A stretch of 63,922 nt of DNA, counting the filler, from Collodictyon triciliatum (Eukaryota), in NCBI GenBank assembly GCA_043381765.1. It is 6 parts of 6 records of this genome, joined end to end, with 100 filler letters (N's around TTAATTAATTAA, not from the genome) between each part and the next. Parts side by side here need not be neighbours in the genome. Positions count along the whole stretch, not along the records: positions 1 to 17,167 come from JBHJMP010002032.1; 5 more parts are not named here. One strand, 5' to 3'. This document shows positions 1-63,922 of the stretch, in pieces; the first letter of the stretch is position 1; each line of letters opens with the position of its first letter. Under the pieces are notes generated by a model that had not been told where the DNA came from, made no database searches, and saw only the letters and a program-made list of their open reading frames with translations. A program made the position numbers and the translations under genes.

Positions 1-169
1 GCAAAAAAGTAATAAAGGAAAATTAAAAAAATCATACATATAAGTCATCACAAACAATTTACCATAATATTTGTAAACTTTCATAAATAAACAAAAACAA
101 AAACAAAAACAAAAAAAAGAGGCACGCAAAAGCGAGGTTTGAGGGAGCTAACAACGGGACGCAATCAAG

Positions 170-3100
170 CCATCCTATGATATCTGAGACCACAACCGAT
201 AGCGACCAGGTGATTTTTATTGTCTGACGCTCGGATTGGAAAAGAGAGAGAAATCACACTAATTATATATACAAACAGACAAATTCAGTGTTGTGCATAT
301 TGCCTCTTTTAAAAAAATTTTAAATTATAATACTGATAAATCATGTTATATGAGAAGAAATCTCAATCTTTCAAGGATGACCAAAGTCAAACTGGGAAGA
401 AGAAGAAGAAGCGAGGCGACCAAGAGAACGCCTCCGAGTATACAACTTCAAGTAAAGAGAAAGTTCGGTAAGTGAACCAGCAATAATTGCAGATATACCC
501 ATTTTTGTTTAGGTCATGTTCAAAAGGCATCAATCCAAGTATTTTTAATGTTTTTTTTTTCAACTGACTTATTTAATCATCGCACAGGCTGCGTCTTCTC
601 AAGAATAAAATAAACCGTATTCGAAAAATTGACATTGCTCTTGACTCTAAAGCCGTCAATCGTTTCTCTTCGCTGCTCAACTTACTTCGTGTTATTTTAT
701 TCGTCATACCCATTGCAGGTAATTTTTCTCGTATATATGCCCCCAAATCTTAATTCCGTATCTACCTCTTTGAGCTCCAATCAAGTAGTTTGATATGCTT
801 TATCTGTATATGACTCCATGCTTTGATTAAAAAAATTCACATGAAAATTAGGCTTCGCTGTCTTCACTCACTCAATCAAGCTGCTTCAGTACAACGCAGT
901 GGTCTAAAATATTATTTTTTTAATTTTCAGAATAATAATAATGATAACGATAATAAGGTAACCAACCTCGAGCCAGGAAACTACGGATGCGCTTCAGACC
1001 CCACCTGCATTCAGCAAGCTCGCGATTCTGCACTCGAATATGTGCTAACGTTCCAGGATAATTATGTGAAGATGTACACAACATTGAATCCTTCGTTTAC
1101 CAAATTGAAAGACTACTGGTCAAAGGGGTCGATTAGCGTCCAGTTTTACACTGGTGAGTTTTTGAAGCCCGCAACAGAAACTCTGAGCTTTCTTGAGGCT
1201 CTCAATTACTTCAGCACCAGCGCAAATAACGTGTTGAAACTAGGTAAGAGAGCTAATCATTCACATTTCCACTACAAGTGTGTCATTATGAAACAGTTTG
1301 AATTAATTTTAACCCAGCCGATGCTTTTATGCAGATGCAAATACAGATTATTCTAAGAATGCAGATTATCTTTTTGTGACAAAGAATGGTCCTGGTGTTA
1401 TCTTTGATAGCATTGTCAAGCTGGAAAATATGCTTCTTGATGAGGAAGTGGTTATCATGAACCAGTTTTTCATTTCCATCGGCTGCTTGATGGGTACGAT
1501 GCTTGTTGCGATTGTGTGGGTTGCGTTATTGTGGGTTCCGAATTATGAGAAGGTCAGAGAAGAGGTCAGTGCACTGGGAAAGCTTCGTGAGATTCCACGA
1601 CCTGGTAAGAACGAAGCATTTTATTCGCGTCCAATATTACCAATATGTTAGACAGAAAATTGAATTCATGATGTCCTCAAAATGAGTCAGTTTATTAAGT
1701 ACTTATTTCTCTTTTCATGCCTAATTATCTGTTCTAGAAATCATCAAGATGTGCAATTTGTATCGTATGAATCGAGACAACCAAGAGGACGAAGAGTTTA
1801 CATCGTTTGCCATGAGCGTTCGGACGATGAAAAAGACTTACACATACCAACGAGTCTCTATGTTGTGCTCCGTTCTTTTTGCGATGCTTGGATTTGTTGT
1901 AGTCATTACAGTCGGGATCTACAAAGCCTCCTTGTGAGTGTGAATATATAAGCAAAGGAACAAACTCAGTGTCTTCTGTTGGATTAGTAGGCTCATGGCT
2001 TCTTATGATTTTTTTACACTCAATATGCTGTTGTATAATTACATAAGCTGCTAACCTTTATTTTTTATATCTCGGATAAGGTTATCACCCGTTGCGAACG
2101 ATGCTGCGTTGCGACAGTCATACAGCGCGTCAGCCTACTATAAACTGCGGGACCTTTACTTGACCGAGAATGTGACTTCCCACATGCGAGACGATTTGGC
2201 AGTGACGCGAGAAGTACAGCTACTTATTGATATCACTATTACGCCATCTTTTTCTTGTTCATTGCATTCCTCTTATCACAGGAAAATTCCCTTGCGTGGC
2301 TTTATTCGTGAGTTTTATATAAAGAAAGGATTTCATCCGTAGTAACAATATCGAATCACCATGCAGAATGTGATGACAACAAATAACAAACTTGTTCTTG
2401 CTTCATGGGGAAATGCTGAAGAAGAAAAATGGATGCTTGAGCGTTGCAGTGCCAATCTGGCCCTGGGTATTCAACGGTATATCATCTCGCTGATGTTTAA
2501 CACCATGCAGGTTGGAAGCCTTTTCGTTGAGGCATAAATATTTTTATTGTACTTATTTGACAATATTTGTTCATAAATTTAAGTTTTCTTCATAATCAGT
2601 TGATATTGATACTTAAGATGATTTTTTATTCAGGAATCCTACCAAGCTCTTCATTTATCCTTTCCTGATCGAATCAAAGCCGCTGCCACAAACTATTCCT
2701 ACGGAAGCTTTGATGGATTCATCATGGAATGCATGGTCAAAATACAAAAGCATTACAACGATGCGGCCATCCAAACTCGCAGCGATACCAGAACAAGAGG
2801 AAATGTGTACTTTTGGCTGATTTGGCCGGTGTTCTTCTTCACATTCGGTAAAATCATCTAAAAAATTAAAATAATTTATAATATTTGATGAATCCATCTC
2901 TAATCATTTTGCGTTTCAGAGACAAAACCTCATATTCATTATGGTTTAATATTTTAGAGTTTTCGTTTGTTTTTTGTTTGTTTTTGTTTGTTTTTGTTTG
3001 TTATTTGGTTATTTGTTTTTTATTTGGTTATTTGGTTATTTGGTTGTTTGTTTGGTTGGTTGGTTATTTGGTTGTTTGTTTGGTTTTTTTTGTTTTGTTT

Positions 3101-4548
3101 TTTGTTTTTTTGTTTTTTTTGGTTTTGTTTGTTTTGGTTTTGTTTGTTTTGGTTTTGTTTGTTTTGGTTTTTTTATGGTTTTTTATGGTTTTTTATGGTT
3201 TTTTATGGTTTTTTATGGTTTTTTATGGTTTTTTATGGTTTTTTATGGTTTTTTATGGTTTTTTNNNNNNNNNNNNNNNNNNNNNNNNNNNNNNNNNNNN
3301 NNNNNNNNNNNNNNNNNNNNNNNNNNNNNNNNNNNNNNNNNNNNNNNNNNNNNNNNNNNNNNNNNNNNNNNNNNNNNNNNNNNNNNNNNNNNNNNNNNNN
3401 NNNNNNNNNNNNNNNNNNNNNNNNNNNNNNNNNNNNNNNNNNNNNNNNNNNNNNNNNNNNNNNNNNNNNNNNNNNNNNNNNNNNNNNNNNNNNNNNNNNN
3501 NNNNNNNNNNNNNNNNNNNNNNNNNNNNNNNNNNNNNNNNNNNNNNNNNNNNNNNNNNNNNNNNNNNNNNNNNNNNNNNNNNNNNNNNNNNNNNNNNNNN
3601 NNNNNNNNNNNNNNNNNNNNNNNNNNNNNNNNNNNNNNNNNNNNNNNNNNNNNNNNNNNNNNNNNNNNNNNNNNNNNNNNNNNNNNNNNNNNNNNNNNNN
3701 NNNNNNNNNNNNNNNNNNNNNNNNNNNNNNNNNNNNNNNNNNNNNNNNNNNNNNNNNNNNNNNNNNNNNNNNNNNNNNNNNNNNNNNNNNNNNNNNNNNN
3801 NNNNNNNNNNNNNNNNNNNNNNNNNNNNNNNNNNNNNNNNNNNNNNNNNNNNNNNNNNNNNNNNNNNNNNNNNNNNNNNNNNNNNNNNNNNNNNNNNNNN
3901 NNNNNNNNNNNNNNNNNNNNNNNNNNNNNNNNNNNNNNNNNNNNNNNNNNNNNNNNNNNNNNNNNNNNNNNNNNNNNNNNNNNNNNNNNNNCAACTCTTT
4001 ATCCCGCGGCTCTCTGCCTGAAAATGCCGGTGAGGATGGGAGCATGGAAAAGGAGGGAGGCAAAGACATCGCCGATATTGTTGTGGATGTGCGAGAGGAG
4101 TTGGCGAGCGAAAATCCTGCTTATGTAGAGACTTCGCCAGCCGAAATATTTGGTATGTATCGCCTCATCTAATCAGATTGAAAAGAAAAGCATTTCAGTT
4201 TGGATACATAGCATATTCAACTCATATAATCTTTTATATTGTTTGAATGGTTTCATGTGCTTATTTGACTTACTTTTATTTGTTGGATGTGTTTTCCCAG
4301 ATGGCCAAATGTCTTACAGAAAAGACACAGACGATGTGATGGATGAGATTGAGAGAGAGCTTGCCGAGTCGCAGGCTGTGGCAGACAATGGAAGACCGCA
4401 GACGCAATGCGAAATCTGCAAGAGCACTGCAGCCTGCATGACACTTTATCCCTGCGGACATAACCAGTTCTGCTCGGCCTGCGTGGAAGGGAAAGCCCGG
4501 TGTCCGCATTGCCTGAAGGCCATCCAGTGGCGACAAATCAGCGAATAG
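170..4548 (+). CDS. Multi-exon multi-pass membrane protein (5'-partial; loosely reminiscent of TmcB/TmcC-like protist membrane proteins) with C-terminal RING finger; spans an assembly gap
   Basis: GT-AG exons with hydrophobic helices (FFISIGCLMGTMLVAIVWVALLWVP; VSMLCSVLFAMLGFVVVITVGIY). Last exon encodes CEICKSTAACMTLYPCGHNQFCSACVEGKARCPHC, stop TAG at 4546-4548. Joining across gap 3265-3991 is inferred. Confidence 0.55.
2955..3264. repeat. T/G-rich simple repeat ending in (GGTTTTTTAT)n, running into a gap
   Basis: Visible 10-mer tandem array, intronic. Confidence 0.9.
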
Positions 4549-5624
4549 CCGTGTGCCAACAATCCGACTTACACTGTTCTAATGGTTCTAATTGTTTTTG
4601 AATATTAATCACGAAGCAATCAAGAATGAATGAATTAGTATAAGAAAATAAAAAAATGATACGAAAACTTTACATTTAAAATGCTGGTTTTTATTTACTT
4701 CTTTTATTAATGTTACAAATTGTACTACATGTCACGATATGCCTTCGTCTTTAATTTTTTCTTTCTCTAACTGTCAGGGTTGTGATTAAATGATTCGCTC
4801 ATATAAGTTTGGAAAAATCATTATTAGTAATGATAAATATTCATTATTCAAACCTCTGTAGAGGACTTAACGACATTAATACGAGAATATGGAGTACAAT
4901 TTTTTTTTGGGAACTTAACCGGATGCTATAAATATTCAGGCTTCGCTATTTTTTCATCAGTTTCCTTTGATTTCATCCTTCCTTCTCTCGAATACGTTTA
5001 TGATTCTACTGCTTTGAAAAAGGAATCCAATCGCCGTCATACTCGACGAAAAGATTTATTTAATGGCGCATGCTATCTCGTCCTTGGTTGAGCTTGCAAC
5101 TCGAGATGGAACACTTATTCGATTAGTTTCGGACCCATTGCAACCAAAAAAAACGCGACAGCCTTCATCACGGGCGCGCCTTTTCAAGCTCCCCGGTCGA
5201 CAATGCGTTGGTCATCTACGCCGAAACGGTCCATAGGGCTGGGCACATATCTTGTATCCCGTTTGGAGTCAACAGGAACAGCGATTCCAAAGTCTGCAAG
5301 AGGCCAATCGCAATCGAAAACAAAAGAAGGATGGAGGGAATATACATGAACGATGCACTCGTTGCCATTGACGTAGTAGTAGTTGTAAAGTAGAAGTAGA
5401 AGCAGTAGGAGAGAGAAAAAGAGAAGGGAATAGCTGATTATTTCATTTGAATTCTTTTATTTGTATTCTTGGAGCGTTCATTTGGGAAAAAAGCTGTCAA
5501 GTCTGCTTGAAAAAACCCAGGAAATATCTCCATCTAAAGTGATTGTAGTTAAAGAACTTTTACATTAATGGGCGTTATCGATATTTCTCACCTCATTTAG
5601 CTGGGATTTTTTGTCTCCATTCAG

Positions 5625-8600
5625 CTACTTCGAATTGTCTTTCTCAACACCCCATCCATTTTTATAGCACTCAGCAACAATCGGAATAGCCTGTGGATAT
5701 TTGTGTCTTCCATACATAAGTTTCAATTCAGCCATTTCTTTCAAAACACTGAATGCGTCCTTCGAGCCTTGTTGTGCTAGTTGCTTCAATCTATCAAAGT
5801 CTAAAGACAATTTTGGGAAGGCAATGTATCTCCAATAATCCGCTCTCTTGGTGTCCTTCTCAACACCCCATTCATTTTCATAGCACTCAGCAATCATTTG
5901 AGCCTGGAACTTTGAGAACGTACCCAGCTCACAGTACGCAACAAGTTCTGCATCAAAGGAAGCAGCGCCGATTGAAAGAAGGAGGCTTTTGTTGAATCGA
6001 CTCAATCCTGCGACATTTCTGATTTGAATGTTTCCTCCTTCCAATTCTCTTGGGCCTATAATCTGGACTGTCTTCGCATCTAGGATTTTATTGACATCAA
6101 TCAAGCTCATCAGATCGTTCAGCTTGTCGAAAACTGCAATTATTTCTTCTGGTTTTTCTTTCTTAACAAGGTATTTTCCTTGGGTGTAGGTTACTTCTGA
6201 CTTTTGCAGAATATGCATTTGGTTTCCTGAGGCTGCATCCCAAATACGTATTGTTTTATCTTTACTTGCAGAAGCCAACCAGTTTTCACCATTCAGTCCT
6301 TGAATACTTCGAACAATATTGACTTCCTTTGTATGTCCTCTAAAAGTCTTGATTTGGTTTCCTGTGGCTACATCCCAAATACATATTGTTTTATCTCGAC
6401 TTCCAGAGGCCAACCAATCATCACCATTCGGCCCTTGAATACTGCAAACACTTTCAATTGGTTCTAAGTGGCCATATATTACTTTTAATGGTTTTTCTGT
6501 GACTACATTCCAAATGCGAATTGTTGCATCACTACTTCCAGAGGCCAACCAACTATCACCATTCGGTCCTTGAATAATGCAAAGACTGTTGACACCATGC
6601 TCATGACCTTTTAATGTTTTGATTCGATTTCCTGTGGCTACATCCCAAATATGTATTGACGTATCACTACTCCCAGAGGCCAACCAATTTTCACCATTTG
6701 GCCCTTGAATAATGCAAAAATTACTGGCAGCTCCTACACGACATTCCAACTTTTTGACTTGCTTCTCTGTGGACATATCCCAAATACGAATTGTACCATC
6801 ATTACTTCCAGAAGCCAACCAATTTTCCCCATCTGGTCCTTGAATACTGCAAACACTGGTAACAGCATCTGTATGACCCTCCAATGTTTTGATTTGATTT
6901 CCTTTGCCTACATCCCAAATACGAATGGTAGTATCCCGACTTCCAGAGGCCAACCAGTTTTCACCATTCGGTCCTTGAATACTACGAATAATCTTGACTT
7001 CCCTTATATGTCCTCTTAGTCTTATGATATAGTCTCCAGTGACAACATTCCAAATGCATATTTTTGTATCACCACTTCCAGAAACCAACCAGCTTTCGCC
7101 ATTCGGTCCTTGGATGCTGCAAACACTTGTGATGTGATATTTATGCCCTTTTAATGTCTGAATTTGGTCTCCTGTAACTACATCCCAAATATGCACCTTC
7201 AAATCATGACTTCCAGAAGCCAACCACTTTTCACCATTAGGTCCTTGAATAGCGCAAACACTAGCAACATAATCTGTATGACCCTCTAATGTCCTTATTT
7301 GAGTCCCTGCTGCTACATCCCAAATTGATATCGTTTTATCATGACTTCCGGAAGCCAACCAAATCTCACCATTTGGACCCTCAATATTAGAAAAACTTGT
7401 GACATAACCTGTATGACCTTCTAATGTTCTGATTTGAGTTCCTGTGACTGCATCCCAAATTCGTATTGTGCTATCATTATATCCAGAAGCCAGCCAATTT
7501 TCACCATTTGGTCCTGGAATAGAACAGACGGTGTTGACACTCCGCATATAGCCTTTTATTGCTATGATTTGTTTCCCTGTGGATACATCCCAAATACGTA
7601 TAGTCGTATCTTCACTTCCAGAAGCCAACCACTTTTCACCATTCGGTCTTTGAATACCACAAACACCATTAACACCTATTGCATGTCCCCTCAGTGTTTT
7701 GATTTGATTTCCTGAGACTATATCCCAAATTCGTATAGTTGTATCTTCACTTCCAGAAGCCAGCCAATTTTCTCCATTTGGTCCTTGAATACTGCAAACA
7801 CTGTTGACACCACTTGTATGCCCTTCTAATGTTTTGATTCGGTTCCCTGTGACTACATCCCAAATACGAATTGTTTTATCTTCACTTCCAGAAGCCAACC
7901 ACTTTTCACCATTCGGTCCTTGAATATTGCAAACACTATTGACACTGCCTGTATGCTCTTTCAATTTATCATGAGGAATTCCGAACTTCACATTATTCAT
8001 ATGCGCATTATCAAAAATACAATCACCAAGCATCGAATTCGTGAAATCAACGCCATCCAAGTTGGCACCAGTAAAATTTGCACTATCAACGATTGAGTTA
8101 CTGAGATTTGCATGTGGAATTTTGATGTTTGATAAATCCATTCCACTGAAAGAAATATTCATGAAATTCAAAATTGTGATTGCATTAGACGCAGCCTTTG
8201 ATTTGCTTTCATCAGTCTTTGACATGTAGACAATCTTGAATAATGATGCAATTATTTGCTCATGATTCCAATGGTCATCAAGTTTTGAATCATCAAGTGT
8301 TTCATCGATGAATTCCTTGACTCTTGTAAACTCGACAGGCTCTTTGTTGATTCCGATTTCTTTTGAATGGAAGGACAAGTATTCGCATGAGTTTAATGTT
8401 TTGGCGTGAATCCATCCGAGTTTATCAGCAAATCTGTCTTTCATATCAGCCCAGAATGCCACTGCTTCGTTATGCTGCTTATTTTCTTTGCAGTGTTTGT
8501 GTACAGTCTCACAAGCCACCCAACTGCTCCAGTTATCATAAGATGACTTTTCAGCATGTCTAACAGCTGCTGTTTTGTAAAGCGAAATAGCTATGTGGTG

Positions 8601-11600
8601 CTCATACTTTTCTTTCATAAACTTTGAAATTCTCGTACACTGGGATCCATCTTTTAGAGATAAAAGACTTCTTGACTCCTTCCTGATAGCAGCTGCCTTC
8701 TGGAAGTATTCAAGAACTTGGTCCAATCTATATTCATTCAAATTAGTGATTTTTAAAATGATTCAGTCAGAAATACCATTTAAAGAAATGAAGTTACCTT
8801 TGAAGCTCAAAGTTTGTTCTACCAACATTTTCAAGGGAAGTCGCATAATCAGCATTATTTTCGCCCAGTGTCCTCATGCGAATATCCAGTGTCTTTGTAT
8901 AGAACTCCAGAGCGCCCTTAAAACTAAGATAGAATAGATAGATAATTATTTTTTTTCAAAAGACAACTCACCATGATGAAAAAGAGTAATTCTTAGAGTT
9001 ACTCATTCAATTTGTGGCTGGTGTCTCCAATCATTTCGTAGCAGGAAACAACGTTCGGATGATTTTCTCCAAGAGCAGAGATGAAAACATCCAGCGATTG
9101 CTTTAATGAGCTTAAGGCTTCTGTTTCCCTAAAAAAAATTTTGAGTCTGGAGAATTTATGAAAGAAACTGTAGATGAATTTTATAACCTCCCACTAGCAA
9201 GATGAACTATCGCAATAAACTGAATTGTCGAGGCAACAGAAGCATGGTTTACTCCCAGCGATTTTTCAAAAATTGATATGGCTTTTTCGTAATTTTCAAT
9301 AGATTCTCCAAACCTTAGTGATTCAATCAGATGATTTTTCATAAAATAAATGCGTGGTGATATTGAAAATCAGCTTGAATCATATTATATGTTACTTTTT
9401 CTCAGCCAGAGAGACATGACCTTGGTTCTGGTACGATATAGCGACAAGAGGATGGTCGTTGCCAAGTTTATTTCGGCGAATTTCCATGGCCTTTCTGTAT
9501 TCAGTCATAGCTTGCTCTATCCTATTACAAAAATTATTCAGCATTTACACATTGTTGCGAATGTGCATTTTAATCACACCCTAATAAATGTCAAAAATTT
9601 AAAATCTTTGGAGTATTACTTTGACTGTTTCATATACATGTCACCGAAGCGGTCATATGACTGGGCGACTTGCAAGTTATTCTCGCCCAGCTTTTCGATT
9701 CTAAAGTCCAGTGAAATCTTGTATTCCTCAAGGGCTTCATGAATTCTATGCAAATAGTAACTTAGAATAAATATTTTCGTAAACTTTATCTAATTTTGAA
9801 GTGGACGACAAGATTCACCTATCTTGTTGCTGATATACGATTCCCATCTCCTCGTGGATTGAGGCAATGCGCAGAGAATTTCGCTCATTTTTCTCAATTG
9901 AATCAAGGCATTTCTTATAGTGCACCATGGATTCAGCCCAGCTGTTTTATTTTAATATTAGAAAATAATTCTTCTGCAGATTCAGAATCATTTATTGATG
10001 TATTGGTAAGGTAAATATGATTGGTTATGTAAGTTTCTTCACTTTTGTAGGTTCTTGAAGACACGACCGAGACTCAGGTAATCAGCAGTCTTTGAATCTT
10101 GATATAAAGTTAGACTCAATGTCTACATAAAATTTCTCTTCATGGTATAAATTATCCGAATACAGGGATTTGCAAACCTTCTGATTGGTGCTTTCCAAGA
10201 CGTACATTCAGAACAGACAACAGAAACGAATTCTCAAAAGACTCCAAGAAAAACTCAACAAGCAAGTCTCCTACTTTGTCCAAAGACTGGAAAATATGGA
10301 ATAAATAACTAAAATATTATCAATGACTATAAGCAACAATTTTGAGCTGTAATGTACTGATAACCTTCAAATATTAAACCATATCTATTTTACCTTAGCA
10401 AGACTTCCATAGACATCTTTGTAGTTTGCTGCTCCACTAGTGTTGATTGCTCTCCAGCATGTAAAGAACTCATAGCGATAACGACCACTGAGCATGATAA
10501 TGATTACCTGTGGGTATAGAAAAGAGTGAAAATCATTGAATAATGACTAAAAATAATTCAATAAAATTTCAAAATAAGATATAGCGAATAAATTTTGATT
10601 ACATGGTTTTGCTTCATGTATTCGACAAGCAAGTCAAACGAATTTCCTTTCAGAAGCTGGTAGCAAATCTCAGCAACAAGTTCCTCATCCGCATCGACTG
10701 TCTCAGAGTGTTGCCCAAACAACCATTTTCCATATTTTTTATGTGTATTTTCCATCTCTTGGTTTTCAGTGAAGTAGACTTTTTCGGTGGTCTCCAAAAG
10801 CAGCTGGTGGAAGTACATGTATCTATAACAATAAAAAAAATATCCAAATTTTATCAAACAAAATAATGGAGCTCGCGCAAATATACATAATAAGAAATGA
10901 GAAATAACATCAACCTTCCATTGCGGACGAAAAGCGACTCGATGAGGGTAAAAAAGAACGATTTCCTGTTTGAATAAACAATTGGATAAATATCTGAAAA
11001 AAAAAGAGGGAAACTGCATAATAAATTTGGAAATAAGCAAACCATTCAGAAAGCCTAAATCCTGTACCGACAGCATCTTTGATATACTTGTCCAAATCGC
11101 TTTCACTCATACCGATGCGAGAAACAAAAAGAACCTTCATCGAAAGGGAGACATAGTCGACCTTATCTGTCCCTTTTCCATCAGACAAGGAAACTGCAAC
11201 GTAAACAAAGAGCTATTTATAAAAAGTCGAAAATGTGATTCTTTTTATTGTTTGCAATATGAAACCAATACACACATTCCTTGTCAAACTTCAGTTGCCA
11301 GCGTTGGATAATGAGAGTGTAAAGCTCAATGACACCATTTGTCGAAAGCAGCGACAATAATTCATCATCAAGCTTCTCATAGACACCAAAGACTCTGACT
11401 TCATCCAAGATGATGCGAAGATAGAGTGGATGGCCTATAATAAATTCAGATAATTAGAAACTAAACCATTCCATGAAAATATTCATCTAAATATATGATG
11501 TTTGAAAATAATGTCTCACCAGTATCTTTCAAGTCAGCCAAAATCATTCCAACTTGCTTTTCGTTCAGAGTCTTGTCATAGCGTTTGAGAAATGTTTTGA

Positions 11601-14600
11601 CACTATCCTTAACTTCATCCTTGGTCAACTTGGCGACAGGAATCAGCTGCAACCCACTTTTTTCGGCAGACTTGTAATTGATAAAAAAATTTTTTTTTAT
11701 TGAATCCCGCCTAAATCATTCACAATTACAGGATGAACAAATAGAATTTTTGCAATAAATACCGTGCAAGATTCATGAGTATCAATGGTAGAAACAACCA
11801 TGGCTACATTTGCTGGTGTTTCTTTTGGCAACCAGCTCAGTAGATGCGGGGCTGGAGTTCCTTGCGATTGATAGATTTGATTGATGGCGTCGATGATGAA
11901 GACAAACTTTTCGTCTCTAAAAATGATAATAATTAAATAAATTGCTATTTCAACAGCGAACCAATAAAATTTGAATACTTGGAATGGACGCAAATGTTAC
12001 TTGTTTTTCTCTTGAATCATTTTCAGCAAGCCATGTAGTCCCTCTTTTATGTATTCTGGGAGAAAAATAAAAAAGTTTTCAATATTTTCATGAAATTTCA
12101 AATGAAAGATGAAAATAAGACAATATTCAGAAATAAAATACCAGTTTCGTGGTTCTTTAGCACCGTAAAGTCTTTTGTGTTTGTGACCAGATTCCAGAAG
12201 CGAATCGAAACACTTCAAAAATGTATATTTGTATAAAAAGCCGCAAAATTAATATAAAGCTTATCTTTAAATCAGAAAGAAATGAAAAGAACAAACCTTT
12301 CCACGTAGTTGCTGAGATTAGTGCATCCGACAAAATGGAAAAAGATGTTCAGTCCAGGATGCTTCAGGCCTTCCAGGTCTCTCGCTGTAGCAGCCATGAG
12401 CGACGACTTACCAATTCCAGACTCAGCAGCAAGAACGATGATTTTGGACTTCTCTACGCTGAGTTGATTCATAGCCTGACAAAATTTAAACTATAAGAAA
12501 AGCCAAACGAAAGGGAAAAAATATGTTGTCATTTTAATTCCATTATTTTTCAGCTTACTTTCTCTGTTATTGTCTTGAGGAGCTCCTTTCTTCCACTAAA
12601 CCCAGCCAGTCGGTGCATCTTGAACTGGTGCTGCGCTTGGTCTTCAGGGTCTCTCACCTGGTATATGGTATGATTTGAACAAAATATAAACAATATATTC
12701 TATGTCCAATAAATATCGAAGTCTCCTTGCTGATCAAAACAAAAGATACGATTTGATTTCCAAAGTCACGCTCGATGGCATAGGTGAGGTGGTGGGTCAC
12801 CAAGAACGAATACTGATACGCTCCTTTGTAAACAACATGCCCGAACTTGGCCATGACTTTCCCTTTCAGCTCCTCCTGTCTTTTACGCTGGAATCATATA
12901 TACATCAATATCAAATCATTTCATTTCATAGAAATATTAATATAGCTGGAAAAATATAAAAATAATTCTGCCAATTTCTTTACAGCCTCTTCGCTTTCAG
13001 CATGGAACAGCCTCCTTTCTTCCTCGCTCTTGGCATGTTGGATAGCATAGTGTTCATCACGGAGGTAGAAGAATGCGCGGCTGCATGCTGGTTTGTCAAT
13101 CAGACAGGCATGTTGAATCTGAACAGAATTTAATCAAGAAAACGACTTTTTTAATTTCTCTGTAATATTCACCATGATGAAAAATACCTAATAAAACATT
13201 TATATTAATTTCACCTCGTATTCAGTCACACTCAACCCAGGCATTCCATTGATAAAAGGGAAGCGGCTATTGGTTTCACTGCGCCATTCCACCCAAATAT
13301 CCTTCATGGTGGCATCAGGTTTGGTATTCAGCAGCTCCTCAAGGCGGGCTTGTTTGTTCAAATCAGTCTTACTTTGGTCAGGAATCCAGCCATAACGCGC
13401 ACCAAGAGAGCACACAAAGTATGGGCATTTTCCAATTGAATCCAGGCAGCGAATCACAACCTATGAAAAATGAAGAAATTTGGGTTCTCCATTTTTTAGA
13501 ACTCAAATGCCATTAAAATTACACAAAATATGGAAGGTTGTAATTATTATTTGATTACCCATCCCTCACTACTGTCCTCAGAAGTCAGTCCCCAGCGCAA
13601 ATCGATAAAAACAAGGTCCAATCCCTTCGATTTTGCAAGTCTTTTCAACCTGATATGTATATAATAAAATTGTGAGTAGATTGAATAATGACCTTTAATG
13701 ATTGATTTATTTAATCCATTCAATAAAATAGTAGGATGACTTACTCAGGGGCTCCATTCTTGAAGAACTCGTCTCTTTCATGCTGCATGTCACGAAAAGT
13801 CGAGGAAAGGAATACGCGGATGACACGCTCATCAAAGACTATGGATGGCAATGGTGTCGCGGTCACATATCTTTGTGGGGCCGGATTCCACTTCTTGTAT
13901 TGCCTCTCCTTCAGGTCTTCACGAGCAAGCTTCATCTGGTTTGGATTTGAGATTATATCTCACAAAAAAGAAGATGAATGAATTTGATTTTTTTTTCATT
14001 TTTGATATTAATTGATTGCCTTGTCAAGAAGAATGCAAGTGCGGATGAGCACGACAGAGCCTTTTTCTTCCAAACCGAAGCCTTTATAAATCATTATAAT
14101 CATATTTTACAGATAAATCCAAAATAATTTGCATAAAATTTAAATGATGATATAAGTAGATCTTATTCCAACCATGAAACGGAAACGGAGCCTTCGCTCT
14201 TTCGTAGAGCTTCTTGGCAATATCGTACCTCTCACGACATTTTTTCTACATTTTTTTAAATGACCAGCCTTAAATTCCAAGACAAGCTATCAAATCAAAA
14301 ACTTATTGAAAGGAATAAAAAAAAGATATTGTTACGCCTAGGCTCCCCAAATGACCAACACTTTTTCCAATAAGATGATGTATGGTGGGACTAACGATAT
14401 CTGTAATACAAATGAATTTTCATCCGTGCATAAAAATTTTTAGTGGTTGATGACAAAACAAAACAAAAAATGGAAATTCAAGCAAACCTTTGTATCGACC
14501 ATGAACAGCAGAAGCCTCGTCAGGCACATTCAATTTAAGAAACCAATCAAGGATGAGTCTTTGATTCTCGTCAACAAGCACCTCCTCCTCAATCGCTTTG

Positions 14601-14974
14601 TCACTGAAAAGGAGCGATTAAGTATCAAATCATGAAGAATAGATTGATTGAGGATCATATAAATGGAAATGGAAATCATACGCAAACAAGCGGGAATGGT
14701 AGCTTCCCGGAGACTTTCCAGTGATCATCTCGATCAGCATGGCCAAAAAGAAGCCATCCACAAAGTCGTCACGGATGTTCTTCGCCTTGAGCTCAATTTT
14801 CTCCAGCTGATGGTTCACCCATTCGAGAACCGCCTGTGCCAGTTTTTGGTGCAAGTAATCAGATAAATTCTAAAACACCAAATAATTATCATTACAAAAA
14901 CGTGTGCATAAACAAACCTCGTCAATGGTGACAAGGCTGGCGTTGGCCTCGGTGCTTGCTTCGGTTGTGGACAT
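5625..14974 (-). CDS. NLR/STAND-like protein: CH-like N-terminus, DUF4062, NACHT-type P-loop NTPase (NPHP3/TEP1-like), TPRs, pentapeptide repeats, 13 WD40, Sel1-like repeats
   Basis: ATG at 14974 (MSTTEAST). CH-like LAQAVLEWVNHQL...DDFVDGFFLAMLIEMITGK. DUF4062 RVIRVFLSSTFRDMQHERD...FIDLRWG...CPYFVCSLGARYGW. Walker A AESGIGKS, Walker B FVFIIDAINQ. TPR exons 8798-9941. A 70-nt GT-AG intron (8797-8728) joins in frame to the 3.1-kb last exon (ELQR/LDQVLEYFQKA). Stop TAG at 5625-5627. One GC-AG intron (donor 14019). Confidence 0.85.
6220..7967 (-). repeat. Coding tandem array of 13 x 135-nt (45-aa) WD40 units
   Basis: Consensus IKTLEGHxxxVxSVCSIQGPNGExWLASGSxDxTIRIWDVxTGxQ occurs 13 times; DNA-level similarity between units is obvious. 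Confidence 0.95.
8798..9941 (-). repeat. Six consecutive symmetric phase-2 exons, one 42-aa TPR period each
   Basis: Exons 9941-9819 (123 nt) and 9745-9620, 9521-9396, 9313-9188, 9128-9003, 8923-8798 (126 nt each). All are GT-AG bounded and open, with kinesin-light-chain-type LGxxHPxVA motifs. Confidence 0.9.
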
Positions 14975-16879
14975 GCTTTCAATATTCTTTTGCTTAATTG
15001 GTATTTTGAATAAGAAATTGTTTAAGAGTTATATTTTTGCCTAATTATCAACAAGTCATCGATTCAAATCAACCAATGCTGCTTTTTTTATTTATGGATA
15101 TCTTCTAAGCCCTTTCGATGCACATGTTGAATGCATTTTGGGAATATTTTAAAGACTATCGATTTATCATAATATCCTTCTTTCTTAGAGCTAAAGACAT
15201 TGTGAACTCTGAATAAGATGTTATCATGCTTCTATTTTTCATCAGAAAAACAATTTTCAACTACTAGAATATATCTCTCGATGTGTGGTGAATTCCATCA
15301 ACATTTCTTTGATTGGATATTTGATTTATTCAATCCTTTTTATTGTTAACACTATTTATATATGTCCCATGCATCATACAACCAAAATAATCATTCAATT
15401 GATGCTAGATAGGTCACATATAATTCGTATATATAGGAAATAGTATGTAGAGAAACCCGACGAGATGAATCAGTTTATTTCTGGTCGATGTTAATACATT
15501 TCTTTTAATACTAGTTGAATACTGGTATAGTGATTGGATAAAAATGTGGTCATTAAATATGTTCTCGCATAATACCACATATATTACCGAAATGAGAACA
15601 CAATACTGATTTTAAAATCAACATCCTTCAATTGGACCTCCTCTTTGATATGAGAGGATTTTTCGTACAGTTCGGATACATTATTACCAAAAGATTATCG
15701 CATATGTTTTCCATATTGCATCTGCTCACCCTTCATTCAACTTCTGAGTGCTTTTCACAAGCTCCTGACAGTAGCTAGGATATTGTCCATGATAAGTAGT
15801 TTCGTGAATGAATCTTGATTTTTGAAGAAAATTTTTTACTAATCCTCAAAGAAAAATTAGCTCATACTGCGAATAATATGATGGAAAGGGGTTTCCAAGT
15901 TATTTCATCTCTCGGCCGTGGCGAACCTTTCGAGGGTTTTAAGTTGCGGAAAAGTTTCTGTGCATCCTTTGGGTTAACGGAAGAGCCGGATGGTAACTTT
16001 CTCTTCGCAATGGCCATAATGATTTAGGACTTTGACAATTTCTTTCTTTTCTTAGTTGTTAGCGTGATAATTCTGTGCCAACTAGTATTTACCTCGAAGG
16101 CGGACGTAGCAGTAGAGTCCATACAGACTCTGCTCCCAGGTGCTCCTTGATCGGCGGGTCGGTGTGGCTGAAGAGCGTTGATTGAGAAGGGGTTTGATTC
16201 TTTTGCGAACAACTATCCTTTTAAGCTGGTGGGATGGCCTCAGAAATCGGGGTTGTCTCCATGCTGTTATTCCGCCCAAGGTATAGAAAGGAATAAAAGG
16301 TAAAAAAAAAAAGGTATAAGAGGTATAAAAGAACAGTAAATCTGCAATACAGTAACACTGACTGAGACTCTCCCGTTTTCTACATTTTGTTCCCGGCTGA
16401 TCGCGTGCACGAAAACGAGGCAAAGAATGGAACTGTAAAATCCTGAAGGCACGTGCCTCGACCGCCAACCAAGGATATATTATTTAGAAGCTGATTCATC
16501 AGCCAGCAGAGTTGAAGAAGCGTCGGTAAGGCAAAGAAAAAATCTTCATTCAAAGCCGCTTAGGTAAGAATGTTACGAATTAAAAGTATATATATCAAGA
16601 GGAATATTAGATAATTAACATACTTCAAACAGTGCTATGCGGTACATCAGATGGCAGCTAGGTTGATTGTATTTTATAATGTATAGATTCCAGATATGGA
16701 TTTTGACAATTACTCCTTTCCGTAATAATTCATTTTCGATCTGTTCCCTTTTTTGTACGCAGGTGAGGGAGGACGGAAGATTGTGATTTTGCTAAATCTA
16801 CACCTAGCTGCGGATAAATGAAATCTACTATTTTACTCTGCCTTTATATGATGGAGAACACAACATAAATCGCAATCAC

Positions 16880-17167
16880 TAAAGGATTCGCAAACTGCAG
16901 CCAGTTCTTTAAATTCCAACACTGGCGCGGAAAAACCCCGAGTTGCACGCAAGTCCAGGAAGACCCGTGCAAGGAAGCCGCCTGCAAGTCTGTATGAGAG
17001 ACAGTATTTTTGCACGGGTCGAGCAAGTCGTTTACAACAAGAACAAGGCCCGCAGGCCCACAGATGCACTCGCCTCCTTCTTGAAAGCGAACAAACTTTG
17101 GGAAGAGTCCATCCAATTGCGCTTACCGGACAGCGAAGGCCTTTGCCTGATCGCCTTCCGCACTGCA
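16880..17167 (+). mobile_element. Fragment of a dispersed repeat (putative non-LTR retrotransposon ORF1), truncated by the scaffold end
   Basis: Closely similar to about 54950-55232 (CCAACACTGGCGCGGAAAAACCCC...TTCCGCACTGCA); shared peptide ANKLWEESIQLRLPDSEGLCLIAFRTA. Confidence 0.65.
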
Positions 17168-17267
17168 NNNNNNNNNNNNNNNNNNNNNNNNNNNNNNNNN
17201 NNNNNNNNNNNTTAATTAATTAANNNNNNNNNNNNNNNNNNNNNNNNNNNNNNNNNNNNNNNNNNNN
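17168..17267. other. Artificial scaffold linker
   Basis: N44-TTAATTAATTAA-N44 (stop codons in all six frames). Confidence 0.97.
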
Positions 17268-17704
17268 GAGATGGTAAGATGAATCCCTGCCAATTGCTGG
17301 CTAAGGACACGATACTTTCCGATATATTGTTCTTGGTTGAAAACCTGGTAGTCGAGCTCTTGGGAGGGGTTTTCTTCAGGAGCGGTCAGGGTCGCAGATC
17401 GAAAGCCAGCTCTCTCTCTCTCTGATTAGGTAGTGTTAGCTACTTGATCGGTTTAAACAACTTTTGAAAATCGCATGAACGTTTGCAATTTTGGACGAGA
17501 CATAGAGAATGAGAGGGTACCCACCAAACAATACTCCCTTTTCTTTCCTCGTTTCTTTCCGTTTTTCTTTCCATTATTTCTTTCCATTTTTCTTTTCTCT
17601 TTTTTTTTTCATTTGGTGCCAGATCTTTTATTTAAAAAAATCTTTTTTTCAATTACTCGTTGGTTAACAACAAAGAGTTTTCAATTGCCAGGTTTAGGGA
17701 GGTC

Positions 17705-17855
17705 AATAATAATAACAATAATAATAACAATAATAATAACAATAATAATAACAATAATAATAACAATAATAATAACAATAATAGTAATAATAGTAATAAT
17801 AGTAATAATAGTAATAGTAATAGAAATAATAATGATAATATTAATAGTAATAGTA

Positions 17856-17891
<36 letters not shown>

Positions 17892-17925
17892 GTAATAGTA
17901 ATAGTAATAGTAATAATAATAAATA
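17705..17925. repeat. (AAT)n/(AATAGT)n microsatellite
   Basis: Direct observation. Confidence 0.95.
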
Positions 17926-18102
17926 ATTCTTTTATTCAATTCAAGGGGATGGTCTTAACAATTTTCTACAGTCCAACGTACAAAAAGAAAATAAATATAA
18001 ATTAACCAACAATTTCATTTATGAGTGCTGGATTTAATATTTACATTTTTTCAATACTTAAAAAGAAACCGAGCTGGAAGATATCATTGGCGTTGCTTGA
18101 AT

Positions 18103-19980
18103 ATGGATGTTTGGAGTGGTATCAAAGCAAATCATAGCGATCCTGTCATCGCATGGGCCGAAAACTCATCCATTCGAAACTGTAATGACAATATGGAAAA
18201 TCTACCTCTATCCACTTGCGAACCAGTATGCAAGTCTTCAAATGTAAAAAAAGAGGAAGGAGAGAGCTCTTCATCCTCTCAACCCAAGAAAACAGCTAGC
18301 GAATCCAACCACGCAAAACTTGTATTGAGGAAGAGTTTTAATCTTGTGGAGAGAAGAAAAACGATACTTTCATTGCTTATAAAGAACAGAATTATATTCA
18401 AAAAGTTACTTTTTATATACAAGCACCCAATTACCACAATCATAATAACACTGTCATGGCTCATTTGCCACGTAAATGTTATGGCCATATGTTTTAGAGT
18501 TCCTGTCATGTCCAACGAAATATATGTTCCTTTACAATTAGTGTTCACATTGAATTTCTGCATACTCAACTTTGTTTTCATCCGGGTTGACATAGTGAGG
18601 CAATTAGCAAAATCATTCAATTTCTGGTTCACTATTTGGAGTGTCATATCATTCCATGTGTGCTACCTTATACTATGGGGACCAAAGGTTGAATCGTTTT
18701 GTGCAGTGGGACATTCTCTATCGAGTATTGTTTTACTCATACTTTTCGATGCTCATGCTAGGAAACATCTCATGGTGATGAAAATAGCTTCCGTGCTTGG
18801 AACGTTATCATATATTCCGTTGACTGTCGTAAGTATGTTTCGCTTGGTTGATTTTAACAACGAGATATTCTATTACCCCGATTACGGCAATTTTGAAGTT
18901 GTTAATATTAGGCTTCAAGCTGTGGACAATTTTATTACATTGATTGTCTATTTACTGCGAATTAACTTCAATCACATTATGTCGAAAAAAGCCACAAAGG
19001 TAGCTTTCCTCTCTGATTTCTACACAATTGATATAAAAGGTGGACGTTTACATGAAATGGTTCAATCAAGTGAGCCACCTCGACCGTCTTCATTAAGATT
19101 AAACTCAATCGTACCGCATTCAAACGTTGGGGGTGTTGGCCCAGATGCAGCTATTGACCAAAATGCCACAGAAAATGTAAAGAAACATGACAACCATAAT
19201 GATATTCCATCTGAAATCAATGATTTTCAAAATGTAGATTCACAAAAGTACATCCTCATAGGGATATTGGAGAACAAAACCATTGATTATGATACAAGTA
19301 ACACTTTATATTCCAGATTCATCGCAAATAGTTACCCATTAATAATCCGGGTCATAAAATCAAAATGGTATACATCCGTTGGGGTGACCATTAATATTTT
19401 TGCTATTTTTTCGTCATTTGCTCTCGGTTTCGGTTTTGACCTAGGGGAGAACATAAAAATATTAGGTATAATCATAACATTTGTTGCAATAGTATTCATC
19501 TTAATTCAAATGCTCACATCATGCAATCTGGGTATGCTCAAGTACATCACGAAATCATTTGATTTTTGGTATATGATATATTTGGCCCTCAAAATATTTA
19601 TATCTATTGGCATGCTCTGTAACTGGGACATAAGGATGATATTCTGTCTTTATACTATTCTTGCTGTCAATTGGTGCGTTGTAATCGACAGCTTTCCTTT
19701 CCCATTTAGAAAGCTGGCATATTTGGCAGTTTTGGGCTCGATGTGGATGATTTCAGCTGCCATTTTATGCAAATTCAATCTGGGTGAAACTTTTATGGAG
19801 GACAAATCCATATACATGCTAGATAGACAGCTCATGTCGTCAAGAATAACCTTCTCAAACTCAATATTTTCAATTTCTATATTCACCCTCCGATTCTTTT
19901 GGAGCTATTACAAGAACCCAAATAGACTGCTTTTCATAACTGAAAATATCAGCATCGAGGAGATAAAACACTCCAATTGA
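18103..19980 (+). CDS. Intronless multi-pass membrane protein with two homologous TM halves, function unknown
   Basis: Uninterrupted ORF, first ATG at 18103, stop TGA. Repeated motif RVDIVRQLAKSFNFWF vs NLGMLKYITKSFDFWY, each within a multi-helix hydrophobic block; the blocks are separated by a polar linker. Confidence 0.75.
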   Translation: MDVWSGIKANHSDPVIAWAENSSIRNCNDNMENLPLSTCEPVCKSSNVKKEEGESSSSSQPKKTASESNHAKLVLRKSFNLVERRKTILSLLIKNRIIFKKLLFIYKHPITTIIITLSWLICHVNVMAICFRVPVMSNEIYVPLQLVFTLNFCILNFVFIRVDIVRQLAKSFNFWFTIWSVISFHVCYLILWGPKVESFCAVGHSLSSIVLLILFDAHARKHLMVMKIASVLGTLSYIPLTVVSMFRLVDFNNEIFYYPDYGNFEVVNIRLQAVDNFITLIVYLLRINFNHIMSKKATKVAFLSDFYTIDIKGGRLHEMVQSSEPPRPSSLRLNSIVPHSNVGGVGPDAAIDQNATENVKKHDNHNDIPSEINDFQNVDSQKYILIGILENKTIDYDTSNTLYSRFIANSYPLIIRVIKSKWYTSVGVTINIFAIFSSFALGFGFDLGENIKILGIIITFVAIVFILIQMLTSCNLGMLKYITKSFDFWYMIYLALKIFISIGMLCNWDIRMIFCLYTILAVNWCVVIDSFPFPFRKLAYLAVLGSMWMISAAILCKFNLGETFMEDKSIYMLDRQLMSSRITFSNSIFSISIFTLRFFWSYYKNPNRLLFITENISIEEIKHSN

Positions 19981-20634
19981 CCTCTAGGGTATTACAGAAA
20001 TAAAGGGCATCTTTCCATTAACCCAGGAACGAATTATTTCTAAATTCCCTTTCTTCCTTCATCGCCATAGTGAGAAATGGCTGTGTGCGGTCATTACCCA
20101 CCTTCATCTTGATACATGCTGACTCTATCTATTCGATGAATCAAATTAATGGGTCTCTACTTCTTTTGTGCACCTTTTACGTTTATGTTGCCAATCAATT
20201 ATTATTTTTTTTCATTCTCGTTTATCTGTAATTTGGAGACCGTTTCTGCTTTAAAATCCTTTATATATACTCCGACAACTGTTTGAATCGTAATTATAAG
20301 CAAATTATCGATATTTGATATCCTAAATTGATGCTAGGTTTTATCTTATTTTATCTCTATTCTTCCTTTTGGTGAGCACAGGCTAAGAAGGATTGGCGTT
20401 TGTTCGCTTGTGTATTTGTTTTTTACGCATTCGTTTCTTAAGTTTTTTTTTCATTCCACTGTCTCTTGTAGCTTTTTTTCTCCGTTCTTATTGGTTTTAT
20501 AAAAAAAATAAAAAAAAGAAGGAATGGGTAATATTTGATAATATATTCGTTTATATATTCTGTTGGAGAAACCAGAACATGCTATTAGATATAATATATT
20601 GAATACTGTCATCTTGTCTTTAGTACAACGTGTT

Positions 20635-21429
20635 TCAAGGGCATAAAGGCCCATCAAGTCTTGTGGCATAGGATGGATTAAGAGAAGATTGCTCTCCTTG
20701 GGTTTGGTGTGGTTCAGAGCGACCAAACTCTTCTTCATTGGTGGTCTGGTTTGCGTCCGATGTGTGGCGACCTGCACTGGTTAGGTCTGAGGGACTCCAG
20801 CATGTCGGACAGACCTTGTTACGAGTTAGCCACTGGCGCAGACATCTGGAATGGTATAGATGCCCACAAGGTAGTTTGTGAGCCTGCATCATATCTTCAT
20901 GGCAAATGACACATGTGCGGTCTCGGGAAGACAAAACCTCATCAGGGATACGCGGATATCTTTAAAACCATTTCAATCAGTAATAAATAGAAAACATACA
21001 CACAGGAAGTAATCATCATACGATGGCAGTACAAACGGTGAAACGGCCCATCATAATGGACAGTACCCTCAAAAGTGTATTGGTAAGGACTGATTACCTT
21101 TGCTCAAATACGAGTAGCAAATTCCTGTAAGATGGCAATTCTGTTTGCAGAAGAACAAGGCGATTGAAGTGGATAAAAACTTCGGATAGTTCATACCAGA
21201 CACATTCATAGAAGATAAATGTAGAGATAAGGTACAAAATAGAGACAATCAACAGGATTCCATTCTCCGCAATTCCTAAGTAGAGTCTAGAAAGGACATC
21301 GTCCTCGTTCGAATGTGAGTGGCTTGGCTGCTTTTTTTCTTCGCTTATCATTCTCAAGAATTTGACATAGATAATCAATCCTGAGGATAGTAAGAGACAG
21401 AACTGGGAAATAGTGTAATTTTTAGGTAA

Positions 21430-21525
<96 letters not shown>

Positions 21526-22499
21526 AATCAACGACTTTGAGATGTTTTGTACATAAAAAAACAATTTTATTCATTCAATAACATAAGAACCTCATAAAAG
21601 AAAACCAATGAAACTGAAACTCCGTTGTTCGCCATATTCACAAAACAAATACCAATAATGGCGATGTCCATATAAATAACAAGAGTTATTAGAAGCAAAA
21701 AGCGAGCTCCTCTCCATTTGTCTATGTATAAGCCACAAGGCTGTATCAAAGTTTAGGAAAAAAAGTTCTAATTGTGATGCACTCACGAATTTAGAGCGAA
21801 TTATAATAAAAAAAAAAAGGTGTAGATAATTGTCTACTATATGATTAATAGCCATACTTCTGAACTTACAAATTGTATTCTTTCATGGCACAACCGATGG
21901 AGCATTTTAGAGAACAACAGTACGGCATACAATGGAATATGGTATATGCGAGTTCTGTCCCTTAAAAATATGGCTACTAACAATGTCTTCGTTGCTTCGA
22001 TGCCAGCAGCTTCAACTAGTTTCTTAATTGTTTTCGTGAAAAATATGGCCAAGAGAAATGTATTAGTTCTGGTGAGATGACGGAAAGTATATCATAAAGA
22101 AAAAGGTAAGTAAATACGTAAGTTCTATCGATCTGATCACAGCTGTACTTCACTCTCGAAATCTTGGACTGAGCCGAGAAATACTTTTATGACGATCCCA
22201 TAACTCAGCAGGCCAGTGGCAAATAATAGGTTGAGTGTTGTCTGCGTCATGAGTGAATTAGATTTTACTACTAGGTTTAGTTTTGGACGAAAGGCCAGTT
22301 TTTCTCATAAACAATTATGCGAGGAATCCTTGCATTTTTCTTGTAATAAAAAAAGAAAATAAAAGAGGAGAAAAAGAAAAGGAAAAGAGGAAAAGAAAAA
22401 TAAAGAATGAAGAATGAAGGAAGAGAAGAGAAAATTGAACAGAAAAGAAAAATGAAAGAGAAAACCCCCGCCATTCACATATTAACCCCTCGAACAGAA

Positions 22500-22534
<35 letters not shown>

Positions 22535-22748
22535 AGCATACCAGCTCAAATGATACAGTATGCCCCAGGCGCGATAAAGTGACGTAGAAACTCGTGTCCA
22601 AGGTTATGCTGGGAAGAAAAGAACTGAGTGACAGCAAAAGGCTGGTCAGAAAGTAAATACCGACTCCGTTCATGCCCGAACTGTGGAGACTTCCGATGAA
22701 ATACGTAATGCTAGGAAGGACGGGCACGTTTACTGTTGTTATTAACAT
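20635..22748 (-). CDS. HRD1/AMFR(gp78)-like ERAD membrane RING-H2 E3 ligase
   Basis: Multi-exon TM region (LLFSKMLHRLCHERIQF) followed by CVICHEDMMQAHKLPCGHLYHSRCLRQWLTRNKVCPTC; start codon uncertain. Confidence 0.75.
21430..21526. repeat. (AAAG)n microsatellite
   Basis: Direct observation, intronic. Confidence 0.95.
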
Positions 22749-23784
22749 TGTTGACGTAGTCCCATTGGCACTCGGAGAGATACCAGTTTCTCCGGGGCCT
22801 CGCTTGCCCCAGTAAAGGGAAACGACAGCGGAAATAAAAAAAAAAATGAAAAAAAATGAATGACAAGCAAGGAAGCACAGAGATCCGGATCTGCAGTGCC
22901 AAAAGGGTGCCATGGCCAATGGAATAGAGTCACCAAATAACGTTATACATATTATATGAAAAGCACAATTATGTTATTTTAAAGATGTATAATTGGCACA
23001 TAGTGAAAATATAAAACTTGCAATATAATTTCCAGATGTAATAAACCTATTCCATTCTGGAAATTCTCAAATTAAGATATATTCTATGAATGTTCCGTTC
23101 TTATGGAATCTACGCAGTGTTGTTTTGTCGGATCTCACTGTTCGAAACTCACAAGTCTCTTTCCTGTACTTTGAGTCGCCTCTACACATCGACAAATCCA
23201 GCGGACTCTCAAAACCAGGTGAGAAATCGCTACCACATTCTCTATCCTTGGCACGGCAAAGTCAAACCTGTGTCGCCTGAAGGACAATGACAACGTTTCC
23301 CCTTCGTGAAGATGCAAGGCCACTACCCCGGTGGAAACTTATTTTTCATTGGAATCGCTGGGCAATCTTGCGCATCTTTCATTCAAATCGATGGAGGAAA
23401 TATTTTCTCAACGACAAGGCACACACAAAAATTTCGGTATCGTGTCCTATCGAGTCCATACACCGTCAATCAAATCTCACCGCCGGACCGAATTCGATCG
23501 CAAACCACTCTTTCCAAGCCTGCATGGAATCCCCTTGTCCCTTGCCTCTTGTTCATGACCCCCTATTGTTCTTTCGAAACCAGTTCACATGAAGCAAACG
23601 AAAATCCTGAGAACCTTACTCTCTGGATGAAATTACATGATCTTGTGATCACATACCACTCTTATGCACGAAGGAGCTGATTGCTGCCGACCTTTTATTC
23701 AGCTATATAACATATCCTAACACTAACCATTGCTCTTCAACCTTGTTTTATTTATATCATCGTCTTCCCCCGCTGCGTTGTAGA

Positions 23785-24771
23785 ATGGTGAGTTTTCCAT
23801 ATCCTGAAACCCCCTCCCTCTTCACTGTCGCTACTCTGCCCATTTCTGACTTTTGGCACATTCCAGCCGAAGGAAACCAAGCCAAAGGCTGCCAAGGTCG
23901 TCAAGGCCGCTGCTGCCGCTGCTGCTCCCTACCCCAAGGCTGTCGCCAAGAAGGTGAAGCTCACACCCAACCTCTTCGAGTCCCGCAAGCGCAACCATGG
24001 CATCGGCCAAAGCATCCAGCCCAAGCGCGACATGACCCGCTACGTCAAGTGGCCCGAATATGTCCGCCTGCAGCGCCAGCGCCGTGTTCTCTACCAGCGC
24101 CTCAAAGTCCCTCCAGCAATCAATCAGTTCACCAAGACTGCCGACAAGAATCTGGGTAATACTTTCTACATATGCGTTCACAGCAGCAACTACCTCTGAG
24201 GCCATGCGCTCAGAAGCTAACCGTTTCGTCCGAACCAACTATAGCCACCAACCTCTTCAAGCTCTTGGCCAAGTACAAGCCTGAGGACAAGGCCCAGAAG
24301 AAGGAGCGCTTGCTGAAGCTCGCCCAGCTTAAGGCTGACAAGAAGGAGGCCCCCAAGACCTCCAAGCCATTCAACCTTAAGTACGGTATCAACCACATCA
24401 CAGACCTCATTGAGCAGAAGAAGGCCAAGCTCGTCGTCATTGCCCACGATGTCGACCCCATCGAGATTGTCGTCTGGCTCCCGGCTCTCTGCCACCGCCT
24501 GGACGTTCCCTACGTCATCGTCAAGAGTAAGTCCCGCCTTGGCCAGCTTGTCCATAAGAAGACTGCCACTGCCGTCGCCCTCGTGGACATCCGCGACGAG
24601 CACCGCCATGAGCTCGAGCAGCTTGTCCAGTCTGCCAAACTCAACTTCAACGACCGCTACGAGGAGAACCGCAAGCACTGGGGCGGTGGTGTCATGGGAT
24701 TCAAGTCCCGCCAGGCCACCCTGAAGCTGCAGCGCGCCATTGCCCGCGAGGAAGCTCAACGCAACAAATAA
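23785..24771 (+). CDS. RPL7A: 60S ribosomal protein L7a (eL8)
   Basis: Exons 23785-23787, 23867-24155, 24245-24771. Motifs [39 protein letters not shown] and [16 protein letters not shown]. Strong C-ending codon bias. Confidence 0.97.
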
Positions 24772-24805
24772 ATCCGACGAGGTTAGTTCCTCACCCGTAC
24801 GCCCT

Positions 24806-24871
24806 AGTGCTAGTGCTAGTGCTTGTGCTTGTGCTTGTGCTTGTGCTTGTGCTTGTGCTTGTACTTGTGCT
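24806..24871. repeat. (TGCTTG)n hexamer repeat
   Basis: Direct observation. Confidence 0.9.
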
Positions 24872-26435
24872 TCCTCTCTGGTCTCATGCCTATCCCGCCC
24901 CCAGACATGGGGCATGGGGCTGCGTCCGACTGCACCAGTTCGAAGCCAAGCCTGCGTGGCTGGGAGGTATGGTGCAAGAAATTCGGTGGTTTTTATTGGA
25001 GGTTTTGGATCAAAGCCCGGATCTGGTCAGGAATGAGTCACTGCGTGTGATTCCTTCGCAAACACAGCGCCCCCCATGTTTCTTTTTTCTTGGTGAGAAA
25101 CCTTGCTAAGGATGTGCCTGTGTTTCTTTTGCTCTACTGAAGTCAAGCCTGTCTTCTTCTAGGTCGATCATTCTTGTCCCTTCCACACCAGCTTTGGCTT
25201 CAGAATGCCGAATAAGACACATGGTCAAGTCGAAATGGATGTTTTCTCGTCAGAGGGATCGGGTGAGTTAGTCTCTTACGCAGAAGTGCACCGCTTTTTT
25301 TTTTTTTTTATACTTGCGTTCATCTGTAGCTAATTTATGAAAACAGAGGGGAACTTTTTGTCGTCTTATCGTCCTTTTATTTTTTCTCTTTTAAAAATAT
25401 CCTAGAAAAGGAAAGACATAGCAGCTGAATGAACACTAATTCATTTCGCCCGCTGTTGGTGTGTTCCCTTTATTTCCCCTTCCGCACCCCCCTCATTTTT
25501 TTTCTTTTGGGTTGCAAACCAAAATCTTTACCGTCTTCTCACCTATTTTATCATTCTTTTTTCACCACGATTTTTTTATTTTATTTGTGTTGTTTTTGAA
25601 TTACTGCCAAAGGGCAAGGATCTGTGATCCCCATTCTATGGCTATAATATCCGAATTAACTTGTAAAAACAAAAAACAAAAAACAAAAAACAAAAAACAA
25701 AAAACAAAAAACAAAAANNNNNNNNNNNNNNNNNNNNNNNNNNNNNNNNNNNNNNNNNNNNNNNNNNNNNNNNNNNNNNNNNNNNNNNNNNNNNNNNNNN
25801 NNNNNNNNNNNNNNNNNNNNNNNNNNNNNNNNNNNNNNNNNNNNNNNNNNNNNNNNNNNNNNNNNNNNNNNNNNNNNNNNNNNNNNNNNNNNNNNNNNNN
25901 NNNNNNNNNNNNNNNNNNNNNNNNNNNNNNNNNNNNNNNNNNNNNNNNNNNNNNNNNNNNNNNNNNNNNNNNNNNNNNNNNNNNNNNNNNNNNNNNNNNN
26001 NNNNNNNNNNNNNNNNNNNNNNNNNNNNNNNNNNNNNNNNNNNNNNNNNNNNNNNNNNNNNNNNNNNNNNNNNNNNNNNNNNNNNNNNNNNNNNNNNNNN
26101 NNNNNNNNNNNNNNNNNNNNNNNNNNNNNNNNNNNNNNNNNNNNNNNNNNNNNNNNNNNNNNNNNNNNNNNNNNNNNNNNNNNNNNNNNNNNNNNNNNNN
26201 NNNNNNNNNNNNNNNNNNNNNNNNNNNNNNNNNNNNNNNNNNNNNNNNNNNNNNNNNNNNNNNNNNNNNAAATTTTTTTTTCGTCTTCGAGTTTCGTCAT
26301 AGACACGATGGCTTATCGACATAATTGTCAAGTGAACAGAAGATGAATCAGCAAATCTTGCGGGCACCCATGCAGTTGTTTCGAAAGCAGGCTTGAGTGC
26401 TTCTCACACAGAGCTTACCTTGTTTCATCTTTTTT

Positions 26436-26439
<4 letters not shown>

Positions 26440-26527
<88 letters not shown>
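26440..26527. repeat. (CT)n microsatellite
   Basis: Direct observation. Confidence 0.95.
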
Positions 26528-26531
<4 letters not shown>

Positions 26532-26748
26532 CTATGAGTATTTTTTTTTCCTTTATTCAATTCAAAGTGTAGCGAGGTTAACCTCTCTATGAGTATTGGA
26601 TTGTTATATGTAATACCAAACAACGCAGAGGTGAGTTTCCACGCCTGAAAGAAACACAAAGAGGAAAGAAAAATAGAGAAAAAAAATATAAAGCGTGTCT
26701 TTTCGTCCCACTCGCAGATAATCACCCAAGCCAACCAAAATCGAACCA

Positions 26749-27256
26749 ATGGCCTCCACTCTTGCCTCCCGCATTGCCACGGCCCTTTCCACCAACGCCG
26801 GCCGCCGCGCTCAATATGATCTCTACAACGAGTTCTACACCTTGCCCCCAGCTGCCCGCGTGGCCATCCGAAACGAGGTCTTCTTTTTTTCTTTCTTCTC
26901 TCTCATTTTTTTTTTAATTGTCGCTGAATCTCTCAAAGCCAGTCATGAATAATCAGCTCCAGAAGAGAAGGCGACCTCCTAGTATTGATGCTCTCCTTCT
27001 TCCTGCACACGCACCTATTCTCCGCCTCTCCAACCTCAAGGGCTTAATTGTCGAAACTCGCACACAGATCCGCAGCAAGCTGCCCCAGGACCTCGTCCAA
27101 GGCATCGAGAAGGAAATGGCCCGCCCGAAAAACAACCCGGCCATCCACCTTGTCGTCGGCTCCGTCCTCGGGCTCGTTGTTGCCCAGTCCTGGGCTCAGT
27201 TCCACACCAACTACACAAAGAACGTAGAGGAGTACTACAAGAATCTCGACAAGTAA
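26749..27256 (+). CDS. Small mitochondrial single-TM protein, probable COX5c/COX6C/Cox9-family cytochrome c oxidase subunit with N-terminal extension
   Basis: Exons 26749-26877 and 27041-27256. Presequence-like MASTLASRIATALSTNAGRR. C-terminus HLVVGSVLGLVVAQSWAQFHTNYTKNVEEYYKNL fits the GxxLGL...W..H.......(F/Y)Y pattern. High-expression codon bias. Confidence 0.55.
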
Positions 27257-28126
27257 GAACCCGGCCTTCGAGAACCGCCCCCCTTTGCAGCACAAGAGTC
27301 AAACTCCGGCCAATCCTGTGAGCACACGGCCGCCCTTCTACTCCTTCTTGTTTGCCGATTTTGTTGTTGTTGCTGCTGCTATCCTCTTTCTCTCTGATTC
27401 AACCTCTTCTTTTTGTCCTTTGCCTTCCTCTCTGTCCTTCCCGACTGCCCAGACTGTATGATCCCGCTCGTCAGCAGAGTCTTTCCAGCCGCGCACTCTC
27501 GAAGCCGCCTGTTGGGAAATAAAGCAAGGGCCGGAGAGGGACTTCTGCTGGACTTGTGCGTCTTGAGTCTAAGCCCTGGTCAGGAAAGAGCAATGGGAGA
27601 CCTGCTCGATAGAGGGCAGCATCATTCCTGTCTGATTGACTGGTTCGAGAAGGACGAGACTCTTGCGACTCGGAGGCTGTTCTGTCCGAAAGTCCGGGCG
27701 GGAAAGAAGGTCGGGCTTTGTTGTCTTTGGGTGTCCAGAATCACGGCGGAAGCTGGTGCAATACACTGGGTGGCTTTATTTGCTCTTTGATCGTCCTCGA
27801 GTGCTCTTCTTTGTTGTGCGTTTGGCCGGTTTCTACAGGGGTTTGTGTTTCGACTCAATAACCCTGGACGAGTGTTTTTGTTCGCACAGTGCGTTATAAT
27901 GATAGGATTAAGCTGGAAAAATATGAGAAAAAAAGAAAAATGGGTTGTGACTGCTTCTTTCTTTTTCTTTTTCTTCTCTTTACGAATGCCAAATCTTGCT
28001 TATTTGAAGAAAGATGAGAGATGAAGTCCAAAAATACTTTTGTAAAAATAAATGAAAGTAATGACGAAAGAAAATATGAAGGATTGTTACGAATATCCAA
28101 CTACAATGACGATAGCGTGATGGAAG

Positions 28127-29478
28127 TTAGAGTACCGATTTTTTCTCTGAGGCTTTCGGGACGGCCCTTGATTTCTTTGCCGCAGTCTTACCTGTGGCAG
28201 AGTCTGCTGTTTTTGTCTTGCGCTTTCCTTTTGCACTTTTCCCGCCTTCTCCATCCTCTTCTTTGACTCCATCCTTGGAATCATGTCCTTTCTTGGCATC
28301 CTCTTTGTCTTCATCTTAATAGAAAATAATTTGATTTTTATGTTAACAAGAAGGCTCATGTAACATGCTGCTTTGTGTGAGATTTTGAGATGAGTAGAAA
28401 TCTTGTGAATGTTTATAAAGCCACCACCGTGGTCATCCTCGTCGATGTAACGAAGGTCGTCAATATTGCCTGTGGTATGTGGTTCATTTTAGCTAACTTA
28501 AGGAATAGAATAACAATTAAAAAATCGGATACAGAAATGTATATGATTGCTCTAATGCTATTTTTTTTTTAAAAAAAAAGGGAAGGAAAAAAACCCTCTT
28601 CGACAGCCTCTGCATCATATATATTGGCTATGAGTTTGGTGTCGATGTAATCGTTTATGACCTATTAATATGATTTATTGTTCGATTCAAGAGTGATTAT
28701 CCAATGCCGAGAGCAAGATCGGGTCAAAAAAAGAAAAGTGAAAAGTACCCCTTCTACTCGAGCTTCATCTCCTACCACATTGACAACGAAAAAGGTATTC
28801 GATGGGCAGCAGACACCTCTGAAGATATACCCTATCCATGAACAGATTGTTGATAATTTTTTTATTTTTTAAAAAAAAAAAAACATCAATTCCGTAACTT
28901 CATATATTATATGCGTTGTGGACACTTTGAATCGAATAAAGGAAAAAAAAAATATGCGTTGTGGACTATTTAATGGTCTTTTCATTACAAATGATGAAAT
29001 CAATCCAAAAGAAAAAAAACAAGGAAATTTCAGTGCGGATCTTCCGCCTTTGATAATTTAGTAGCTCAGCCTCGACTTCAAGAGTGGCATACCTTTGACA
29101 TCCATAATAAGTGTGTTTTCCTCTCGCCTGACTCGTCCAACTGTCCCGATGTCACTCCTATAATTCACAAATAAGGAATTATTGGAATGACGGAATATCG
29201 ATATCAATATCAATATCAATATCAAATGCAATAATAATAATAAGAATAAGAATAATAAGAGTTCTATTTTGCGGGGTCAGACCCAAAGAACAACTCAAAT
29301 AACTTGGTGTCAACGATCTGACGAGAGGTAAATTACATACAGGAAAATAGCTAGAAATGCATTTTGCTCACTCTAATTCGATGTCCTGCTGGGGGCATTC
29401 AAGGAGTCCCGACTTTCGGTCGACGTTGGGGGGAAGCATGAGCTTCAGAGTTGTTTGCAACGATTTTGGGGGTTTCAT
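28127..29478 (-). CDS. BIN4: BIN4/MIDGET-like DNA topoisomerase VI accessory subunit (both ends uncertain)
   Basis: Six spliced exons give LKLMLPPNVDRKSGLLECPQQDIELESDIGTVGRVRREENTLIMDVKGYIFRGVCCPSNTFFVVNVVGDEARVEGVINDYIDTKLIANIYDAEAVEEG plus an acidic then Lys-rich tail. This matches the plant BIN4 core as I recall it (VECEGDSIDLSGDMGAVGR...LDLKG...PSRTFCVV...EAKIEAIMNDFIQ...NVYEAETMVEG). Not seen by the ORF track. Confidence 0.75.
28909..28966 (+). mobile_element. Micro-insertion family A copy 1 with 15-bp TSD
   Basis: ATATGCGTTGTGGAC (28909-28923) + ACTTTGAATCGAATAAAGG-A9 + ATATGCGTTGTGGAC (28952-28966). Confidence 0.8.
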
Positions 29479-29807
29479 GGAGGCTCGAAAAAATTCTTTA
29501 AAAAAAAAAAGAAGAAACGAGATCATAGAGGGAAACATTAAGTAATGTTGCTTATTCTTTTTTGCTTATTCTTTTTTGCTTATTCTTTTTTGCTTATTTT
29601 TTTATTTTCGAGTTTTGTTTTATTCTTTCACTTCTAGTTTGCATTATTCTTTTTCTTTTAATTTGTTTTATTGATTATGTCGTTTTATTTTTGCACGGTA
29701 TATACAGAAATTAAGAAATCGAAATTTCACCGAAGATTTTTGAAATTTTGAAAGCCTTTGTGGAAAATATGAGAATATTATACCATGCAACAATAGTAGG
29801 TCGAGTG

Positions 29808-29874
29808 AAAGTAATATCTAGCAAAGTCTAACTTTGAATCGAATAAAGGAAAAAGTAATATCTAGCAAAGTCTA
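29808..29874 (+). mobile_element. Micro-insertion family A copy 2 with 20-23-bp TSD
   Basis: AAAGTAATATCTAGCAAAGTCTA (29808-29830) + ACTTTGAATCGAATAAAGGAA + the same 23-mer (29852-29874). Confidence 0.8.
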
Positions 29875-30442
29875 TCTAAAGTTTGTGTTTCTTAGAGACC
29901 TTCTGTCAAGTGTAATATCTTCCTCCCCTCTCGATTCCAAAGACAAGAGAAGGCCCATAATAAAATTGATGCAACACAAACGCAATAAAAAAAAAAAAAG
30001 AACAAATCTTCTGTCACAAAATAAGTTGCATATAGACAGAACTATCTATATATAGTGTGTTACAATCTGAATATATTTCTGTTCAGGGCAATACTTTCAT
30101 GATGAAAAGTAGTAGCTGGGTGAGATACAATTGCTATTTCAGATATATATTGTACAAGTATGCAGGTGGTATAGATGCGACTTCGACATACATCTTTTGT
30201 CGACATATATACATCTGTTTCTAAAAAGCTAAATTATTCGTGCGCACTGAAGCCGAAAATAAAAACCAAATCAAAATAGTGACAATTGGTCGATGATTAA
30301 AATTTATATTCGCAACAAAGTTGCAAGTTTTCTTAAAAATACTTTATCTTCTGAATTTAATCTTCATCATTAAGAACGACTATTTTTCTCTTCACAGGGT
30401 TTTTTGTAGACATCGATATAACGGAGTGTTTGAACAGGGCTG

Positions 30443-30542
30443 NNNNNNNNNNNNNNNNNNNNNNNNNNNNNNNNNNNNNNNNNNNNTTAATTAATTAANN
30501 NNNNNNNNNNNNNNNNNNNNNNNNNNNNNNNNNNNNNNNNNN
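30443..30542. other. Artificial scaffold linker
   Basis: N44-TTAATTAATTAA-N44. Confidence 0.97.
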
Positions 30543-30660
30543 AAAAAAAAAAGTGACCACACAGGAAGAAACAACCAATATTTTTTTATTTCCCCCCCCC
30601 CCCCCCCCCCCCCAACTTAGTTGCAGTATTCGGTTTTCGAAATTTGACTGTCGTTCTTAC

Positions 30661-32326
30661 AAAGATGCTCCCGTCACCAGGAATGTCGCTTGGATCTACT
30701 GTTAGCCGTTCGATGACAATATGACACGCAGGATTTGGACACCGAAAGAATGTCGGGTCATTTTCAATTAACGCATTCAACGCGGAACTTATGAATGAGT
30801 CAAAATCGGCCGGAAGCAGGAAAGTCTTTGAAAGGTTACATAAGCTAGGTTCCACAGACAGGAAGGAACCAAATAAAGGGGAATAAAGTACTACAAAAAG
30901 TAAACTATGAAATAAAGATAGAGGGGTAATTTGGTTGTACAAACTTGTAAGTCATTATGGTCGATTGCTACCGAGCAGCATGAGAGAGGACAGCAGATAT
31001 TGCGGACATTTCCACGTTTCATCACCTCGCGAGAGTATGTTCTGAGGCACGAATAGCAAAAGCAGTGGCAGCATTTCTATGTAAAGAAAATGATATCGTT
31101 TTCGAGTCAGTCAAAAAATGGACATCTTGTGGAAAGAAAAAATAAAAGAGTATTTACATGTGAAATTACATGTTGTTTACTGCAAATGAAATACCTCGAG
31201 TCGGAATACGTCTGCAAGTTTACGCTTTCGATGGCACATCATACACATCATAGAACGCTGCATCACCCCTCGATGTTGTCTGACAATCACATGAACAATT
31301 AAAAAAAAAAAAAAGAAGGAAAGTGAGAGAGAGAGGCTGAATAGAGATATGAAGCGAATATATAGAGCGAATGGTTCAAAAAGTAAAATGAAATAAAGAA
31401 AGACATATAGCGGGAATACTCCAAGTGAACCAAAATAGAACACCTTTCATTTTCACCGCGTCTCATTTTCCCCAAATGCATTTCGTAATCCACTGGGCAG
31501 AATTGTGGCGATGACTTCTTAATAGAGGGTGATACCACTGCGACCTATTGCATACCTTTTGTAATTCGTAGTTGTATGGCGACTTGACCAATATATTGGT
31601 CATCAACCACCATTTTTCGATGAAATATATTACAAATACAAAAGAGGCAAAAATGATGCATTTGTGTCTATGGTATCTCCGAGAAGAAAAATTTTTTTGA
31701 GCTGAGCATACTTTGTTTGATTTCTCTGAGGGGATGGGTTCTCTTGAGGGCGGAGTCTTCGTCTTAACCGCATCTTTGGCCCGTACAAATGACAGAGAAA
31801 GATCGCCTGATGGCGGAGTCGGGCGAGAACCAGCGGGTTTGGCTTCGTTGGAGGCTTCCAGAATGCGATGGACTGTGCGTGGTGTTAAAAGTCCTGACGT
31901 AATCGCCTCTGTGAGAACATCCTCGACTTCGCCTTCGCCAGAGGAGAAAATGGGAAGAGATATCTTCAAAGGCGGCCGAGCTGCTTTGGACCCAGTTTGG
32001 TTGAGCAGGCGCGGTAGAAAAGCTTCAAATGTTAGGTAGAATGAATAGACAAAGCAACACTTAGTCGAATGCAGCCATCAGTCTACTTTGTAAGTCACAG
32101 GCGGATAGATCAATATGCTTGGACAGAAAATTGTTGGGTGAAGATATGAAGCAACACATAATTATTTTCTTTTTCGTGGTTCAGAGAGAACTCCCCCCAA
32201 CCAATATGAGAAGGTCTCGCATACACAGATAAAGGTTGTTTGCACCAAGAAATGGAATATGAGAGTTTGATGAGTTGAAAAAGGGTTGTTTTTTTTTTTT
32301 AGTTGATTACCTTCCGCCTCGTTCAT
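30661..32326 (-). CDS. RBR (RING-between-RING) E3 ubiquitin ligase, 3'-partial
   Basis: ATG at 32326. RING1 CMMC...KCCHCFCYSC...CCPLSCC, then IBR start FFRCPNPACHIVIE. Truncated at the scaffold edge. Confidence 0.75.
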
Positions 32327-32534
32327 CAGCGGATTTCTACGCAAAGTCTCTCCTTCGTCTGGCTTAATTGATGCTGTTTTCCTTCCTGTTTTTTTTTCTT
32401 CTTTTTTCTTTGTTTTGTGTGTGTTATATATTGATTTTACTACTTTTTTCTTCTCCTTTTTCCTCTTAGCTAGCGTCAAGAGCTAGTGCTTCACGGTTGC
32501 TGCGCAAAAGAAAAGCAACGAGCAAGGCGCCGAA

Positions 32535-34664
32535 ATGGTGGACCGGATGTTGGGATCTCCTTCCTCAGGTTTCCTCTTGGCTGTGTTGTCGGCACGGGAT
32601 TAAGCTTCTTCCAGAAATGTACCAACGGTATTCAGCCAACTTTAGGCTCAAGAATCGCGACTTAATGATTCATGGTTTTTGATTTTGGACTTGCGACACA
32701 CAATTTTGGACTTACGACTTAAAATCATTGGGGGCTATTGCGGCGAAGAAAATATTGCTGGCCTTTTGGGTCGCGTTCTGCACACAACCAACACAACATA
32801 ACATAACGCAACGTCTCATTTTGTCTTTTATTTCATTTTTTTTATTCTTACTTTCAATTTGTGTCTCTTGCTTTTTTTTTAAAGCTGAGTTTCTTCCTTT
32901 TTTTTTCCCTTATAGTTTTGTTTTCTAGCTGGAGCCGAGAACCAATCAATCTTCAGGCAGTGATTAGAAATAATAAACACCGCCTCTGTGTAGTAATGAC
33001 CGGATCGAACCAGGAGCAGATCGTGAGTTTCACAGAGTTTTCGGAATGGATGTCCAGCACAGAAATGTGGATGCGTTTTACCTTGGAAGAATACTGTGAT
33101 GCAAACGTAAAGTACTTCAGCCTTGTGTTGGTACTCGATCCAGGGGCAAAAGAGCCGTACAAGGTTGTGTTTTTNNNNNNNNNNNNNNNNNNNNNNNNNN
33201 NNNNNNNNNNNNNNNNNNNNNNNNNNNNNNNNNNNNNNNNNNNNNNNNNNNNNNNNNNNNNNNNNNNNNNNNNNNNNNNNNNNNNNNNNNNNNNNNNNNN
33301 NNNNNNNNNNNNNNNNNNNNNNNNNNNNNNNNNNNNNNNNNNNNNNNNNNNNNNNNNNNNNNNNNNNNNNNNNNNNNNNNNNNNNNNNNNNNNNNNNNNN
33401 NNNNNNNNNNNNNNNNNNNNNNNNNNNNNNNNNNNNNNNNNNNNNNNNNNNNNNNNNNNNNNNNNNNNNNNNNNNNNNNNNNNNNNNNNNNNNNNNNNNN
33501 NNNNNNNNNNNNNNNNNNNNNNNNNNNNNNNNNNNNNNNNNNNNNNNNNNNNNNNNNNNNNNNNNNNNNNNNNNNNNNNNNNNNNNNNNNNNNNNNNNNN
33601 NNNNNNNNNNNNNNNNNNNNNNNNNNNNNNNNNNNNNNNNNNNNNNNNNNNNNNNNNNNNNNNNNNNNNNNNNNNNNNNNNNNNNNNNNNNNNNNNNNNN
33701 NNNNNNNNNNNNNNNNNNNNNNNNNNNNNNNNNNNNNNNNNNNNNNNNNNNNNATTCATCTTAATTCAGATTTGGCTGTTCAATGATTAAACATCGAACA
33801 TAATATTTCCTAATTATTTTGGCATTAGCCAACCATCTACATCAAATCTCCAGTTCGTTTTGAACTTTTCAAGTACCTAAGGATTCTATGGAAGACAGAT
33901 TATATGACTAGTTTTCAGAGGGTACTTAAATATCCGATAAGTAAATACATCGGTATAATATAATTCACTGACAAAAAAAAATATAATGATTAATTTAGAA
34001 CCGAAAGGTTTATTTGAGTCTTTGATGATTATAAAGAATCACGACTTAAAGAAAAAAACATTTCAAAGGTTGGATATTTCCCTATTAGTGTGGAAAAGGT
34101 AGGATTGCCTGAAACGCTGCAACCATTTGCAATTATGGAAGAGAACATCATACCAACTCCATCGTATGGTTTAATATCATTAATAGGCCAGTCTGTCCAT
34201 TATTTATGAGATCTAATCCATATTTTCTGAGCTCCTTATTTTTCCTCGTAAAATGTTTGCCCCTTTGCTCAATAATTCTAGCAAACAATGAAGGGAACTA
34301 AATGCTTACATTTAGGACAAAGATAAGTAACTGTGGGAATTATCAATTTTTGGTGGAAAAGTCATTTGAGCCAGAAGAAAACATGGACATGGAGACGGAA
34401 TTGTTGAGATACAGACATGACATTCAGAAGATTTATCACCATCCAGGTTCTGATTTCGTTTGCAAAATTTTCAACGATTGTATGAACTCGTATTCTTGAT
34501 TCAAAATAGCTTGTTGATATGATTGCACTGAAAGAAAAATGTTATTTCTTGACCCGAGGAATTTTGATATTCATTTTTGCCATTCATCCTAATCAGAGGG
34601 GCAGAAGCTTGAAGTTCTGATTCAAATTCCTCATAAGGTAATAAACATTACCTTTTTTTTTGTT

Positions 34665-34747
<83 letters not shown>

Positions 34748-35915
34748 GGGTCAATTTTAAGAGAATCAAATATTAGTTTTATTTGTTTGGAATGATTGCT
34801 TATCGGTATCCAAGTTTCTATTCGTTCAAAGAAGCTACTTTATATTATATTTTTGTTAAGATTATTAATAATTGGTATGTATTCTGCAGATCTTGAAGAA
34901 AGGTTCTCGGAGAGATGCATATGCCCTTCAAGTAATATCCGAAAAGCTAGCGCACGAAGAGATAGTTTGTCGTTAATTTCTTCCAAGATTAATTTTCTAT
35001 TTATCTCAATCGATATTTTGTATTTGCTTCCACATTTGCAAAACATCATCGTCATCATCGTCATCATCGCCATCATCATAATCATCATAATGATAACAAC
35101 TTTAGGGGAGTGACCCTGGGTTGATCATATTTTCAGATATCTACACAAAGAAGAATAATGTTTCTGGGGACGTTGCGAGCTGGAGATGTCACCAGGTCAA
35201 TAAACATACTAACATTAGAACTGCTGTCAGATGTACCTCGAGTATAAAATCAAGTATTGATTTTTCTTCTAAAAAAGATACATTTGAGAACATTGCGTCA
35301 TGACTACGGAGTAATGCTAGTGAGAAGGAAATGTATGTAACAATCATAATTATGCAACAGAGAAAATTGTTCTTCCCAATCATGCCAAACAAACTGAAAA
35401 GAAACGAAAAAAATGCAACAGAGAAAATTCAACGACAAAGCTATTCTGACATATTCATGTCATATAGATATCCCCCCCTTCGGTGATATAACCCAAGATA
35501 TATCATTTGTACTTAAGAAAACAAGAACTGATGAGCCGATGCAAACAGGTGATATCTTTACACATGCAAGAATAATATACTCAAAAAATGCAGGGTCTAT
35601 TATGTCCAATAAAGCTAGAAAAAGGAAATTTAAGACAATTCAATTGTACAGATACTTTCATGAAGCCTCTCAGGCGAATAGTTGACAGGTGCTCTTCATA
35701 TTACTTATTTTTTTAAAAAATAATTCGAGATTGTAACTAAATATGCCTCCCTATCTTTTTTTCTCCCTTATTTCTGGCTAGTGCTAATTTAAGGTTTTCT
35801 AATACGTATTTAAGTATAACACCAAATCAACAATCTTTCTTCTTTGATGAGGATGTCATCCAAACGAGAGTTACAGGTTTAAAGTAAGTTTTAAATAATG
35901 AATGATGATTCCTTA

Positions 35916-35956
<41 letters not shown>

Positions 35957-38900
35957 CATTTAAGACCATCATTCCCTTGAATCGAATAAAAGGAAAAAAT
36001 CATTTGAGACCATCATGCGCTATAGAGGCAATATTTTTCTCTTTCTGTTATTTTATCCGCCACATTTAATTAATACAGTTGTGATGAAGAATCGATGAAT
36101 TGGTATGGATCCCACATATCTATATATCCATCTATCATCGATGCAGTCAAAGCTCTCATTAAGTCTGTGGCATTCTTTCTTTACAGCGAAAAGATTGATA
36201 TAGTTGGTAAACTTAAAATCACATTAAAGATGCAAATTTCTACCCTGCTCGATTCCTTTCTCGCATATATAAACCAAAGTGATTCTATTTTCAATATGAA
36301 TAAATATAGCTGAACAAATTTACCATACAATGCCCCTGTTTGAGGATTTTTTCGAAATTTTGGTAGATCTTGATGGTGATTACCAAGGTAGGTTAAATTA
36401 AACGGATCATATATTTGCTTCTTTTGTAAGATGATAAAATGATTGAAGACAAACTAAATTATTAAGAATTGACATGTTGATTAATATAAACCATTTCAAC
36501 TTGATAAAGAACCTTGCAATATGATGAATTATACGTACATCTCATAGTCCTATAAAATTACTATTGATAATGCTTTTTGTTTATCTCCCAGCACGAACAG
36601 GAAATAGCTCTGTTGCTGATAATCTTAGTTGGAGGACTAAAGTTGCGCGCTATGTAGCAAATTGTATAGATGGTGGTTTAGTGACCTCTCTTTCATTAGA
36701 AGATATAGTTGTATGTGCGCGACAGCCGACTACGAGTTCGAAGGGATTGGAGGTTGCTTACTTTTTAGCTGGATTATTCAATTCAGCGATAATTTACATG
36801 TTCTCCAGTTGAATAGCCTTTTTTTCCAAAAAAAAAAACAATAATGAAATAAATCTTCTATATGCTAGAAAATCCACCGATTTGCGGATTACATCATTCA
36901 TTTAAAGCCTGAAAATGAAAGATTCGAATATGATGGATTACTTACCAAAGTTTGATGCTATACTTTTTTTTTCCATGTATAATACTTTAATATTTTATTG
37001 TAGCGATATTATGTGCTTCTTCTTATCCAACTTACTATTACACGGTATTTGAGTAGATTGCAAATGGTCCCGTCTTTTTAAAGTCTACATTCAATGAGAG
37101 AGTAGTTTGTCGTTTGTTGCAGCTGGGATATTTTGACACTTATCTTTCACCGTAATACCTAAATCTGATTTTGTCGATTTTCTATAGCACTTTAACAATG
37201 ATACCATTTACTTAATTCATAGACACGACCTTTACGTTCCTTTTCTCACTCTTCTGCTTGAAAAGGGTGGGAGCAATGAGCTCATAGAAGGTTTAATCTT
37301 CTTTCCTTTTCCTCTCAAATACGGTGCATTTTCTTCGAGTAAAGGCATTATAAATATTTTTACCGATTTCAACCCTGAACTGTTCATAAGCATTATATGA
37401 ATACAGCTGTGTGCATGCAAATTTCATTCATGTGCTCAAATGAAGAGAAAACCCGAAAACTTGTATCAGCTGGGATTTTAACACATATTCTAAAACTCTT
37501 CTACGTAAGTGGTGAAGAGAAAGATATACATTTTCAATATAAATAAAAATAAAATAGAAAAGGAAATTTATCGATACCAAAATTTAACAGAGTACATAAA
37601 TAGGAAACAGACAGCCTCATTTTGATTTCGGCTGCAAAAGCTCTCGTAAATCTGAGCTCAAAGACGGATGCAGTCAAAGAAGGTTGTATTTCTTGAATCA
37701 CGGCTGGTATACTTGGGGGCTCATTTACCCTCACGCTATTATTGAAACTCAATTTATTCCATCATTTTGTTATAGCATTGATAAACGAGCACGATATTGG
37801 CAGCCTTCTATTATATCATTTATCTCAAAAGAATATCTCTCTCGCAACTTACTGCGCAAAAATTATCAAAAATTGTGCTACTTTGAAAGATGCTAAGCTT
37901 AAAGAACCAACAGGTATGATAGGAATATTTCATCAATGTATTTAGCTGATGCATTCAAGCATATATATATATCCCATCGATTTGCATTTAACGTAACAGG
38001 GCAATACTACTTTTTTTTTTCTTGCAGATATTCCGGTTTTACAATCCCTCCTCTCATTGCTGCAGACATGGACGATTAATTACGATGAGGAATTATTATC
38101 TTCATGTGCTTCTGCCATCTGGTAGTATGCATTACATGCATGAATTCTTATCTGAAAATTGAATGATACAATCAAGTTTGAGTACGATGATTAGTTCCAA
38201 GTCACAGCTTGACGAAGTTCAGACATGATAACTTTATCTTATATTTTCTAAATCAGGAGAGGGGGGGGTACATCAACTAGTTATACCAATATGAATGAAG
38301 ATGAAAAATAGCAACTGTGTATATTGTCATTTACACTTCAATATATGCTATGTCAATAGGAATCTTGGTAGAGGTGGCGACATAACAGCTAAACTTTTAT
38401 CTATCGGTGCTGTCACTGTTTTGTCTGACATTCTCTCGGCCGCAGAGAATAGCGCTGTTCTTGAAAAGGTGGCCTATGTTCTGATATTTTATGATAAATA
38501 CTTTCCATGCATTTAATTTTGTAAATGATGATAGTTATAATAATTAAAAAAAAGCCGTTAGTGAGAAATTAATTGCCTTCTTTCGAAATAATATGTTGGT
38601 GGTACTAAGGAAAGATAAATAATCGGAAGCTCAATTTTTTTTTATTTTGTTCAGTCACTTGTTTATTAATTTCTATCTTCAAAAAAAAAAAAAAGGAAAG
38701 GAAAATTGAATTAATTTAATATTAGGTCGCTGGTGCTATCATGGTCATCGCAGCGAATTCAAAGGAAAGTAGAATAGAATTTTATACGAAGGGCGGTCTA
38801 ACCAAGCTTTCTGACGTTTTCTTAAAATCATCAGACAAGGTAGCTATCATTTACTACTATTCACAGCTTATGTCCGAATAGAATCTCTCATTTATTAACG

Positions 38901-39269
38901 GAAACATATTTCTTTTCTTTACTTTCCTTTCTGTGGGTGCAGTATGAAATGAATTGATGTGATTCCAATTCCGATAAACATTTTAATTTCCGAAATACGA
39001 ACATTATTTATGTAAATGACACCTTATTCTCCACCGAACGAAGATAATACTGAATTAGCAATTCCTAATTCCATGGATAAATTTGCTCTCAGGGTGTGAT
39101 AAGGTCTTCGCTTAGTGCGCTTTTCTACCTATCAAAAGAAAAAAAGAATGCAAAGGCGATGATTACCCGGGGGATACATCCCGGACTCAATCGTGCATTG
39201 TCGATTCTCGGAGAAAAAGGAACCGAACTCGTGGAGAAGTTCCGAGCCAATCTGAACGACCTGGATTGA
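32535..39269 (+). CDS. Large multi-exon protein with C-terminal armadillo repeats (spans gap 33175-33753)
   Basis: ARM-like helices AAKALVNLS, CASAIWNLG, IGAVTVLSDIL, VAGAIMVIA, GGLTKLSDV, SLSALFYLS. Stop TGA at 39267-39269. The N-terminal exon chain is partly uncertain. Confidence 0.65.
34665..34748. repeat. (GTT)n microsatellite
   Basis: Direct observation, intronic. Confidence 0.95.
35352..35429 (+). mobile_element. Micro-insertion family C with 17-bp TSD
   Basis: ATGCAACAGAGAAAATT (35352-35368) + 44-nt A-tailed insert + ATGCAACAGAGAAAATT (35413-35429). Confidence 0.7.
35955..36016 (+). mobile_element. Micro-insertion family A copy 3 with 18-bp TSD (1 mismatch)
   Basis: ATCATTTAAGACCATCAT + TCCCTTGAATCGAATAAAAGGAAAAA + ATCATTTGAGACCATCAT. 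Confidence 0.75.
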
Positions 39270-39656
39270 AAACTTCTCACTTCAACCTCCCCAGAGCGAA
39301 AGCCGCAGAACAAACCAATTTGCTGCAATAAAAACAAGAAAAAAAAAGATACATACCATGGGTATAACAGGAAATTACTTAAATTCCATAATTGGTATCA
39401 ACTCCCATTACGCAACGCTGATCAATCTCGATCTCAGATGAATCAGCCCCGCACACAAAAACCGGGAAAGAAGGACGGGCAAACAGCACCAACAAACAAA
39501 TTAAGAGAGAAAAAAGAGGAGAGTATAAAGCGGCCAAGAAGAGAGGGGACAAAAAAAGAAATAAAATCGTGAGAGAAAGAGCGAGTAGAGGAACGATCCA
39601 GCCAACTGACGAAAGACTGCCGAGCAGGACAAGACGGGCCAGCCAAAGGAGTCGCG

Positions 39657-40217
39657 ATGGACGATCTGCTGCACACACCGTTCCGGACTGTGTTCCGCGC
39701 GCCGGCCGTGCGTCTGCGGCTGCCGCAGGTGAAGCGGCCCTCTGCAGGGCTGATGCTGGTGGCTGCGCTTGTGTCGTACGGGGTGATTGTCTCCGGGATT
39801 GTGTACGACGTGATCAACGAGCCGCCGTCGATCGGGTCGGTGCAGGACGCGGCCGGCCGCATCAAGCCGCAGGTTGTGATGGCGCACCGCATCAACGGGC
39901 AGTACATCATCGAGGGCTTCACGGCCGGCGGCATCATCCTCGTGGGCGGCGCGGCGCTCATCCTGCTCGATCTGCTGCACCCGCCCGCCGTCCAGACAGA
40001 GACCTCCGAGACGCTGGCCACCGCAGCCGCCTTTGGGGCCGACGACTCCGCGTCTGCCGTGATGCTCGGCTCCGTCGCCTCACGCATCGCCCAGTGGGGC
40101 GCAAACAAGCGCTACGGGCTGCTTGCCGCGGCCGTCGCCCTCCTCGTCCTCTCCTTCAACGCCGCCCTCTTTCTCCTCCGCATGAAGGTCCCCGGATACA
40201 TGCACTGGACTGCGTAG
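39657..40217 (+). CDS. OSTC: Oligosaccharyltransferase complex subunit OSTC/DC2
   Basis: Intronless ORF with SYGVIVSGIVYDVINEPPSIGS...RINGQYIIEG...FLLRMKVPGYM. Confidence 0.92.
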   Translation: MDDLLHTPFRTVFRAPAVRLRLPQVKRPSAGLMLVAALVSYGVIVSGIVYDVINEPPSIGSVQDAAGRIKPQVVMAHRINGQYIIEGFTAGGIILVGGAALILLDLLHPPAVQTETSETLATAAAFGADDSASAVMLGSVASRIAQWGANKRYGLLAAAVALLVLSFNAALFLLRMKVPGYMHWTA

Positions 40218-40664
40218 CGGCGCCTCTCTTTGCCAGGTTAAATGGAGCCACTCATGGCGAGAAAGGAAAACACGGCTGATGGGGAATGATGTTTGCCTCT
40301 TTGCTTGTTTGGACTCGATTTGGTTGTTTCTTTGTTTGTTTGATTTGATTGTTTCTTAGTTGTTTTTTCTTTCTTTTCCTTATTGCTGTTTGGGCATGTC
40401 TTTATTGACTTGTTTATTCTCGCTTCGTTGCCTCTTTGTTGTTATAATCTGTATATTCTCCCGTGCTGATGTATCGCAGGGTTTGGATTGCTTCAATAAT
40501 GTAGATTGTATTATTTTCTTTTCTCTTTGTTTTTTCTTTTTCTTTCTTCCTTGCTTCTCTTGCATCTCCTCTTCATGAGCGAGCCGTCTGTCTCTCTTTC
40601 GCATTCTTATTTTCCTCTTCTCACTTCATGGAGATAACATTTATGGTGTCCCCTCTTTGCATGC

Positions 40665-43585
40665 TCACTGCTCCTGGGGCTCCTCGTCATCCTGTGTTTT
40701 GTAGAGAAAGAGAGTTTCTGTTAGTCTTTGCGTCTGGGGATTATACACTGACAAGCATAGAACAAACAGATGCAGAGTCTGCAATCGCAAACCAGCTTGG
40801 CTCCGCCCATGCTTATGACAATCTCTTCATACGACTTGTATGTCTCCATGTTTCGCTTTAGAATGTCTGACATCGGCCCCATCAGCCGGCGGAACGTGGC
40901 CGCATCCAAGACTGCGCATTTGCACGGTCCTGTGTGATTAATATATATGAAAGGGAAGAGAAAAAAAAAACAACAAGGAATTCACTCAGCATCGACACGA
41001 AGAAGGTGTTCGAATTCGATGACTCGGTTGCTTGGAATCTTGCCAGTAAAGGCACGGCTATGAGGAAGAAGAAGAAGAAAAAAAAGGAAGGAAAAATATA
41101 TACATATCATAGACAAACCTTTTGATATGACATTAGCAGCTCGGGGTTCATTTGTGAGAAGCGCAATTTCGCCAAAGTAATCGCCATCTTTCATTTGCTT
41201 CACCTCCACAGGCGCGACGTTGGCTAACGGAAAAAGGGTCAGATATATACAGGGATATCCTCTGTGCCTCATTGCAATGAGAATTCATTTGAAAAAGAAA
41301 AAATGATGGTTGTAGAAGAGATGTTTTGACATTGGATGGTTTTCGAAAGTCTAAATACCAGATGGGCTTTTGGTCGCTATGGCTTCCCCCTAAGCACGAA
41401 ACCAGAAAGAAGTGCAAAAAAAAAAAAATGAAAGATTATTAATAGCAAATCGATAAAAACAAATTAAAAACATAATTTTAATATTCTTTGGGTAAGAACT
41501 ATGCACATTTGGAAACTGTTATGTATATGATTCGATATCTAGAAGAGAAATTCACGGTGGATTATACCTTTTCGATGATGTAGAATAGATCGCCCACATC
41601 ACCTTGCTTGATAATATATGTCCCATCTTCAAAGCTCACTATAAGCGCACAGATGTAAATATTTTCATGGGGAAAACTGAACTTATAACAAGATATTATA
41701 CACATGTTGTTATAGGGGAATAAAAAATGTACCAGGCTCCAGAGCATCTGCGATAGTATACCTTTCCCACTTTGTAAGAGTCTCTAAAAATAGACGGGAG
41801 AGAGATGAGATGAGATGAGTGAGATGAGACACAAGGGATACGATTGGTTGAAATGGAAACAACACACTTTATATGGTGTATTTTATTCAATAAAACACAA
41901 ACGAAGAATGGCGACACTTTCGAGGAAGCTTTCATAAAGTTTTCGCTTCTTTGATGTTGTGTCCATCAATATGGCACGGAATGTTTGCCGGTCAACACAC
42001 CACAAAAGACCCTCTTTTGTTGCCTGCATTAAAATAAATGGCATCATTGTACATCAGAAGACTAAAAGCTATATATGAGCAGGAAGCAATCGATAGAATG
42101 TCTGAATGTGAATGAAGTTATGAGGGTAGGAAATCATCCTTGATTAAAAAAAAAAAAGGACTGTTTCATTATTACTATGACAGTTGCTGCACGAGGGGCG
42201 TTGTACATCAGTGCGAGTTCACCAAATGAACCACCTTGATTGTAAAAAAAAATAATTGTTTATTTCATTTATTCATCATACATTAAACAGAAGTTCATTC
42301 GAGTGCATTATTTGGTTTGAAAATCGACCAAAGTATATAATGTATGTTGCTGTATTCACATTTTATTTGTCAGGCTTTGCATTCCATATTATTTATCTGT
42401 AAAGTACCTGGGCCGACAGTCAAAACCTTCTTCGGGGCACCATCAATTTTAACATAAATGTCAAACTCTCCATTGTCGATAACGTAAAAATTATCGCCCT
42501 CATCGCCTATATTTGATTTATTGTAACACAATATTGCCAGAATAATTTGAATAAGACTTCAAATTCGGTTATTTGCTCCTTTTCTTTTAGAAATTCGTAG
42601 AGAAGGGGGAAATCAATGAATGTGTTGCGTTGTGTTGGTGAGGGAGTGAAAACCTTGCTTAATTATAACATCCTCTTTCACTACTTTCTTTTCAAACATG
42701 GCATTGAGAATATCCTTTTTTTGCTCCTCATCCAAGCCTTTGAACAAAATATTTTTCTCGATGGCACGTTCAATACTTTTAACAGCCTAGTTTTCCCACC
42801 AGCAAATTAGAATGATTTATACTCCCCATATCATGGGATAATAACACAAAAATAATAAAAATAATAAAAATAAAAATAAAAATAAAAAAGTCAACGAATA
42901 GATAGGAAGAATAAAAGCTATGAAGATATAAAAAAAAATGTACGCACTAAACAGTAAAATTCGATATATCCCTACCTCTTCTGACTTTGGTATGACTTTC
43001 TTCTCCTTCAGCTCCGTTGGTGCATTCTTTGTGTTGCTTGCTTCAGATGAGACACTTCCTCTGCGAACTCTCCGATTCATCTTTTGTAGATTGGGATCTA
43101 TTTGAGGGAATCGGCAATTTATGGGTTCAACAATGAGCATTATTTTTCCTATCATCACTATTAGATTATATTCATTCTTCCCTGTTGCATCTCATAATTC
43201 TATTACAGAGGAAAATTCTACAATGACGAATGGAAAAAAGGAAGGAAGGAAGGAAGGTGACTAGAAGAAAACAAAGAAGCATGATGAAAAGAAAGAACAT
43301 CGTCATGAGAATAAATAAAAAAAAATATATGAAAACCACACCGTCTGCAGGCGGAGCAGTGGCGTCTGCGGGAGGATTTGAAGCAGGCGGCGTCTTCTGC
43401 GTTGACACAGCAGCATTTGTCTTTGCAGCCGAACTTTGGCTTTGAGACTGAGTCGCATTCTGCTTTTGGCTGAGCGATGTGTTTGAAACTGCGGGAGGAA
43501 TCGCGGTTGTGCTGGGCGGGACTGCGTTTTTGCTCGGCTCCAAAGGCTGTGTAGGAGGCGATGCCTTTGCGCAAATGCCGCCCAT
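40665..43585 (-). CDS. PKA-R: cAMP-dependent protein kinase regulatory subunit
   Basis: RRGSVSSE inhibitory site; two cNMP-binding domains ([35 protein letters not shown]); last small exon DDEEPQEQ with TGA at 40665-40667. Confidence 0.93.
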
Positions 43586-43621
43586 GCTGCGTTTTCCTTG
43601 AACTTTTCTTTTTTCTTTTCC

Positions 43622-43623
<2 letters not shown>

Positions 43624-43717
<94 letters not shown>
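43624..43717. repeat. (TTA)n microsatellite
   Basis: Direct observation. Confidence 0.95.
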
Positions 43718-43817
43718 NNNNNNNNNNNNNNNNNNNNNNNNNNNNNNNNNNNNNNNNNNNNTTAATTAATTAANNNNNNNNNNNNNNNNNNNNNNNNNNN
43801 NNNNNNNNNNNNNNNNN
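43718..43817. other. Artificial scaffold linker
   Basis: N44-TTAATTAATTAA-N44. Confidence 0.97.
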
Positions 43818-44170
43818 AACAAAAAATAAAACAACAAAAAATAAAACAACAAAAAATAAAACAACAAAAAATAAAAAATAAAACAATAAAAATAAAAAAT
43901 AAAACAACAAAAAATAAAACAACAAAAAATAAAACAACAAAAAATAAAACAATAAAAATAAAACAATAAAAAATAAAACAATAAAAAATAAAACAATAAA
44001 AAATAAAACAATAAAACAATAAAACAATAAAACAATAAAACAATAAAACAATAAAACAATAAAACAATAAAACAATAAAAAATAAAAAATAAAAAATAAA
44101 AAATAAAAAATAAAAAATAAAAAATAAAAAATAAAAAATAAAAAACAAAAAACAAAAAACAAACCAAAAC
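43818..44170. repeat. A-rich simple repeats (AAAACAAT / AAAAAAT)n
   Basis: Direct observation. Confidence 0.9.
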
Positions 44171-44195
44171 AAACGTAAAAAATGAGTTTTTATAG

Positions 44196-47100
44196 ACAAT
44201 GACAACTGGATACAGCTACCAGCCCCAGGCAGCAACTCTTCTCGAGCGTATGGATATATGCTATCTTTTCAGAATGAAACCATCACATTTGGGGGTCATT
44301 CGGGCAATGAGGAGCCCGAGGAATTGATATACTATGACCAAGGTATAAATTCTTTTGTGATCAATACAAATATAAATCAGTGTTGGTGAGCCGAGAGAAA
44401 ATTTTCGTCATGAAGCGTTATGTAGACTAATAATTATGACGGGAATATCTTAGAAATCTCCTGGTTGAGAGAAAAGACAGTAAAAATGCAGGAATGTATA
44501 CCATGCGATGAAGAAGGAGGTTACTGCATATTCGGTAGAAAGCATTTTTCAGCCTCTGTTTTTAATAATGAACTTCACATATTTGGTGGAATGAGAAAAG
44601 GGGATGTTCTTGGTGATGCTGTAATTATAGAATTGGGTACTTTTATGATTTTCTTTATCATTATGAACAAACATTCATATATGCGATTATGAACCCATTT
44701 CCTCTTGATTTCATACAAGAAGAAATATTTTGCAAACTGGAAATCATTTTGTCAATTTTAGACTCTGGAGAAATAATTTATCGAAAGAATTACGCCCTCA
44801 CTCTTCCTGACCTGCCCTTGACTATTCCGCCTCCCAAGTTCGGTGCAGCTTTTGTCAATTACGGACATAAAGTGATTATTATTGGGGGCGCCACTTCTGT
44901 CAGTAACGTGGTTAACGATGTTTGGATTTGGGATGCAGGTCGACACTCGTGCTTCTACATTCTTCTGCACTCACATGTTTGAGTAATTTGGTTTCAAATA
45001 CATAGAACTTCGAACTTGGACCGACTCGTCTATAACAAGGGAGCCTATTAGTAGGAAAGAGCCTGGATTTGGATTGCTTGATGATGAGACTTTTGTTCTA
45101 TTTGGAGGGTCTAGCGAGTATTTTAGCGAAGTTTTGTTGAATGACCTATGGCTGTTCAACATCGGTGATTTGCAGTAACTTAATATTCACATATGTTTTT
45201 ATAAAACTCGTAGATAGCACAGTATTTATCATCTTGCAATAGTAAAAGGTTATTGGACGTCTCTCTACGCTGGTTCGCTTCAAGTTGGACCGCAGCCACG
45301 TGCTGGTGCTATGGTTACCGTTTTTTCATCTAAAATATATATAAGCGGAGGACGAACCGACATTGGTATATTTGATTCTGGCATATGGATATTCAACATG
45401 GGTAAATTTTAGAGCAGCTCTTTGTATTTCGTCATAAGCAATATTACATTACAAAATTTTATATTTGGCTGTTTCTTTTGAGTTTCTTCGTTTTGATTTC
45501 CCAAGAGTAAGATTCACCATGTTTAGATAAATCGATATGGACAAGGATTGAATACAACAATCACCTTACATCCAACCAAAGACCATTCAATCGACTAGGA
45601 ATTAGAGCATTTAAATTGAACGAAAAATTGTGGATGTGGGGTGGGCAAGTTAGTTTGAGGAGTGAATCTATTTGAATCATGATATATATAATTATTTGAC
45701 AAATTATATGATTATCTAACTTTCTGATAATCGAAGTTACGGGAACTCATTTCGATATACATCAGGTGCTGCCAGGAAGTCGAAAGGTAGAGTTTTACTC
45801 GGCAGTAATTGGGGTTGACCTTGAATCAAATACAGTATCATCGAATAGAATCCACGGTGACGCCCCCGTTAGTGTTTATAATCAAAGAATGAACTATTCT
45901 TACGATAAAAAACCACACCAAATAATAATGTATTGGATGCAAAATGATGTTTCTTATTCGTAGCCTCGTCGTATATACCATAGTATGTGTGGTTATGGTA
46001 ATAAAAGTTTGAGTGTCTACGGGGGTGTCGATGTGAATGGGAAACCGATTAATGACCATTGGATTTATGACACAGGTAATCTAATGATGTATTTCCTCTC
46101 GCATGCTTTGAATTTATCTCATTCACAGTTTTTCTTCTTATTTTCTTTCCCTCTTCTTGGATAGAATCGATGGAGTGGACAAAATTCGAATACAGATCTA
46201 TCACTGAACAGCCTTTTCTGACGAATCACATGTGCAGCCAATTTAATAGCCACACTGTTTTGAATGGTGTGGAATCTATTGAAGGCCATGAAGTCTCTTG
46301 GATACTTCAGCATGGTTTAATTTTTGAATTTGAATCAACCAAGATATGCACATGTGTTTGTTTACTCGTTTTTTTTTTTTAAAAAAAAAATATTCACATT
46401 CATCTAGTTTCTATGCCACCAATTAATTAATTAATTTAACTATAAAATATTTAGAACATCACAGGCAAGCAAAATTGCTCTACTCTAATAAGTTAGTTGG
46501 ATTCGAGTCCATGACGAACGCTGGTGGTGGAATGATGAAGGGGCTAGTTGTTCAGTTTGGAGGAACAAATGGTTATTCATCAACCAATCGAGTTGTCGCA
46601 TATAAACCAGGTTCTTGTTTATTATTCCTTCGTTCTCTTTTATCTTTTATTCTTTTTTTACACAAAACAAGTCAACATATGAATAACTATAAAAAAAATA
46701 CTATTTAGGATTCTGTTCGCCTGAACCAGAAATTATACAAAGTCTTTTTGATGCGGTATCCTTCGACGATGGCAGTGGTGAAGCTATGTACTTGGAGAAC
46801 ACTAACTGCACTTGGATTCTACCATATGCAACCCATTTAATAATATCGCTGGATATCCGAGATAAGGACACGTATATACTTTTACTTCCTTTTACATCAA
46901 GAGCTATTTTAATATTATATTTTACTATGAAACTATGAGTGAAACAAATAATTACGCTAGGTTCAAATTATACCAATTGGGTGATGATAACAAGGAAATT
47001 CCAATTTTAATAAATTCAAAAACAAATTCCAAGACTGAGGCGGTTTATACATCTGTAAACGGGTTTATGATACGATTCTTCACGCCTCAAGAAGCGTTTA

Positions 47101-50100
47101 GTGATATTGATAACGCGTGTCAAGGTTGCGAGGGATTTAAAGTTACGCATGCAAGTAGGAATTCCAATGAATTCATATGTTTTTAAGCTCTATGGTATTG
47201 TGTATAACACGAATAATATCCGAATTAATCATATGCATGATAGAATGTCCAGTCAATTCGAATTTAGATCGGATATCCAAAACGTGTGAGTGCAAGGATG
47301 GTTATTCATTAGTTGAGGTATATTTCTCATATCCCAAGGACAAGAATCATTTTTATGCACCCATGATTAGATACAAAATTAATGTAGGCTTCAATATTGA
47401 TGTAAATATTTATGTAGGTGTCATGTGTCGCAGGTAACTGGATGTAATTATGATAATCATGCATAAAAACATTCAAACATACGAAAAAATTTTTGGTTGA
47501 CCAATCTGGCTCTTTTCTGATAATTCTTTGTAGATGCGGATGCTAATAAGGATAATACGATCTGGATTATCACTGGGGTCATATGTGGCCTGGTTTTAAT
47601 AGGCTCCGTGGTATTCTTTGTGCTCAGAAAGAGAATGATCGAGGGATTGAGGGGCGCAGAAAAAAAACTTTATGGAATTATCGATCCAAGTGAACTTGTG
47701 TATGGCAGAGTAATAGGGAGTGGAAGCTTTGGACAAGTGATTAATTTTGAATATCATAAAATGTAATTGTATTTTCTTCTGACTTAATGGTCATTTATGG
47801 AGGTTTTCAAAGGAGAATGGAGGGGAACTGAGGTTGCAATAAAGGTGCTTGTTCAGAAACAACTCAACAAAGAGCAAATTGAAGCCTTCAAGCGGGAAAT
47901 CTCGATTATGGTGTAAGCACAAAATATTCTCTCTTTTCTCTATGAGAAAGAAAATATAAATAATTGATATTTTCCTTGAAATACCCTGTGGTACGAATGA
48001 TAGATATTTTAACTTTAATTTTCATTTACTTAGAGAATTAAGACATCCGAACATCGTTCTGTATATGGGAGCATGCTTTCAAAGTGAAAATTTGTGTTTA
48101 GTGTGCGAGCTAATGCACCAGGGTAGCTTGTATGATGTTCTTCACGATGAACGAACAATATCATTTATTCAAAGAATACAATTTATGTCAGATATAGCCA
48201 AAGGTATAGAATCATGATTATTTATATATTGGGTGCACTTATTAATTTAAAAAATCAATTAAACATTTATATATGATATTTAGGTATGCAGTATTTGCAC
48301 ATGTCCAATCCACCTATCATTCATCGGGATTTAAAGAGTCTGAATATACTGGTATTTATTCCTATAAATAGGATATTCAAGAGGAGAATTTTTTTTAAAA
48401 TAAACTGTGATGTATGAGTATTGAATAAAATATTGATATATAATCGACAATTTATGGCAATTGAATGGCAGGTTGATGACCGAAACAGGCTCAAAGTTAG
48501 GTTTGTATTTGAATCTTTGTCCCACTCCAAACTTTGCCAACCGATTGTAGAGCAGCTTATTGATTTTTTTATTTGTATCATGTTCTAGCGATTTTGGGCT
48601 GACAACAATTCAAGGATCGAATGCTAAAGATTTGAAAATGGGAAGTTTGCTCTGGCTAGCACCTGAAGTGATTGGAGGGAAAGAATACACAGCAAGCGCA
48701 GATGTCTATAGTTTTGGTATTATTGCATGGGAAATTGTGTCGAGAAAGGACCCGTACTATGAAATAGAAAATATGTCATCTGTAGCTACACAAGTCGTCA
48801 TGAACCAGCTTCGACCTACGATGCCTCCAAACATCCCCAACGACATTCATACTTTAATTACAGAGCTATGGTCGAATGACCCACAACAACGGCCAAGCTT
48901 CCAAGAAATTTCAAAGAAGATTAGTGTTGGTTTTAATCTTTCATTTTTTTATTTCCTTCCTTATTAACTTCACGTTTTATAGCACCAAGAGTAAATATTT
49001 TTATTGCTCTATATGCTATGGCCTGATTGAGATGCAACTAATGATCGATTAATTCATTTTTTTAAAAAAATTGCAATTAGCTGCTAATGGAGTCTTCTCG
49101 AAACTCATCAAATTCATCATTTGTGGTAATTACCTGTTTTCTTTCTTTTTTTTCTTAAAAAAAAGTCTACAAGAATCCACAACTACCATTTACTTATGAT
49201 ATGACTATACTTTTGATAGATACCATCGAATAAACTATATTTTTTTTTTCATTGACAGGAGTGTTTTCTTGATTGGATTGTATTGACCTATCCGTCATGT
49301 TTATTTTTTTTAAATTTTTATAGGCGATGATGAATGAAGATGATATTTTGCCGGAAGGAAATGTCTGCGTTGTTTGCACACGTGTGTTTGGATCTGAGGA
49401 CTTTTGGGAAATGATTCCGGAATGCATGGGGGAGGCAACTATAATGCAAATCAGGATTATGAAGCAGGTTTTTTTTTTAAAAAAAATTCAGAGTTCTCTC
49501 TCTCTCTCGCAAATATCAAATTTTTCTTATATTCAATAGACGTGTAAGAAATATCAAGGTTATATCAGCCAAAATGACGGGGAAAATTTCGTGATGGTCT
49601 TCCAGGATTCCTTTCAAGCAATCAAGTAAGAATTTCAAACTTCAGCATCTTGAATAGTATTTCCTTGTTTTGGCATGATTTATTTTACTCGATTATTTCC
49701 TCTTTTTCTTAAAAAAAAATTAAAGATTACCAATAAAACAAATTAAAATTAAACGCAGATTCTGCTCTGAGGTACAAATAAAGCTTAACGAAGCTGAGTG
49801 GCCTTATGACCTCTTGCAACACGAACTAGGAAAGCCTATTTGCCAAGGAGAATTACGTGGATTAAGAATACAAATGGTATTTAATAATCTGTTATGCCAT
49901 CTTTGTATTGATTGTATTTTGTTTTATTTTGTAAATACCATACTATTAGGGCGTGGATTATGGGCTTTGTCAAACGAGGCTGGATGAAGAGACAAAACGT
50001 AGACAGTTTGGAGGAAAGGTGGATAATTCTTTTATGAGGCTCTCTTTTAATTTGATATGAACTTTTTTTTTCTTCCTTGCAGTCAATTTCGAGAGCGTTG

Positions 50101-52135
50101 AAAATTAGTCGCATGAGTCAAGGTGGTCAGATAATTATTACTGAAGTAGTTCATCAGGTAGTTTATCTCGTATCACGTATCATATATTATATATTATGTA
50201 TTATGATTATTTTTTTTTACAACTGACCAATAATAATAATTAGTGTATTTATAATGTTTATTAATTTTTTTGAAAAGGAATTGGACGACAAAATCAGACT
50301 AGTAGAAGTAGAAAATACAATTCAAGAAATTCGAAATGAGCATGTCCAGGATGAGTCAAATATGCCATTATTTGAGGTTTTTTTTTTAAAAAAAAATAAT
50401 AATTTAGTCATAAGACTTTCTTTCATAATATACCGACGAGTATCTGAATTTAAGATTTATTTTAATTCTTCCTAATCTACTGTAGGTTTGCCCTAAAGCT
50501 TTGGCAAAAAGATTGGAATACTTTAGTTTACAGCGGAATCAGTTTTGTCGTTTGACTCTCTCCAGTGATTTGGTTCGAAAACTGTTTACTATATTTATTC
50601 ATGTCATTTATATTTTTATATATTGACTTATTTCTTTTTATTTGCTGATTTACCGAATTCCCTACTAATGTATTTAATGTGTCGTACATCATATGATAAT
50701 CCAAGAGAGAGATTATTAATCATACTTTGTAGCAGTCTAAGAAAAGTGCTACCGGAGCTCCTACTCCCACGATTCCTAGCCAAGTTGTAAACTCAGATGG
50801 CGACCACGATACCGGCCACATGTACAATCATACTTTTGGAGTGATTAAGTCTCCTACGAGCATTAATTCAAACAAAATTCGTTTGGAACCTTTGCAAAAG
50901 AAATTAAGGGAGAAAAAGGATTGGGAGATAGACTTTAATGAGCTGAGTGAAGGCAAGCCGATCGGCTCTGGTTCCTTCGGTTCTGTCGTCTCTGGAGAGT
51001 ATAGAGTATGATGACTTTTTTTTAACAAAAAATGTGTTGCTTATGCGCTATAAATAATGCTCAGAATTCGTCGTAGGTATATATAGCTATATGCGATTTT
51101 ATTCCCCGCTTTGCTTGATTATTTAAATATGCATCACTTTATGGGAAATAGGGGCGCAAAGTAGCTATAAAAAAGATTATTGGAGCGAATCACAAAACTG
51201 CCGATGAAACCTACATACTTTTCCTAACCGAAGTATCCATATTCAGGTTTCTTAAGATTTTAACTTTAAACAGAACCTTATTTATGAACATTGATGTGAC
51301 GAACCAATCATACCTCCTTTTTAGTGTTACTTTAATGGAACAGGGTATTTTGTATTGTAGGAAACTGAAGCATCCAAATATCGTTGAGTTCCTCGGAGCT
51401 TGTACCGAGGTTTCTCGATTGGCCTTAGTTATGGAGATGGTAGAGTTTGGTAATTTAAACCAAGTACTGCACAATCAATCGATCGCAATCGACGGGAAGC
51501 AAAAGTATTTTTCATATAATTTATATTTCAGTGGTAGGCAATTTCTCTTCTAAGATAAGACTTTGCAAACCAGAGCAAAAATCATCGACGGAATAATCCA
51601 GGGAATGACATATTTGCATTCATTTAACCCTTTGATTCTCCATCGAGATCTGAAGTCTGCAAATATTTTGGTACAGTGAAAGACTTTTGTTGATAGTATA
51701 CATTCCATTTTCCTTTTCCTTTTCCTTTTCCTTTTACTCTTCCTTTTCCTTTTCCTTTTCCTTTTCCTTTTCCTTTTCCTTTTCCTTTTCCTTTTCCTTT
51801 TCCTTTTCCTTTTCCTTTTCCTTTTCCTTTTCCCTTTCCTTTTCCTTTTCCCTTTCCTATTCCTATTCCTATTCCTATTCCTATTCCTATTCCTATTCCT
51901 ATTCCTATTCCTATTCCTATTCCTATTCCTATTCCTATTCCTATTCCTATTCCTATTCCTATTCCTATTCCTATTCCTATTCCTATTCCTATTCCTATTC
52001 CTATTCCTATTCCTATTCCTATTCCTATTCCTATTCCTTTGCTTACTCTTTTCTTTTCTTTTCTTAATCATTTATCATTTATCATTTATCATTTATCATT
52101 TATCATTTATCATTGATCATTGATCATCTATCATC

Positions 52136-52174
<39 letters not shown>

Positions 52175-52755
52175 TAGTTTCTCTTTTTTTTTCTTCCATG
52201 TTTCTCAAAAGCCAGTATGGGTCCAGAGACTTAAAACCATGATTATTTTTAGATAACCGAGACATTCGAGAGTAAGATTTGTGATTTTGGTTTTGCTCGT
52301 GTTAAAGCAAATAACCGAACCATGACAAAATGTGGTACCCTAGCATACCAAGCGCCAGAAGTATATCTTTTAGTCATGACACCCAAACATAATCTCGACT
52401 TTAATTAGGATTTACTTCTCATTCTTTATGAACTCCCAGTTACTCTGATTATAATATCGCTGCGTCTTACGGCTTTAATATGTACCCACAATTTTCATCA
52501 CAGGTAATGAAAGGGAAACGATACAATGAAAAGGCGGACGTGTACAGCTTTGGCATCATCCTTTGGGAGTTAGAGGCAAGAGAGCAGCCTTACAAAGGAA
52601 AAGACCCTCTGATGCTTCAGTTTGAGGTCATGAATGGTCTAAGGCCGGACACCACCGAGCTTCCGGACAAAGCGCTCACCTCCTTGATGCATCGATGCTG
52701 GAATGCCGACCCTGACGCACGTCCACACTTTAGGGAATTAGCTAGTTGTGAGTGA
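44196..52755 (+). CDS. Receptor kinase (5'-partial): Kelch repeats, CUB-like, Cys-rich, TM, TKL kinase, degenerate class III cyclase, second TKL kinase
   Basis: Kelch (LHIFGG, VIIIGG, FVLFGG..NDLWLF). CUB-like DGSGEAMYLENTNCTWIL. TM IWIITGVICGLVLIGSVVFFVL. Kinase 1: IGSGSFG/VAIK/HRDLKSLN/DFG/APE. Cyclase-like PEGNVCVVCT...WPYDLL...GLRIQMGVD...GGQIIIT. Kinase 2: IGSGSFG/HRDLKSAN/DFGFARVKANNRTMTKCGT. Confidence 0.88.
51707..52171. repeat. Compound intronic microsatellite (TTCCTT)n-(TTCCTA)n-(TCATTTA/TCAT)n
   Basis: Direct observation. Confidence 0.95.
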
Positions 52756-53014
52756 TGCCATCTGCCATCGAATGAACGATGAGAAGCTGTCAAACGCCAA
52801 GAGAGTGCCCAACGCCACGATTTAAGCCCCATAAGAATAAAGCGGCGGGTACCAAGCCCTTCGAACAAAGCAGCATAGTTTCTCCCGACGTACTTGCGAT
52901 AAAGAAAGGCGGAAGGAAACATACTCTTTTTTTTCCCCCCTTCTTTTCTTCTCACTGCCACACGATAAGAAAAACAAAGTCGCTTTTGCAGGAGTGACAA
53001 GACGCTCGACAAAG

Positions 53015-54888
53015 ATGGGCCTGCTAAGAAGCCTCAACGTTCTCATGATCGGTGCGGGACTCTGCGCAATCCTGCTTGGCTGTTATTCGCACTACGTCGA
53101 GCCATCATCCCCACTGAAGCACACCCACGAGAAAACCTTCTTTTCGTCTTTTATGCCTGCGTGAGTGTTGCAGAACTCTTTGACTGCCAGCCTTTTTTTC
53201 TTTTTACCTTTTTTTGAAAGTCTTTTTCAGACGCGGGCGACCCTTCTGCAAAAGTGTGCGGGTGCTTCGTTTGCCTCCGGCTTTGGAAACCTGTCTCAGT
53301 CTTTTCCTCTGTATTAGTTTCTTGAATGTACTTACCGCTAGTCAAAAGGAAAAGATGAGACTGGACAAGAGCGACTTGTTCCGTGATATCTCTGGACACG
53401 TGAGTTTACTTTACTCATAACACAGTATGGCAGGGGGTTCACCTACGAACTCTACGTTAATTCTAAAGATCCTGAAGTTTTTGCTCAATATTTAATTGAT
53501 TTATTATTTTATTATTTTCTTGTTTCCTTCGTTTATTCGATATTTTGTAGCCTTTTTATTTTCCTTTTAAAATTTAGCAGAATATATTCTTTCGTAATAG
53601 GTCATCGAGATTGGAGTAGGAACCGGAGCCAATTTTGAGTTTATGCCATGGTTTGTTGGACCATAAACTCAGAAGGTTTTATGTGGTTGGGTCGAAAGAT
53701 AACTTTCAACAGCTTTATAATATATTTCAAACGTGCAGGAATAACATCACATCATACACGGTAGTGGAGCCAAATGAATACATGTTTCCGTACATCGAAG
53801 CCGAAGTTAATCTTCTCGGAATAAAAAACATCCAGTATGTATGATTTTTTTTTAAAGAAAATGAGAAAACAGGCATTTCATCTTAATTCAATCTAAAGAA
53901 GCTGTCTTTTGCCAATAATGAATAGATTGGAAAAAATAATATAATTATACTTGGTATGCAGTTATGTTTTGGACTCAGCCGAAAACATTTCGACTTCGGC
54001 GGTGCTTCCTCGACTGAAGTTCGATAGCTTAGTTTCTACACTTGTGTTGTGCTCGGTTAGATTAACTCTATCAATTTCAATACCAATTTTAATCACAATG
54101 ATGAGTTAAAATGAGAACCCAAGGGAATAAGTAGACCTAGTAAAACAGAGGGAAAATAATGTGTTGATCTAGTTTTCATATTGCTGATAATTGTACACTA
54201 TATTTCAACCACATTTTGTGAGGACATCTGCACTCCATCAAACTGATAAAGGACATACACAACAATATTTTAAGGTTGATGATGTAGATGAATCTCTTTT
54301 GCAGTTTCGAAATCTTTTAGTGCCTGGGGGGAAGTATTATTATTATGAGCATGTAGCCGCCCCAGATGGGTATGAATCTGTGTTCATGATGATGATACAC
54401 ATAATACATAGTAATTCTTTCGCTGCATCATGATTTGTACCTCTTTTACATACTTCTTGTGACACAATCTTGATTTTCTGAAACACTCCTTTTCTATTTG
54501 AAACAAAGCAATCAAACAAATTATATAATCTGTTGTATAGCTCTTTGATTCGAGTCACCCAACGAATACTAAGATTTGCTTGGAATCAACTTTTCGATGG
54601 TAGCTATTTTGGCTTAATTCCTTCAAATATTTTACCAAACACTCTTCCATTTAAATCATTTGCATATCTTGAAAACTGTTTTGCCTTAATATTCGTCCTG
54701 AAGTGAAAATCAGCCATTGAAGAACACTCTTCTTGACTCAATCCTACTTAACCTCACCAGGCTGCTGGATCGACCGGGAGACCCCGAAAGCGATTGAACG
54801 CGCTGGATTTGTTGATATCACCGCAAAGCCAGGCTTCTTGGCTCCAATCGTCCCAACAATCATGGGAACTGCAACTAACCCCAAATAA
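53015..54888 (+). CDS. METTL7/TMT1-like class I SAM methyltransferase with N-terminal anchor
   Basis: VIEIGVGTGANF motif I; STLVLCSVDD; LLVPGGKYYYYEHV; FDGCWIDRETPKAIERAGF; stop TAA at 54886-54888. Confidence 0.85.
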
Positions 54889-54939
54889 AATATTCACATG
54901 GATAATATTTTGTATTTCTTTTGCATGACCTATTACAGC

Positions 54940-56273
54940 ATGATGAAGACTTCGCAAGTTGCAGCCGGCTCTTCTGGTTCCAACACTGGCGCGGAAAAAC
55001 CCCGGGTTGCATGTAAGTCTAGGAAGACCCGTACAAGGGAGCCGCCTGCAAGTCTGTCTGATCGGACAGTATTTTTGCACGGGGTCGAGCAAGTCGTATA
55101 TAACAAATCAAGGCCCGCAGGCTCACAGATGCGCTCGCCTCCTTCTTGAATGCGAACAAACTTTGGGAAGAGTCCATCCAATTGCGCCTACCGGACAGCG
55201 AAGGCCTTTGCCTGATTGCCTTCCGCACTGCAGAAAATGCCCGAAAGCTTCTGGAGCTGAAGCAGGTAAGTTTGATTGATATTATGAGCAGCTTTAGCAG
55301 AAGTAAAACCAACAGAGACCCCGGTGATGCTTTACCAACTACCGCTGGGAAGTGTGACCGCAAGTCCTTAGTGAGGAGCTGAAGCCGTTCAGACCGACCC
55401 ACGTGGATATAAAAAAGGACAAAGGCTTCTTCACAGACACGGCCGTGGTGAAGCTTCTTTGTCACAAGAACCAGCTCCCTACAAAGTTTACAGTCATGGG
55501 CAAGAAGTGTCCGAAGCGCATCCTCAAAGAGCGTCCGCCAGCCGCGAACAACGAACGACAAGTAAAAGCCCCGCAAAAGAATACACCCGCCAAGCACACA
55601 AGCAGCAATGGGGTCAAGGAAGCCAAGGCCAGGCAACAACAGAGCCCGCAAGACTCACAGCAGATACGCGCATACAGCGACAGCGACTATGATATGGAAG
55701 GAAATCTCGGTTCCTCTTCAGAATCCTCGCACTCGAGCCCTCCATCCACCACCAGACAAGCCCGCACATCGCAAGACCCAAGAGCAGCGCATCTCCAAAC
55801 CCCGAAAGAAATCCCCCTTAAACTACCCATTCAGACTGACGTGAATATGGTTAACATAGGAGGCCTCAAGGTGGTCTTCGTTACATATCCGAAAGGAATA
55901 CTCCAAAGCGAAAGCAACACAAGAATCAGCGCCCACCAAAGTTAGTCCGTTTCCCCTGCCCCAGCCTGTCGCACCGAGAACCAAGGAGCAAGAGCAAACA
56001 GCACAAGTCGAATCCAAGCTTGGAACTTCACACACCAAAGACAGTCCGAGCAAGCAGGAGCGTATGTTTCTAAAACCACAAACGCGTAACCATACTCCGG
56101 TTAAGCAAAGTCCACTGCCGGCTACGCATGGTCCCGATGCCAGGGGACGGTCAAGCACCACTTCCGATAATACCAGACAAACAACGATGTATCGCTTTTT
56201 GTCAGAGTCGCCCAGCAAGAAACGCAAGGAAAGTGACCCGTTTTCCCCTCAAAAGACTCATCCAGTGGAATGA
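54940..56273 (+). mobile_element. Frameshifted ORF1-like (RRM-type) remnant of a putative non-LTR retrotransposon
   Basis: Intronless and GC-richer than its flanks, with a second copy at 16880-17167. Broken frame reads RTVFLHGV...CLIAFRTAENARKLL...EELKPFRPTHVDIKKDKGFFTDTAVVKL plus a long S/P/K-rich tail. No RT or endonuclease seen. Confidence 0.55.
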
Positions 56274-56736
56274 AATAGGATGTAAACCTTGTCTGAGTTG
56301 GGTGGTTGAAAGGACTCGTCGGAATCGATTTGAGAATTAACAGCCATGTGCGTACTTTCATCGACCCGACAACTTTATCCGCCCTTTTTTCAGTCTCGAA
56401 TACAACCAGAAATCGCGTTGGAGCTGATTCACCTCGGGTAGAATAGTCTGCGTGTGAAGAACACTTCTCTCCTTTCTATCTTTTTCTTTTTCTTTCCACC
56501 CAAAACTCAAAAACTCCAGCCACACAATCCAAGGGCTTTCTTTTGTCTTGTCCACAGCTCATTCATGTCCTAGAGGCGAAGGCGGTTTCCTTGGCTTTGT
56601 TTTCTCTCTATAAACTTTTAGAATGAAATCAACAAATAACAAACATTTAAAGAATCTTCTGGTGAACAAAGTCTTTCATTTCCCGAGTAAGGCAATATGA
56701 CAAGCCTCAAGATACCGGCTACAACAAATGGCGATT

Positions 56737-56814
56737 GAATCCGTAGTTTATCATTTTTTTATTTTTTTTTTATTCTTCCTTTTAACTTTTGTGCAGGAAT
56801 CCGTAGTTTATCAT
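56737..56814 (-). mobile_element. Micro-insertion family B copy 1 with 18-bp TSD
   Basis: GAATCCGTAGTTTATCAT twice (56737-56754, 56797-56814) around a 42-nt insert reading CTGCACAAAAGTTAAAAGGAAGAATAAA-polyA on the minus strand. Confidence 0.8.
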
Positions 56815-57039
56815 AAACAGGAAATTCCTTTTATCTGGTGCTTGCTGGAAAAGAAAAAAATAGTATGTTCCAAAATCGAACCTACGTCCGAATACACGAA
56901 CACTACGGTTATTACAATAATGGAAAATACAACAAAAAACAAAAACAAAAACAAAAAGCAAAACTGAACAAATAAAAAACAAAAATCAAAACAAACAGCA
57001 AAAAACAAACAACAAAAAAACAAAAAAAAACAAAAAAAA

Positions 57040-57139
57040 NNNNNNNNNNNNNNNNNNNNNNNNNNNNNNNNNNNNNNNNNNNNTTAATTAATTAANNNNN
57101 NNNNNNNNNNNNNNNNNNNNNNNNNNNNNNNNNNNNNNN
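57040..57139. other. Artificial scaffold linker
   Basis: N44-TTAATTAATTAA-N44. Confidence 0.97.
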
Positions 57140-57786
57140 TCAAGTCCGTGTCTGGATGCCATTCAGATGGGTTTTCATGGTTTGGTGACCAGCCGTAACG
57201 TGAGCCGAGCGTGCATAGAAAGTATGGACATTCCTCGATGGATTCAAGGCAGCTGATGACGACCTATATAATCGAGATTTTTTTTTTGAAACTGATAAAA
57301 AAAATGAATGAAATAAAAAATCAAAAAGGAACTTGAATAATTCCCGCCAATCCATTTTCAGATATTTCACTGGTCAGCCCCCAGCGCAAGTCGATGAAAA
57401 CAAGGATGACACCCTTCTTCTTGGCAAAGTCTTTGATTCTGGAACAATTTTTTAACTGATCAATACACCGAACATATACATATATACTCATGGAATTTTG
57501 TAATTGAATAAAACAGTGTTACTTTTTTTTCGGCATTTGCAAAGAACTTGTCCCTTTCTTTTTGCATGTCTCGAAATGTGGAGGACATGAAGATTCTCAG
57601 GACTCTGGAGTCATAGACAGCAGTCCATTTGCCTTCGCCATCAGAATAAACTGCGGCTGGAATTAAGCCTCTGCGGATTTTTTCATCTGCTGGTGCGGGT
57701 TTTGGGGTTTGTTCCGTCTGTTTCTGGTCTCCAGATTCTTGCTGGTTGGCGGCGTCGGAATGTCTGTTTGGTGATGGCTCGGACAT
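57140..57786 (-). CDS. DUF4062-domain protein (paralogue of the 5625-14974 NLR-like gene), 3'-partial
   Basis: RVLRIFMSSTFRDMQKERD / FIDLRWGLTSE / CPYFLCTLGSRYGW; cut by the scaffold end. Confidence 0.85.
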
Positions 57787-58499
57787 ATTCCTATTGATTA
57801 AATGCGAATAATATATAGGATTAAGAATTGTCTAAAAATATACTATTATCATATGTTATTCTCTCTGTTTGACCGCCTCGGTTGATTCAAAACGATTAAT
57901 TGACTCGTCATATTTCCTTTCACATTTGATTTTCATGATTATTCCGCTAAAAGGAATACTATTGATAGAAATTCTCGGATAAATATATTTTTGCATAATA
58001 GTGAGGTTTAAAACTCCACCCTTGATTACAATCTTATTTTTCTACTATAAAATGATGAATCTTTAACTAAGCCCATATTTGAAAGTAAAAAAAAAAAAGT
58101 AAAATAATGTATTTATCATGAAAGACGAAGCCTTTTGAAACAAAGTATTTGCTTTTAGATTATGCATTATGTTATATTGAAAATTTATCTGATAACAAAG
58201 AATTAGTTTAGTTTAGATCATTCTGACCCATTAGCCAAATCATGCTTGAATGTCATATATGAAAAAAAATTATTCTCATTAAGTTAAACAAAACATATTT
58301 ACAAAAATACGTCTCAAATAATCCAGCAGCCGATGCGATAGGCCTGTACATACCTTTACTTACGTACTTAGTCTCCAAGGATGGCATAAAATGTAAATGG
58401 AACAGTATTTTAGTGATAACCTTTAGGCAATTTCGAGTTGTAGATAATTAGAAGCCATAGTCTGACCCAAAAGGAAACTAGCACATTTTTCATATTATG

Positions 58500-60088
58500 A
58501 ATACTTACAAATGAAAATGTCGATTGCGATAATCAAGAGGTATGGTCCATCATAATCCCGTAGATTTCGGAAATGGTTCGACAAATCTGCATATTTGTTG
58601 TATATATCAGATTTAGATCAATGAGATATATAATATTTGCCTTGTGTGAATGCGGGTCAAGCAAAATAAAATTAAAATATAAAGTTGGCATTTTAATTGT
58701 TTAACACATGATAAAGAATGGGTGACTTCATGACCCATAGAATAGTCTAACTTTCAAATCAGGCATAATCTGAGAAGATGAATCGTATTGTCAGAGTTTG
58801 AAGCATATGGGCGGTGGATGCAGATCGAATTAGCTCCATTTGGTTAATTTTTCTTAAAAAAAATCATTTTATCGTAGATAATCGTTGTTGAAATATGATT
58901 GATATCTGAGTACATATAAGAAATACTCACAGAAAAAAAAGGGCGTGATCTGTCTGCAAAAAAGGCGGTTCGGCCATCAATTTCAGATGTGGAAATATAC
59001 ACTTTTAATCTCATATGTTGAGTTGGAGGGGAGACGTGTATGTATTATTTGGAAATCTTCAAGCCTACAAATCCTGCAAAAAAAAAAGAACTTATTTAAT
59101 TATGGGTAGAATGATGATATAAACCCCCTTGAATAGTATAAAGAAATGTTATATAAATATGAGTACAAAGCTCAGCGTATAATAAGCCTCCATATGTTGG
59201 TAAGAAGGCCTCGAACAGTGGGTGTATAGAGGCAGTGCCAGTGCGTTGTTTGTAGTCTCACATGTCCGGGGGAGGGGTGGTGTCTGACGTATCTCTTTTT
59301 GGTGCGGGTTCATAACATTAACAATATCATTAGCCTGCTCTCTTAACAATTTCCCCTGACATTATCAATTATATACTTCATTAAATATGATTCCTGACAC
59401 AAATCCGGACAGCATAATGGAGGCCCAAGTTAGACTTTTTCTGGTTTCTATTGAAATATCAATACTTTTCATAAAATGTATGTGAATTAGAAGCGTCATA
59501 TGAAGTTGCTTTACTGCCAAGGGAAACTCCTAACATAGACAATTGAGACTGTTTTATGTGAATTTAGTAAACGAACAAAGACATTCACCTTTATCTGTAA
59601 AACATTTAGATTGCTAATTGGCTGCTGTAAACGCGGAATTGTAGCGTAGATGCATGTACCTCCAATTCAAACAAAAGACTTTCATCAAATGATTCTTGAA
59701 TCTGTGTGGTAAAGAAAAATTAATTTGGAGACTAGGTGCCCAATACAATCTCTTGTGTAAGCTCACGATTATATATTCATCTGTACCTTGAAATTGTAGG
59801 AGCCGCAAGAAAGTCATTTCCCAGTCCCCTTAGATTTGAAAATTATAGTTTTCTGAATTTTTTTGGTATTTTTTGAATGATTAGACAATGACATACTTAC
59901 TTCCACACACAACACACAAAACACCCCGACCGCTCGTTGTTGGACCATTACTCCAGGCTGTCGGGAAAACTAGGAGCCGCCAATACTTCACCCCTTTCAC
60001 ACCAAAGTAGTAGATTGAAATGGTTCCCTTTCCCACGGATTTTGTCTTTTGTCTCTTCCATTTTTAACGGTATCTGAGCTTCATCCAT
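58500..60088 (-). pseudogene. Probable degraded multi-exon gene, family not recognised
   Basis: ATG at 60088 and several clean phase-0 GT-AG junctions, but in-frame stops at 59948-59950 (TAA), 59814-59816 (TGA) and 59045-59047 (TAA). Confidence 0.35.
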
Positions 60089-61769
60089 GAGTTGAGTTTG
60101 AATAGTTTCCGATTGAAGATGAATACTTCAAAATTTTAAAAATGGTATGTTGAATGAAGGAATGTGATTTTTCATTTGGTCCATGAAGTAGCCAGTTTGA
60201 ACCATTTATCGAAAAAAGGCCATTGGCACGGAATGAAGTTTGTTTGTTTCTCATTTTGTTATATTTTTGCTAGGCGAATTGAAACTAAGTGTGTGCGTAT
60301 TTTTTTTTCTATTGTTGAATATCAAACGTGTGATCAATTATCTGTCATGTAAAATTTATCATTTTAATCATATTTTTATTTTTAGAGGTAAAACGTACCA
60401 GGTATGTTGTATGGTAAAATTTGATCAGAACCATACTGCTCTACTATCAGAATGCTAACAAAATCTAGCTTAAAGATTCCACTATCCTGTAAAATGTCCG
60501 ATAAATACTCTAACTATGATTTTTTTTTGAAATATAATGCGTTCAATATGATGAGAGTATAGTTTATAAGATAAATAAATACATATATTTCAAAAAATTG
60601 AATCGATCAAAATTCATAGAATGGCTTGTATAAGACCAAAATATGCGAGCGCAAAGACCCGTGTGTGGTGAGATAGGAAAAATGAGCCCTTCTTGCTAGT
60701 TCGCCAGGTACTGCTATGAAACGCTTTTCTTAGAGTCCACCCTGAGAAAGCATTTTATGATTCCAGTAGCCATAATTTTGTATGAATCAAAAAGACATCG
60801 GGTATAATTCTCTTAAAATCTTTTCATATCGTAAAATTCAATCATCCTTGTTTTTCGAACATCGTTTCTTTTAATTCATACATCATCCAATCTCATTTAC
60901 GCCCTGTGAGAAGTAAATGTAAAAATTTGCCAAGATAACAAGATAAAAAAAAACAGAATGCACCGTTTTTTAATAATAAAATCAATTGCATGTGGATTAA
61001 GTCTTGTAAAGTGGATCAAACTTGAATTCGGCTGATTGAAGTGTGATTTTTTGACTTAAGGTGCTGCGTGGAAAGGACGACTATCTTCGGAATATTAGAA
61101 TGGATTATCGTTTGGTTGTGTTTCCAAAATATTGAGTTGTATTGTGGTAACGATTTCCATTTTAAAGTCAAGTATATTTCTTTGGAGTCTACACAACAAA
61201 TCAAAAACATTAGTCTTACCCATTCCACTAAAGATTTTTTTCAGAAGCCATGCAAGATTATCAGCTGTTAATTGTAATATGTTACATATTATATATCGTT
61301 ATTCAAGGAAATCATATGTTTTTTAATTTGAAAAAAAAGTAAATCAGTAAAAAAAAGTGATGGAAAATATCATGAACAGGAAAAAGAGTACCCGCTTTTT
61401 GATCATGCAAAATTCATTAAGCTTTCTTCAACGATGGCAAATATTTGAGTAAACTATAAATGTTGCGGATAAAATCAACTTAATATTTTTAAAACCGTTT
61501 CTATTCTACGAAGCAAGTATAAAAAAACTCTGGTTATTGTGAGTGAGGTAAGTTGCTGATTAAAAGATTTCATAATTAATTTTCCTGTGCCAAATGAGCA
61601 GCTTCAGTCGTAGGGATGTGGTCAATACGAATGAACCTTTTCTCTTTTTTTTTTTTTTTGGCACAGCTCAATCATTTTCTCTATCATATGGATAGTGTGG
61701 GTTATTTAGATGTGATTTATATATACGTGAATAATAAAAGTAAATATCGACATATATTTTTATAAAGCC

Positions 61770-61829
61770 TGTGATTGATTTTTTTTTTATTCTTCCTTTC
61801 AACTTTTGTGCAGGACCGAGGGGGGGGTG

Positions 61830-61837
<8 letters not shown>
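61770..61837 (-). mobile_element. Micro-insertion family B copy 2
   Basis: Same core as 56755-56796 (polyT-ATTCTTCCTTTYAACTTTTGTGCAGG on +) with a slightly longer 5' end; imperfect flanking duplication TGT(G)ATTGATT. Confidence 0.6.

Positions 61838-61928
<91 letters not shown>
61831..61928. repeat. (ATTG)n microsatellite
   Basis: Direct observation. Confidence 0.95.
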
Positions 61929-62028
61929 NNNNNNNNNNNNNNNNNNNNNNNNNNNNNNNNNNNNNNNNNNNNTTAATTAATTAANNNNNNNNNNNNNNNN
62001 NNNNNNNNNNNNNNNNNNNNNNNNNNNN
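61929..62028. other. Artificial scaffold linker
   Basis: N44-TTAATTAATTAA-N44. Confidence 0.97.
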
Positions 62029-63922
62029 CTGGGCGCACTTCTCCAAGAACCTCTGCGACGGACATCGGCTTGACAGCGAGAAAGATAATCTACGAGTTAT
62101 GCGCGTGAGGCCAGGGTGCTTAGTTAGATGAAGTAAATAAGAATAAAAAAAGAGAATAAAAAAAAGAGAATAAAAAAAAGAGAATAAAAAAAAGAGAAAA
62201 AAAAAAAAAGGAAAAAAAAAAAAGAGAAAAAAAAAAAAGAGAATAAAAAAAAAGAAATAAAAAAAAGAGAATAAAAAAAAGAGAATAAAAAAAAAGAGAA
62301 TAAAAAAAAGAGAATAAAAAAAGAGAGGGAATAAAAAAAAGAGACATGAAATTAAAGAGAATTAAAAAAGAGAATAAAATAAGTATCTAAAAAAAAGAGA
62401 ATAAAAAAAGAGAATAAAAAAAGAGAATAAAAAAGAGAATAAAAAAAAGAAATAAAAAAGAGAATAAAAAGAGAATTAAAAAATGAGAATTAAAAGAGAA
62501 TACAAACAAAAGAGAATAAAAAAGAAATAAAAAAAGAGAATAAAAAAAAGATAAAAAGAGAATAAAAAAAAGAGAAATAAAAATAAAGATAAAAAAAGAG
62601 GAATAAAAAAAGAGGAATAAAAAAAAGAGAAATAAAAAAAGAGAATAAAAAAAAGAGAATAAAAAAAAAAAAGGAATAAAAAAAGAGAATAAAAAAAAGA
62701 GAATAAAAAAAAGAGAATAAAAAAAGAGAATAAAAAAAGAGAATAAAAAAAAGAGGAATAAAAAAAGAAGAATAAAAAAAGAGAATAAAAAAAGAGAATA
62801 AAAAAAGAGATAAAAAAGAGAATAAAAAAAGAGAATAAAAAAAGAGAATAAAAAAGACGAATAGAAAAAAGAGAATAAAAAAAGAGAATCAAAATAGTAA
62901 AGAATAAAAAAGAGGTAATAAAAATAAGATTTATATGTTAAGATAATAGAGAATAAAAAAAGAGAGATATAAAAGAAGGAGAGATGGTAGATATATTATA
63001 AAAAAAAAGAGAATAAAAAAAGACGAATAAAAAGAGATAAAAACAAGAGAATAAGAGAAAAAGAGAATAAAAAGGCATATAAGTAAAGAGGAATTGTGGA
63101 GAGAATAAGTTGAGAGGGGAAGAGGGGGTGGTGTGGAATAAGAGAGAGGAAGTAGGTAATAAAAAAAAGAGAACTAAAAAAAAGAAATAAAAAAAAGAGA
63201 TATAAAAAGAGAATAAAAAAAGAGAATAAAAAAAAGAGAAATAAAAAATAGAGAAAAAAAAATGGAAAAAAAAAAAGAAAAAAAAAAGAGAATAAAAAAA
63301 GAATAAAAAGAATATAAAAAGGAATAAAAAAAGAGAAATAAATAAATGAGAATAAAAACGAGAATAAGAAAAAGAGAATAAAAAAAGAATAAAAAAGAGA
63401 ATAAAAAAAGAGAATAAAAAAAGAGAATAAAAAAAAGAAAGAAAAAAAAGACGAATAAAAAAAGAAGAATAAAAAAAAAAGGAGAATAAAAAACAGAGAA
63501 TAATAAAAAGAGAATAAAAAGAGAATTAAAAAAGAAATAAAAAAGAAATAAAAAAGAGGGAATCAAACACAAGAGAATAAAAAAACAGCAATAAAAAAAA
63601 AAAGAGAATTCAAAACAAAAAAGAATAAAAAAAAGAGAATAAAAAACAGAATAAAAAAAGAGCAATAAAAAAAGAGATAAAAAAAAAGAAATAAAAAAGA
63701 GAATAAAAAGAGAATAAAAAAGAAAGAATAAAATAAAAAAGAGAATAAAAAGAGAATAAAAAAAAGGAAATATACAAAAAGGCGAGAACAGACCAGACTG
63801 AAAAACTTGCTCTTCCTCTGCACGCTTCACGCTGTTCTTAGTCGCCACAACGCCGAGCTTACGAAAAACTTCCAGCCGCTTCTCGTTGATGTCGCTCACT
63901 ATCACGCTCCCCGCAGCCACAT
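62029..63922 (-). CDS. PYCR: Pyrroline-5-carboxylate reductase, internal fragment (two exons)
   Basis: VIVSDINEKRLEVFRKLGVVATKN...Q spliced (intron about 63806-62090) to IIFLAVKPMSVAEVL. Confidence 0.8.
62135..63770. repeat. Degenerate (AAAAAAGAGAAT)n minisatellite filling the PYCR intron
   Basis: Direct observation. Confidence 0.9.

Follow-up and report, generated by a model that had tools for sequence, protein, structure and literature searches.

NLR-like proteins with a NIR (DUF4062) domain were recognised in 2026. In the available parts of the 2026 preprints they link bacterial anti-phage NADases to the little-understood human proteins TEP1, NWD1/2, NPHP3 and TTC41. DUF4062 is described there as an NADase of TIR-like type that has a catalytic Glu and lies mostly at the N-terminus in eukaryotic NLR-like proteins (10.64898/2026.09.04.749371; 10.64898/2026.05.01.722283). 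The bacterial NIR domain has an NAD+-depleting output that needs the catalytic Glu (Le Mouellic et al. 2026 preprint, available part). In TEP1, E1008 is the catalytic Glu, and substitution of R908 or R976 lowers activity (2026 preprints). Three of the four human proteins tested, full-length NWD1, NWD2 and NPHP3, show no NADase activity in vitro, and in the human DUF4062 proteins a helical domain like that of Apaf-1 separates NACHT from WD40 (Osinski preprint, available part).

The window analysed here is a stretch of 63,922 nucleotides of Collodictyon triciliatum (assembly GCA_043381765.1). It holds an intron-resolved member of the NIR NLR-like proteins from a deep-branching protist lineage. 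The protein class has been known since 2026, and the window gene is a rare TPR + WD40 variant of it: a single core bears the repeat types of the two animal sub-branches, together with a CH-like domain and the pentapeptide-WD40 segment that many proteins share. The three parts of an NLR-like layout are present in one polypeptide: an effector at the N-terminus, an NTPase in the centre and, at the C-terminus, repeats that form a superstructure. We consider it rather probable that the locus is one expressed gene for an NLR-like STAND switch (CH-like, NIR, NTPase, TPR, pentapeptide, WD40) that would act through the NADase-output mechanism proposed below. For comparison we use P0012, a Trinity transcript ORF of 2619 aa from the collodictyonid Diphylleia rotans; the freshwater protist of the window is related to D. 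rotans or shares this family with it.

Human TEP1, NWD1 and NWD2 resemble the window protein in having NIR beside a NACHT-like NTPase, a helical region and many WD40 units, and TEP1-like proteins are matched by the NIR-NTPase core (E 1e-33 to 1e-16). However, true TPR units, a pentapeptide segment and a CH-like domain are extra in the window protein. Orthology to TEP1 is rejected: there is no TROVE in the Pfam matches of the window pieces or of the P0012 N-terminal part, and identity is 24-31%. The NPHP3/TTC41-type proteins and the protist DUF4062-NACHT-TPR proteins (Balamuthia mandrillaris P0169) likewise have NIR, NTPase and kinesin-light-chain-type TPR, and they are the best non-family matches of the core (E 1e-52, 25-27% identity). 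Both kinds end at the TPR, whereas the window protein goes on with a linker, pentapeptide repeats and 13 WD40 units. It is not an NPHP3 orthologue either, with NPHP3_N (22.6 bits, cut-off 24.8) and TPR_NPHP3 (65.2 bits, cut-off 100) both under cut-off in P0012.

Bacterial NIR STAND defence proteins (PsAvs2 etc.) share the effector-NTPase-repeat-sensor logic, but the window gene is eukaryotic, intron-rich and far larger, and has other sensors. Apaf-1 has an NB-ARC NTPase and a CARD effector without TPR or pentapeptide repeats, in contrast to the NACHT-like NTPase and NIR of the window protein. The Mortierellomycota NACHT-pentapeptide-WD40 proteins (Linnemannia, Entomortierella) share a segment of ~90 aa leading into the WD40 units (BLASTP 33-42% identity; the single-stretch matches listed are mostly at 40-59%). 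Their NTPase, however, is Pfam NACHT proper, and no DUF4062 or TPR is among the Pfam matches listed. Fungal HNWD/HET-E proteins are similar in their NACHT-like NTPase and long array of similar WD40 units. The HNWD units are ~85% identical internally (Dyrka et al. 2014, PMC4986451, available part), compared with 59% (aa) in the window. Assignment to the HNWD/HET-E type, whose WD40 units evolve in concert, is rejected: scans of the exons and of P0012's first 1373 residues give no HET match, and identity between the window's WD40 units is 59% (aa) and 72% (nt).

Gene structure and transcription

In the curated model, one open frame of 2263 aa is assembled from 31 minus-strand exons, from the ATG at 14974 to the TAG stop at 5627-5625. 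The 30 introns are 48-107 nt long, 29 of them GT-AG and one GC-AG (14019-13936). The model was built from splice dynamic-programming models and then hand-curated against P0012. It is least certain at exons 4-6 (14400-14020), 18-20 (11434-10909) and 23-24 (10286-10043), which rest on weak splice signals and homology.

5625..14974, minus strand: whole gene, 31 exons, 2263 codons + TAG
Exons 1-8, minus strand: 14974-14918, 14869-14682, 14603-14488, 14400-14336, 14245-14173, 14081-14020, 13935-13745, 13649-13559
Exons 9-16, minus strand: 13460-13215, 13118-12984, 12887-12750, 12657-12559, 12475-12297, 12212-12142, 12055-12001, 11916-11763
Exons 17-24, minus strand: 11670-11520, 11434-11276, 11193-11043, 10965-10909, 10822-10603, 10507-10394, 10286-10178, 10097-10043
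Exons 25-31, minus strand: 9941-9819, 9745-9620, 9521-9396, 9313-9188, 9128-9003, 8923-8798, 8727-5625
8728..8797, minus strand: TPR-to-WD40 intron, 70 nt, GTAACT...ATATAG, phase 2

The domain order is CH-like, DUF4062, divergent NACHT-type NTPase, ~7 TPR, helical linker, pentapeptide, 13 WD40 and tail. The sequence-only reading had joined the CH-like, DUF4062, NTPase, TPR, pentapeptide and WD40 segments into one spliced frame, and all are indeed present on the minus strand in the open 31-exon frame. It had also described the ORF track as disconnected pieces; the stop-to-stop ORF lists hold fragments except for the last exon, of 1045 aa.

Transcript evidence comes from run X5, which we guess to be RNA (probable); X1 and X3 are probably DNA, and X4 is the fourth run compared. 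Intron-less joints are found in X5 exactly at 14682/14603, 14020/13935 (GC-AG), 13745/13649, 13559/13460 and 12297/12212, and three further joints agree to 1 nt or once a few replaced letters are allowed for. None is found in the three other runs (X1, X3, X4). Many X5 contigs derive from paralogues rather than from the window gene; a 577-nt contig spans 5607-6140 with 4 differences. The junction 8798/8727, which had been singled out for checking, is joined in four contigs of this probable-RNA run: the last-exon end at 8729 is followed by 16 letters equal to the plus strand at 8800-8815 (unique in the window), each contig having just ~14 letters of the upstream exon. The 42-aa TPR register is kept across 8798|8727. 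Transcripts do not end before 8727. The TPR-WD40 fusion is transcribed, given these junction contigs and the collinear D. rotans Trinity ORFs.

Two neighbouring genes, NIR-NTPase-TPR and pentapeptide-WD40, falsely joined across 8728-8797, would account for the last exon being an open frame by itself, for the occurrence of the pentapeptide-WD40 segment with other N-terminal parts in many proteins, and for the stretch being in no run recorded as RNA. However, the sole stop between the exons sits inside the canonical 70-nt intron, a TPR unit is completed over the junction, and the junction is spliced in the four X5 contigs. The D. rotans ORFs P0012, P0165, P0013, P0027 and P0167 run from TPR through linker to WD40, and a separate start would lack both an in-frame ATG context and an upstream exon. 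Such an artefact is very improbable.

N-terminal domains and NTPase core

The single expressed gene begins with the following domains and sites.

14177..14869, minus strand: CH-like (calponin homology) domain, aa ~20-165, exons 2-5
12993..13833, minus strand: NIR/DUF4062 TIR-like domain, aa ~222-405, exons 7-10
13794-13792, minus strand: Arg235, equivalent to TEP1 R908
13397-13395, minus strand: Arg303, equivalent to TEP1 R976
13217-13215, minus strand: Glu363, putative catalytic residue, last codon of exon 9, equivalent to TEP1 E1008
11406..12475, minus strand: STAND NTPase core, divergent NACHT/NPHP3_N-like, aa 488-700
12424-12401, minus strand: Walker A, aa 505-512
11906-11877, minus strand: Walker B, aa 593-602
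10045..11405, minus strand: helical/winged-helix region, aa 701-978

In the window, the CH family (PF00307) reaches 24.0 bits (cut-off 26) over half a domain, in the piece 14630-14869 alone. In the aligned part of P0012 it is above cut-off (43.4 bits, residues 191-277); this part is 38% identical between the two proteins.

DUF4062 (PF13271) scores 20.7 and 24.1 bits on single window exons (cut-off 24.7) because the domain is split by two introns. The cut-off is exceeded by the collinear homologue P0012 (42.4 bits) and by a paralogue exon at 57141-57263 (28.2 bits). P0012 matches PDB 11gz_A, the human TEP1 domain, with E 1.7e-16 (TEP1 numbering offset 893, fixed by R908 and R976). Aligned via P0012, the active-site Glu and two Arg of TEP1 (E1008, R908, R976) are kept in the window protein, and the NIR module is 65% identical to that of P0012. 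As DUF4062 is a TIR-like NADase effector, the window protein has a concrete predicted output, and its NIR domain is, judged from sequence, probably an NADase. However, since human NWD1, NWD2 and NPHP3 are inactive, conserved residues are no guarantee of NADase activity. The NADase role of DUF4062 was absent from the sequence-only reading.

A Walker A P-loop and a Walker B aspartate after a hydrophobic strand are both present. In Pfam, NPHP3_N and AAA_16 match the P-loop exon weakly, and the NTPase of P0012, 57% identical, stays under cut-off for NACHT (PF05729, 24.8 against 26.7 bits), nSTAND1 (24.2 against 27.1) and NPHP3_N (22.6 against 24.8). Canonical NACHT domains have an acidic pair after the Walker B aspartate; window protein and P0012 both have Asn-Gln in this place. 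No Pfam family is matched to the helical/winged-helix region (aa 701-978) that follows, which is collinear with P0012 at 62% identity.

Repeat modules

8601..10044, minus strand: TPR arm, aa 979-1272, ~7 units of 42 aa
8163..8600, minus strand: all-helical linker, aa 1273-1418
7977..8162, minus strand: pentapeptide-repeat beta-helix, aa 1419-1480
6210..7964, minus strand: 13 WD40 units of 45 aa each, aa 1485-2069

A 123-nt exon holds one TPR unit and five 126-nt exons hold one each, all phase 2 in and out; the seventh opens the last exon. With single 41-aa exon translations, TPR_12 is matched at E ~1e-5 in four and E 0.013 in a fifth; a sixth has no TPR_12 match in Pfam. P0012 has six TPR_12 matches above cut-off. 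The units are 28% (aa) and 44% (nt) alike.

In an AlphaFold2 model of the last exon, helices extend as far as residue 200, and pLDDT is mostly 70-93 beyond residue 50; the pentapeptide part shows a strand periodicity of 5 residues (PF00805 34.7 bits, cut-off 20.2). Many unrelated proteins carry, by itself, the ~90-aa segment with the pentapeptide repeats at its end, in most cases with WD40 behind it; examples come from Linnemannia and Entomortierella (NACHT proteins), Hexamita and the Pseudomonadota (a NACHT protein). With the last exon searched against 1.84 billion representatives, the best stretch begins before query residue 100 in 5 of the 150 matches listed.

The 13 WD40 segments of the sequence-only reading are exactly 13 units of 45 aa, with zero indels, all within one exon (Pfam WD40 351.6 bits, E 1e-108, 12 stretches). 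Mean identity between them is 59% (aa) and 72% (nt), and overall pN/pS is 0.53. By fold, the last exon comes closest to the highly repetitive propeller of a cyanobacterium (2ymu) and to proteins with tandem propellers, full-length Apaf-1 (3shf, 3sfz) among them. The 13 blades probably form two propellers.

It had been suggested that the two modules diversify by different mechanisms. Their anatomy does differ, with one TPR per 126-nt phase-2 exon and 28% likeness against 13 WD40 in one exon and 59% likeness, a clear example of domain shuffling with symmetric single-repeat exons and a long intron-less one. However, beyond pN/pS of 0.53, no sign of recent homogenisation is seen among the WD40 units (maximum 84% nt identity), and positive selection among the 13 units is not demonstrated.

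Identity to P0012 is 40% in the TPR, 39% in the linker and 48% in the WD40 part, while NIR reaches 65%, the NTPase 57% and the helical region 62%; constraint along the protein follows an NLR-like pattern. These values bear on whether both modules sense. Perhaps there is one sensor, with the WD40 units and pentapeptide cap both binding the ligand and autoinhibiting, and the TPR and linker forming a rigid spacer arm that corresponds to the helical domain between NTPase and WD40 in Apaf-1, TEP1 and NWD1; the two sensors would then be an elaborated arm misread. Consistent with this, the modelled helices are unbroken and paired from the last TPR into the pentapeptide region, human DUF4062 proteins have the Apaf-1-like helical domain mentioned above (Osinski preprint, available part), and the TPR units are old and dissimilar. 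Recurrence of the ~90-aa segment, mostly with WD40, also suggests a self-contained sensing unit. However, TPR and linker diverge as fast as the WD40 part, and such divergence beside a conserved core (57-65%) is unlike a purely structural spacer. Moreover, the closest TPR-only relatives (P0166 and Balamuthia P0169) have the same kind of TPR as their sole repeat module, and therefore the TPR is able to serve as a terminal module. We regard the spacer arm as possible, though on the unlikely side. The two sensors and the immune/allorecognition role of the sequence-only reading are retained as tentative because the TPR arm may be a mere spacer.

Distribution and gene family

P0012 is collinear with the window model in one BLASTP HSP (model 32-2070, P0012 189-2258; 48.9% identity, 69 gap columns in 2089). 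In P0165 (D. rotans, 2401 aa), the collinear part covers model residues 32-2192, with 36% identity. Among 116 relatives of the NIR-NTPase core, TPR and WD40 families occur together in three, all from D. rotans (P0012, P0165 and P0167; Pfam families listed). Therefore, the architecture is real, rare and lineage-restricted, and TPR + WD40 is unusual, in line with the earlier statement that one repeat type is normal. Alignments add P0013, P0027 and P0011 as family members spanning TPR through WD40. None with this architecture is found outside this lineage among the 116 core relatives (listed Pfam) and the 150 last-exon matches listed; it is not widespread, and the locus is not a common conserved single-copy housekeeping gene. 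In the tree, the window family is on a long branch, about equally far from TPR-type and WD40-type relatives, a placement that speaks neither for nor against an ancestral two-module state. P0166 of D. rotans, whose complete Pfam list has TPR families without a WD40 family, is sister to the two-module clade.

The gene family proposed earlier is borne out by several diverged D. rotans paralogues, 36-49% identical to the window gene, by hundreds of contigs 85-99% alike to the stretch across four runs, and by a second DUF4062 piece in the window. In X5, 470 contigs have 85-100% likeness: 37 at least 99%, 95 at 95-99%, 185 at 90-95% and 153 below 90%.

57141..57786, minus strand: second DUF4062 (NIR) gene piece, start codon + three exons, without CH domain

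This piece had been noted as a paralogue, and is matched by the model in tblastn (45-65% identity, E 9e-25) and by Pfam (28.2 bits). Its exon breaks match, by eye in a protein alignment, those of exons 7-9 of the window gene. Two gaps of 44 N in the assembly (57096-57139 and 57040-57083) cut the piece off, and tblastn with the model gives no NTPase or repeat match beyond it.

To our knowledge, TEP1, NPHP3 and NWD1 are not established immune proteins. The window protein could likewise be a housekeeping cytoskeletal or flagellar scaffold, as with NPHP3 at cilia or TEP1 in a ribonucleoprotein, and no non-self receptor, with NIR inactive or serving local NAD(P) metabolism. The CH-like domain suggests cytoskeleton binding, the D. 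rotans protein is fully collinear at 49% identity, WD40 pN/pS is below 1, the TPR resembles the NPHP3 TPR model (65 bits, sub-threshold), and human NPHP3, NWD1 and NWD2 are inactive as NADases (Osinski preprint, available part). However, the diverged D. rotans paralogues (36-49%) and hundreds of contigs at 85-99% look like an expanded family, the architecture is not found outside the lineage (116 core relatives; last-exon matches listed), and the active-site residues are retained. A scaffold is rather unlikely, although conservation between D. rotans and the window, together with WD40 pN/pS <1, would fit an immune role and a conserved cellular role equally well.

Possible function

Modelled on Apaf-1, bacterial Avs proteins and TEP1, the NLR-like switch would have its NTPase held off by the C-terminal repeats, which would also bind a ligand. 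Ligand binding would lead to nucleotide exchange and oligomerisation of the NTPase, the presumed trigger that brings NIR domains together to hydrolyse NAD+, giving ADP-ribose plus nicotinamide. The outcome could be growth arrest, cell death or an ADP-ribose-linked signal, and the protein may be anchored to the cytoskeleton by its CH-like domain. An immune role is likewise presumptive, as is any assignment of a ligand to one repeat module or the other.

In its most elaborate form, a CH-tethered NADase death/immunity switch would carry a TPR solenoid and a double WD40 propeller in series, with a pentapeptide bridge, and integrate two inputs. It might keep an ancestral two-module state, from which the animal branches each lost one module, because the TPR of the NPHP3/TTC41 branch and the WD40 of the TEP1/NWD branch are here on one NIR-NTPase core. 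This combination as a whole is quite improbable. The locus is a natural test case for the reading of two repeat modules by one STAND switch. An active NIR would be evidence that CRuMs-type protists have NLR-like immunity or cell death by NAD+ depletion; a cytoskeletal scaffold would instead shed light on what NPHP3- and NWD-type proteins do in the cell.

C-terminal tail

5628..6209, minus strand: C-terminal tail, aa 2070-2263, helical, two Sel1-like motifs

The Sel1 segment of the sequence-only reading holds in part: two motifs are present, but sub-threshold (PF08238 17.8 bits, E 0.005, cut-off 30.7). The tail helices are modelled by AlphaFold2 at low to medium confidence. The motifs lie at the extreme C-terminus only, the last one being cut off by the stop.

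Gene structure and transcription

The window is of eukaryotic character (G+C about 36%, numerous microsatellites, N gaps and short introns), and the stop-to-stop frames of its minus strand between 14974 and 5625 consist of a single 1045-aa frame (8762-5625) and many short coding-like pieces. These were assembled with a splice and codon model that was trained on unambiguous introns and then corrected by hand against P0012, the best full-length homologue, from Diphylleia rotans. Splice models that were un-penalised or carried a homology bonus led to over-splitting or intron read-through, and were replaced by the hand-curated model, to which amino acid numbers refer. This model has 31 exons and 2263 codons, with the ATG at 14974 and a TAG at 5627-5625. 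Its 30 introns are 48-107 nt long (29 GT-AG, one GC-AG), with a donor consensus of about GTAA(C/G)T. Six exons in a row (123 nt for the shortest, 126 nt for the other five) carry one 42-aa TPR unit each, with phase 2 on entry and exit, and a seventh TPR unit is completed across 8798|8727, the joint singled out by the sequence-only reading. Exons upstream of the model that would match P0012 residues 1-185 were looked for, and none were found. The curated pieces almost certainly form a single gene with the architecture CH - NIR - NTPase - TPR - pentapeptide - WD40, where NIR is the newer name of DUF4062.

The TPR and WD40 modules lie on one transcript, as two independent lines of evidence agree: joints in a public sequencing run, and homologues. 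The window is represented in public runs with small shares (0.06-0.13), in freshwater metagenomes and in run X5, which is guessed to be RNA; none of the runs annotated as RNA contains it. Intron-less joints are present in X5 and absent from three other compared runs (two probably DNA, one of unsettled kind). In X5 the joints are exact at five modelled introns (14682/14603, 14020/13935, which is the GC-AG intron, 13745/13649, 13559/13460 and 12297/12212), and at three others (12984/12887, 12750/12657 and 9188/9128) the agreement is to 1 nt, or holds once a few replaced letters are allowed for. Four X5 contigs on the last exon continue past 8729 with 16 letters equal to plus-strand positions 8800-8815; this is where the TPR exon upstream ends, and nowhere else in the window is there such a match. 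The spliced 8798/8727 junction is thus observed, by a short overhang. Many X5 contigs are only 85-95% alike to the window, and therefore derive from paralogues.

The homologues are continuous over the same region. P0012, the ORF of a D. rotans Trinity transcript in EukProt, aligns at residues 189-2258 with model residues 32-2070 in one HSP (48.9% identity, 69 gap columns in 2089). A second D. rotans protein, P0165 (2401 aa), is collinear with model residues 32-2192 at 36% identity, and TPR, linker (the all-helical stretch between TPR arm and pentapeptide) and WD40 likewise follow one another without a break in four further D. rotans proteins (P0013, P0167, P0027 and P0011).

Domains and predicted fold

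The DUF4062 and CH domains score under their cut-offs in the window gene because introns cut both of them; both score higher in P0012.

Pfam matches in the window gene and in P0012
WD40: last exon, 351.6 bits
Pentapeptide: window piece, 34.7 bits (cut-off 20.2)
TPR_12: window single exons, E about 1e-5 on four and 0.013 on a fifth, no match on the sixth; six times in P0012
DUF4062: two window exons, 20.7 and 24.1 bits (cut-off 24.7); P0012, 42.4 bits
CH: window, half a domain, 24.0 bits (cut-off 26); P0012, 43.4 bits
P-loop/NTPase: window, weak NPHP3_N and AAA_16 matches; P0012, NACHT 24.8 (cut-off 26.7), nSTAND1 24.2 (27.1) and NPHP3_N 22.6 (24.8) bits
TPR_NPHP3: two window single exons, 15.4 and 22.2 bits; P0012, 65 bits (cut-off 100)
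Sel1: window piece, 17.8 bits (cut-off 30.7)

The 13 WD40 units of the sequence-only reading were recovered on counting, each of exactly 45 aa with zero indels, while its Sel1 add-on stands as a match that is present but weak. Among the WD40 units mean likeness is 59% at the amino acid and 72% at the nucleotide level, with a maximum of 84% for nucleotides. AlphaFold2 modelling of the last exon alone (7-row alignment, mean pLDDT 76) gave continuous helices at residues 13-200, a short beta-helix with a 5-residue period, beta-propeller blades up to residue 878, and a helical tail. A fold search with this exon led to nothing beyond generic tandem propellers, the best matches being a 'highly repetitive propeller' from a cyanobacterium, proteins with tandem propellers, and Apaf-1 in full length.

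One site in the NTPase was noted separately.

11906-11877, minus strand: Walker B, with Asn-Gln at two residues, the same in P0012

In canonical NACHT domains the two residues at these positions are acidic. With Asn-Gln there, NTP hydrolysis may be slow or absent.

The predicted NIR effector and possible roles

NIR-headed NLR-like proteins are already known from two 2026 preprints. In their accessible text, DUF4062, to which one of the two gives the new name NIR, is a TIR-like NADase and an effector in bacterial Avs and other defence systems; eukaryotic NIR domains are mostly N-terminal in NLR-like proteins, with mammalian carriers NWD1, NWD2, TEP1 and TTC41, and NPHP3 just under threshold; and the human TEP1 domain is active, needing E1008, with contributions from R908 and R976 (10.64898/2026.05.01.722283; 10.64898/2026.09.04.749371). 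P0012 aligns with the TEP1 domain (PDB 11gz_A) at E 1.7e-16. The offset of TEP1 numbering was set by where R908 and R976 lie, which puts E1008 on the second Glu in a T-E-x-E motif. All three residues are kept in the window gene, as Arg235, Arg303 and Glu363, the last being the final codon of exon 9. What can be concluded on NADase activity from conserved residues is limited by the human full-length NWD1, NWD2 and NPHP3, which showed no activity in vitro (10.64898/2026.05.01.722283). A search with the window DUF4062 exon returned a single 167-aa fragment only.

The protein probably works as an autoinhibited STAND switch, in which oligomerisation would lead to NIR-catalysed NAD+ hydrolysis as the output. 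Its employment in defence or regulated death is a tentative assignment, and it is rather unlikely that the TPR arm serves as an independent second sensor and not as a spacer. The CH domain points to a tether on the cytoskeleton, and this is also the main argument for a rival reading, in which the protein has a structural role like that of NPHP3. Against this reading can be set the three TEP1 residues kept in the NIR domain, within the limit that human NPHP3 places on them.

Rarity and possible origin of the TPR and WD40 combination

With the 250 aa between TPR and WD40 as query, HMMER found four proteins at E ≤1e-30 among 1.84 billion representative proteins; a linker search among proteins of more than 1830 aa gave no self match. 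A search with the NIR-NTPase core (P0160 residues 370-1110; targets of 1440-4584 aa, E ≤1e-5) returned 116 proteins. By precomputed Pfam lists, TPR and WD40 families stand together in at least three of the 116, the D. rotans proteins P0012, P0165 and P0167. Among the Pfam matches listed for the remainder there is TPR alone (for example in a Balamuthia protein, at 27% identity), WD40 alone (TEP1-like proteins among them, at 24-31%) or no repeat family. Sorting the relatives by HMMs derived from the TPR and WD40 of the window placed 83 of the 116 under 'neither', TEP1 included; these models were too narrow, and the count was discarded.

In a FastTree analysis of the core (115 rows, P0167 being left out for lack of core coverage), the window gene pairs with P0012 (support 99); P0165 joins this pair (95), and P0166, a D. 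rotans protein that has TPR only, joins the three (100). The branch that bears the family is long, and because of long branches the tree does not place it relative to the TPR-type and WD40-type relatives.

Many unrelated proteins contain a segment of about 90 aa that ends in pentapeptide repeats and in most cases leads into WD40, most single-stretch matches being 40-59% identical. Examples come from Linnemannia and Entomortierella (NACHT proteins), Pseudomonadota (one NACHT protein), Hexamita inflata and a further transcript of D. rotans; NCBIfam searches on three carriers added little. In P0052, a JGI metagenome protein of 2078 aa, the pentapeptide is followed by a beta-propeller and, near the C-terminus, by Sel1/TPR-like matches (AlgK and MotX models). 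Thus, a pentapeptide - WD40 - Sel1-like tail arrangement may recur as a unit outside the family of the window gene. On the simplest reading, the lineage of the window gene saw the fusion of an NPHP3/TTC41-like NIR-NTPase-TPR protein with a pentapeptide-WD40 segment; on the opposite reading, the form with both TPR and WD40 may be ancestral. No description of the CH - NIR - NTPase - TPR - pentapeptide - WD40 arrangement was found in the accessible literature on DUF4062, protist NLR-like NACHT/WD40/TPR proteins, fungal NLR repeats and STAND proteins with TPR and WD40, which included text of both NIR preprints; the D. rotans proteins may be listed in supplementary material of these preprints.

Paralogues and sequence evolution

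X5 has 470 contigs that are 85-100% alike to the window (37 at ≥99%, 95 at 95-99%, 185 at 90-95% and 153 below 90%), of which 113 fit two places because of repeats, and two probable DNA metagenome runs have 205 and 155 contigs on the stretch. These numbers point to many close paralogues of the window gene. D. rotans also expresses several diverged family members (36-49% identity to the window gene). With a second DUF4062 piece in the window, these findings bear out the gene family that the sequence-only reading had proposed.

57141-57786, minus strand: second piece of a DUF4062/NIR gene, in three exons, which has an ATG of its own and lacks a CH domain

Judged by eye, the exons of this piece break at the same places in the protein alignment as main-gene exons 7-9. 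It ends at 44-N gaps (57096-57139 and 57040-57083) with low-complexity sequence beyond, which reflects either truncation of the copy or a break in the assembly.

Identity of the window gene to P0012 is 65% in NIR, 62% in the helical region after the NTPase, 57% in the NTPase core, 48% in WD40, 40% in TPR, 39% in the linker, 38% in CH and 36% in the tail. This is the usual NLR pattern, in which the core is conserved and the repeats evolve faster, and it is common to the TPR and WD40 modules. The TPR units have a mutual likeness of just 28%. Among the WD40 units pN/pS is 0.53 overall and 0.89 at variable columns, which were hand-picked as variable and so are a circular choice. Positive selection was not demonstrated by pN/pS, and comparison of the units found HNWD-like homogenisation absent.

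Other features of the window

4129-4548, plus strand: C3HC4 RING-finger frame (zf-C3HC4_3, 33 bits), about 1 kb past the 3' end of the main gene and convergent with it
18025-19980, plus strand: open frame of 651 aa, rich in hydrophobic stretches and matching no Pfam family, unusually long for this intron-rich genome
23792-24771 and 39573-40217, plus strand: G+C-richer islands (about 42-45%) with housekeeping genes, one for a ribosomal protein of the L7Ae family (84 bits) and one a frame of the OST3/OST6 family (34 bits)
48551-48967 and 51152-51553, plus strand: exon-sized frames of one or two Tyr/Ser-Thr (TKL-like) protein kinases (PK_Tyr_Ser-Thr, 84 and 38 bits)
51.6-52.1 kb: long microsatellite of the (AGA/GAA)n type

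Three of the N runs in the window are long (552-727 bases). Pairs of N runs, 44 N each and 12 bases apart, occur in five places (17168/17224, 30443/30499, 43718/43774, 57040/57096 and 61929/61985); they are read as regular scaffolding or masking marks, and microsatellites flank them.
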